Source: an uncultured Enterobacteriaceae bacterium (lineage in GTDB: Bacteria > Pseudomonadota > Gammaproteobacteria > Eutrophobiales > Eutrophobiaceae). From it: 35,977 nt of DNA. The notes under the pieces were generated by a model. It searched no databases, had not been told where the DNA came from, and saw only the letters and a list, made by a program, of their open reading frames with translations. The position numbers and the translations under genes were made by a program. The stretch's first letter is position 1. Each line of letters begins with the position of its first letter. The stretch lies in contig CAZXGW010000001.1 of NCBI GenBank assembly GCA_964640355.1, positions 12,138 to 48,114 on the forward strand. The letters run 5' to 3'. Positions 1-35,977 of the stretch are shown in pieces.

Positions 1-1563
1 ATGATAGATGCCGATCAGTTCCCGTTGCCACCACTGGCCGGTGGTGGCGCGTAGCGTTTTGTCGGTGAAGCGGTAGTGATAGGCGAGGGCGCGCACGTAA
101 CGCGGCGGTGCCTCCGGAAAGGGATTGTGTAACAGCAGGGCGGTCACGCTCTCTTCCCCTTCAAGAAGCCGCTGGAGCAGGCGGCCGAACCACGGCGGGC
201 GGTCCCTGGCGTCATGCGCCGCAAACCACATCTGCCAATCGAGGCGTGGCTGGTGAGGGATGTTCCAGGGCGGCCGGCGGTAGAGATCACCGGGTTTGTA
301 CCTGAACTCGTACGGTTTCCAGTCCTTTTTGTCCGCGGAGCCTTCCACGATGATTTCAATCCGCCGCGTGGTCATCACGGCGAAGGGGCCGTAGATACTG
401 GTGACCCGCAGGGGGATTACGATCTCGTACAGGGGTGTGAGCAGTGCTGATTGTGCGCCGGTGAATATTTTCCGGAACTGGCCGTAATTAACGGTGAGGA
501 TTAACGCCGCGACGAAGGCACCCACGAGCGTGTTCACCACGGGGACCTGAACGCCGGTACCCGCCCGGTCCAGCTGCCGGACAAGGGGCGCCGGGATCAA
601 CCGTCTCAAGGCGGCATCGTCAAACAGGAACAGGCAGAAGGCGATGGTCAACAGATTGAAGAAGTTATAGTTTCCCGTCAAAAGAATGCCCGCCTGGAGG
701 GCGATGAAGCAAAAGCCCGCGACATGCCTTAGCTTCCGCGGCAGAAAGATCAGAAAGGGAATGACCAGCTCAACCGCCAGCGTCGCCCCCGCGAGGCTGA
801 CGAGGACCGGCTCAGGAAGATGATGGGCGAACCAGGCCAGCGGTGTCGGCAGGGGCTGTGTTTCAAAATGATAGGTCAGGGCCGTGAGGTTATCCCAGCT
901 CGGATCCCGGCTGGCGATTTTCACAACACCGCTGAGAAACATGAACCGGAACGCCAGCCAGCGGTAAAGCCAGACGATGATGGCGGATCGCCCGGGGAGG
1001 AACATCGCCAGGAAACCGACCTCGAGCAGCAGGAGGTCCCATTGAAACACCATGAACGTCTGGCCGGCATAAAACAGAGACAAGTACAAGAGGTAGAGCA
1101 TCAGCAACGAAGTACGCGGCAGGACGTTTAGGGTTAACAGCAGGGCGAACACAGACCCCGCCATACAGGCACCGACCAGGGCCTGGTCGCCGGGGTGGAG
1201 CCAGAACAGGGTGGGCAGTTTCAGCCAGGCGCCGGCTCCGAGATGCCCACCGGTGTTTTCGAGAAACCGATCCAGGGGCAGTATCCCGTCGCCGCCGATC
1301 AAACCGATGATCTGGACGCCGAGCGATATGAACGCCGACAGGCAGATGAGGCCGAAGAGGCGGAGGAACAGCCATCTCGTGAGCTCGTACCGCGGCGGTT
1401 CGCGCTCCCCTCCACGCCACAGGCGGCCCGTCCATGCCAGGACGCCGCGGTGGCGGGAGATAAATGCGGAGATATATCCCGCGATCCGGGCAAATCCGGG
1501 AACGCGGCGCCAGAGCCGAGCCGATGGTCCGAAGGCAGGGGCGTTATCAGGACGCCTGGACAC
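1..1563 (-). CDS. Lipase maturation factor (LMF1-like)/HTTM-type polytopic membrane protein; 3' end runs off the window
   Basis: Not in the ORF track because there is no stop inside the window. I checked the minus-strand frame (codons on 1-3, 4-6, ...) triplet by triplet and it is open from 1590 down to 1. The only plausible start is GTG at 1563-1561, and an in-frame stop lies just upstream at 1593-1591. The translation (...YELTRWLFLRLFGLICLSAFISLGVQIIGLIGGDGILPLDRFLE...WDNLTALTYHFETQPLPTPLAWFAHHLP...GNYNFFNLLTIAFCLFLFDD...RLDWQMWFAA...) is hydrophobic and multi-TM. It matches my memory of the LMF/HTTM family. Confidence 0.7.
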   Translation of the reverse strand, partial: MSRRPDNAPAFGPSARLWRRVPGFARIAGYISAFISRHRGVLAWTGRLWRGGEREPPRYELTRWLFLRLFGLICLSAFISLGVQIIGLIGGDGILPLDRFLENTGGHLGAGAWLKLPTLFWLHPGDQALVGACMAGSVFALLLTLNVLPRTSLLMLYLLYLSLFYAGQTFMVFQWDLLLLEVGFLAMFLPGRSAIIVWLYRWLAFRFMFLSGVVKIASRDPSWDNLTALTYHFETQPLPTPLAWFAHHLPEPVLVSLAGATLAVELVIPFLIFLPRKLRHVAGFCFIALQAGILLTGNYNFFNLLTIAFCLFLFDDAALRRLIPAPLVRQLDRAGTGVQVPVVNTLVGAFVAALILTVNYGQFRKIFTGAQSALLTPLYEIVIPLRVTSIYGPFAVMTTRRIEIIVEGSADKKDWKPYEFRYKPGDLYRRPPWNIPHQPRLDWQMWFAAHDARDRPPWFGRLLQRLLEGEESVTALLLHNPFPEAPPRYVRALAYHYRFTDKTLRATTGQWWQRELIGIYH

Positions 1564-1788
1564 AGACCGCGCGCCCCGGCGGACCTTGCCTCAAGCGGCA
1601 GTGCACCAATGTCGATGAGGCCGCGCCGATCCCCGGAAGGCGGCACTCACATCGCGCGTGTTGCTTCATTGAATTTCGCGGCAGTATATAAAAGAATGGC
1701 AGCGAATAAGGCAGGGACAGCATAAACCTGATGCCGGCTTAACACATCCCTGCCCAGTGGGATGCTGCCGAATACACTGGGCGCCGTC

Positions 1789-2841
1789 TCAGGCGGTGCC
1801 CAAGACAGCCATCGCCTTTTTGTAATGTTCAATGCCGGCGCCCGTCCTGCCGGCCTGTTCGCTTAGGCTGCGCCGGAACACGCGGGCGCCGGGCATCCCC
1901 TGGAAAAGCCCCTGGAGATGCCGTGTCATACGGTTCAAAGGCACCCCCCGTTCCAGGTTTCGCGCGACATACTCCGTGAATTGTTCAAGGATCTCCGCCC
2001 GGCTCGGGACGGGGTGGCGATCCTGGAATATCGCCTTGTCCACTTCGGCCAGGAGATACGGATTACGGTAGGCCGCCCGCCCGATCATGACCCCGTCCAC
2101 GCGATCATATTGCGCCAGGATCTGGTCGAGCGTGGCGAACCCGCCGTTAATAATGATCTCGAGTTCCGGATAGGCTTTTTTCAGTCGATAGACGGTATCG
2201 TACTGCAGCGGCGGGATCGCGAGGTTTTGTTTCGGACTGAGCCTGTGGAGCAGGGCCTTGCGGGCATGGATGATAAAGGTGCCGCAACCGCCCGCCCGCA
2301 CTGTCTCAATGAAGGCGGCCAGTTCCTCGAAGCCGTCCCGATCATCGATGCCGGTCCGCGTTTTCACCGTGATCGGGAGGCGGACCTCGCCGGTCATGGC
2401 CGCCACGCAATCAGCCACGCGCCCGGGCTCCGCCATCAGGCAAGCGCCGAACCTGCCCGACCGGACCCGGTGACTGGGGCAGCCGACGTTGAAGTTCAGT
2501 TCATCGTAGCCCATGTCGCCGGCGATGCGGGCGCAGCGCGCAAGCTCCGCGGGGTCGCTGCCGCCGATCTGGAGGGCGAGGGGGTGTTCCCTGGGCGAGA
2601 AGGCGAGGCGTGCGCCGGGATCGCCGTGGAGAATGGCGCCCGTGGTGATCATCTCCGAGTACAGCAGAACATGCCGCGAGATCAGGCGCAGAAAGTAGCG
2701 GCAATGCCGGTCGGTGCGATCCATCATGGGCGCGACCGACAGTCTCCGGTCCGGGTTCCCGCCGCCGGAACCGTTAAGGGGATTTTTTTGGCGCGCGGTC
2801 AATGTATCGCCAGGGCATCCATGATGGTGTGCTTCAGGCAC
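1789..2841 (-). CDS. dusA: tRNA-dihydrouridine synthase A
   Basis: Contains RLSVAPMMDRTDRHCRYFLRLISR, the NFNVGCPSHRV catalytic Cys motif, and a TIM-barrel Dus pattern. The longest ORF starts at GTG 2841. An alternative TTG at 2802 forms a TTGA overlap with the glnD stop and may be the true start. Confidence 0.9.
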   Translation of the reverse strand: MPEAHHHGCPGDTLTARQKNPLNGSGGGNPDRRLSVAPMMDRTDRHCRYFLRLISRHVLLYSEMITTGAILHGDPGARLAFSPREHPLALQIGGSDPAELARCARIAGDMGYDELNFNVGCPSHRVRSGRFGACLMAEPGRVADCVAAMTGEVRLPITVKTRTGIDDRDGFEELAAFIETVRAGGCGTFIIHARKALLHRLSPKQNLAIPPLQYDTVYRLKKAYPELEIIINGGFATLDQILAQYDRVDGVMIGRAAYRNPYLLAEVDKAIFQDRHPVPSRAEILEQFTEYVARNLERGVPLNRMTRHLQGLFQGMPGARVFRRSLSEQAGRTGAGIEHYKKAMAVLGTA

Positions 2842-5453
2842 TCCTGCTTGATGGGATCGCGGATCATCCTGTTCTCCTTGTCCGTAATGAAAAAGATGTC
2901 CTCAACGCGCGCGCCGTAGGTGGCGATTTTGGCGTTCTGCAGGCGCGCGCCGCAGAATTCAAGCGCCATGCCGATGATGGAGAGCAGACCGGGCCTGTCC
3001 GAGGTAATGACCTCCATGACGGTGCGGTTGTTTTTTTCATCCTGGGAAAAATTGATTTCGGACGGAACGGGAAAATGCTTCAGTCTCCGCGGCCTGATCC
3101 GCGTGATCTTCTGGGTAAAGCTGTCGAGCGAGGACAGCGCCTTCTCCAGCGACACGATGATCTCCTCGCGCCTGTGTTTGTCGGTGATCGGTTCCCCCGT
3201 GTCCTCGAGGATGATATAGGTGTCCAGCGTGTAATCGGTGCTCGAGGTGATGATGCGGGCATCGACGATGGTGAAGCCGAGCCTGTCAAGGACGCGGGTG
3301 GAAGCCGCGAAGATGCGGTCGCGGTTCTTCATGTAGATAAAAACCTCCGTCCCGCCTCGGTAGGTCTGTTCCCTCACCAGCACCAGCGGCTTGTCCAGCT
3401 CCGGGTTTTTTCCGATGTTCCGGGCATGCCACGCGATTTCATCGGGCGAGTAACGGATGAAATAATCCTCGCCCAGCCCTTTCCAGAACGACGCGAAGTC
3501 CAGTTTCACTTTTGCCCGCTTGTTTAACAGGTTCAACGCCTGTTCTTTCGTTTCCCTGATCAGCGTGTCCTTGTTGATCGGATTTTCGAGACCGCGCCTC
3601 AGCGCGAGCAGCGTTTTGTGGTAAAGCTCCTCGAACAGGGAATCCTTCCATTTGTTCCACAGCGCGGGATTGGTGCCCTTGATGTCGGCGACCGTCAGCA
3701 GGTACAGGTAATTGAGGTGATTCCGGTCGCCCACCCTGGCGGCGAACCGGTTGATGACCTCCGGGTCGCTGAGGTCCATGCGCTGGGCGGTCTTCGACAT
3801 CAGGAGATGATTTTCGACCAGCCAGGACACCAGCCGCGAATCGTAGTTGCTCAGCCCGTGGTCCTTGCAGAATCTGTAGGCGTCCCGCGCGCCGAGCAGG
3901 GAATGATCGCCGCCGCGGCCCTTGGCGATGTCGTGAAACAGTCCGGCAATGTACAGCAGTTCCTGCTTGGGCACGGTCTCCAGGATCTTGCTGAACAGGG
4001 GATATTCGGCGGCGTTTTCTGCCAGGCCAAAGAGGCGCAGGTTCCTCACAACGAACAGGATGTGTTCATCCACGGTATAAATGTGAAACAGGTCAAACTG
4101 CATCAGGCCTTCAATGGCGCCAAAGGCCGGCAGGTAACTGCTGAGGATGCCGTAGCGGTGCATACGCCTCAGTTCATGTCCAACGCGCCGCGGCTGGCGG
4201 ATGATTTCCATGAACAGGCTGCGGTTCCTGATGTCTTTTCTGAATTCCCTGTCGACGAGGTGTGAATACTGCCGAATCAGGCGTATGGTGCTCGCCCGGA
4301 CGCCCTTTATGGTCGGATTTTGCTGCAGCAGGAGAAACAATTCCAGGAGGGCGAACGGATACCGCCTGAAGACGTTGTTATGGCAGGCCTCGATGAAATC
4401 GTTGCGCACCTGGAACCTTCTGTTGAGCGGTTTTGTTTTTTCCCTGCGCCCCCCGTAAATAATCGCCTCCTGGAAATGCTGCAGGAGGATTTCATTCAAG
4501 AGGTTCAGTTCCCTGACCGTCCGGTAGTACATCTTCATGAACTGCTCCACGCCCCGGTTGCCCTGGGTGCGGTAGCCGAAAAATTGCGCCAGGCTGCGCT
4601 GGTAGTCGAACAGCAGGCGATCTTCGCGCCTGTTTGTCAGGTAATGCAGTGCGTACCGGATCCGCCACAGCAAGGTCTGGCCTTTATCGAGAACCTGGTA
4701 TTCGTCTTCCGTGAGGAAGCCATGGGCCACCAGATCGCGCAGGGTTTCCGCACTGAAATAGCGTTTTGCCACCCAGCCGATGGTCTGTATGTCGCGCAGC
4801 CCCCCCGGCCCTTCCTTGATATTCGGTTCAAGCTTGTGGTCCGTGTCATCGTATTTCTGGTGGCGTTTTATCTGCTCTTTCCATTTTTCCTCGAAGAATT
4901 TTTTGGGGCGCCAGATCCTTGCGGGACTAGTGAGCCTGGACATCTGGTCGTAAAGCTCCCGGTTTCCCGTGAGCAGCCGCGATTCCATGAGGTTGGTGGC
5001 GACGGAGATATCCTTGCTGGCCTCTCGCACGCAGTCTTTCACCGTGCGGACGCTGTGCCCGACCTCGAGCCCCATGTCCCAGAGAAAGGCCAGGAATTTC
5101 TCTATCAGCCGCTTTTGCACCCTGCTTGCCCCCGGTTTCTGGATGATCATCAGGTCGATGTCCGATCCCGGGTGCAGTTCACCGCGCCCGTACCCGCCGA
5201 CGGCGACGAGCGCCATGCCGTCCGTCCCGACGATATGACGCCAGGCGTGGGTCAACAACTGATCTATGAGCCATGCCCGCCGCTGCACGAGGGTCTTTAC
5301 GTTGACGCCGGAGGTGAAGGCATCATTGAGCAGTTCATGCCCTTTTGCATAGGAGTGTTTGAACAATTGCAGGGGTGCGCGGGACTGCTTCAGCGCCTTG
5401 CTGAAGGACTCCACGTCGAACAGCCGCGGATCGATGATCTCGGATTCCTGCAT
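2799..5453 (-). CDS. glnD: Bifunctional [protein-PII] uridylyltransferase/uridylyl-removing enzyme
   Basis: 884 aa. Nucleotidyltransferase motif GGYGRGELHPGSDIDL, HD domain (LFHDIAKGRGGDHS), and two C-terminal ACT-like segments. Sits 3 nt downstream of map. Confidence 0.95.
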   Translation of the reverse strand: MQESEIIDPRLFDVESFSKALKQSRAPLQLFKHSYAKGHELLNDAFTSGVNVKTLVQRRAWLIDQLLTHAWRHIVGTDGMALVAVGGYGRGELHPGSDIDLMIIQKPGASRVQKRLIEKFLAFLWDMGLEVGHSVRTVKDCVREASKDISVATNLMESRLLTGNRELYDQMSRLTSPARIWRPKKFFEEKWKEQIKRHQKYDDTDHKLEPNIKEGPGGLRDIQTIGWVAKRYFSAETLRDLVAHGFLTEDEYQVLDKGQTLLWRIRYALHYLTNRREDRLLFDYQRSLAQFFGYRTQGNRGVEQFMKMYYRTVRELNLLNEILLQHFQEAIIYGGRREKTKPLNRRFQVRNDFIEACHNNVFRRYPFALLELFLLLQQNPTIKGVRASTIRLIRQYSHLVDREFRKDIRNRSLFMEIIRQPRRVGHELRRMHRYGILSSYLPAFGAIEGLMQFDLFHIYTVDEHILFVVRNLRLFGLAENAAEYPLFSKILETVPKQELLYIAGLFHDIAKGRGGDHSLLGARDAYRFCKDHGLSNYDSRLVSWLVENHLLMSKTAQRMDLSDPEVINRFAARVGDRNHLNYLYLLTVADIKGTNPALWNKWKDSLFEELYHKTLLALRRGLENPINKDTLIRETKEQALNLLNKRAKVKLDFASFWKGLGEDYFIRYSPDEIAWHARNIGKNPELDKPLVLVREQTYRGGTEVFIYMKNRDRIFAASTRVLDRLGFTIVDARIITSSTDYTLDTYIILEDTGEPITDKHRREEIIVSLEKALSSLDSFTQKITRIRPRRLKHFPVPSEINFSQDEKNNRTVMEVITSDRPGLLSIIGMALEFCGARLQNAKIATYGARVEDIFFITDKENRMIRDPIKQECLKHTIMDALAIH

Positions 5454-5456
5454 GGA

Positions 5457-6224
5457 TCAGAATTTTTCTTCAGGCCGTTTCGTCAGGACTTCGTAGCCCC
5501 TCGCGGTCACGAGCACGGTGTGTTCCCATTGGGCGGACAGACTTCTGTCCCGCGTTACCACGGTCCAGTTATCCGGCAGCAGTTTCACGTGGCGCTTCCC
5601 GGCGTTTATCATCGGTTCGATGGTAAACGTCATTCCCTCTTCAAGCACGAGACCGGTGCCTTTTTCTCCATAGTGAAGGATCTGGGGTTCCTCGTGAAAT
5701 TCCCTGCCGATCCCGTGGCCGCAGTATTCCCTGACCACGGAATAGCTGTGCGATTCCGCATGCCTCTGTATGGCGTGGCCGATGTCACCCAGCCTGACGC
5801 CGGGCCTGACCATTTCAATGCCGATACACAGGCATTCGTAGGTGATGTCCACGAGCCTTCTTGCGCGTATGCTCGGTTTGCCAACGAAAAACATCATACT
5901 GGTATCGCCGTGATAGTCATCCTTGATCACCGTGACGTCGATATTGATGATGTCACCTTCCTTCAGTTTCCTGTCGCCGGGTATGCCGTGGCACACCACG
6001 TGATTGACGGACGTGCAGATGGACTTGGGGAAGCCCCGGTAATTCAGGGGCGCGGGTATGGCCTGCAGGGTGTTTACGATATAGTTGTGACAGATGGTGT
6101 CGAGTTCGCCCGTCGTTCTTCCCGGCTCGACATGCGGTGCGATCATCTGCAGGACGTCTGCGGCCAGCCCGCCCGCCCGGCGCATTTTCTCAATTTCATC
6201 AGGGGTTTTGATGGATACAGTCAT
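5457..6224 (-). CDS. map: Type I methionine aminopeptidase
   Basis: 255 aa. Metal-ligand pattern DIINIDVTV..DGYHGD-like (DDYHGDTS), CGHGIGREFHEEP, FTIEPM, WEHTVLVT. Confidence 0.96.
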   Translation of the reverse strand: MTVSIKTPDEIEKMRRAGGLAADVLQMIAPHVEPGRTTGELDTICHNYIVNTLQAIPAPLNYRGFPKSICTSVNHVVCHGIPGDRKLKEGDIINIDVTVIKDDYHGDTSMMFFVGKPSIRARRLVDITYECLCIGIEMVRPGVRLGDIGHAIQRHAESHSYSVVREYCGHGIGREFHEEPQILHYGEKGTGLVLEEGMTFTIEPMINAGKRHVKLLPDNWTVVTRDRSLSAQWEHTVLVTARGYEVLTKRPEEKF

Positions 6225-6252
6225 CGCGTGCGGCCGGGGTAAAGCTAAGCGA

Positions 6253-6281
6253 TTGTTATTACAGGGCTTCTATGTTATAAA
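6253..6281 (+). promoter_or_regulatory. Candidate sigma70 promoter for rpsB (TTGTTA-N17-TATAAA)
   Basis: -35 TTGTTA at 6253-6258 and -10 TATAAA at 6276-6281 with a 17-nt spacer. It lies in the divergent map/rpsB intergenic region and would give a structured leader of about 160 nt before the rpsB ATG at 6448. Confidence 0.4.
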
Positions 6282-6447
6282 GCGCCCGCTGTTTTAGCAA
6301 ACTACACCACACGCACGCTGCAACCGCGTATGGGGTGCCCCGCAACAGAAGTCCGGTAACGGCGCCAGGTGGCCGGTGTTTCACCTCCCGGCGGCGGGGT
6401 TCATGCCCGGTGTGTGCGGAGGCTTAACCCATGAGGAGAAGGTATCA

Positions 6448-7464
6448 ATGGCTGGTTTATCCATGCGTGAAATGCTGGAGGCCGGGGTGCATTTCGGTCA
6501 TCAGGCCCGGTTCTGGAACCCGAAGATGGCCCCCTACCTGTTCGGTCAACGGAACAAGATCCACATCATAAATCTGGAAAAGACGCTTCCCCTGTACAAC
6601 GAGGCGGTCAATTTTATCAGCAAGCTGGCCGCAAAGAAGGGGGTTATCCTGTTTGTCGGCACGAAGCGCGCCGCCCAGGCGATTATCCAGGAGGAGGCGA
6701 GCCGCTGCGGCATGCCGTATGTCAACCGCCGCTGGCTGGGCGGGCTCTTGACAAATTTCAAGACCGTAAGGCAGTCGATCAAAAGGCTCAAGGATCTTGA
6801 ATCCATGGAGGCAAACGGGGCCCAGGAGCGCCTGAGCAAAAAGGAGCTGCTCACGCATAGTCGCGAACTCGCCAAACTGGAGCGCAGCCTTTCCGGGATC
6901 AAGAACATTTCTGGTCTCCCCGACGCCCTGTTCGTGATCGACGTGGGTTATGAATACATCGCGGTCAGCGAGGCGAAGAAGCTGGGCATTCCCGTGGTAG
7001 GGGTGGTAGACAGCAATAACAGCCCGGACGGTATTGATTACATCATCCCGGGAAATGATGATGCCATCCGGTCCATCCAGTTGTATGCCAGGGGAATGGC
7101 GGACGCTGTCCTGGACGCACGCCAGTCCATCGCCCATCTCGGCGCCGCGGGGGAAGGCGATGAATTCGTGGAACTGGATGAAACCGGTGCACCGGTGGAA
7201 AAACCCGAAGCGGAGCCGGCGGCGAGAGTCAAGATCAAGAAACCGCTGAAGAAGAAAGTTGCCAGCGTACCTCCGGAAACCGTGATCACCGGGGCAACAC
7301 TGGAGGCCCCTGTCCCGGAAGAAGCAGCGGCAGTTCCGGCGGCGCCCGCGGTGGCAGAAAACCGGGTGCCGGAAAAAACGAAGACTAAAAAGAAGACCAC
7401 CGGGAAAACCGCGGCGAAAACCACTGTCAGGAAGAAGTCGAAAAAAACGGGTGATGCCGCCTGA
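6448..7464 (+). CDS. rpsB: 30S ribosomal protein S2 with a long Lys/Ala/Pro-rich C-terminal extension
   Basis: [27 protein letters not shown] matches the canonical S2 N-terminus. GAGGAGAAGG RBS lies 6-7 nt upstream of ATG 6448. The track start at 6376 is an upstream extension. Confidence 0.95.
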
Positions 7465-7491
7465 GGCGGTGAAGGAAAGCGGGGATACTCT

Positions 7492-8373
7492 ATGCAGATA
7501 ACGGCGGAACTGGTCAGGGAACTCAGGGATCGCACGGGGGCCGGCATCATGGACTGCAAAAAGGCCCTGCAGGATACCGGCGGTGACATCGACGCGGCCA
7601 TCGACGCCATGCGCAAATCCGGCGTCGCCAAGGCGGCGAAGAAAGCGGGGCGGATAGCGGCGGAGGGCAAGATCGTCATCCGGCAGGATCCGGACACCCG
7701 CGAAGCCGTCATACTCGAAGTCAACTCCGAGACGGACTTCGTCGCCCGGGATGAAAATTTCACGACATTTGCCGACAGGGTGGCAGCCTGCATCCTGGAC
7801 AGGCGGCCGGACAACCTTGAATCATTGATGGCACTGCAGATTGACGGCCTCACCGTTGAAGAGGAAAGACAGCAGCTGGTCGCGAGGATAGGGGAAAACA
7901 TCAACGTCCGGCGATTTGAACGGCTGTGCCCGGAAGGCGAGCTCGGACTCTACCTGCATGGCGGCAGAATCGGCGTGCTGGTGGATATCAGGAACGGAAA
8001 CGAGTCCCTCGCCCGGGACGTCGCCATGCACATCGCCGGGAACCCCGTACCCCCCCTGTGCATTCGCGAGGCCGAGGTGCCGCGGGATTTAATCGAGAAG
8101 GAGAGGGAAATTTACGCGGCACAGGCGGCGGAAAGCGGCAAACCGCCGGAGATTGCAGACCGGATAGTCGCGGGCAAGATTAGCAGATTTGTGAGCGACG
8201 TGGCGTTGCTGAGCCAGCCGTTCATAAAGGATACCGAACAGACCGTCGGTAATCTGGTGAAAGCCCTGGGGGCGGAAGTGAGGCGCTTCATACGCTATGA
8301 AGTCGGCGAGGGCCTGGAAAAGCGCAGCGACAATTTCGCGGAGCAGGTCATGGCGCAGGCGAAGGGAGCGTAG
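7492..8373 (+). CDS. tsf: Translation elongation factor Ts
   Basis: [26 protein letters not shown] (UBA-like N-terminal domain), 293 aa, immediately after rpsB. Confidence 0.96.
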
Positions 8374-8377
8374 CCCA

Positions 8378-9109
8378 TTGACGGCCACGTCGAAGGAGGT
8401 GATCTACCGGCGGGTTTTGCTGAAGCTCAGCGGCGAGGCGTTGATCGGAAAGGCGGCATATGGGATCGACCCGGACGTCCTGCGCGGCATTGCCCGGGAA
8501 GTGAGCGGTCTCGTTGGCGCGGGGGTTGAGGTCGCCATCGTCATAGGCGGCGGCAATTTCTTTCGCGGCGCCATGCTGGCCGCCGCCGGCATTGAGCGCG
8601 TGACCGCCGATCACATGGGGATGCTCGCCACCATCGTGAACGCCCTGGCCCTGCAGGATGCCCTTGAACAACTGGGCATGCACGCCCGCGTCATGTCGGC
8701 CATCAAGATAAACGAGATCTGCGAGGATTACATCCGGAGACGGGCCATACGGCATCTTGAGAAGGGCAGGGTGGTGTTGTTCGCCGCCGGAACGGGCAAC
8801 CCGTTCTTTACCACGGATTCCGCGGCCAGCCTCCGGGCGATCGAGATCGGGGCCAACTTGCTGATAAAAGCGACCAAGGTGAATGGCATCTATTCCTCAG
8901 ATCCGTCGATCGACAGGGAGGCGGTGCGCTTTGACGCGCTGAGTTACGACGAGATCCTCGAACGCAAACTCGATGTCATGGACGCCACCGCAATCGTGCT
9001 TTGCCGGGAAAACAGGATGCCGTTGCGGGTCCTGGACATGACCCGGCCCGGCGCCCTGATGCGCACGGTAAAGGGCATGGACGAGGGCACCCTGGTCACG
9101 GGAACCTGA
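8378..9109 (+). CDS. pyrH: UMP kinase
   Basis: [13 protein letters not shown] and [11 protein letters not shown] motifs. The track start at 8297 overlaps tsf. TTG 8378 (just after the tsf stop) or GTG 8399 are the plausible starts, so the start is uncertain. Confidence 0.9.
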
Positions 9110-9123
9110 AGGGGGGTGGCATT

Positions 9124-9681
9124 ATGTCCATGAACATCATCCAGGATGCGGACAGGCGCATGAACAAGAGTCTCGAAGCCCTGAAGCATGAAATGGCGAA
9201 GATCAGGACCGGGCGCGCGCACTCAAGCCTGCTGGAACACATCACCGTCAGTTATTACGGCGCTGAAGTCCCCATCAACCAGGTTGCCAATATCGGTGTC
9301 CAGGACGCGCGCACCCTGACCATCACGGCCTACGACAAAAAAGCGGTTCCCGTCATCGAAAAAGCCATCCTGACTTCAGACCTGGGGCTTAACCCGGTCA
9401 CTGCCGGCGACGTGATCCGCGTTCCGCTGCCGCCGCTGACCGAGGAAAGGCGCCGGGAGCTCATCCGGGTAGTTCGCGCCGAATCGGAAAAGGCCAAGGT
9501 CGCCGTGCGCAATATCCGGCGCGATGCCAATCATTCCTTCAAGGAATTGATTAAAAACAAAAGCATTACCGAAGACGAGGAAAGGCGCGCAGAAGAACAG
9601 ATCCAGAAGCTGACGGATGATCACATCGCCCGGATAGACAAGATCCTCGAGGAGAAAGAAAAGGAAATGATGGAGATTTAG
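9124..9681 (+). CDS. frr: Ribosome recycling factor
   Basis: [32 protein letters not shown]..., about 185 aa. The track start at 9001 overlaps pyrH and is rejected. Confidence 0.95.
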
Positions 9682-9713
9682 CAACTTGTCCCGTACTGAC
9701 CTTCGAAATTGGT

Positions 9714-9816
9714 GCTGCCGGGTAATTCTCCGAAAGACACGCCGTGAATATGTCCCTCCAGGCCCGGGTGCCGCTGTCCCTGCAGCACACAGTCTTCCGG
9801 AGGAATACCCGGCAGC
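9714..9816. repeat. Long imperfect inverted repeat / predicted extended hairpin in the frr-uppS spacer
   Basis: The left arm gctgccgggtaattctccg (9714-9732) pairs with the right arm cggaggaatacccggcagc (9798-9816): 19 positions with 1 mismatch and 1 G-U. After a 1-nt bulge the stem extends inward by 5 more bp (9734-9738 with 9792-9796). Confidence 0.6.
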
Positions 9817-9890
9817 AAGAATGAGGAAAGATAGTCGGAGATAGCCACCAGGAAACTCCGGTTCAACAGGCAGCAGGTTTGAGAAAATTC

Positions 9891-10646
9891 ATGTCGGGCG
9901 CAGGCGTTACAGCGGGCGGCAAACTCCCGGAGCACGTGGTGATCATCATGGATGGCAACGGGCGTTGGGCGGAGAAACGGGGCTTGCCGAGGATTGCCGG
10001 CCACCGTGCGGGGGTGAATGCCCTGCGCGGGATCGTCAGGCACGCCGCCGGCAGGGGGATACAGGCGCTCACGGTCTATGCCTTCAGCCGTGAGAACTGG
10101 AACCGGCCCGGCTCGGAAATCTCCCGCCTGCTGGAACTTTTCATGACCTCGCTCCATCAGGAAGTCGGCGATCTCAACAAGAATAATATCCGGTTGCGTT
10201 TTATCGGTGACCTCGCGGCTTTCCCGGAAAAACTGCAAAAGTCGATGCGGAAGGCGGAAGCGGTCACCGGCCGCAATACCGGCCTGCAATTCGTGGTGGC
10301 CGCCAATTACGGGGGGCGGTGGGACATCAGCCAGGCCATGAGACAGCTGGCCGACAAGGTGCTGCGTGGGGAGATCCGTCCGGACGGGATTGACGAGAAG
10401 CAGGTGCATGCCTGCCTCTCGCTTTCCGATTTGCCGGATCCGGATCTGTTTATCCGCACCGGCGGCGAGTTCCGGATAAGCAACTACCTGCTCTGGCAGC
10501 TGGCCTATACGGAGTTGTATTTTACCGAGTGCCTCTGGCCCGACTTCGGGCCGGAGGATTTCGACAGGGCCCTAGACTGTTACGCAGGCCGGGAACGCCG
10601 TTTCGGTCGCACGGGTGAACAGGTAAGGCGGAAAAGGCGTGCTTGA
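9891..10646 (+). CDS. uppS: Ditrans,polycis-undecaprenyl-diphosphate synthase (isoprenyl transferase)
   Basis: HVVIIMDGNGRWA hallmark, RTGGEFRISNYLLWQLAYTELYF. ATG 9891 is preferred over the TTG at 9879. Confidence 0.94.
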   Translation: MSGAGVTAGGKLPEHVVIIMDGNGRWAEKRGLPRIAGHRAGVNALRGIVRHAAGRGIQALTVYAFSRENWNRPGSEISRLLELFMTSLHQEVGDLNKNNIRLRFIGDLAAFPEKLQKSMRKAEAVTGRNTGLQFVVAANYGGRWDISQAMRQLADKVLRGEIRPDGIDEKQVHACLSLSDLPDPDLFIRTGGEFRISNYLLWQLAYTELYFTECLWPDFGPEDFDRALDCYAGRERRFGRTGEQVRRKRRA

Positions 10647-11460
10647 ACGGCGCGTGCTGACTGCCCTGGTCCTGGGTGGCACCGCCGTGGCCTTTGTCCT
10701 GTCCGGATCCGCCGTCGCCTTCACCCTGCTGACGGGGCTGGTGGTGCTGCTGGCCGCGTGGGAGTGGGCGGGTCTTTCCGGTTTCAAGTCACCCTGGCAA
10801 CGTGTGTCCTGGCTCGTGGTTATCGCCGCGGTGTTGTCGGTCTGCTATGCAAGCCGGGACACACCCTGGTTCCGGGGCATTCTCTTCACCGGCCTCTTCT
10901 GGTGGTGTTGTGCCTTTATCATTGTCGTCGCCTACCAGAGGGGAAAGGCGATCCTGCCGCCGCAAGGCCTGATTATTGCCGCCGCCGGGATCCTTGTGCT
11001 CGTGCCGGCCTGGTTGAGCCTGCTTACCCTGTATGCCGGGGACGGGGGGGTGTGGGCGGTGATGTTCCTGTTTCTCCTGATCTGGATGGCGGACAGCGCG
11101 GCCTTTTTTATCGGCGGGCGCTGGGGAAGACATCAACTGGCCGGCAGGATCAGCCCGGGCAAGAGCTGGGAGGGGGTCGCGGGCGGCATGCTGCTGGCCG
11201 CACTCCCGGCATGGGGATATGTCATACTAGAAAAATTAGAAGGCATTGATATTGTCCGGGTTTTCGTTCTGGGACTGGTGACCGTCGGGTTTTCAGTCAT
11301 CGGCGACCTGTTTGAAAGCCTGTGCAAGCGCAATGCCCGGATCAAGGACAGCGGCCGCCTGCTGCCCGGGCATGGCGGCATACTCGACCGGATTGACAGT
11401 CTCACGGCCGCGGCGCCGGTGTTTGTCACCGGCTTCAATTTCCTCGGGGGGAAGTTATGA
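10639..11460 (+). CDS. cdsA: Phosphatidate cytidylyltransferase
   Basis: Multi-TM protein with the C-terminal signature [28 protein letters not shown]. The GTG start overlaps the uppS stop. Confidence 0.93.
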
Positions 11461-12641
11461 TCGGGATCACCATCCTCGGCGCTACCGGCAGTATCGGCAT
11501 CAATACCCTCGATGTCATCTCCCGGCACCGCGACCGGTTCAAGGTGGTGGCGCTCGCGGCCCACCGGAACGTGGAATGCCTGGCCGATCAATGCGCGGCC
11601 TGGACACCGCGGTACGCTGTCATGGCCGATCCCGACAGCGCCGTCCGGCTGCGTGCGACCCTGAGGCAACGGGGCGTTGGGACTGAGGTCCTGGCCGGCC
11701 CCGAAGGGCTGAGGGAAGTTGCCGGCTGTGACGAGGCGGATTATGTCATGGCGGCCATTGTCGGCGCTGCGGGCCTGTTGCCCACCCTGACCGCCGCCCG
11801 CGCCGGAAAGCGCGTCCTTCTCGCCAACAAGGAATCCCTCGTCATGGCCGGCCGGCTGGTCATGGATGCCGCACGGGAACATGCGGCGGTGCTGTTGCCG
11901 GTGGACAGCGAACATAACGCCATCTTTCAGTGCCTGGCCGGGCATCCTGCCGGTGACGGCCTGGAGAAATGCGGCATTAACCGGATCCTGTTGACCGCCT
12001 CCGGCGGGCCGTTCCGCAATACACCCCTCGAAGAACTGCACGCCGTGACACCCGACCAGGCCTGCGCCCATCCGAACTGGGACATGGGGCGCAAGATCTC
12101 GGTGGACTCGGCCACGATGATGAACAAGGGGCTGGAGATCATCGAGGCCTGCTGGTTGTTCAACACCACGCCGGATCGCGTGCAGGTGGTCCTGCATCCC
12201 CAGAGCGTCATCCACTCCATGGTGGAATACCGCGACGGCTCCGTCCTGGCGCAACTCGGAAATCCGGACATGCGCACGCCCATCGCCCATGCGCTTGCCT
12301 GGCCGGAAAGAATGGACGCGGGCGTCGAATCGCTGAACCTGTTTGACATCGCGCGGCTGGATTTCGAACCGCCGGACACCCGGCGATTTCCCTGCCTGCG
12401 ACTGGCCCGCGAGGCCATGCAGGCGGGGGGGACGGCGACGGCGATCCTCAACGCCGCGAACGAGGTCGCGGTGGCGGAATTCCTGGACGGCCGGATCCGC
12501 TTTACCAGCATTGCCGAGGTCGTGGAGGAGACGCTGGCGCAAACCCCGTCACACGACGCCTCAACGCTGGACGTGATCCTGGCCGATGACGCGGCGGCCA
12601 GGCAGTTTGCACAGGCTGCGGTACGGGAGCTTGCCGCATGA
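11457..12641 (+). CDS. dxr: 1-deoxy-D-xylulose-5-phosphate reductoisomerase
   Basis: [23 protein letters not shown]-binding N-terminus, [35 protein letters not shown] overlap with cdsA. Confidence 0.96.
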
Positions 12642-13996
12642 TGGATTTCCTGCAGCACCTGGCCGCTTTCCTGGTCGCCCTGGGGGTGTTGATCACCTTC
12701 CATGAATACGGTCATTACTGGGTCGCGCGCAGGTTCGATGTGAAGATCCTGCGGTTTTCCATCGGTTTCGGGCGCGCGGTGTGGAAAAAGAATTTCGGCA
12801 GGGACAATACCGAACTGGTCATCGCTGCGTTGCCGCTGGGCGGTTACGTGAAGATGCTGGATGAGCGGGAAGGCGGCGTCAGGCCGGAAGAGGCTCACCG
12901 GGCGTTCAATCAGAAACCCGTCACGCAGCGCATGGCCATTGTCCTGGCGGGACCGTTGTTCAATTTCCTGTTCGCCATCCTGGCCTACTGGTTGATGTAC
13001 ATGATCGGACTGGCCGGCCTCAAGCCGATCGTGGGGGAAGTCAGGCCGGGTTCCATCGCCGACACGGCCGGCCTGAAACCGGGTCATGAGATCATCGCCG
13101 TCAACACGCACAGCACCGCCACCTGGACCATGGTCGCGGATTACCTGATCGATGATGTCATCGACGGCGGCGTTGTCGGCGTGACCGTCCGCGATGCCTA
13201 CAGCAATGAATATGCGCTCCGGGTGGATCTGGTAGAGGTCTCCATCGATGATCTTGCCGAGCAGGGCATTCTGGAGCGGCTGGGCATAACGCCGGAACAG
13301 ATCCGGCTTCCGGCCGTAATCGGGAAGGTGCAACCGGGTCTGGTCGCCGACAAGGCCGGATTGAAAGCCGGCGACCGTATCATGGCGGTGGACGGCCGGC
13401 CGATCGGTGACTGGATGGAGTGGGTCAACACGATCCAGGCCCATCCCGGCCAGACACTGGCGGTGGAGGTGATGCGCGGCGAGGACTACCTGTCGATTAT
13501 GCTGCACCCTGAATTCCGCACCACCGAAGAGGGGCGGACCATCGGCTACATCGGCGCCGCCAGTCAGCCGCCTGCCAACGTGTTTGCGCGGGAATCCTAT
13601 GCACCGCTGCCGGCCCTGGGCAAGGCGATGGAACGAACGCGGGACATGTCCTGGCTGACGTTGCGCATGCTGGTGAAAATGATCACGGGCGAGGCCTCCT
13701 ACCGGAATCTCAGCGGCCCCATCAGCATTGCCCAGTATGCCGGTGATTCCGCGGAAAACGGCCTGGCCGCGTTTCTCTGGTTTTTGGGGATCGTCAGCGT
13801 CAGCCTGGGGGTGCTCAACCTGTTGCCGGTGCCCTTGCTGGATGGCGGGCACCTTATGTATTACCTTATAGAGCTCGTCAAGGGCAGACCGGTGTCGGAA
13901 GCCGCGCAGGTCATCGGCCAGCAGATAGGCCTGGCCATGTTACTCGGCCTGATGGTGCTGGTATTCTATAATGACATCATGCGCCTGATCGGATGA
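12638..13996 (+). CDS. rseP: Site-2 (RIP) zinc metalloprotease RseP
   Basis: [12 protein letters not shown] (HExxH) in TM1, two PDZ-like segments, C-terminal [13 protein letters not shown] motif. ATGA overlap with dxr. Confidence 0.95.
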
Positions 13997-14029
13997 AGCG
14001 AACGTATAAAAAGTATAAAAAACAGTTAA

Positions 14030-16327
14030 ATGCATTATCTGCCTAAGACTCCTGTTTACGTCATCCTGTTCCATCTGCTGGCCTTTGCCACCGTATTTGC
14101 CGCCGAGGAATTCATCATCAGGGACATCCGGGTCGAGGGCCTGCAGCGAATAACTCCCGGCACTGTCTTCAATTACCTGCCGATGAAAGTCGGGGATACC
14201 TTTGACGACACCCGTTCCGCGGAAGCCGTGAGGGCCCTGTTCAAGACCGGTTTTTTCGACGATGTCCGCCTTGAACGCGACGGTGACGTCCTGGTGTTCA
14301 TCATCAAGGAACGGCCGGCCATCGGCAGTATCACGCTGACGGGCAACAAGGACATCCGCAACGAGGACGTGATCGACAACCTCCGGCGCATCGGGTTTGC
14401 GGAAGGCCGGATCTTCAACCAGTCTGAACTCGAAAAGGTCGAGCAGGAACTCAGGCGCCAGTATTTTTCCCTCGGGAAATACGCGGTTGACATCAAGTCC
14501 ACCATCACGCCGCTGGAAAACAACCGGGTTGCCATCACCATAGACATCTCCGAAGGCGTCGCCGCCAAGATCCGGCAGATCAACATCGTCGGCAACGAGG
14601 CCTTCCGGGAAAAGAAGCTGCTGAAAGAATTCAAGCTGACGACGCCGACCCTATTCTCCTTTTTCACGCGGTCCGACCAGTATTCGAGGGAGAAGCTGGC
14701 GGCGGACCTTGAATCGCTGCGATCGTTCTACCTGAACCACGGTTACATCAACTTCACCGTCGACTCGACCCAGGTGTCCATCACCCCGGACAAGAAGGAC
14801 ATCTATATCACGATCAACATCACCGAAGGGGATCCCTATAGCATTTCCGAAATCAAGCTGGCGGGCGAACTGATATTGCCCGACGAGGACCTGTTCAAGC
14901 TGGTAGAAATCAAGAAGGGGGAACTGTTCTCGCACAAGCACCTTACCCGCAGTTCCGAGGCCATTACCAAGGCCCTGGGCAATGAAGGCTATGCCTTCGC
15001 CAACGTGAATTCGATCCCGAATATCGACAAGGAGAACCGCACCGTTGACGTGACCTTTTTCATCGATCCCGGCAAGCGCGCCTACGTGCGGCGGATCAAT
15101 TTCAGCGGCAATACACGGACCGCGGAAGAAGTGCTGCGGCGGGAGATGCGCCAGCCGGAGGGCGGCTGGATCTCGACGGAAAAGGTCGAACGCGGCAAGG
15201 TACGGTTGCAGCGGCTCGGCTATTTCGAGGAAGTGAACGTCGAAACGCCGGCCGTGCCGGGCACCACCGACCAGGTGGACGTGAACTACACCATCGTCGA
15301 GCGCCCGTCGGGCCAGCTGGGCGCGGGCATCGGTTTTTCACAGAGCGCCGGCGTCGTATTCCAGACCAGCGTCACCCAGGACAATTTTCTCGGCAGCGGC
15401 AAGCGCGTCAGTTTTGCATTCAGCAACAGCGACATCAACCAGCGATTCGGGCTGGGGTATGTCAACCCCTACTACACCATCGACGGCATCAGCCGCGGCT
15501 TCGAGGGCTTTTACCGGAAAACGGAGGGACTGGACGCCAACGTGACGGCGTTTGATTCGCGGGTGTTCGGCGGGGGCGTGAATTTCGGCATCCCCGTGAC
15601 GGAATTCAACTTCGTCAGGACGGCGCTGGATTATGAAAACACGGAGATCAGCCAGGACGGCCTGTTCGCCAGGGAGGTCCAGGAGTTTCTCGATCAAAAC
15701 GGCAACCGGTATGATATACTGCGATTCAGCAGCAACTTTACCTATGACACCCGGAACAAGGCGATCCTGCCTGACGCGGGTACGCTGCATGGTATCAACG
15801 CTGAAGTTGCCTTGCCGTTTGTTGGCGATTCGCTGGAGTTTTACAAGATCTCCTACAGGACCCAGTGGTTTACCAGTTTTCTCGAAGACTATATTGTCCT
15901 GCTCAAAGGTAATGTCGGTTATGGGGATGCCTATGGCGATACCGAGGAGCTCCCCTTCTTCGAGAATTTTTACGCGGGCGGACCGAGATCGGTGCGCGGT
16001 TATGAGGAAAACACTCTCGGTCCGAAAGATTCCCTGGGCAGGCCGCTCGGCGGCAACTTTGAACTGACGGGCGGCGCCGAGGTCATATTGCCGGTGCCGT
16101 TTTTGCGGGATATCAAGTCGACGCGCGTTACGGGATTTCTTGATGCGGGCAATGTCTATGGCGTGGACGAGGAAATCGATCTGTCGAAATTGCGGTTTTC
16201 AGTCGGCATAGGCGGCCTCTGGGTATCCCCCTTCGGCATCATCAGCATGAGCATCGCGCAGCCTTTTAACGATCAAGCCGGGGACGAACTGCAGGAATTT
16301 CAATTCACCTTCGGAGCGTCCTTCTAA
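14030..16327 (+). CDS. bamA: Outer membrane protein assembly factor BamA
   Basis: 765 aa. Signal peptide, POTRA repeats (IRDIRVEGLQRI..., IRQINIVGNEAF..., RRINFSGNTRT...), C-terminal beta-barrel ending ...FQFTFGASF. Confidence 0.96.
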   Translation: MHYLPKTPVYVILFHLLAFATVFAAEEFIIRDIRVEGLQRITPGTVFNYLPMKVGDTFDDTRSAEAVRALFKTGFFDDVRLERDGDVLVFIIKERPAIGSITLTGNKDIRNEDVIDNLRRIGFAEGRIFNQSELEKVEQELRRQYFSLGKYAVDIKSTITPLENNRVAITIDISEGVAAKIRQINIVGNEAFREKKLLKEFKLTTPTLFSFFTRSDQYSREKLAADLESLRSFYLNHGYINFTVDSTQVSITPDKKDIYITINITEGDPYSISEIKLAGELILPDEDLFKLVEIKKGELFSHKHLTRSSEAITKALGNEGYAFANVNSIPNIDKENRTVDVTFFIDPGKRAYVRRINFSGNTRTAEEVLRREMRQPEGGWISTEKVERGKVRLQRLGYFEEVNVETPAVPGTTDQVDVNYTIVERPSGQLGAGIGFSQSAGVVFQTSVTQDNFLGSGKRVSFAFSNSDINQRFGLGYVNPYYTIDGISRGFEGFYRKTEGLDANVTAFDSRVFGGGVNFGIPVTEFNFVRTALDYENTEISQDGLFAREVQEFLDQNGNRYDILRFSSNFTYDTRNKAILPDAGTLHGINAEVALPFVGDSLEFYKISYRTQWFTSFLEDYIVLLKGNVGYGDAYGDTEELPFFENFYAGGPRSVRGYEENTLGPKDSLGRPLGGNFELTGGAEVILPVPFLRDIKSTRVTGFLDAGNVYGVDEEIDLSKLRFSVGIGGLWVSPFGIISMSIAQPFNDQAGDELQEFQFTFGASF

Positions 16328-16347
16328 ACCCCTGTTGGAGCGTACCC

Positions 16348-16887
16348 TTGAAAAACGTATCTGCGATTTCTTTTTCATTTTTGATGTATGTCCTGTCGTC
16401 CCTGTTCATGCCCGCCCAGGCGGAAGACTACAAGCTGGGCGCCGTCAATGCCCTGCGGGTTCTCGAACAGTCGCCGCAGGCCGACGTGGCACGGGCCAAG
16501 ATCGAGCAGGAATTCGCGCCGAGGGACAAGCAGCTGGTCGCCGAACAGAAGAAGCTGAAAGAACTCGAGGACCGCCTGGCCAAGGACGGTGAGATAATGA
16601 GCGAATCGGAACGGCAGAAACTCGAGCGCGACATTATCAACATGCGGCGCGACCTGAGGCGGAGCCAGGATGAGTTCCGGGAGGATTTCAACTTCAGGCG
16701 CAACGAGGAATTCGCCAAGATCCAGAAGCAGATCATCGAGGCCATTCAGAAGGTGGCAAAGGACAACAACTACGACGTGGTCCTGAGTGAAGGCGTCATC
16801 TACGCCAGTCCGAAGGTCGACATCAGCAGCCTGGTGATCGAATATCTCAAGAAACAGGGCAGCGGGAGCGTCGGCAGTTCCGAATAA
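16348..16887 (+). CDS. skp: OmpH/Skp family periplasmic chaperone
   Basis: Signal peptide followed by a charged coiled-coil-rich 179-aa protein, in the conserved position between bamA and lpxD. TTG start. Confidence 0.88.
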   Translation: MKNVSAISFSFLMYVLSSLFMPAQAEDYKLGAVNALRVLEQSPQADVARAKIEQEFAPRDKQLVAEQKKLKELEDRLAKDGEIMSESERQKLERDIINMRRDLRRSQDEFREDFNFRRNEEFAKIQKQIIEAIQKVAKDNNYDVVLSEGVIYASPKVDISSLVIEYLKKQGSGSVGSSE

Positions 16888-16911
16888 TCCTTCTCTGCAG
16901 CCACATGCACC

Positions 16912-17922
16912 ATGACGCGCACACTCGGGGAAATCGCGGGGCATATCCATGCGGAACTGCACGGTGATCCCCGTTGTGAAATCGGGAGCATTGACACGCT
17001 GGAAAATGCCCGGGCTGGGGCAATCAGCTTTTTCTCGAACCGGCGCTACCTGCACCTGCTGAAGACCACCCGGGCCTCGGCCGTCATCCTGAAGGCGGAT
17101 GACCTTGCCGCCTGCCCGGTGCAGGCGCTTGTGGTGGACAATCCCTACCTTGGTTACGCCAGGGCGGCCAGGCTACTCTATCCTGACGCCCCGCACGCGC
17201 CGGGGATACACCCGCAGGCGGATATTCATTCATCGGCAAAGGTATCCGCCGGGGCGCGGGTGGGGCCGTTTGTGTCCGTCGGCAGCAATACCGTCATCGG
17301 CGAAAATGCCTGGATCGGCCCGGGCTGCATCCTCGGTAAAGACGTCATGATCGGCGCGGATACCCGGTTGATCGCCAGTGTCGTCATCTGCCATGGCGTG
17401 GTCATCGGCAAGAGGTGCATCCTGCATCCGGGCGTGGTTATCGGGGCCGACGGCTTCGGCATCGCCAATGACAACGGGACCTGGCTCAAGATACCGCAGG
17501 TGGGCGGAGTCATCATCGGCGACGATGTCGAGATCGGGGCCAACACCTCGATTGACCGCGGCGCCCTCGACAACACCGTCATCGAGGACGGCGTCAAGAT
17601 CGATAACCAGGTCCAGATTGGCCACAATGTGCGGGTGGGTGCGCATACGGCCATTGCCGGCTGCGTGGGCATCGCCGGCAGCGCAAAAATCGGCAAGCGC
17701 TGCCTGATCGGGGGCGCCGCAGGCATCAGCGGCCACCTGGAAATCGCCGACGACGTCACGCTCATGGCCATGACCGGCGTGGCCAATTCGATCCGGGAGC
17801 CCGGCGTGTACGCCTCGGCCATTCCCGCGATGGATGCCAGGATTTGGAGAAAGAACGCAGTCAGTTTCAAACACCTGCATAAACTGGCGGCCCGCCTGAA
17901 CAGGCTTGAATCGAAATCCTGA
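16912..17922 (+). CDS. lpxD: UDP-3-O-(3-hydroxyacyl)glucosamine N-acyltransferase
   Basis: 336 aa. N-terminal LpxD domain followed by left-handed beta-helix hexapeptide repeats. Conserved skp-lpxD-fabZ-lpxA context. Confidence 0.95.
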   Translation: MTRTLGEIAGHIHAELHGDPRCEIGSIDTLENARAGAISFFSNRRYLHLLKTTRASAVILKADDLAACPVQALVVDNPYLGYARAARLLYPDAPHAPGIHPQADIHSSAKVSAGARVGPFVSVGSNTVIGENAWIGPGCILGKDVMIGADTRLIASVVICHGVVIGKRCILHPGVVIGADGFGIANDNGTWLKIPQVGGVIIGDDVEIGANTSIDRGALDNTVIEDGVKIDNQVQIGHNVRVGAHTAIAGCVGIAGSAKIGKRCLIGGAAGISGHLEIADDVTLMAMTGVANSIREPGVYASAIPAMDARIWRKNAVSFKHLHKLAARLNRLESKS

Positions 17923-17947
17923 CCGTTTTTCGGGTTCCACAAGGATC

Positions 17948-18397
17948 ATGGATGCACTGGATATAAAGGCCATCAGAAGGTTTCTGCCACACCGGTATCC
18001 CTTCCTGCTGATCGACAGGGTGCTGTCGTACGATCCCTTTCGATCCATCGTGGCGGTGAAGAACATCTCGATCAATGAGCCCTATTTCCAGGGCCATTTC
18101 CCGTCAAAACCCATCATGCCCGGCGTGCTGATCATCGAGGCCATGGCACAGGCGGCGGCGCTTCTGGGCTGCCTTTCCACCGATGAAGTCACGAAGCAGG
18201 GCAACCTGTATTATCTCGTCGGCGTCGACAACGTGAGGTTCAGGCGCCCGGTTGAACCCGGGGATCAGCTCATGCTGGACGTGAGATTCGAGAAGGAGCG
18301 GAGAAACATATGGAAATTTACGGCAACCGCGACAGTCGGCGGCCGTCTCATCGCCTCCGCCGATCTGCTGACAACGGTAGTGGAACCTGATTCTTGA
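17948..18397 (+). CDS. fabZ: 3-hydroxyacyl-ACP dehydratase FabZ
   Basis: LPHRYPFLLIDRV and NEPYFQGHFP hot-dog motifs. ATG 17948 is preferred, because the track start at 17906 overlaps lpxD. Confidence 0.95.
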   Translation: MDALDIKAIRRFLPHRYPFLLIDRVLSYDPFRSIVAVKNISINEPYFQGHFPSKPIMPGVLIIEAMAQAAALLGCLSTDEVTKQGNLYYLVGVDNVRFRRPVEPGDQLMLDVRFEKERRNIWKFTATATVGGRLIASADLLTTVVEPDS

Positions 18398-19167
18398 TCG
18401 ATCCGACCGCGGTCATAGATCCGGATGCCCGGACGGGAAAAGGCGTATCCATCGGGCCTTATTCCGTCATCGGGCCGGATGTCGTCATCGGCGACGACAC
18501 CTGGATCGGGCCTCACGTGGTGATCCGGGGCCCCACCCGGATCGGGCAGTCGAACCGGATATTCCAGTTCTGTTCCCTCGGGGAAGACCCGCAGGACAAA
18601 AAATACAAAGATGACAAGCGTTCCGTCCTTGAGATCGGCGATCGGAACGTCATCCGGGAATACTGCACCATTAACCGCGGGACTGACCTGGGGGGAGGCA
18701 AAACCATCGTAGGCCATGACAACTGGATCATGGCCTACGTCCATATCGCCCATGACTGCATCGTCGGCAGCCACACGGTGTTCGCCAACAATGCCACGCT
18801 GGCGGGCCACGTCCATATCGACGACTATGCCTGCCTCGGGGGCTTCACCGGCGTCCACCAGTTCTGCCGCATCGGTCGCCACTGCTTCACGGCGATATCG
18901 TCGGTGGTGGTCAAGGACGTGCCGCCTTACCTCATGGTCGCCGGTAATACCGCGAGGCCGAATGGCCTGAACCGGGAAGGGCTGAAACGCCGCGGCTTCT
19001 CCACTGAATCGATAAACAATCTGCGCAAGGCCTACAGGATCGTTTACCGCGAAGGTCTTACCGTCAGCCTGGCGCTGGAAAAACTGCAGGACCTGGCCGG
19101 GGAATGTGCAGAAGTCGCCCATTTTGCCGAATTCATTTCACGTTCACAGCGCGGTATCGTGCGTTAG
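18394..19167 (+). CDS. lpxA: Acyl-ACP--UDP-N-acetylglucosamine O-acyltransferase
   Basis: 257 aa. Hexapeptide-repeat beta-helix plus C-terminal helical domain (NREGLKRRGFS...). The TTG start overlaps the fabZ stop. Confidence 0.95.
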   Translation: MIDPTAVIDPDARTGKGVSIGPYSVIGPDVVIGDDTWIGPHVVIRGPTRIGQSNRIFQFCSLGEDPQDKKYKDDKRSVLEIGDRNVIREYCTINRGTDLGGGKTIVGHDNWIMAYVHIAHDCIVGSHTVFANNATLAGHVHIDDYACLGGFTGVHQFCRIGRHCFTAISSVVVKDVPPYLMVAGNTARPNGLNREGLKRRGFSTESINNLRKAYRIVYREGLTVSLALEKLQDLAGECAEVAHFAEFISRSQRGIVR

Positions 19168-19191
19168 CCCGTTTTTATCCCCCCAGGTCTG

Positions 19192-20334
19192 ATGCTCCGT
19201 ATCGGCATAGTGGCAGGCGAAGCTTCAGGCGACATGCTGGGGGCCGGGCTGATGGGCGCCCTGAAAATGCTCGAGCCGGAGCTCGAGATCACCGGCATCG
19301 GCGGCCGGCTGTTGCGGAAGGCCGGCTGCACTTCGCTCTATCCCATGGAGCGGCTGTCGGTCATGGGCGTGTCGGAAGTCTTTTCACGGTATTTCGAACT
19401 ATTCAACACCCGGCGGGCACTCATACGGTATTTCCTGGAAAATCCGCCCGATGTGTTTATCGGCGTCGACTCGCCGGATTTCAACCTGCCCCTGGAGCGG
19501 GCGCTGCGCAAATCCGGGATCAGAACCATTCACTATGTCAGCCCGTCGATATGGGCCTGGCGTGAATACCGCCTCGGCACCATCGCCAAGTCCGCCGACC
19601 TGGTTTTGACGCTCTTTCCCTTTGAACCGCCGTATTACGAAAAGTACGGGATACCGGTCCTTTATGTCGGGCACCCCCTGGCCCGCAGGATTGGCCCACA
19701 GACGGACAGGGTGGCGGCGTGCCGGCGCCTGAACCTGACGCCGGACGACCGCCTCGTCGCGCTGATGCCCGGAAGCCGGCGCGACGAACTCAGCCGGCTG
19801 GTGGGACCGTTTTTGCGGACAGCGGAATGGTGCCGGGAACGCGACGGGCACCTTCGCTTCGCCACCAGTCTCGTCGACGAAAGCAGCCGGGAACATTTCC
19901 TGGCACTGGCCCACGAGACCGGGCTGGAATTGCCGTTGTCGGTGTTTATCGGGAAGTCCCTGGAGGTGATGGCGGCGGCGGACGTGGTTCTCCTCGCCTC
20001 CGGCACGGCGGCGCTGGAAGCCCTGTTATTGAAGCGGCCCATGGTGGTGGCCTATAAAGTCAGCGGGCTGACGTACGCGGTGGCACGGTGGCTGGTGAAC
20101 ATCCCCTGGGTATCGTTGCCGAATGTCCTGGCGGGCCGGCGAGTGGTGCCGGAATTTCTGCAGCGCGATTGCCGCCCGGAGATCCTCGGGCCGGAGGTGT
20201 TGCGGTGGCTTTCGGACGGGCAGGCCGTCCGTGATCTCGAACTTGAATTCACCAGGATCCATGCCCTGCTGCAACCGCCGCCGGCTGAAACCGTGGCGCG
20301 CGCGGTACTGAACGTGATTCATGCCTCTTCCTGA
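19192..20334 (+). CDS. lpxB: Lipid-A-disaccharide synthase
   Basis: [19 protein letters not shown]-terminus, 380 aa, follows lpxA. Confidence 0.95.
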
Positions 20335-20947
20335 TAATTCGCGGCCGTACCCACCTCTTTCCCTGCAGGCCGGTGTGGACGAGGCCGGGCGCGGACCCCT
20401 GGCCGGACCGGTGGTCGCGGCCGCGGTGATACTCGACCCGGACCGGCCGGTGACCGGGCTGGCGGATTCAAAACGCCTCGGCGCTGAGATAAGGGCGCGG
20501 CTGGCTGCAGAAATCACGGCTAAATCAATCGCCTGGGCAATCTGCCGGGCCGAGGTCGAGGAGATCGACAGGCTCAATATCCTCCAGGCCAGTCTGCTGG
20601 CGATGCAGCGTGCCGTCACGGCCCTGGGCGTCCGGCCGGACCTTGTCCTGGTCGACGGACTGCATGGGCCCACCCTTGACTGCCGCGTCGAGACGGTGGT
20701 GAGGGGGGATAGTAAAATAGCCGCCATCAGTGCCGCCTCAATCCTTGCCAAGGTTGCCAGAGACAACGAAATGATCGCGCTGGACGCCCGCTATCCCGGT
20801 TACGGTTTTGCACACAACAAGGGCTACCCCACGCCGGATCATTTACACGCCTTGTACAGGCTCGGCGTCAGCCCGGTTCACCGCCGCACGTTTGGACCCG
20901 TCAGGCGACTGCTCCGGGACGGGATCCACGCCCGTCATCCAGGCTGA
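20321..20947 (+). CDS. rnhB: Ribonuclease HII
   Basis: [19 protein letters not shown] active-site motif, DSKRL, 208 aa. Confidence 0.95.
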
Positions 20948-23900
20948 TGGTTAATACCTTCATCCACCTCAACGTTCACACGGAATACTCGCTGGTCGAC
21001 GGTCTGCTCCGCGTCGATGACCTGGTCCGCCGTGTCGCGGAGGCCGGAATGCCCGCGGTCGCCGTCACCGAACAGAGCAACATGTTCTCCGTGGTGAAAT
21101 TCTACCGCGCGGCGCAGGCGGCCGGGGTAAAACCTGTCGTCGGTGCAGAAATCAGGTTAGCCGATGACGCCGGGGCGGGCACGGCCGGGCGTCTTATCCT
21201 GCTCTGCCAGGACATGGAGGGTTATCACAACCTCACCCGGCTCATCACCCGCGCCTATACGGAAGGCCAGTCCCAGGGCATCGCCTGCGTACAAAAACAA
21301 TGGCTGAGGGATCACCACCGGGGCCTTATCGCCCTGTCCGGCGGCAGAGACGGCGACGTCGGCCAGGCGTTATTGTCGGCCAGGGTCGACCAGGCAGAGG
21401 CGCTGCTCGGCGAATGGAAAACGTTGTTTCACGATCGCTACTACCTCGAGGTGCAGCGCACCGGGCGCGCGGGGGAAGAGGAGTACCTGCACCTGGCGGT
21501 GGATCTCGCGGCGAAGCACGGGATCCCGGTCGTCGCCAGCAATGACGTACGCTTCGCCACGGCGGACGATTATGAGGCGCATGAGGCCAGGGTCAGCATT
21601 CAGCAGGGTTACACCCTCAATGATCCGAGGCGGCCGAGACTCTACAGCCGCCAGCAATACCTCCGATCGCCGGAAGCTATGCTGTCCCTGTTTTCGGATA
21701 TCCCCGAGGCCGTGGAAAACACGCTGGCCATCGCCCAGCGATGCAACCTGGAACTGACGCTCGGCGAAATTTTCATGCCGCATTTCCCCGTGCCTGACGG
21801 CTATACCCAGGAATCGTGGCTCAGGCACCAGGCGGAACAGGGGCTGGCGGCGAGGCTTTCATCTGCCGGCCTCGAAGACGAGATGATCCGGAAATATCAC
21901 GACCGCCTCGGGACGGAACTGGACGTAATCGCCGAAACGGGATTTGCAGGTTACTTCCTGATCGTCGCGGATTTCATCCGCTGGGCCAAGGATCAGGAAA
22001 TACCCGTCGGTCCCGGCCGCGGCTCGGGGGCGGGCTCGCTCGTGGCCTTCGCGTTGGGCATCACTGAGCTTGACCCCCTGCGGTACGGCCTGCTGTTCGA
22101 GCGGTTCCTCAACCCGGAGCGCGTATCGTTGCCGGATTTCGATGTTGATTTCTGCATGGACCGGCGGGATGAAGTGATCGACTACGTGTCCCGGCGCTTC
22201 GGCCATGATCGCGTTTCCCAGATCATCACCTACGGCAGCATGGCGGCCAAGGCCGTGGTCAGGGACGCCGGCCGGGTGCTGGGCTATCCCTACGGGTTCG
22301 TCGATCAGATAGCGAAACTGATCCCGTATGAACTCAACATGACGCTGGAACGCGCGCTGGACGAGGAGGAAACCCTGAAACAGCGCTACCAGCAGGAAGA
22401 ACGGGTATCCACGCTGATCGATCTTGCCCGGAAGCTGGAAGGCCTGGTGCGCAATGCCAGCCGGCATGCCGGCGGCATCGTCATCGCGCCAAAACCGCTC
22501 ATTGAATACATGCCGCTCTACTGCGAACAGGTGGCGGGCACGACCGTGACGCAGTTCGACATGGGGGACGTGGAGGAAGTCGGGCTGGTCAAATTCGATT
22601 TTCTCGGCCTGCGGACGCTGACCATCATCGACCGGGCCGTGCGGGACATCAACTGCCTTACAAAGGAAAAAGGGGAACGGCCGCTCGCCATCGGCGAGAT
22701 CCCGCTGGATGATGGCAGGACGTACGAATTGATCAGGCGGACGGATACGACCGCGGTTTTCCAGCTTGAATCGGACGGGATGAAGAAGCTGATAAAACGG
22801 ATGCAGCCCGACAATTTCAACGATCTCATCGCGCTGGTGGCGCTGTTCAGGCCCGGCCCCCTGCAATCCGGCATGGTCGATGATTTTATCGAGCGTAAAC
22901 AGGGCCGGGCAAAATTCCAGTACCTGCATCCGAAGCTCGAACAGATCCTCAGGCCGACCTACGGCGTCATTCTGTACCAGGAGCAGGTGATGCAGATTGC
23001 CCAGGTCCTGGCCGGTTATACCCTGGGGGCCGCCGATCTCCTCCGGCGGGCGATGGGCAAGAAGAAGCCCGAAGAAATGGCCCTTCAGCGGGAGATCTTC
23101 ATCCGTGGCGCGATGGGCAACGGCGTGGATATGCACACCGCGGCCTATATCTTCGACTTGATGGAAAAATTCGCAGGTTACGGCTTCAACAAATCGCACT
23201 CGGCTGCCTACGCCCTGATTGCCTACCAGACGGCGTGGCTCAAGGCCCATTATCCTGCGGCGTTCATGGCGGCGGTGCTGTCTTCGGACATGGACAACAC
23301 GGATAAGGTGGTGCTTTTGCTCGATGAATTGAAGCGGATGAACATCGCACTCGAATCCCCGCACGTGAACCGGAGCCGCTACGCGTTTACGGTGACCGGC
23401 GGCGGCGCCATCAACTACGGCCTCGGGGCGATCAAGGGGGTCGGCCAGTCGGCCGTCGGCCACATCATGCAGGAACGTGAGCGGGACGGCGGGTTCACCG
23501 ACCTGTTCGATTTCTGCCGCCGGGTTGACCTGCACAAGGTCAACCGGCGCGCGATCGAGACGTTGATCAAGGCCGGGGCGATGGATGACCTCGGGCCGGG
23601 CAGGAGCAGCATGTTGGCGAGCCTGGACAAGGCACTGCAGCTCGCGGACCAGTACCACAAAAACGCCTGCACCGGGCAGAACGACATGTTCGGCCTCGGC
23701 GATTTTCTCCAGCCAGGCGCCGGCGGCGGCACCGACAGCGAATTTATCAGGGTGCAGGACTGGGGCGAGGAAGAACGCCTGGCGGGCGAGAAGGAAACCC
23801 TGGGGTTTTACCTCAAGGGCCATCCGATCACCCGCTACGAGGATGAACTGAAAAAATTGATCACCACGCCGTTGAAGGACATCAGCATGGGCAGCGTGAT

Positions 23901-24402
23901 CGTCGCCGGCTACATACACCGGATCCGGGCGCGCTCCGGTATCCGCGGAAGGATGGCGGAAATCCTGCTGGATGATCGCACCGCGCGCGCAAACCTGACG
24001 GTTTATTCGGACAAGTTCAATGAATACCGGAGCCTGTTGACAAAGGATCAGCTGATTATCGTAAGGGGAGAAGTGGTCCCGGACGATTTCATAGAGAGCG
24101 GTTACTCGATTATCGCCAGGGAAATCTATAATATGGATCAGGCGAGGAGCAGATTCGCCGCGCTGAAACTCAGGATTACAGAAGAAAGATCGAACAGGGA
24201 GACGATTGAAAAACTGCGCAGGACGCTCGTCCCCTACTGTTCCGGCACCTGCCGGGTGGGAATCGAGTACCGGAACGGAAAAGCGCGTTGCCGCCTCGAT
24301 CTCGGCGATCACTGGAAAGTCAGGCTGAATGACAGCCTGCTCGACCTGCTGAGAAATTCGTTTGGCAGGGATAACGTCATGGTGGAATACACCGTCCAGT
24401 AA
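20947..24402 (+). CDS. dnaE: DNA polymerase III alpha subunit
   Basis: 1151 aa. PHP domain ([15 protein letters not shown]), [29 protein letters not shown]. 1-nt overlap with the rnhB stop. Confidence 0.97.
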
Positions 24403-24494
24403 GCCTCCGGAACACGCCGCCGTGCGGGCTGACTTTTATGGCAAACAGGATCACGACAAATAACAATCATGCGGCCGAACATCGCGAGCCGGCG

Positions 24495-25445
24495 ATGAAC
24501 TTCCTTGATTTCGAGCAGCCCATCGCCGAACTCGACGCCAAGATAAAAGAGTTGCGGTACGTGGGGGATGACAAGGAGATCAACATCAACGACGAGATCG
24601 CCCGTCTGCAGAAACGCAGCCGGGACCTGATCGAATCCATATTTTCATCGCTGTCGGCCTGGCAGATCTCCCAGGTGGCGCGACATCCCCTGCGGCCCTA
24701 CACGCTGGACTACATCGCACGCCTGTTCACGGATTTCGACGAACTGCATGGCGACCGGAATTTCGCGGATGATCCGGCCATCATCTGCGGCCTGGCGAGA
24801 TTCAACGGCAGGCCGGTAGCCATGGTGGGGCACCAGAAGGGGCGGGATACCCGGGAACGCCTCTACCGGAATTACGGCATGCCGAAACCGGAAGGCTACC
24901 GCAAGGCCCTGCGCATCATGCAGCTCGCGGAGCGGTTCCGGCTGCCCGTGCTCACGTTTATCGACACCCCCGGCGCCTATCCCGGCATCGGCGCGGAAGA
25001 GCGGGGGCAGAGCGAGGCAATATCGAGAAACCTGCTCGTCATGTCGGAGCTGAAAACCCCGGTGATTGCCACCGTGATCGGCGAAGGTGGATCCGGGGGG
25101 GCGCTGGCCATCGGCGTGGGTGACAGGCTGATGATGCTTGAATACAGTACCTATTCGGTCATTTCCCCCGAGGGCTGCGCTTCCATCCTGTGGAAAAGCG
25201 CGGACAAGGCGGAAGAGGCCGCCGAGGTCATGGGCATTACCGCGAAGAGGTTACATGAACTCGGGCTGGTGGATGAAATCGTCAGCGAGCCGCTGGGCGG
25301 CGCCCACCGTGATTACGACGGTGCCGCCGCCTGCCTCGGCGAGACCCTGGCGAAGACGCTGAACGAACTGTCCGCCGTTGACGGGGCCACGCTGGTGGCC
25401 GAACGCAAGAAACGCCTCCGGCAGTTCGGGTTTTTCAATACCTGA
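24495..25445 (+). CDS. accA: Acetyl-CoA carboxylase carboxyltransferase subunit alpha
   Basis: [21 protein letters not shown] canonical N-terminus, [22 protein letters not shown]. The track start at 24438 adds 19 non-conserved residues. Confidence 0.94.
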
Positions 25446-25491
25446 TCATCGTTTCGGCGCCGTCAACGGCAGCGGATGTTGTACACAAGGC

Positions 25492-26838
25492 TTGAACGGT
25501 TCTTTGTCATTATTTTCCCGCATCAGGGAAATCTTGCAGAAGCTGCCTGAGGACCGCGGGCGCCGGCGTTTCGTGGTCGCCTTCAGCGGCGGCATCGATT
25601 CCACCGTTTTACTCCATGCCCTTCACCGGATGCAGGAATTTGACGGACTGAACCTTTTTGCCGTGCACGTCAATCATGGCCTGAGTCGCAATGCCGGCGC
25701 CTGGGCGGCGCATTGCCGCGCGTTCTGCGAAGCACGGCGCATCGCCTTCGAAATGATGGAAATTGACGCCCGGGGCGGCGGGTCGCAGGGCCCCGAGGCG
25801 CGCGCGCGGGCGCTGCGCTACCGGGCGCTTGGCCGGTGCGTCGGTCAGGATGATGTCCTGCTGACGGCGCATCACCGGGACGACCAGGCCGAGACGGTGC
25901 TGCTGCGGTTGCTGCGCGGCGCCGGGGCGGAGGGGCTGGCCGGTATGCCGGCGATCCGGCCCTTCGGCGCGGGATGGTTGGCAAGGCCCCTGCTGGCCGT
26001 GACCCGCAACGACATCGCCGATTATGCGCGCCGGGAAAACCTCTCCTGGGTCGAGGACGAGAGCAACGTGGATACCGGTCTCGATCGCAATTTTATCCGC
26101 TGCAGGGTGATGCCGGTGATTGCCGGGCGCTGGCCGTCGGCCGGCGCCACCCTGGCGCGCGCCGCGGAACACCAGGCGGATCTGGCGGCGTTGCTGGATG
26201 ACATGGCAGCCCTTGACCTCGCGGCGGCGCAGGATCCGGCAGGCGGGGCACTGATGGTCCCCGCGGTCAATCGCCTGTCGCTGCCGAGAAAAAGAAACCT
26301 GTTGCGCTACTGGTTGAAGACCACGAGGGCGTCCATCCCCGGCGCCAGGATCGTCGAAAACATCATCGATCAGTTGTTCGAGGCGCGGGCCGACAGCCTT
26401 CCCTGCGTGCGTTTCGGGGGGACAGAAGTCCGGCGCTACCGGGATCGCGTCTACGCCATGACCCCGCTGGAAGAAGGCGATCACGGGGCACGGTACGTCT
26501 GGCGACTGCCGGAACCGCTCGAGCTGAAGGTAGGACGACTGGTGGCCAGGCCGGTGAAAGGAGCGGGACTGCGGGCAGACGCCGTGGCCGGCGACAAGGT
26601 CGATGTGAGATTCAGGACAGGAGGAGAGCGGATTCGTCCCGCCGGCAGAAAGCATACCCGTGAACTCAAGAAGCTTTTTCAGGAAGCGGGCATACCGCCC
26701 TGGCGCCGCGACCGAATCCCCCTGCTGTATCTCGACGATACCCTGGCCGCCGTGGCGGGACTGTGGGTGGACGAACAGTTCAGCGCCGGGAAGGAGGAGG
26801 ACGGCTGGGAGATCTCACTGGCGGTAAACGATGGCTGA
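25492..26838 (+). CDS. tilS: tRNA(Ile)-lysidine synthetase
   Basis: PP-loop VAFSGGIDSTVLLH, HVNHGL, TAHHRDDQAETVLLRLLRG. The track start at 25378 overlaps accA. TTG at 25492 or 25504 are the candidate starts, so the start is uncertain. Confidence 0.9.
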   Translation: MNGSLSLFSRIREILQKLPEDRGRRRFVVAFSGGIDSTVLLHALHRMQEFDGLNLFAVHVNHGLSRNAGAWAAHCRAFCEARRIAFEMMEIDARGGGSQGPEARARALRYRALGRCVGQDDVLLTAHHRDDQAETVLLRLLRGAGAEGLAGMPAIRPFGAGWLARPLLAVTRNDIADYARRENLSWVEDESNVDTGLDRNFIRCRVMPVIAGRWPSAGATLARAAEHQADLAALLDDMAALDLAAAQDPAGGALMVPAVNRLSLPRKRNLLRYWLKTTRASIPGARIVENIIDQLFEARADSLPCVRFGGTEVRRYRDRVYAMTPLEEGDHGARYVWRLPEPLELKVGRLVARPVKGAGLRADAVAGDKVDVRFRTGGERIRPAGRKHTRELKKLFQEAGIPPWRRDRIPLLYLDDTLAAVAGLWVDEQFSAGKEEDGWEISLAVNDG

Positions 26839-26856
26839 CCGTCGTACCCGAAAAGC

Positions 26857-27624
26857 ATGCGGTCTATAAAGAAAATCATCGAACGGATTTTTTCTCGTAC
26901 CTGGAATCAAGACGCGTCTTCGCGACCGCCTGGCCAGCCAGCCGGTCATGACGCAGAGGCCGCTTTAAGCGATAGGTTAAGACAGCGCGAACGAGAACTC
27001 TATGGTGCGGAAACTGTCGAGAGGCAGCGGCTGTATGAGCGGTGGGTGGTTAAGGAATCCTGGCGCCTGCGGGCGGAGGCCCTGCCATTGCTGGCCGGTT
27101 TGGATCCCGATCGCCTTGCCGGAACGGCTGAAGGTCTTCTGGGCGACGCTGAACTCGACGCGCTCTGGGATCATGCACGCCGGTGTGTGGCGCAGGGACT
27201 GTTGCCGGTCATCAATGGCGAAGATGACCCTGAGGCCTGGCGCATACGGCCTTTCGACGCCTTTCGCTGGGCGGCGGTGAGCCGCGTCCATGTCCCCGAA
27301 GGCCTGGCGGCGCTGCTTGATTTCATCGATCGGACCGTGAAGAAGTCCGGCGCGGGAAGCGCGCCCGCCGGTCCCGGCCAACCGTTCGCCCCGGGCGAAG
27401 ATGACAGGGTGCGGGTCCTGGGCGCGGCGCTCGCCCTGCTGGCCGCCGATCCCGGCCGCTGTGTTGACGGGAACGGGCGTGCCTGCGCCGGCAGGATGGC
27501 GCGGCTGATTTCCGAGAAAGGGGCGTTCTGGTTCGGGGATCAGGTGGTGAAACTGCAGGAGCCCGACATCAGGGCGCTGCTGGAGCGCTGGCTGGCCACG
27601 GTCCCGCCGGGATCATCTCAATGA
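26857..27624 (+). CDS. Hypothetical protein (255 aa, Ala/Arg/Leu-rich, predicted soluble)
   Basis: ATG-initiated ORF 18 nt after tilS. I recognise no motif. The composition looks coding rather than shadow, since there is no long competing ORF on the other strand over most of it. Its 3' end overlaps the convergent FHA gene by 7 nt. Confidence 0.55.
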   Translation: MRSIKKIIERIFSRTWNQDASSRPPGQPAGHDAEAALSDRLRQRERELYGAETVERQRLYERWVVKESWRLRAEALPLLAGLDPDRLAGTAEGLLGDAELDALWDHARRCVAQGLLPVINGEDDPEAWRIRPFDAFRWAAVSRVHVPEGLAALLDFIDRTVKKSGAGSAPAGPGQPFAPGEDDRVRVLGAALALLAADPGRCVDGNGRACAGRMARLISEKGAFWFGDQVVKLQEPDIRALLERWLATVPPGSSQ

Positions 27625-29135
27625 GTGACCGGGACCTTGGTGTTCTGCATTACCGTTGATTCTTCCACGGAATACTCCACCGGCAACAGGGTAAAGCGCA
27701 GGGAGATGTCGCCAATCTCGATGATATCCCCTTCGTGCAGCCTGTGACGGTGAATCTTGTTGTTGTTGACGTAGACGCCGTTCAGCGAGTCGAGGTCGAT
27801 GATGGTAAAGACATCGCCCTTGTCCCGGTGAATCTCGGCGTGGCGCCTGGATACCGAGTTGTCGACCAGCGTCAGTTCATTGTCCCGGCTGCGCCCGATT
27901 CGCCAGGACGTGCGCGTAATGGGATAGCGCTTTTTGGTTTCGTCCTGCAGGATGAGGTAGGCATAGGGTTTAAAGTCGCTGAATGCCGCGGGCGCCTCCG
28001 GTTTTTTCTCCTGGCGTCGCAGCAGGAGGAAAAATGAGGCAATGGTGATCAGCAGTACGATCACCAGGGCAATCGGTATCCCTACCCAGATCCAGGTGTC
28101 CACGGGTTTTGCCGGTGCCGGCGTGGTGATGACCCGGATCGGAGGGGGCTCCCGCACCGGCGTGGCTACCGGCGGGGCCGTCGGCTGTATCACGGGCGGT
28201 TCGGCGACCGGCGCGGCCGCCTCGGGGTTGGTGACCGTGAAATTGACCCTGTCCTCCCCGCTTTCCAGGCTGAAATTCAGATTTACCGCGATCTTTTCAT
28301 TCGCCTCCGGCACGATGACCAGCGAGATATCCACGCTCAGCCTCCCGCCGCTTTCGATACGATCGTAGGGAGCGTCCAGGATACCCGCGGGCAGGCTGTA
28401 GTCGCTGCCCGTATCCACGAACAGGCCGCCGGTTTCTTCACTCAGACGGCGCAGGGTCTGCAGGGCCACGGATTGGGCTATCGATCGCTGGTAGCCGAAG
28501 CTCGTGATGATCACGCCTGCCTTTCTCGCCGCGGCCACCACGTCCTGGTGGAAATACGCCTTGTCTTCCGCCAGGCCGTCGGAAAACAGGAAAATGGCCT
28601 TGCGGTCAGCCTGTGTTTTGTCCAGCAGTTCGACCGCGGTCATGACGCTCCGGTAAAGTTCAGTCGTCATTCCGATGGCACGCAATGTCCTGGTCGCCTC
28701 GAGCACCTGGGTCGGCGTGGATCCGAGGGGGGCCTCAACCCGCAGGACCTTGTCGAAGCTGGCGAGACCGATGCGATGGTGGGCCGCGATCTTTCCGAAC
28801 AGCGCTTCGATGTGGGCCTGGTTTTTTTCGATGACGTTCTGCCTGCCCGGATCGCTGGTGTCGACGACAAACAGGATGGCCGTGACGGCATCCGGCCAGG
28901 GATAGGTGACGTTTTCCCTCACCGGCAGGTACGTGTCACCGGCATAGGCGGATACGCCCAGGATCGATTCAGGCGAGCCTGCCCGGTAGGTGCAGTCCAG
29001 CGTCCTGTGATCAGGTGACTGGATGCACGCGACATCGATTTTCTTCCCGGATTCGGGTACGGCCGCCGCGGCGAAGGACATCACGGCCAGGAAGGCCGCG
29101 GACATGTACAGGGCGGCGTGTTTATGTTTCATCAT
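27618..29135 (-). CDS. Single-pass membrane protein: signal peptide, periplasmic vWA-like domain, Pro/Ala-rich linker, TM helix, cytoplasmic FHA domain
   Basis: - N-terminal signal peptide: MMKHKHAALYMSAAFLAVMSFAAAAV.
- vWA-like core: AILFVVDTSDPG...IFLFSDGLAED...GGLFVD.
- Linker: APVAEPPVIQPTAPPVATPVREPPPIRVITTPAPAKP.
- TM helix: WIWVGIPIALVIVLLITIASFFLLL, followed by RRQEKK.
- C-terminal FHA signature: WRIGRSRDNELTLVDNSVSRRHAEI...LNGVYVNN...GDIIEIG. Confidence 0.85.
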   Translation of the reverse strand: MMKHKHAALYMSAAFLAVMSFAAAAVPESGKKIDVACIQSPDHRTLDCTYRAGSPESILGVSAYAGDTYLPVRENVTYPWPDAVTAILFVVDTSDPGRQNVIEKNQAHIEALFGKIAAHHRIGLASFDKVLRVEAPLGSTPTQVLEATRTLRAIGMTTELYRSVMTAVELLDKTQADRKAIFLFSDGLAEDKAYFHQDVVAAARKAGVIITSFGYQRSIAQSVALQTLRRLSEETGGLFVDTGSDYSLPAGILDAPYDRIESGGRLSVDISLVIVPEANEKIAVNLNFSLESGEDRVNFTVTNPEAAAPVAEPPVIQPTAPPVATPVREPPPIRVITTPAPAKPVDTWIWVGIPIALVIVLLITIASFFLLLRRQEKKPEAPAAFSDFKPYAYLILQDETKKRYPITRTSWRIGRSRDNELTLVDNSVSRRHAEIHRDKGDVFTIIDLDSLNGVYVNNNKIHRHRLHEGDIIEIGDISLRFTLLPVEYSVEESTVMQNTKVPVTH

Positions 29136-29147
29136 GATCGCGATCAG

Positions 29148-29669
29148 TTACTTGTCCGGAAACAGGGGGTCGGGTAAATCATAGAATTGTATATTAACAG
29201 ATTCCTGGCCGGATCGGGGCGCGTCCCTCAGTTCATCGATCAGGTTCCGGCGGGTCTCGTTGAACTCGCCCAGTTGCGGGATGCCTTTATCGAGTTTCGA
29301 TTTCACGTTGATGACCAGTTCGTGCAGCGCGCTGGAATAAGGCAGCCGGTAGGCGCGCGGCGGGGCCGGCGACGACAGGTCTTCGATGCGCGCCAGCCAG
29401 AGGTAAACCGCGCCTTCATCGCCGGTGATCTTGTCAGGTTGTTCCACGTGGGCCGCGATCAGCCGGAAGCGTTCCGGCGGGTTGTCGGCTGCGGGCCACC
29501 CGAGCAGCGGCGGAAATGACAGGTAGGTGACGATGTAAAAAGCCGACGTGATGACGACCGTGCCGGTCTTTACTTGCCACGACCAGTTCGAGTAGAGATT
29601 GACGCTGAGGAGCAGCAGGGCGATGAGAACGTACGCGGCCACCAGGCCGGCGATGCTTAGGGTTACCAT
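29148..29669 (-). CDS. Hypothetical 2-TM membrane protein (173 aa)
   Basis: Two N-terminal hydrophobic helices (LSIAGLVAAYVLIALLLLSV and VVITSAFYIVTYLSFPPLL) followed by a soluble domain of about 110 aa. AAGGA-type RBS before ATG 29669. 12 nt upstream of the vWA-FHA gene. Confidence 0.65.
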   Translation of the reverse strand: MVTLSIAGLVAAYVLIALLLLSVNLYSNWSWQVKTGTVVITSAFYIVTYLSFPPLLGWPAADNPPERFRLIAAHVEQPDKITGDEGAVYLWLARIEDLSSPAPPRAYRLPYSSALHELVINVKSKLDKGIPQLGEFNETRRNLIDELRDAPRSGQESVNIQFYDLPDPLFPDK

Positions 29670-29770
29670 GTCTCGTCCTTTGCGGAAACGGTCTCAAGAA
29701 CGCTGCGGTCGCTGATCTGGAGACCGGTTCAAAATGATTTTATCCCCGGGTGATATTCTAAGGCGCGCGT

Positions 29771-30364
29771 TTACCCGAGAGAAACCAGCGGCTTCGGCAG
29801 GAAATTGATGCCGGTGATTTTTCCGTCCCTGCCTATCCTGAACCGGAACGCCGTTTTTTCCTCGCCCTTGCTTTCAAGCGTCAACGTTCCGTAATAGACG
29901 ACTTCGAGCGCGGGGTTGACCTTCACCATCCTGACGTTCACGTCCACGGGCTTGCCGGTCTCGGTGGCATAGTAATGGAGGTTGACGACATATTCACCCG
30001 CCACCACGCCGCGGATGGTCACGACTTCCTGGTTCAGGGGGTTCTGGACCAGTTCGCCGTTGATCGATATCGTATCGTTTACGAGGCCCCTGTCGTCCCG
30101 GTCGAGATGCAGCAGGCCCGCCTCGGGATTCCGGAACCAGATCACCCGCCCGTCGGGATCTTCCACCCACGTGTCGATATCGTCGGGATTGTTGTCTTCC
30201 CATGTGACTGTGATGATGTATTCCGCCTTGGGATCGATGATGCCCGTTTTCGCCTCGGGGTTCATGAACATGATGGCGACCAGGAACAGGAAAGTGAATC
30301 CCAGCAGCGCATTGAACAGCAGATCCGTAAAGGGATCGGACTGCAGGCGTTTTCTCGCGGGCAT
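29771..30364 (-). CDS. ExbD/TolR-like membrane anchor fused to an unrecognised beta-rich periplasmic domain (197 aa)
   Basis: The N-terminus RLQSDPFTDLLFNALLGFTFLFLVAIMFM aligns by eye with the ExbD TPFIDVMLVLLIIFMV segment, including the membrane-embedded Asp. The remainder (IITVTWEDNNPDDIDTWVEDPDGRVIWFRNPEAGLLHLDRDDRG...) does not resemble the ExbD/TolR/MotB periplasmic domains. The start lies 4 nt after the stop of the MotA/ExbB-like gene. Confidence 0.7.
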   Translation of the reverse strand: MPARKRLQSDPFTDLLFNALLGFTFLFLVAIMFMNPEAKTGIIDPKAEYIITVTWEDNNPDDIDTWVEDPDGRVIWFRNPEAGLLHLDRDDRGLVNDTISINGELVQNPLNQEVVTIRGVVAGEYVVNLHYYATETGKPVDVNVRMVKVNPALEVVYYGTLTLESKGEEKTAFRFRIGRDGKITGINFLPKPLVSLG

Positions 30365-30368
30365 CGGG

Positions 30369-31175
30369 CTACGTGATTCTCGGCAGGATGTAAACCTGGG
30401 TCAGGTGCCGGGTCGTCTCGATCAGTTCATCGACGCCGCGGTCGAGCATCTGATATTGCGCGGCCACAAGCATGCTGCAGGTCAGGCCGGCCAGGGTCGT
30501 ATACAGTGCCGTGCCCATGCCCGCGCTCATCTGCTTCAGCACTTTCTGCATGGTTGTGACGTCGAAGTCGGTGATGTTGGCGACCGAGGCCAGCATCATG
30601 ATGAAACCAATGATCGTGCCGAGCAGCCCCATCTTGATCATCAGATCGGCCATGAACCAGCCGATGTCGTGCGGGCCCTTCAGCCTGGATTCGTAAACCC
30701 CGATGAGCTCGTTGCCGGCGGCCGCCGGATCGCCGCCGTTCCTGTTGCCGCCCTTGTGCAGGAGGTCGTGCAGGTAGCTGGCCACCAGGCAGTCCGGCAG
30801 CGAGGCACCGCCGTTGACATGGACGCGGTCATCCTTCCCGTTCAGCTCGAACCCGGAACTTTCCCGAATGAGTTTCTCCACCCGCCTGGAATCATTGATT
30901 TGGGTGGATACGAGGCAAATCCGCCGCGCGCAGTGCGCGGTCATGACGAGGAAGAGCAGCGTTATGGCAAAGGAAATCTTGCTTTTGTCGCCGGCAAAGA
31001 GCGCAAGAATCACGCCCTCCTGCCAGGCCACAAACAGGGAAAAGACGACAATGCCCGTAAATATCGTCCACACGAGCAGCAAATGGTGCGGTCCCCGGGT
31101 CATCGTTCCCGCCACGGAAAACCGGCCGTCACCGCCCGCGGCATGGGTCCGTCCGGCTGCGGCGCGCATGATCAA
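30369..31175 (-). CDS. MotA/TolQ/ExbB family proton-channel protein
   Basis: C-terminal hallmark helices MIKMGLLGTIIGFIMML and GMGTALYTTLAGLTCSMLVAAQY, plus N-terminal TM helices. The longest ORF starts at TTG 31175. ATG 31169 or ATG 31103 (MTRGPHHLLLVW...) are alternatives, and I consider 31103 at least as likely. Confidence 0.85.
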   Translation of the reverse strand: MIMRAAAGRTHAAGGDGRFSVAGTMTRGPHHLLLVWTIFTGIVVFSLFVAWQEGVILALFAGDKSKISFAITLLFLVMTAHCARRICLVSTQINDSRRVEKLIRESSGFELNGKDDRVHVNGGASLPDCLVASYLHDLLHKGGNRNGGDPAAAGNELIGVYESRLKGPHDIGWFMADLMIKMGLLGTIIGFIMMLASVANITDFDVTTMQKVLKQMSAGMGTALYTTLAGLTCSMLVAAQYQMLDRGVDELIETTRHLTQVYILPRIT

Positions 31176-31260
31176 TGATCCGGCTTAAAGGGGCAATCAT
31201 GTTTCGCAGAGGAAAGATTAAGGTCTGCATGCGGGAGCGGGGCGGTGATGCGCTGACCGG

Positions 31261-31842
31261 TTATTCCCGTATCACGACCTTCGTGCCGATGGTGACGTAT
31301 TTTTTCAGGTCGTCAATCTGCTCGTTGGTCAGGGCGATGCAGCCTTCGGTCCAGTTGATCTCGTCATGGATTCTCAATTTACTTTCAGTGGTATTGCCGA
31401 GGCCATGTATGCCGATATAACCGCCGAGCCGCGTGTCCTGGGGCGGTTTTTCCCTGTATTTGACGGCATGGGCGATTCTCTTGAACTCATTGGCGGAAAT
31501 GATCCGGTTCTTGTACCCGTACCAGGCATCGAGCAGGTTCGGGTAATCGAGGTGCATGAAATAGTGAAACCGGCTGTCGTTCTTGAAATCGACGATCTTG
31601 TACACGCCGACGGGAGTTTTCTTGTCCCCGATCTCCCGCTTCGTTCCCTTGCCCCCCTTGCCGTAGGCGATCCGGTACTGCTTTACCGTTCGTTCACCTT
31701 TAACCACGTTCAGCCGCTGTTCAGACTTGAATATCAGGAGAGCGTAATCGCTGTCCATCGCCGGGCAGACGCCGCAAATCAACATCCCCAGCGCCCCCAG
31801 GCACACTCCCCGCATTGCCAACCCGATTCCAGATCGTGTCAT
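31261..31842 (-). CDS. L,D-transpeptidase (YkuD) family protein, secreted
   Basis: Signal peptide, then the YkuD catalytic signature GGYIGIHGLGN...INWTEGCIALTNEQIDDL (His ... Thr-x-Gly-Cys). Confidence 0.88.
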   Translation of the reverse strand: MTRSGIGLAMRGVCLGALGMLICGVCPAMDSDYALLIFKSEQRLNVVKGERTVKQYRIAYGKGGKGTKREIGDKKTPVGVYKIVDFKNDSRFHYFMHLDYPNLLDAWYGYKNRIISANEFKRIAHAVKYREKPPQDTRLGGYIGIHGLGNTTESKLRIHDEINWTEGCIALTNEQIDDLKKYVTIGTKVVIRE

Positions 31843-31979
31843 TGTGTTTCTATTATGCGTGGTCCCCGCCCCGTAATTTTATAGGGAAATCCGCACTGCA
31901 GAAATGCAGCCGTTTTCCGCCGTCCCGTACCGGTCACGCCCGGTTATTAGCTGACTTTTGACTTCCCGCTGGGGCTAAA

Positions 31980-32007
31980 ACTATAACGCTTCCCGCGCCG
32001 CTGACAA
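31980..32007 (-). promoter_or_regulatory. Candidate sigma70 promoter upstream of the L,D-transpeptidase gene (TTGTCA-N16-TATAGT on minus strand)
   Basis: Minus strand reads TTGTCAgcggcgcgggaagcgtTATAGT. It lies about 130 nt upstream of ATG 31842. Pattern match only. Confidence 0.3.
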
Positions 32008-32134
32008 AATGTTTATTGTCCGGGTGACTGTCTCGAACAGGTGATTGGGGGAGGCAGTGCCGGCAAGGTGGCGGGGGTACCTGGCGGTTCAGGCTCCGCA
32101 GCGCGGGGCCGGACCGCCGCCCGGTCAGCGGCGG

Positions 32135-32165
32135 CACAAAAAACAAGGGGCCTTGCGGCCCCTTG
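32135..32165 (-). terminator. Rho-independent terminator downstream of pqqA
   Basis: The minus strand reads CAAGGGGCC-gcaa-GGCCCCTTG followed by TTTTTTG, that is a perfect 9-bp GC-rich stem, a 4-nt loop and a T-tract. It starts about 27 nt after the pqqA stop. Confidence 0.85.
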
Positions 32166-32191
32166 CGGTTTTGACTTTGGCAGTCAGTACA

Positions 32192-32266
32192 TTACTTGTT
32201 GTTAATGTACATCGTGACTTCGAAACCAAAACGGATATCACTGTAATCCGGAGTTTCCCACTTCAT
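32192..32266 (-). CDS. pqqA: PqqA-like pyrroloquinoline quinone precursor peptide (24 aa)
   Basis: My own codon-by-codon translation gives MKWETPDYSDIRFGFEVTMYINNK. This closely parallels known PqqA peptides (e.g. [20 protein letters not shown].NR type), including the cross-linked Glu-x-x-x-Tyr (EVTMY). GAGGTG RBS lies 6 nt upstream of the ATG. The 61-aa track ORF is an upstream over-extension. Confidence 0.85.
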   Translation of the reverse strand: MKWETPDYSDIRFGFEVTMYINNK

Positions 32267-32348
32267 GTTATTCACCTCAAAAGTTTCAAGTGACAAGTTT
32301 TTCAAGACCCGGTGACACCGGGGTACCGGTGTGGTACGGCAGTATATA

Positions 32349-32365
32349 CAGCATGATTCATGCCA
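32349..32365 (-). promoter_or_regulatory. Sigma54 (-24/-12) promoter upstream of pqqA
   Basis: The minus strand reads TGGCATGAATCATGCTG against the consensus TGGCACG-N4-TTGCW. The GG and GC dinucleotides are exactly 12 nt apart. It lies about 85 nt upstream of the pqqA ATG. An AT-rich, IHF-like TTTCAATACATTG sits at 32407-32419, between the promoter and the divergent kinase gene. Confidence 0.6.
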
Positions 32366-32552
32366 TGTGAGAGGCAAGTCGGGATATTGTTTAAAATATA
32401 TCTATATTTCAATACATTGTATGAGTTTCCTGGATTATGGCAGACGGCTGATCCGCGTCCACCTGGCGGGGACTTTGGCGCGTGATGGCTGATGCCGCCC
32501 GGAAGCTGGTCGTTATGAACCAATCTCGGTGTGAATTCGTTATACTCTGCCC

Positions 32553-34025
32553 ATGATCATCAAGCGCCCCGGCTCACTCCGGAAACTTCTTTTCATTCAT
32601 GAAATTGCCTTCCTGCTGCTGGTGGCCGTCACGGGGCTGCTCGGCGGCCTGTCCGCCTACTTCTGGCAGCAGTATTCCACCGAATCGGTGCGGATCCATA
32701 ACCTCGTATACGGTATCGAGCAGATTCGGGGAGAGCTGTTCCGCCAGATCCAGGTTGCCATCCGCGCCAGGCTGCTGGAAGAACCCCGGGCACTTGAACT
32801 CTACGGGGAATATTCGCGCCGGATTGACCGGCAGTTCAATACGCTGAGGCAGAACGCCGCGCACCCCGACGAAGATCTGGCGATTCAGGATCTGCAGGTG
32901 TCCTACCGGGAAATCCAGAAAGACACGAACAAGATCTTTACCGATCCGTACATGATCAGCCGGCAGGTGCGCCTGAAGATCCTCGATCCGAGGTTCGCGG
33001 AAGGGATGGTGGGCAAGTTTGAAGATGAGTACCAGGCCATGAAATCCATGTTGTCGGTGAAGCACGAGGCGCTTGACGCGGTGCTGGAACGCTGGACCCG
33101 GCTCGCGCCGGTGCTGATTCCCATACCGCTGGTGCTGGCGGTCATGATCGTGCTTTATGCGCGCAGCATCATGAACCGTGAGTTCGTGCAGCCCATGTCG
33201 CACGTGATTGAAGGCGCCCAGCACATCAGCCGCGGCCGGTTGAACCTTACCATCCCGGCGACGGGCGTGGACGAGGTGGCCGAGCTGGCCAGGACCATAA
33301 ACGGCATGGCGAGGGATCTCGAGGCGAGCCGGAATGCCCTGGTCGAAAGCGAAAAGCAGGCAGCCCTCGGCGCCCTGGTGCCCGTCGTGGCGCACAACAT
33401 CCGCAACCCCCTGGCCAGCATCCGTGCTACCGCCCAGGTGCTGGATGATGTGGAAAGCGAGGAGGAACTGAAAGAGAGCAGGCAGGCAATCCTGGACACG
33501 ATTGACCGGCTGGGCAGGTGGGTGAACGCGCTGGTGTCCTACCTGCACCCGCTGAGACCGAGTTACCGGCTGGTCTACGCGAGCCAGATGATTGACGCCG
33601 CGCTCTCCCTGCTCAAGCCGAGGCTCGATGAAAAAAACATCACGGTCGAAAAGGTGGGCTGGAAAAGCGACGCGCGCCTCAACGCCGACCCGGACCTGAT
33701 GGAACAGTCCATCTATGCGCTGCTGGCCAATGCCGTGGACGCCTCACCGGAAAATTCCTCGCTGGTCGTGGAAATGGCCAGGGAGGATGCAAACCTGGAA
33801 ATCCGGATCCAGGACAGCGGGCCCGGATTGCCCTTTGACCCGAAACCGGACAAGCTGACCCCGGGCCTCAGCACGAAGCGTTTCGGTACCGGGCTCGGCA
33901 TCCCCATCGCCTTCAAGATCTGCCAGCAGCACGGCTGGAAACTCAGGTTTACGTCGGAAAAGGGGAATGGAACCAAAGCGATAATTACCGCGCCGATCAG
34001 GGTGATCGAGGAAATCAGCGAATGA
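32553..34025 (+). CDS. Membrane sensor histidine kinase (2 TM, periplasmic sensor region, HAMP, HisKA, HATPase_c)
   Basis: TM1 LLFIHEIAFLLLVAVTGLLGGLSAYFW and TM2 LAPVLIPIPLVLAVMIVLYA. HAMP-like segment (...VDEVAELARTINGMARDLE). H-box VVAHNIRNPLASIRA. N/G boxes (LLANAVDAS, IQDSGPGL, GTGLGIPIA). Confidence 0.9.
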   Translation: MIIKRPGSLRKLLFIHEIAFLLLVAVTGLLGGLSAYFWQQYSTESVRIHNLVYGIEQIRGELFRQIQVAIRARLLEEPRALELYGEYSRRIDRQFNTLRQNAAHPDEDLAIQDLQVSYREIQKDTNKIFTDPYMISRQVRLKILDPRFAEGMVGKFEDEYQAMKSMLSVKHEALDAVLERWTRLAPVLIPIPLVLAVMIVLYARSIMNREFVQPMSHVIEGAQHISRGRLNLTIPATGVDEVAELARTINGMARDLEASRNALVESEKQAALGALVPVVAHNIRNPLASIRATAQVLDDVESEEELKESRQAILDTIDRLGRWVNALVSYLHPLRPSYRLVYASQMIDAALSLLKPRLDEKNITVEKVGWKSDARLNADPDLMEQSIYALLANAVDASPENSSLVVEMAREDANLEIRIQDSGPGLPFDPKPDKLTPGLSTKRFGTGLGIPIAFKICQQHGWKLRFTSEKGNGTKAIITAPIRVIEEISE

Positions 34026-35443
34026 AACACGATTCTGACGCGTCCCTGGAACCGGTGAAACTGCCGGCAACGGAGAGGCAGGTGCTGATCGTGGAGGATG
34101 AAAGCGTTTTTGCGCGGGCGGTACAGAAACACCTGGAGCGGTCGGGTTATCTAAGCCAGATCGCGGGCGATCTGAAATCGGCGGACAGGAAATTCCGGGA
34201 ATTGTCCCCCGACCTGGTGCTGCTGGACATGCGGTTGCCTGACGGCTCGGGCCTGGATTTCCTGTCGGACATCAGGAACCGGCACAACTCGAACGCGGCG
34301 GTGCTCGTGATGTCGGCTTACGGGGAGCTGGAGGATGCCGTGGCCGCGATGAAACTGGGCGCCTCGGATTACCTGAAAAAACCCGTGGACCTCGACGAGC
34401 TGCTGATTAACGTCGAGAAGGTGCTCGATAAAAGCGAACTGACGAAGAAACTGACGTATTCCACCAAGCGGGAACAGCATGCCGCGGAAGGCGTCGTGTT
34501 CCTCGGCGAATGCCGGGCGATTGCCGCCGTGCGCCGCCAGGTGGAGCAGATCGCCCGCCTCACCCAGGCCACGGACTCGATCCCCCCGACGGTGCTGATC
34601 CTCGGCGAAACCGGTACGGGCAAGGACGTCCTCGCCAGGCTGCTGCACGCCGGCAGCCGCCGCCGGGATCGGCCTTTCGTCCACGTGGATTGCGCCTCGC
34701 TGCCCAAGGACCTGATCGAGGCGGAGCTGTTCGGCCATGAAAAAGGCGCCTTCACCAATGCCCACATCGCACGCACCGGGCTGATCGAGGCGGCTGAAGA
34801 CGGCGTGCTGTTTCTCGACGAGATTGCCGAACTGCCGCCGGGCCTGCAGTCCAAGCTGCTGGCCGTACTTGAACGCCGAACGCTGCGGCGGGTTGGCACG
34901 ACCCGGGAGCGGCCGGTGGCCGCGTGGATCATTGCGGCCACGAACCGGGACGTCGGTGAATTGATTGAGCAGGGCGAGTTCCGATCCGATCTGTATTACC
35001 GGCTCAACGTGCTGAACATTACTCTCCCGCCGCTCAGGGAACGGGAAGGTGACATCATGATCCTGGCGAATTATTTTGCGGAGCAGACGGCGCGCCGTTA
35101 CGGCCTGGATAAACCCGTCTTCCGCAAGGATGCGGAGGAAGCCATGCTGAAAAACCCCTGGCCGGGCAACGTGCGCGAGATGAAACACCTGATTGAACGG
35201 GCCGTGTTGCTGACCGGCGGCGGCGAACTTGGCGCCGAAGCCATGTCCCTCTCTCCCGGGAGTGCCTCCAACGCCGGCGAACCGGTTCGCGACCTTGAGG
35301 ATTTGACGCTGGATTCGGCGGAAGTGTTGCTCATCAAACAGGCGCTGGAGAGAACCGGGTGGAATGTCTCCAGGGCAGCACGTATATTAGGCATCACCCG
35401 CATGGCCTTGCGTTATCGCATGAAAAAATATCACCTGAAGTAG
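34022..35443 (+). CDS. NtrC-family sigma54-dependent response regulator (REC, AAA+ sigma54-interaction domain, Fis-type HTH)
   Basis: REC domain with LVLLDMRLPDGSG and KLGASDYLKKP. Walker A GETGTGKD. Sigma54-contact loop EKGAFTNA (a variant of GAFTGA). Also LFLDEI and RSDLYYRL. C-terminal HTH NVSRAARILGITRMALRYRMKKY. ATGA overlap with the kinase gene. Confidence 0.93.
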   Translation: MKHDSDASLEPVKLPATERQVLIVEDESVFARAVQKHLERSGYLSQIAGDLKSADRKFRELSPDLVLLDMRLPDGSGLDFLSDIRNRHNSNAAVLVMSAYGELEDAVAAMKLGASDYLKKPVDLDELLINVEKVLDKSELTKKLTYSTKREQHAAEGVVFLGECRAIAAVRRQVEQIARLTQATDSIPPTVLILGETGTGKDVLARLLHAGSRRRDRPFVHVDCASLPKDLIEAELFGHEKGAFTNAHIARTGLIEAAEDGVLFLDEIAELPPGLQSKLLAVLERRTLRRVGTTRERPVAAWIIAATNRDVGELIEQGEFRSDLYYRLNVLNITLPPLREREGDIMILANYFAEQTARRYGLDKPVFRKDAEEAMLKNPWPGNVREMKHLIERAVLLTGGGELGAEAMSLSPGSASNAGEPVRDLEDLTLDSAEVLLIKQALERTGWNVSRAARILGITRMALRYRMKKYHLK

Positions 35444-35546
35444 CGGGCCCAATCTTACCGCCGCGGTGGCATGAAACCCGGCCAGCGGGGGCAGGCAGCC
35501 TGCCGCGCGCGGATTGAAGCAGCGATGGATCAGGAGGAGGCGTGAA

Positions 35547-35966
35547 ATGGCGAAAGTAACGATGCAGGCGGACTTTAAAGTGGCACCCCAGAAGGTGTGG
35601 GATCTCATCGGCGGGTTCAATGCCCTCCCCGACTGGCATCCCGCCGTGGAAAAGAGCGTACTGGAAAAGGAAGGGATGGTGCGCCGTTTGAGTCTGGCCG
35701 GCGGCGGCACCGTCGTGGAGAAGCTGGAACGGGTGGACGACAACGAGCGGGTGTATTCCTACTCGATCATCGACAGCCCCCTGCCCGTCGCCGATTATAT
35801 CGCGACGATCCGGGTCAAGGATGATGGGCAGGGCAACAGCATTGTCGAATGGTCCTCTGAATTCGTGCCGAAAGGGGCCCCCGAAGGCGACGCCATTGAA
35901 GCCATCCAGGGCATCTACCAGGCGGGGTTTGACAACCTGAAAAAAATGCTTGAGGCATGGAAATAA
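35547..35966 (+). CDS. SRPBCC (START/Bet v1-like, polyketide cyclase/dehydrase-type) family protein
   Basis: 139 aa: MAKVTMQADFKVAPQKVWDLIGGFNALPDWHPAV...YSYSIIDSPLPVADYIATIRV...SIVEWSSEF. This is the typical SRPBCC pattern with no signal peptide. GGAGGAGG RBS lies before ATG 35547, so the track start at 35514 is rejected. Confidence 0.75.
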   Translation: MAKVTMQADFKVAPQKVWDLIGGFNALPDWHPAVEKSVLEKEGMVRRLSLAGGGTVVEKLERVDDNERVYSYSIIDSPLPVADYIATIRVKDDGQGNSIVEWSSEFVPKGAPEGDAIEAIQGIYQAGFDNLKKMLEAWK

Positions 35967-35977
35967 TCACGCATAAA

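Follow-up and report, generated by a model that had tools for sequence, protein, structure and literature searches.

A gene triad shared by bacteria and phages, a putative minimal ion-driven membrane motor of the MotA/TolQ/ExbB superfamily

The described systems closest to the locus considered here are the TolQ-TolR (Tol-Pal) and ExbB-ExbD (Ton) pairs, the flagellar stators MotA-MotB and PomA-PomB, and ZorA-ZorB of the Zorya system. The Agl-Glt gliding machinery of Myxococcus consists of the AglRQS motor, the FHA-TM protein GltG and the vWA adhesin CglB. In the threonine-phosphorylation pathway of the T6SS, which also includes Fha1, PpkA has the order kinase-TM-vWA. In addition, vWA 'force transducers' encoded beside tolQ-like genes have been proposed to serve TolQ-like motors in a TonB-like manner (Mol Biol Evol 2025, PMC12204202); the families in question lack an FHA domain and begin with a TM helix, combined either with an SHLS motif or with a pore helix that bears an Asp.

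The window analysed here is a stretch of 35,977 nucleotides from an uncultured Enterobacteriaceae bacterium. Four minus-strand genes, the products of which are called A to D, are present where the original prediction had placed them, with gaps of 4, 101 and 12 nt (Table 1), and the motifs quoted for them (GLLGTIIGF, GTALYTTLAGL and DPFTD) are found in the translations. The common strand and the gaps are consistent with the claim that these genes lie in one operon, the extent of which is probably larger. Upstream lies a gene for a YkuD-type protein (PF03734 E 1e-21) with an N-terminal signal sequence and a partial match to LdtF/DpaA/YafK. Because the best promoter candidate seen (TTGTCA, 16 nt spacer, TATAGT; 10 of 12 matches) precedes this gene and no terminator-like site was seen between it and gene 1, the transcription unit probably comprises five genes, with the YkuD gene first; nor was such a site seen anywhere from the promoter candidate through the end of gene 4. 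Since the homologues of gene 1 begin at MTRGPHHLLLVW, its most likely start codon is the ATG at 31103 (244 aa), not the TTG at 31175 from which residues of A are numbered here. The remaining window genes are dus, glnD, map, rpsB, tsf, pyrH, frr, uppS, cdsA, dxr, rseP, bamA, skp, lpxD, fabZ, lpxA, lpxB, rnhB, dnaE, accA and tilS, together with genes for a histidine kinase and a sigma-54 regulator; this inventory agrees with the earlier statement that TonB, Tol-Pal, OmpA/MotB, flagellar and Zor partners are absent from the window.

Table 1. Positions of the genes and of the predicted features in the window, counted from its first nucleotide
Feature	Position	Strand	Basis
Sigma-70-like promoter candidate upstream of YkuD gene	31980..32007	(-)	Consensus match only
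YkuD-type L,D-transpeptidase-fold gene	31261..31842	(-)	PF03734
Gene 1 (subunit A), ORF	30369-31175	(-)	ORF listing
Subunit A, 244 aa from likely ATG	30369..31103	(-)	Homologue alignment
Channel helices TM3-TM4 of A, GLLGT (T187) and LYTT (T227)	30456..30659	(-)	Conservation
Gene 2 (subunit B)	29771-30364	(-)	ORF listing
Asp14 codon in TM helix of B, candidate ion-binding residue	30323..30325	(-)	Conservation
Beta-sandwich domain of B	29804..30220	(-)	Invariant residues, AF2 model
Gene 3 (subunit C)	29148-29669	(-)	ORF listing
Conserved C-terminal tail of C, FYDLPDPLFPDK, Lys-ending	29151..29186	(-)	Motif conservation
Gene 4 (protein D)	27618-29135	(-)	ORF listing
vWA domain of D	28419..28877	(-)	VWA_2 (PF13519) E 4e-11; VWA (PF00092) E 1e-10
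Pro-rich stalk and single TM helix of D	28032..28229	(-)	Read from translation
Cytoplasmic FHA domain of D	27711..27905	(-)	PF00498 E 7e-21

By domain match and conserved residues, gene 1 is a four-TM channel protein of the MotA/TolQ/ExbB family, as had been proposed. PF01618 (MotA_ExbB) matches residues 175-254 at 38.4 bits against a cut-off of 22.9 (E 1.3e-9), and among 109 distinct homologues, phage copies included, the two channel threonines T187 and T227 are each found in no fewer than 90%, as are G183, G186, G190, G230 and Q240. The family profile aligns across two channel helices with E. coli TolQ (hhalign E 3.5e-6, prob 88%) and with ExbB (E 8e-5); these helices correspond to TM2-TM3 of TolQ/ExbB, and the two threonines to those of TolQ GLFGT and ALIAT. 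The top PDB sequence matches of the profile are the solved TolQ, ZorA, PomA and MotA. A shares with the flagellar stators its four TM helices and two of these matches, but the comparison with E. coli MotA is not significant (hhalign E 0.22), the torque-generating cytoplasmic loop is missing, and flagellar genes are absent near the triad. Relative to TolQ and ExbB, A has an additional N-terminal TM helix and lacks their helical cytoplasmic domain: phage copies, stripped to 150-180 aa, have almost no cytoplasmic domain, and chromosomal copies carry an unrelated insert.

Gene 2 has no above-threshold match in Pfam, NCBIfam, PADLOC or PHROGs. Its relatives number 4476 at E<=1e-3 in a 90% clustered database and form 1868 clusters at 50% identity; the genes are real and not chance ORFs. 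B is predicted to consist of a short basic cytoplasmic N-tail, one TM helix with Asp14, a 14-residue linker and a periplasmic beta-sandwich (AF2 model, pLDDT 90.7, helix 11-33, strands 49-187). Position 14 is Asp in 41 of 42 diverse representatives and falls, at weak hhalign E-values, in register with ExbD D25 and MotB D32; a small subfamily (P0122, P0176) has Val instead. A TM aspartate encoded beside a MotA-like gene suggests, but does not prove, a B-type subunit. Thus, of the assignment of gene 2 to the ExbD/TolR type, the single N-terminal TM helix and its Asp stand, but homology is statistically undetectable: hhalign gives E 0.01-0.02, with probabilities of 2-4% against ExbD, TolR or MotB, and matches to Pfam ExbD (PF02472, in 2 of 42 family members) and to MotB_plug (in some members) stay below threshold. 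The accompanying claim of a different periplasmic part was correct, as the modelled beta-sandwich is unlike the ExbD/TolR and MotB domains and fold comparison with the PDB gave E 0.02 at best; it resembles PPC, DUF2135 and subtilisin beta-jelly-roll domains, in each case below threshold. B also lacks the plug and the OmpA-like domain of the flagellar stators. Within the sandwich, D62, D64, D90, D91, E113, N128 and W55 are invariant (42/42), and across 80 species B is about 80% identical, against about 53% for A.

Gene 3 was correctly described as a 2-TM protein without a known family: it passes the threshold of no model in Pfam, NCBIfam, PADLOC or PHROGs, and its AF2 model (pLDDT 75.5) has no PDB match. 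Two TM helices are followed by a small domain of approx. 115 residues, and the chromosomal protein is 30% identical to a phage-contig copy (E 7e-21). Chromosomal and viral copies share the tail motif [FY]xxLPxPxxP[DE]K, and of 84 chromosomal copies 71 end in Lys. Judged from the charge counts, +2 for the loop and about 0 for the flanks, the small domain and the Pro-rich, Lys-ending tail probably face the periplasm.

Taken together, we consider it fairly probable that genes 1-3 belong to a so far undescribed family within the MotA/TolQ/ExbB superfamily, one of minimal membrane motors driven by ions. That the system is undescribed accords with the searches, as no name for the triad family was found in the literature searched or in curated models (Pfam, NCBIfam, PADLOC, PHROGs). 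By analogy with solved relatives, A would form the channel-forming wheel, a pentamer, and B the axle, a dimer, with the ion-binding Asp on its single TM helix; one B relative (P0176) reads as an A-B fusion, which, if real, would not fit this 5:2 ratio. The flow of protons (or Na+) past Asp14 of B and the threonines of A might drive the relative turning of A and B, the 14-residue linker would hold the beta-sandwich, which is calcium-site-like, immediately above the periplasmic side of A, and C would be an obligatory third membrane subunit. Because A in phages is all but devoid of a cytoplasmic domain, the work of the motor would be delivered near the inner membrane and cell wall and not in the cytoplasm. 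Probable co-transcription with an enzyme of L,D-transpeptidase fold points to peptidoglycan as what the triad may hold or act on. The triad, which is found in many bacteria and in phages, would then be a very small ion-driven motor.

The conserved unit is the triad A-B-C, inherited as one unit, and not the set of four genes that had been suggested. A, B and C occur together in 80 of 80 related genome loci, in 24 of 26 IMG/VR viral contigs (up to 174 kb), in cultured Rhizobium/Sinorhizobium phages, in Desulfobacterales and on an Azospirillum chromid; of the two exceptional viral loci, one starts at B, with A off the contig, and the other has no detected C. Within the unit, genes generally overlap or lie 4 nt apart. 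The YkuD gene, regarded earlier as an optional partner, turned out to be the most constantly linked gene: it precedes the triad in the same orientation in 77 of 80 Gammaproteobacteria genome loci, and likewise in 41 of the 46 loci that a search with gene 4 yielded.

Gene 4 does encode the vWA-TM-FHA protein that was predicted (Pfam matches and translation), in the order signal peptide, vWA, Pro-rich stalk, TM, FHA. The best reading of D from its domains and distribution is a transmembrane adaptor, optional and separable from the triad, which holds its vWA domain in the periplasm on the stalk and presents to the cytoplasm an FHA domain that binds phosphothreonine. It is possible, though doubtful, that the triad and D have nothing to do with each other beyond their conserved place in the chromosome and that D is a component of a Ser/Thr-kinase pathway, in which case its co-transcription with motor genes would have no mechanistic meaning. 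D is missing from 27 of the 68 related loci with room for it, as well as from phage and Azospirillum triads, and in four loci (L180, L182, L195, L201) it stands without A-B-C directly behind a Pkinase+cNMP_binding Ser/Thr kinase; at L195, the kinase-D pair occupies the same site beside tilS. On the other hand, in the 41 of 68 loci that have it, and wherever it is present in this lineage, D follows directly 3' of C on the same strand, the full triad lies upstream in 37 of the 46 metagenome loci that contain D and leave space for it, and the kinase gene that accompanies D elsewhere is absent from this window. Two further loci (L128, L132) have the arrangement YkuD-DUF302-C-D without A and B, so C and D can persist without the motor. 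As D alone and the triad alone are each found beside tilS, their adjacency here may reflect the shared locus as much as function. The suggestion that the motor is read out through FHA signalling is not supported as stated; gene order makes such coupling possible. The two-unit explanation bears on D alone and leaves the motor reading of A-B-C uncontradicted.

It is unlikely that the triad arose in phages as a means of acting on the envelope or the membrane potential of the host, such as for superinfection exclusion or PMF control during infection, and that the chromosomal copy is a domesticated form; the triad might then act as a gated ion leak and not as a force-generating motor. Relatives of B with 30-45% identity in 29 cultured Rhizobium/Sinorhizobium phage records, in the 26 IMG/VR contigs and on contigs with terminase, RNR and homing-endonuclease genes would fit this idea, as would the stripped phage A. 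However, the chromosomal copy adjoins tilS, accA and dnaE, one housekeeping site in 80 species, and its G+C content is like that of its surroundings, which indicates that it is old and vertically inherited there. The very strong constraint on B also argues against a phage root, and the phage neighbours (gyrase, SbcCD, a late sigma factor) do not point to lysis or exclusion cassettes.

That A and B are instead a diverged Ton/Tol paralogue (ExbB-ExbD or TolQ-TolR), with a TonB- or TolA-like partner encoded elsewhere or replaced by gene 3 or 4, appears distinctly improbable. Among characterised proteins TolQ and ExbB are the nearest to A, the genes for A and B are adjacent and tightly coupled as in those systems, and B shares their basic N-tail, single TM helix and Asp register; the Pro-rich stalk of D recalls TonB, and for the published transducers (PMC12204202) it is proposed that a TolQ-like motor acts on a vWA domain which a disordered or Pro-rich linker tethers to the inner membrane. 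Nonetheless, the four TM helices of A, the missing cytoplasmic domain and the beta-sandwich of B depart from that plan, the triad includes a third conserved subunit with two TM helices and occurs in phage genomes, and TonB, TolA, TolB and Pal are absent from the window. No His of the SHLS type is found in the TM helices of C. D, with its vWA N-terminal and its TM toward the C-terminus, is oriented opposite to TonB and to the published transducers, from which it also differs in its N-terminal signal peptide, a TM helix without charged residues and a cytoplasmic FHA domain, and the Asp is borne here by the separate subunit B.

A Zorya-related anti-phage defence system is highly improbable, since the weak ZorA matches of A (NCBIfam E 2.6e-4, PADLOC E 1.8e-6) and its ZorA match in the PDB fit shared membership of the MotA/ExbB superfamily and span only the 60-80 residues of the channel helices, scores are far under the family cut-offs (20 bits against 500 for the best model, ZorA_4; 11-17 bits against 100-700 for the others), B, C and D have no PADLOC match, the long cytoplasmic ZorA tail, the peptidoglycan-binding OmpA-like domain of ZorB and the ZorC, ZorD and ZorE genes are lacking, and the triad resides at a housekeeping locus, not in a defence island, and is carried by phages themselves.

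Protein D has partial parallels in other systems. Like Agl-Glt, the locus places a TolQ/MotA-type motor beside a single-pass protein with a cytoplasmic FHA domain and a vWA domain located beyond the inner membrane. The GltG model matches D (E 2.4e-10), in the FHA region only and at 39.6 bits against a cut-off of 650. However, D carries both domains on a single polypeptide and in the reverse order, the other Glt proteins are absent, and B and C are unrelated to AglQ/S. As in the PpkA/Fha1 pathway, a vWA domain in the periplasm is linked through the inner membrane to signalling by Ser/Thr phosphorylation, and relatives of D sit behind Hanks-type kinases, but D bears a reader domain and not a kinase, T6SS genes are absent, and the TagH model is matched through the FHA only (44.8 bits against 120). 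In the vWA domain (residues 87-239), DTSDP, invariant in 52 of 52 sequences, replaces the canonical DxSxS metal-site motif, and the upstream cysteine pair C37 and C48, also invariant, fits a periplasmic location. The stalk (approx. residues 303-345) leads into a TM helix (approx. 346-368) in a moderately conserved region with a nearly invariant W348. The FHA match (residues 411-475) retains the signature residues GR, SxxH and NG; 12 diverse homologues all have R412, G414, R415, S429, R430, H432 and N452, and the best solved relatives are mycobacterial FhaA/TB39.8, GarA and OdhI.

The unit that is conserved at this locus consists of genes 1, 2 and 3, whose products are here termed A, B and C, rather than of all four genes. 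In a genome scan that was queried with the closer B sequences and took one genome per species, 80 loci were recovered, all from uncultured Gammaproteobacteria and all with relatives at least 74% identical, and A, B and C occur in this order at every one of them (80/80). The YkuD gene lies upstream of this triad at 77 of the 80 loci. D, the product of gene 4, follows C at only 41 of the 68 loci with room for it, so the four-gene conserved set of the original prediction has to be narrowed to the triad; in genomes that lack D, the operon ends after C. Across the 80 species, identity is approximately 80% for B, 60% for C, 53% for A and 45% for D. In relatives, a gene for a DUF302 lipoprotein is often found between the YkuD gene and A (e.g., locus L020, 4725-5222); it is absent from the window.

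Genes of the cluster, in window coordinates
Feature	Position	Strand	Description
Gene 1 (A)	30369-31175	-	ORF, 268 aa from TTG
Gene 2 (B)	29771-30364	-	ORF, 197 aa
Gene 3 (C)	29148-29669	-	ORF, 173 aa
Gene 4 (D)	27618-29135	-	ORF, 505 aa
YkuD gene	31261-31842	-	Pfam YkuD match; directly upstream of gene 1

The four minus-strand ORFs, separated by gaps of 4, 101 and 12 nt, are located where they had been predicted, and alignment with homologues moves the start of gene 1 to the ATG at 31103. They had been proposed to form one operon; they probably do belong to one transcription unit, but this unit probably also takes in the YkuD gene, because the sole good promoter-like site is located upstream of that gene and no terminator-like site was found within the cluster from the YkuD gene to gene 4. 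Just upstream of the promoter candidate, a strong terminator-like hairpin (32143-32166, minus strand; 10 pairs, 7 of them G-C, and a T-run) closes the preceding minus-strand unit, in which the sole ORF encodes 61 aa (32192-32377). As RNA, the 101 nt that separate genes 2 and 3 reach no greater stability than shuffled sequences (z -0.23), and the idea of a regulatory hairpin there was dropped; an Rfam scan of the whole window returned no RNA family. The remainder of the window is taken up by a classic block of housekeeping genes that runs from dus/glnD to dnaE-accA-tilS, and by genes for a histidine kinase and for a sigma-54 regulator. The latter two, a HAMP histidine kinase and a sigma-54-dependent response regulator, are encoded divergently upstream of the YkuD gene (32553-35443, plus strand) and might regulate the operon; such a divergent pair is also present in a Methylohalomonas-type locus (L204, 1-1931), though not in all relatives. 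At the other end, a plus-strand ORF of 255 aa without a Pfam match (26857-27624) is convergent with gene 4, with which it shares 7 nt at the 3' end of that gene. At 45 of the 84 related loci, a homologue of this ORF occupies the equivalent position, flanked by the cluster and tilS.

The assignment of A as a channel protein of the MotA/TolQ/ExbB type holds well. A has four transmembrane helices and matches PF01618 (MotA_ExbB) over residues 175-254, i.e., over the channel-lining helices, with an E-value of 1.3e-9 and 38.4 bits against a cut-off of 22.9. In hhalign comparisons, the family profile of A matches E. coli TolQ (E 3.5e-6) and ExbB (E 8e-5) in the last two helices, with no significant match to MotA. 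The alignment with TolQ places the threonines of GLLGT (T187) and LYTT (T227), numbered from the TTG start, on those of GLFGT and ALIAT, the pore-lining T145 and T178 of TolQ; across 109 distinct A homologues, the conservation of T187 and of T227 is 90% or higher. The best matches of the A family profile among PDB sequences were TolQ, a ZorA, PomA and MotA; when A, B and D were themselves compared directly with the PDB sequences by phmmer, the FHA domain of D was the sole match. NCBIfam, PADLOC and PHROGs add for A only weak ZorA-type matches in the channel helices. By virtue of A, the triad is a member of the MotA/TolQ/ExbB superfamily. Chromosomal copies of A carry an insert of approximately 70 residues between TM2 and TM3, which is absent from phage copies; the latter are only 148-187 aa long and are nearly devoid of a cytoplasmic domain.

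B and C have no curated family in Pfam, NCBIfam, PHROGs or PADLOC, and their phage counterparts gave no PHROGs or PADLOC match either. To judge from the 4476 relatives of B at E<=1e-3 and from its 1868 clusters at 50% identity, the genes are plainly real. The AlphaFold2 model of B (pLDDT 90.7) comprises a helix (residues 11-33), a 14-residue linker and a beta-sandwich (49-187). Of 42 representatives, which share only 33-53% identity with the window protein, 41 carry Asp14 near the cytoplasmic end of the single N-terminal transmembrane helix, and the conserved transmembrane Asp that had been predicted is thereby borne out. The accompanying claim of sequence homology to ExbD/TolR is not. Although hhalign sets Asp14 on ExbD D25 and MotB D32, the E-values are only 0.01-0.02 and not significant; the comparison of the B family with ExbD gave a probability of 2%, and that with E. 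coli TolR produced a spurious alignment. PF02472 (ExbD/TolR) has no match in the window protein and sub-threshold matches in only 2 of the 42 relatives (best E 0.005). The predicted periplasmic domain is an all-beta sandwich and not of the ExbD/TolR alpha/beta type, and no ExbD/TolR chain was among the Foldseek PDB matches of the model, in agreement with the anticipated beta-rich domain of a different kind. These PDB matches were generic beta-sandwiches only (best E 0.02, TM about 0.3-0.4), with no close solved relative, and the BFVD matches were uncharacterised viral proteins only. The sandwich resembles PPC, DUF2135 and subtilisin jelly-roll domains at sub-threshold level, and its invariant residues are W55, D62, D64, D90, D91, E113 and N128. 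Two relatives of B, P0176 and P0122, have Val at the position of the transmembrane Asp (FDPF[ST]VMLF), and in the 411-aa P0176 an A-like part, with GLLGT and YTT helices, seems to be joined to a B-like part; they represent either a small subfamily that lacks the Asp and has its subunits fused, or an artefact of gene calling or frameshift.

The triad extends well beyond the Gammaproteobacteria. Relatives of B at 30-45% identity are encoded in phage genomes, on contigs with ribonucleotide reductase (RNR), homing endonuclease or terminase genes; distant relatives were found in 26 IMG/VR contigs, the longest of 174 kb, and in 29 records of cultured Rhizobium/Sinorhizobium phages, including 16-3 (p040) and RHph_I1_9 (gp147), whose triads lie at p038-p042 and gp146-148, respectively. 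At nearly all phage loci, a short A precedes B and a C homologue follows, in reading frames that overlap or abut, and neither a YkuD gene nor D is present there. The triad is also found in a Desulfobacterales chromosome and complete, on a chromid of the cultured alphaproteobacterium Azospirillum brasilense Sp7 (locus L203, 6303-8147; plasmid p1, NZ_CP012915.1). The stretch is unannotated there, and the Azospirillum records contain two matching places apiece. Because the genome scan gave only relatives at least 74% identical, distant chromosomal copies are thinly sampled: their taxonomic spread was followed through a few look-ups, and the phage and distant contexts represent a modest number of loci.

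Since A, B and C are fixed in order and translationally coupled, and since A has conserved pore threonines and B a conserved transmembrane Asp, the most likely explanation of the triad is a 5:2-type motor to which a third subunit has been added; by comparison with solved relatives, a pentamer of A would surround a dimer of B. Phage A subunits have next to no cytoplasmic domain, and the B sandwich is under very strong constraint; taken together, this suggests that such a motor would do its work on the periplasmic side.

Compared with Ton, Tol, flagellar stators and Zorya, the triad lacks the defining features of each. As had been predicted, annotation of the rest of the window revealed no gene for a component of the Ton, Tol, flagellar, gliding or Zorya systems; there is no TonB/TolA partner, TolB or Pal in the window, and a Ton/Tol partner may be encoded elsewhere in the genome. 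Unlike MotB, PomB and ZorB, the window B has no OmpA-like peptidoglycan-binding domain and no MotB plug helix (no Pfam match to either), its fold being a beta-sandwich. Membership in Zorya was rejected because its defining features are missing: the best NCBIfam match, ZorA_4, reaches 20 bits against a cut-off of 500 and the other Zor models 11-17 against 100-700, only residues 174-258 of A match ZorA, A (244 aa) has no long cytoplasmic tail, and no ZorC, ZorD or ZorE was found near the triad, nor a PADLOC match for any neighbour. The proposed vWA force transducers consist of an N-terminal transmembrane helix, with an SHLS motif or as an Asp-bearing pore helix, a linker and a C-terminal vWA domain (PMC12204202); the idea is common to both systems but the architecture is not, since in D the vWA domain is N-terminal, behind a signal peptide, and precedes an uncharged transmembrane helix. 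The transmembrane helices of C contain no His of the SHLS type. The likeness to the Agl-Glt and T6SS PpkA/Fha1 pathways is one of functional analogy only. The literature searched on MotA/TolQ/ExbB proteins in connection with vWA, FHA, transpeptidases or phages yielded general reviews and the force-transducer paper only, with no description of the triad. We regard the triad as a new family within an established type of machine.

The steady chromosomal companion of the triad points to peptidoglycan as the putative target of the motor. The upstream gene matches YkuD (PF03734) over the whole domain (E 1e-21), its translation contains HG and TEGC, the motif of the catalytic His and Cys, and it is predicted to encode an enzyme of the L,D-transpeptidase fold. 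C, which had been described as a protein with two transmembrane helices and of no known family, is indeed such a protein, with no profile or PDB match; its model contains the two helices and a small mixed domain of medium confidence (pLDDT 75.5), for which Foldseek found nothing in the PDB better than E 0.3. Charge counts (loop +2, N-tail 0, about 0 after TM2) favour a periplasmic location of this domain. From Gammaproteobacteria to phages, C retains a tail of the form [FY]xxLPxPxxP[DE]K, and Lys is the last residue in 71 of 84 chromosomal copies. Braun's lipoprotein is fixed to the wall by an enzyme of this kind. It is tempting to speculate that the Lys-ending tail of C might likewise be fixed to the wall by the L,D-transpeptidase-fold enzyme, which would give the motor a static reference; counting against this, some copies have 1-4 residues beyond the Lys, which in one degenerate variant (L128) is replaced by Arg. 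A more far-reaching account, which we consider unlikely when taken as a whole, would make the triad a new class of self-sufficient miniature rotary ion motors, with an A of only some 150 residues in phages, the fixed point of which would be the C tail held covalently on the wall and not a peptidoglycan-binding domain. The L,D-transpeptidase that makes this attachment would be co-encoded, as in the window, or borrowed from the host by phages; bacteria would use the motor for envelope upkeep, and large phages would take over host envelope mechanics or energetics with it during infection.

To our knowledge, only a handful of ion-driven motor families of the 5:2 type exist (MotAB/PomAB, ExbBD, TolQR, GldLM/PorLM, AglRQS and ZorAB), and each has opened a field. 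The triad family is large, with its 1868 B clusters, and spans bacterial chromosomes and phage genomes. Two of its three subunits have no database model. We know of no A subunits smaller than those of the phages, which would make the phage triads an attractive minimal system for the mechanism of ion-to-rotation coupling. That an L,D-transpeptidase gene so steadily accompanies the triad suggests a novel means by which membrane energy would be coupled to the wall. Tractable hosts include Azospirillum brasilense Sp7, Rhizobium phage 16-3 and its relatives, and Methylohalomonas lacus.

The description of gene 4 as encoding a vWA, transmembrane and FHA protein was confirmed by matches to VWA_2 (PF13519, E 4e-11) and VWA (PF00092, E 1e-10), both above cut-offs, at residues 87-239, and to FHA (PF00498, E 7e-21) at residues 411-475; NCBIfam, PADLOC and PHROGs returned FHA matches only. 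D is composed of a signal peptide, two invariant Cys, an N-terminal vWA domain, a Pro-rich stalk of approximately 45 residues, one uncharged transmembrane helix and the FHA domain. Within the vWA domain, DTSDP is invariant in 52 of 52 homologues and departs from the canonical MIDAS motif DxSxS in that Pro replaces the second Ser; the motif's Thr, in TTELY, and Asp, in SDG, are conserved. In the FHA domain, R415, S429, H432 and N452, invariant in 12 homologues, form a predicted phosphothreonine-binding signature. A role of D as an Asp-bearing axle, as a vWA protein has in one published family, was rejected because its transmembrane helix contains no acidic residue. At the extreme C-terminus, after the FHA domain, most homologues have a conserved tail, EESTVMQxTKxPxTH (window 27618-27660).

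A reverse scan of metagenomes via D gave 46 loci with room upstream, of which 37 have A-B-C and 41 the YkuD gene. The exceptions were YkuD-DUF302-C-D without A or B (n=2; L128, 3179-6425, and L132), YkuD-D (n=2) and loci with none of these genes (n=5); at four of these five, which lack the triad, YkuD and DUF302, a Pkinase+cNMP_binding kinase is encoded just upstream of D, once at the same tilS-adjacent site. D fits the role of a separable adaptor, and the link to a Ser/Thr kinase in other lineages fits a role in FHA-based signalling, by which it might read or control the motor; its presence as an optional partner of the triad suggests that the envelope may be connected through it to Ser/Thr-phosphorylation signalling. 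Where relatives of D occur without motor genes (loci L180, L182, L195 and L201), they are preceded by a protein that combines a Ser/Thr kinase with a cyclic-nucleotide-binding domain. This arrangement looks like a separate, unnamed signalling module, and in this set an ABC ATPase and a UPF0014 membrane protein are sometimes encoded between the kinase and D.

What the first reader, a model, noticed from the sequence alone, without database searches (positions are those of the whole stretch)
32192..32266. Stand-alone pqqA-like precursor peptide gene with no pqqBCDE next to it
A 24-codon ORF (MKWETPDYSDIRFGFEVTMYINNK) has a good RBS and carries the PqqA Glu-x-x-x-Tyr core in the conserved GFEVTMY context. 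Yet it is a monocistronic unit: its own promoter upstream, and a strong intrinsic terminator about 27 nt downstream.

Its neighbours are a divergently transcribed kinase/regulator pair on the upstream side and, downstream beyond the terminator, an L,D-transpeptidase gene. Canonically pqqA is the first gene of pqqABCDE(F).

An unlinked, separately regulated copy implies either dosage control of the precursor for PQQ synthesis encoded elsewhere (multiple pqqA copies are known in some methylotrophs) or a PqqA-like peptide used by another maturation system. Automated callers often miss genes this small.
Basis: partly seen in the sequence, partly recalled or inferred. Interest (0 to 1): 0.62.

Follow-up and report, generated by a model that had tools for sequence, protein, structure and literature searches.

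The report
Stand-alone, sigma-54-switched PQQ precursor gene
The 24-codon ORF is a genuine pqqA gene (the peptide that bacteria turn into the cofactor PQQ); it is detached from the PQQ enzymes, as is usual in this bacterial family and known in some methanol users, but it appears to share one undescribed sigma-54 switch with them, run by the sensor/regulator pair next door.

Summary
Observation confirmed. On the minus strand, 32266-32192 encodes MKWETPDYSDIRFGFEVTMYINNK, with a GAGGTG RBS and a 10-bp GC-rich terminator 25 nt after the stop. It scores 46.8 bits on TIGR02107 (cut-off 20) and 44.5 on PF08042 (cut-off 21.1).

The genome is an 89%-complete gammaproteobacterial MAG. It has a second stand-alone pqqA, pqqBCDE on a 3-kb contig, rpoN, one XoxF-like PQQ dehydrogenase and no second PqqD/SPASM system.

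Being detached is the family norm: 1-4 dispersed pqqA copies per genome, and pqqB had no adjacent pqqA in 9 of 11 genomes checked. Unlinked and multi-copy pqqA are already published for methylotrophs.

The gene is not separately regulated. Of 28 family pqqA upstream regions, 27 carry a sigma-54 -24/-12 element and 26 a TGGTT-N6-AACCA palindrome about 100-170 bp further upstream. The same pair precedes pqqB(C)DE and, in some relatives, KatG or cytochrome c peroxidase.

The neighbouring kinase and sigma-54 activator (loop GAFTNA) lie divergently beside a pqqA in 29 of 33 family genomes and are absent where pqqA is absent.

Best reading: a dispersed PQQ regulon under a dedicated two-component sigma-54 activator. 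I found no paper describing this. No transcript data could be obtained.

The parts
32192..32266 (-). pqqA coding sequence: 24 codons plus TAA. Peptide MKWETPDYSDIRFGFEVTMYINNK, with cross-link residues Glu16 and Tyr20.
   Evidence: TIGR02107 46.8 bits; PF08042 44.5 bits; codon-position conservation.
32273..32278 (-). Shine-Dalgarno GAGGTG, ending 6 nt before the ATG.
   Evidence: a purine-rich RBS is conserved at this position in the alignment of relatives.
32350..32365 (-). Sigma-54 type -24/-12 promoter TGGCATGAATCATGCT (GG at 32364-32363, GC at 32352-32351). The predicted start is near 32339, giving a transcript of about 200 nt.
   Evidence: The motif is on the same strand in 27 of 28 family pqqA upstream regions, 0 on the opposite strand and 0.13 in shuffles. 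rpoN is present. The start site is inferred, not measured.
32407..32419 (-). AT-rich block with an IHF-like site (CAATGTATTGAAA) between enhancer and promoter.
   Evidence: A conserved TTGAT(T/A) island in the footprint alignment. The match to the IHF consensus is judged by eye; function is inferred.
32507..32522 (-). Upstream activating site 1: palindrome TGGTTCATAACGACCA. It lies 156 nt upstream of the -24 element and about 30 nt from the kinase ATG.
   Evidence: GGTY-N6-RACC is present in 26 of 28 family pqqA upstream regions (shuffles 0.4) and correctly spaced in 25.
32487..32500 (-). Degenerate second half of the tandem site (GGGCGGCATCAGCC), 21 nt after site 1.
   Evidence: Conserved G...A.CCA columns in the alignment. 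Other pqqA copies have two perfect palindromes 22-23 nt apart. This is the weakest of the parts.
32137..32166 (-). Intrinsic terminator: GCAAGGGGCC-GCAA-GGCCCCTTGT, then a T-run.
   Evidence: 10 pairs, 7 GC. Compensatory changes in L017 and L011.
32553..34025 (+). Sensor histidine kinase: two TM segments, a helical periplasmic domain of about 140 aa with no Pfam match, then HAMP, HisKA and HATPase_c. Proposed sensor of the PQQ regulon.
   Evidence: Orthologues (52-77% identity) are divergently adjacent to a pqqA in 29 of 33 family genomes and absent from 6 of the 7 genomes lacking pqqA.
34022..35443 (+). Response regulator / sigma-54 enhancer-binding protein (REC, AAA+ Sigma54_activat, HTH_8). 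Its L1 loop reads GAFTNA (residues 242-247, nt 34745-34762). Proposed binder of the TGGTT-N6-AACCA sites.
   Evidence: PF00158 206 bits; loop variant conserved in orthologues. Binding is inferred from synteny and co-occurrence, not shown.
32541..32546 (+). Conserved -10-like TATACT, 6 nt before the kinase ATG with no Shine-Dalgarno. This suggests a leaderless kinase mRNA whose -35 region overlaps upstream site 1 (possible autoregulation).
   Evidence: Conserved AGTATAAC island in the alignment. Interpretation is inferred.

Best explanation
**What it is.** The ORF is a functional pqqA, one of two stand-alone copies in this genome. It encodes the peptide that PqqD/PqqE cross-link at Glu16-Tyr20 and PqqB/PqqC finish into PQQ. 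The likely client is the genome's single lanthanide-type (XoxF-like) alcohol dehydrogenase.

**How it is expressed.** It is made as a short transcript of about 200 nt, from a sigma-54 promoter to a strong terminator.

**Proposed control.**
1. The divergent kinase phosphorylates the adjacent NtrC-family activator.
2. The activator binds the tandem TGGTT-N6-AACCA sites about 150 bp upstream.
3. With IHF-type bending, it opens the sigma-54 promoter.

**Why the genes are detached.** The same enhancer-plus-promoter cassette sits in front of the other pqqA copy and, in relatives, in front of pqqB(C)DE. The pathway therefore runs as a dispersed regulon. Detached, terminated and duplicated pqqA genes let the consumed substrate be made in large excess over the catalytic enzymes while one switch governs both.

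**Shown:**
- Gene identity and purifying selection.
- The cis-elements and their family-wide conservation.
- Synteny and co-occurrence with the two-component system.
- Presence of rpoN and pqqBCDE.

**Inferred:**
- Transcription from this promoter.
- That this regulator is the one binding the palindrome.
- The signal sensed.
- The stoichiometry rationale.
For: **Identity.**
- TIGR02107 46.8 bits against a cut-off of 20, and PF08042 44.5 against 21.1.
- The E-x3-Y core is present.
- Variable columns by codon position are 5, 6 and 21.

**Pathway in the same genome.**
- PqqB 371 bits, PqqC 345, PqqD 123 and PqqE 557 on contig C203.
- rpoN scores 499 bits.
- One PQQ alcohol dehydrogenase with the WDFDG lanthanide-type Asp.

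**Detachment is the family norm**.

**Cis-elements.**
- Sigma-54 motif in 27 of 28 family upstream regions and the palindrome in 26 of 28, against 0.13 and 0.4 in shuffles. Both are correctly spaced in 25 of 28.
- In the alignment these are conserved islands within otherwise diverged DNA.
- The composite pattern gives 62 hits in 41 family genomes against 6 for the reversed control. Five of the six genomes lacking both the kinase and pqqA have none; the sixth (G046) has one GC-rich hit, probably chance.
- The same cassette precedes pqqB in G018, G022, G010, G009 and G020, and in G001 with a variant -12 (AGC) that the search pattern missed.
- It also precedes pqqCDE or pqqBCDE in G005, G015, G013, G042, G024, G012 and G021.
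- An outgroup family with the canonical pqqA-pqqB arrangement (G028) has neither motif.

**Regulator link.**
- The kinase is adjacent and divergent to a pqqA in 29 of 33 genomes.
- Presence/absence table 32/1/1/6, Fisher p = 1.2e-5.
- The regulator has REC, Sigma54_activat and HTH_8 domains.
Against:
- The regulator's sigma-54 contact loop is GAFTNA, not the canonical GAFTGA. Position-5 variants such as GAFTDA and GAFTHA occur in enhancer-binding proteins of D. vulgaris that the authors judged able to activate (PMC4641369), but GAFTNA itself is untested.
- The genome has at least two other sigma-54 activators, and either could be the real binder.
- In this genome the upstream region of pqqB is lost at a contig end. 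Co-regulation with pqqBCDE is therefore extrapolated from relatives, and a third, pqqB-linked pqqA cannot be excluded.
- Upstream site 2 in the window is degenerate.
- G014 has pqqA without the kinase, and G005 and G045 have the pair away from pqqA.
Confidence: 0.72

Rival explanations
1. A genuine, sigma-54-dependent pqqA, but the adjacent two-component pair is not its activator. Another enhancer-binding protein binds the palindrome, and the neighbouring pair is conserved there for another reason, for example it is itself a target or it acts as a repressor.
For: The non-canonical GAFTNA loop. Two other activators with canonical loops exist in the genome. Upstream site 1 overlaps the kinase promoter region, which also fits pure autoregulation. 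G014 keeps pqqA without this kinase.
Against: Adjacency in 29 of 33 genomes and joint loss in 6 genomes. The loop keeps the sigma-54-contacting Phe and Thr. Position-5 variants are accepted as functional (PMC4641369). All pqqA, pqqB and pqqCDE targets carry sigma-54 promoters, which need such an activator.
Confidence: 0.15
2. A PqqA-like peptide that feeds a different, non-PQQ maturation system.
For: It is unlinked to pqqBCDE. The assembly is 11% incomplete, so an undetected system is possible.
Against: Only one PqqD-family and one SPASM-domain gene are in the assembly, both in pqqBCDE. The peptide is near-identical to the pqqB-linked copies in G006 and G019. It shares its promoter cassette with pqqB(C)DE in relatives. 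It scores as an equivalog-level PqqA.
Confidence: 0.03
3. A decaying or silent duplicate: a chance-preserved small ORF with no current function, with PQQ made from another, unassembled, pqqB-linked copy.
For: The 5' end of pqqB and its upstream DNA are missing from the assembly. There are no expression data.
Against: Strong purifying selection on the peptide. The RBS, promoter, enhancer and terminator are conserved across genera with 52-77% identical flanking proteins. Most relatives with complete genomes have no pqqB-linked copy at all.
Confidence: 0.03

Closest known systems
PqqA of canonical pqqABCDE(F/G) operons (Klebsiella pneumoniae, Pseudomonas, Methylorubrum extorquens; TIGR02107 / PF08042)
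   Same: Same peptide family: 24 aa, a W-x-x-P leader and a GFEVTMY core with the Glu and Tyr that become PQQ. The same PqqB/C/D/E partners are present in the genome.
   Different: It is not the first gene of the operon. It is monocistronic, with its own promoter and terminator, and lies on a different contig from pqqBCDE. In Pseudomonas the operon is controlled by AgmR-type (LuxR-family) regulation (PMC12997753), not a sigma-54 enhancer.
Unlinked, highly expressed pqqA of Methylosinus trichosporium OB3b (PMC3615186)
   Same: pqqA was unannotated, sits far from pqqBCDE and pqqFG, and is transcribed as a short, very abundant RNA while the enzyme genes are modestly expressed. That is the same substrate-versus-catalyst logic.
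   Different: It is an alphaproteobacterial peptide type. No regulator, sigma-54 promoter or enhancer was described there. Expression was measured there and only inferred here.
Multi-copy pqqA of Methylophilaceae (3-12 copies with a single pqqBCDE; PMC4109929)
   Same: Several dispersed pqqA copies per genome against one set of enzyme genes.
   Different: Here there are only 1-4 copies, and usually none is linked to pqqB. The paper gives no regulatory mechanism.
NtrB/NtrC-class two-component systems with sigma-54 enhancer-binding regulators (best NCBIfam matches AtoS/AtoC and ZraS/ZraR, all far below their cut-offs)
   Same: Domain architecture: HAMP-HisKA-HATPase kinase and REC-AAA+-HTH_8 regulator. 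Tandem palindromic sites lie about 100-170 bp upstream of a -24/-12 promoter, with an AT-rich IHF-like spacer.
   Different: It is not an equivalog of any named system (AtoC 364 bits against a cut-off of 714). The L1 loop is GAFTNA. The targets are PQQ biosynthesis genes and, in some relatives, periplasmic peroxidases. The sensed signal is unknown.

Membership tests
PqqA (TIGR02107 / PF08042) | Profile score above the curated cut-off | tested here: met
   46.8 bits against 20; 44.5 bits against 21.1.
PqqA (TIGR02107 / PF08042) | Conserved Glu-x-x-x-Tyr that is cross-linked into PQQ, in a peptide of about 20-40 aa | tested here: met
   Glu16 and Tyr20 in GFEVTMY, in a 24-aa peptide. Both are invariant in 29 family copies.
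PqqA (TIGR02107 / PF08042) | PqqB, PqqC, PqqD and PqqE encoded in the same genome | tested here: met
   Contig C203: PqqB 371, PqqC 345, PqqD 123 and PqqE 557 bits, all above cut-off. PqqB is cut at its 5' end and PqqE at its stop by the contig ends.
PqqA (TIGR02107 / PF08042) | Position as first gene of pqqABCDE (typical, not defining) | tested here: not met
   No pqq enzyme gene lies within the 36-kb window. In relatives, pqqB lacks an adjacent pqqA in 9 of 11 genomes.
PqqA (TIGR02107 / PF08042) | Transcribed, translated and converted to PQQ | not testable with these tools
Only indirect support is available, from codon-position selection.
Sigma-54-dependent promoter with enhancer | -24 GG and -12 GC elements with canonical spacing | tested here: met
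   TGGCATGAATCATGCT at 32365-32350. Conserved in 27 of 28 family upstream regions, against 0.13 in shuffles.
Sigma-54-dependent promoter with enhancer | rpoN present in the genome | tested here: met
   TIGR02395 499 bits at C9:7987-9381.
Sigma-54-dependent promoter with enhancer | Upstream activator sites about 80-200 bp from the promoter | tested here: met
   The palindrome lies 156 nt upstream here. It is correctly spaced in 25 of 28 family regions.
Sigma-54-dependent promoter with enhancer | Cognate AAA+ activator with a GAFTGA sigma-54 contact loop | tested here: inconclusive
   PF00158 scores 206 bits, but the loop is GAFTNA. It is conserved as GAFT(N/D/S)A, once GAYTNA, in 15 orthologues. 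Similar position-5 variants are considered functional (PMC4641369).
Sigma-54-dependent promoter with enhancer | Transcription abolished without RpoN or the activator | not testable with these tools
   This needs genetics in a cultured relative.
Rho-independent terminator | GC-rich hairpin followed by a U-run | tested here: met
   A 10-bp stem with 7 GC pairs, a loop of 4, then TTTTTTG. Covarying in relatives.

The most novel reading that the evidence does not exclude
In this gammaproteobacterial family, and in at least three neighbouring families, PQQ biosynthesis is a dispersed sigma-54 regulon run by a dedicated, so far unnamed two-component system. Its activator has a GAFTNA loop and recognises TGGTT-N6-AACCA. 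The system switches on the pqqA minigenes and pqqB(C)DE together and, in some genera, a secreted KatG or a cytochrome c peroxidase. That would tie cofactor supply to periplasmic peroxide defence. The kinase's unassigned helical periplasmic domain would then sense a signal of quinoprotein demand, such as alcohol, lanthanide, PQQ or peroxide.
Probability: 0.55. Interest if true: 0.6.

Novelty: new variant of a known kind. Interest (0 to 1): 0.42.

Why it matters
The gene itself is ordinary: unlinked and multi-copy pqqA genes are published, and here they are the family rule. It is still useful for annotation, because public gene calls on four contigs with this locus miss it, which makes genomes look PQQ-incompetent.

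What would matter is the regulation. How bacteria set PQQ supply is known only for a few model organisms, through LuxR-, LysR- or OmpR-type regulators.

A conserved kinase / sigma-54 activator pair with a defined operator in front of every pqq transcription unit would be a directly testable master switch for PQQ synthesis in an uncultured groundwater and warm-spring lineage that carries lanthanide-type alcohol dehydrogenases. It would also explain how physically scattered pathway genes stay coordinated while substrate and enzymes are made at very different levels.

Tried and rejected
- **Upstream of pqqB in this genome.** Contig C203 ends inside pqqB. I used relatives instead.
- **Other regulon members in this genome.**
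  - A relaxed motif scan gave seven extra hits. All looked intragenic or ambiguous in this 60% GC genome, and I did not count them.
  - Strict palindromes gave perfect 10/10 matches only at the second pqqA.
  - The XoxF-like dehydrogenase gene has no sigma-54 site upstream.
  - There is no KatG or CCP homologue in the assembly.
- **Naming the family.** The habitat (a warm spring at Beatty, Nevada) came from a JGI sample id.
- **Literature.** Searches for pqqA with sigma-54, sigma54 or rpoN gave only incidental co-mentions. This covers open-access text only, so absence is not proof.
- **A second maturation system.** Rejected after the PqqD and SPASM searches.
- **A sigma-70 promoter for pqqA.** The two sigma-70-like matches on this strand (32461-32434 and 32443-32416) score 9 of 12 and fall in non-conserved DNA.

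Full report
**1.

The ORF lies on the minus strand at 32266-32192 and translates to MKWETPDYSDIRFGFEVTMYINNK.
- GAGGTG ends 6 nt before the ATG.
- A hairpin with a 10-bp stem, 7 GC pairs and a 4-nt loop (32166-32143), followed by TTTTTTG, begins 25 nt after the stop.
- Upstream and divergent are a HAMP/HisKA/HATPase_c histidine kinase (32553-34025) and a REC/Sigma54_activat/HTH_8 response regulator (34022-35443).
- Downstream on the same strand is a YkuD L,D-transpeptidase (31842-31261) with its own sigma-70-like promoter match.
- The rest of the window is core housekeeping: rpsB, tsf, pyrH, cdsA, dxr, rseP, bamA, skp, lpxD/A/B, rnhB, dnaE, accA and tilS.

**2. It is a real PqqA.**

- The peptide scores 46.8 bits on TIGR02107 (cut-off 20) and 44.5 on PF08042 (cut-off 21.1).
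- It has the Glu16-x3-Tyr20 pair.
- Among 29 copies from relatives, all different at the nucleotide level, 21 of 24 third codon positions vary against 5 first and 6 second positions. Mean pairwise differences are 8.5 against 0.8 and 1.5. That is the signature of a translated gene under purifying selection.
- Public gene calls on four metagenome contigs with the identical locus skip it.

**3. Genome context.**

The window belongs to a 1.82-Mb, 296-contig, 89%-complete MAG with 60% GC. The same DNA occurs in a warm-spring metagenome from Beatty, Nevada. The closest named relatives are groundwater 'Gammaproteobacteria bacterium' MAGs.

The genome holds:
- a second stand-alone pqqA on contig C18 (MKWETPSYNDIRFGFEVTMYINNK; 11 of 75 nt differ), also with an RBS and terminator;
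- pqqB-C-D-E on the 3-kb contig C203, all above their cut-offs, with pqqB cut at its 5' end;
- rpoN;
- one PQQ alcohol dehydrogenase with the WDFDG aspartate typical of lanthanide enzymes, followed by a cupredoxin-like and a MoxJ-like gene.

Only one PqqD-family and one SPASM-domain gene exist in the assembly, both in pqqBCDE. A second maturation system for this peptide is therefore unsupported.

**4. Detachment is the rule in this family.**

- 33 of 40 other family genomes have pqqA, with 1-4 copies that are mostly dispersed.
- Comparing pqqB and pqqA coordinates in 11 family genomes, pqqB has an adjacent pqqA in only 2 (G006, G019). In the other 9 the nearest copy is 25 kb or more away, or on another contig.
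- Unlinked pqqA with a short, very abundant transcript is published for Methylosinus trichosporium OB3b (PMC3615186).
- 3-12 copies against a single pqqBCDE are published for Methylophilaceae (PMC4109929).

As a stand-alone pqqA, the finding is correct but of a known kind.

**5. It is not separately regulated.**

Upstream of the window's pqqA lies TGGCATGAATCATGCT (32365-32350), a sigma-54 -24/-12 element. The C18 copy has TGGCATAAAACCTGCT.
- In 28 family pqqA upstream regions the motif occurs on the coding strand in 27, on the opposite strand in 0, and in 0.13 per shuffle set.
- A palindrome GGTY-N6-RACC (full form TGGTT-N6-AACCA), often two copies 22-23 nt apart, lies 100-170 nt further upstream in 26 of 28 regions (shuffles 0.4). 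It is correctly spaced in 25. In the window it is TGGTTCATAACGACCA (32522-32507), with a degenerate second site 21 nt on.

An alignment of nine orthologous intergenic regions shows conserved islands in otherwise diverged DNA. These are the palindromes, a TTGAT-type IHF-like block, the -24/-12 element, the RBS, the coding sequence and the terminator. The terminator covaries: GGGGCC/GGCCCC becomes GGGATC/GATCCC or GGGGCT/AGCCCC.

An outgroup family with the canonical pqqA-pqqB arrangement (G028) lacks both motifs.

**6. The same cassette drives the enzyme genes.**

- Upstream of unlinked pqqB in G018, G022, G010, G009 and G020 there is again a palindrome or a variant of it, an AT-rich spacer and TGGCAY-N5-NCGCT. 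G001 has the same layout with a variant -12 (AGC) that the search pattern missed.
- A genome-wide search of 41 family genomes for GGTTN6RACC-N{120,150}-TGGCAYN7GC gave 62 hits against 6 for the reversed control. Five of the six genomes lacking both pqqA and the kinase have none. The sixth (G046) has a single GC-rich hit, probably chance.
- Hits outside pqqA and pqqB led to pqqCDE (G005, G015, G013, G042, G024) and to pqqBCDE (G012, G021).
- They also led to a signal-peptide KatG catalase-peroxidase (G020, G050, G051) and a di-haem cytochrome c peroxidase (G004).

PQQ synthesis therefore looks like a dispersed regulon sharing one enhancer type, extended in some genera to periplasmic peroxide removal.

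**7. The neighbouring two-component pair is the likely regulator.**

- Kinase orthologues (52-77% identity) occur in 33 of 40 family genomes. In 29 they lie divergently within about 300-600 bp of a pqqA. One more sits at a contig edge, and three are elsewhere or have no detectable pqqA.
- Of the 7 genomes without the kinase, 6 also lack pqqA. The contingency table is 32/1/1/6, Fisher p = 1.2e-5.
- The regulator has the full NtrC-class architecture. It matches no named equivalog (AtoC 364 bits against a cut-off of 714).
- Its sigma-54 contact loop reads GAFTNA. That reading is conserved in 11 of the 15 orthologues examined. The others read GAYTNA (L036), GAFTDA (G009) and GAFTSA (G005, G045). 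G005 and G045 are the two genomes where the pair is not next to pqqA.
- Position-5 variants such as GAFTDA and GAFTHA occur in D. vulgaris enhancer-binding proteins that the authors judged able to activate (PMC4641369). I therefore read this as a subfamily signature rather than a loss of function, but it is the main uncertainty.
- Upstream site 1 sits about 30 nt from the kinase ATG. That ATG is preceded, 6 nt away, by a conserved TATACT and no Shine-Dalgarno. This suggests a leaderless kinase mRNA and autoregulation.

**8. Mechanism proposed.**

A signal at the kinase's unassigned helical periplasmic domain leads to phosphorylation of the regulator. The regulator then binds the tandem palindromes and, with DNA bending, opens the sigma-54 promoter. 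The product is an RNA of about 200 nt (predicted 32339 to 32137, strongly structured, z = -3.6) encoding only PqqA.

PqqA is consumed one per PQQ, whereas PqqB-E turn over. Detached, terminated and duplicated minigenes under the same switch would give high substrate output with modest enzyme output. The promoter, enhancer, synteny and co-occurrence are shown. Binding, sigma-54 dependence, the signal and the stoichiometry rationale are inferred.

**9. Comparison and novelty.**

Membership in PqqA is met on every testable criterion. Only the typical operon position is not met, and that is not defining.

The regulatory layout is classical NtrC-type enhancer logic. I found no open-access paper linking pqq genes to a sigma-54 promoter or a dedicated enhancer-binding protein. 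In Pseudomonas, pqq control runs through AgmR-type regulators (PMC12997753).

Earlier unchecked notes of this scan report the same TGGTT-N6-AACCA/sigma-54 pqqA module in other lineages. I had derived the motifs independently before reading all but the first of those notes. They agree with my result but are not independent evidence.

**10. Verdict.**

The gene is ordinary in kind. The family-wide sigma-54/two-component PQQ regulon it belongs to is a plausible, testable and apparently undescribed regulatory variant. Interest is moderate (0.42).

Noticed in passing
window 34745-34762 (+); L098-L109, L033, L034, L036: The sigma-54 activator's L1 loop reads GAFTNA instead of GAFTGA. This is conserved across genera. 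Exceptions are GAYTNA in L036, GAFTDA in G009, and GAFTSA in G005 and G045, the two genomes where the pair is not next to pqqA.
   Followed up: partly
window 32539-32555 (+): The kinase gene has a conserved TATACT box 6 nt before its ATG and no Shine-Dalgarno, in the window and most aligned relatives. This suggests a leaderless mRNA. Its -35 region overlaps the TGGTT-N6-AACCA site, which suggests autoregulation.
   Followed up: partly
L089 (G020), L091 (G050), L097 (G051), L095 (G004): In relatives, the same palindrome plus sigma-54 cassette precedes a signal-peptide KatG catalase-peroxidase or a di-haem cytochrome c peroxidase. This links PQQ supply to periplasmic peroxide removal. This genome's assembly has neither enzyme.
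   Followed up: partly
L086, L087, L088, L093, L090 against L079, L081, L082: In G005, G015 and G013 pqqB is split from pqqCDE. pqqCDE has the sigma-54 cassette. pqqB lies 3.5-5 kb away in the opposite orientation and has no such promoter (in G005 and G015 it directly follows another ORF). G042 and G024 likewise have the cassette directly before pqqC, but their pqqB was not located.
   Followed up: partly
L065 (own genome contig C17) 652-3954: The only PQQ alcohol dehydrogenase has the lanthanide-type WDFDG aspartate. It is followed by a cupredoxin (pseudoazurin-like, C-x2-H-x4-M) rather than a cytochrome cL gene, then a MoxJ-like binding protein. No sigma-54 site lies upstream.
   Followed up: partly
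L069-L072 (public metagenome contigs identical to the window locus): The deposited gene calls list nothing between ykuD and the kinase, so pqqA is unannotated in all four.
   Followed up: yes
window 32315-32337 (-): The predicted 5' UTR begins with short GC-rich hairpins. One possible stem is ACACCGG-TACC-CCGGTGT; the energy-minimised fold instead pairs GUACC/GGUAC and then CCCGGU/ACCGGG. Similar GC-rich stems appear in several relatives. They may be stabilising 5' stem-loops for an abundant short mRNA.
   Followed up: partly
window 27618-31842 (-): Downstream of pqqA, ykuD is followed by a MotA/ExbB-like gene, two ORFs with no family match and a vWA-FHA membrane protein. ykuD and the MotA-like gene stay next to pqqA in several relatives.
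   Followed up: no
L005 (G034), L008 (G039), L016 (G038): pqqA copies in three other families of the class also have a -24/-12 element. In two of them (L008, L016) a GGTT-N6-RACC palindrome is also present, and L005 has a 50%-identical kinase alongside. The module therefore extends beyond this family.
   Followed up: partly
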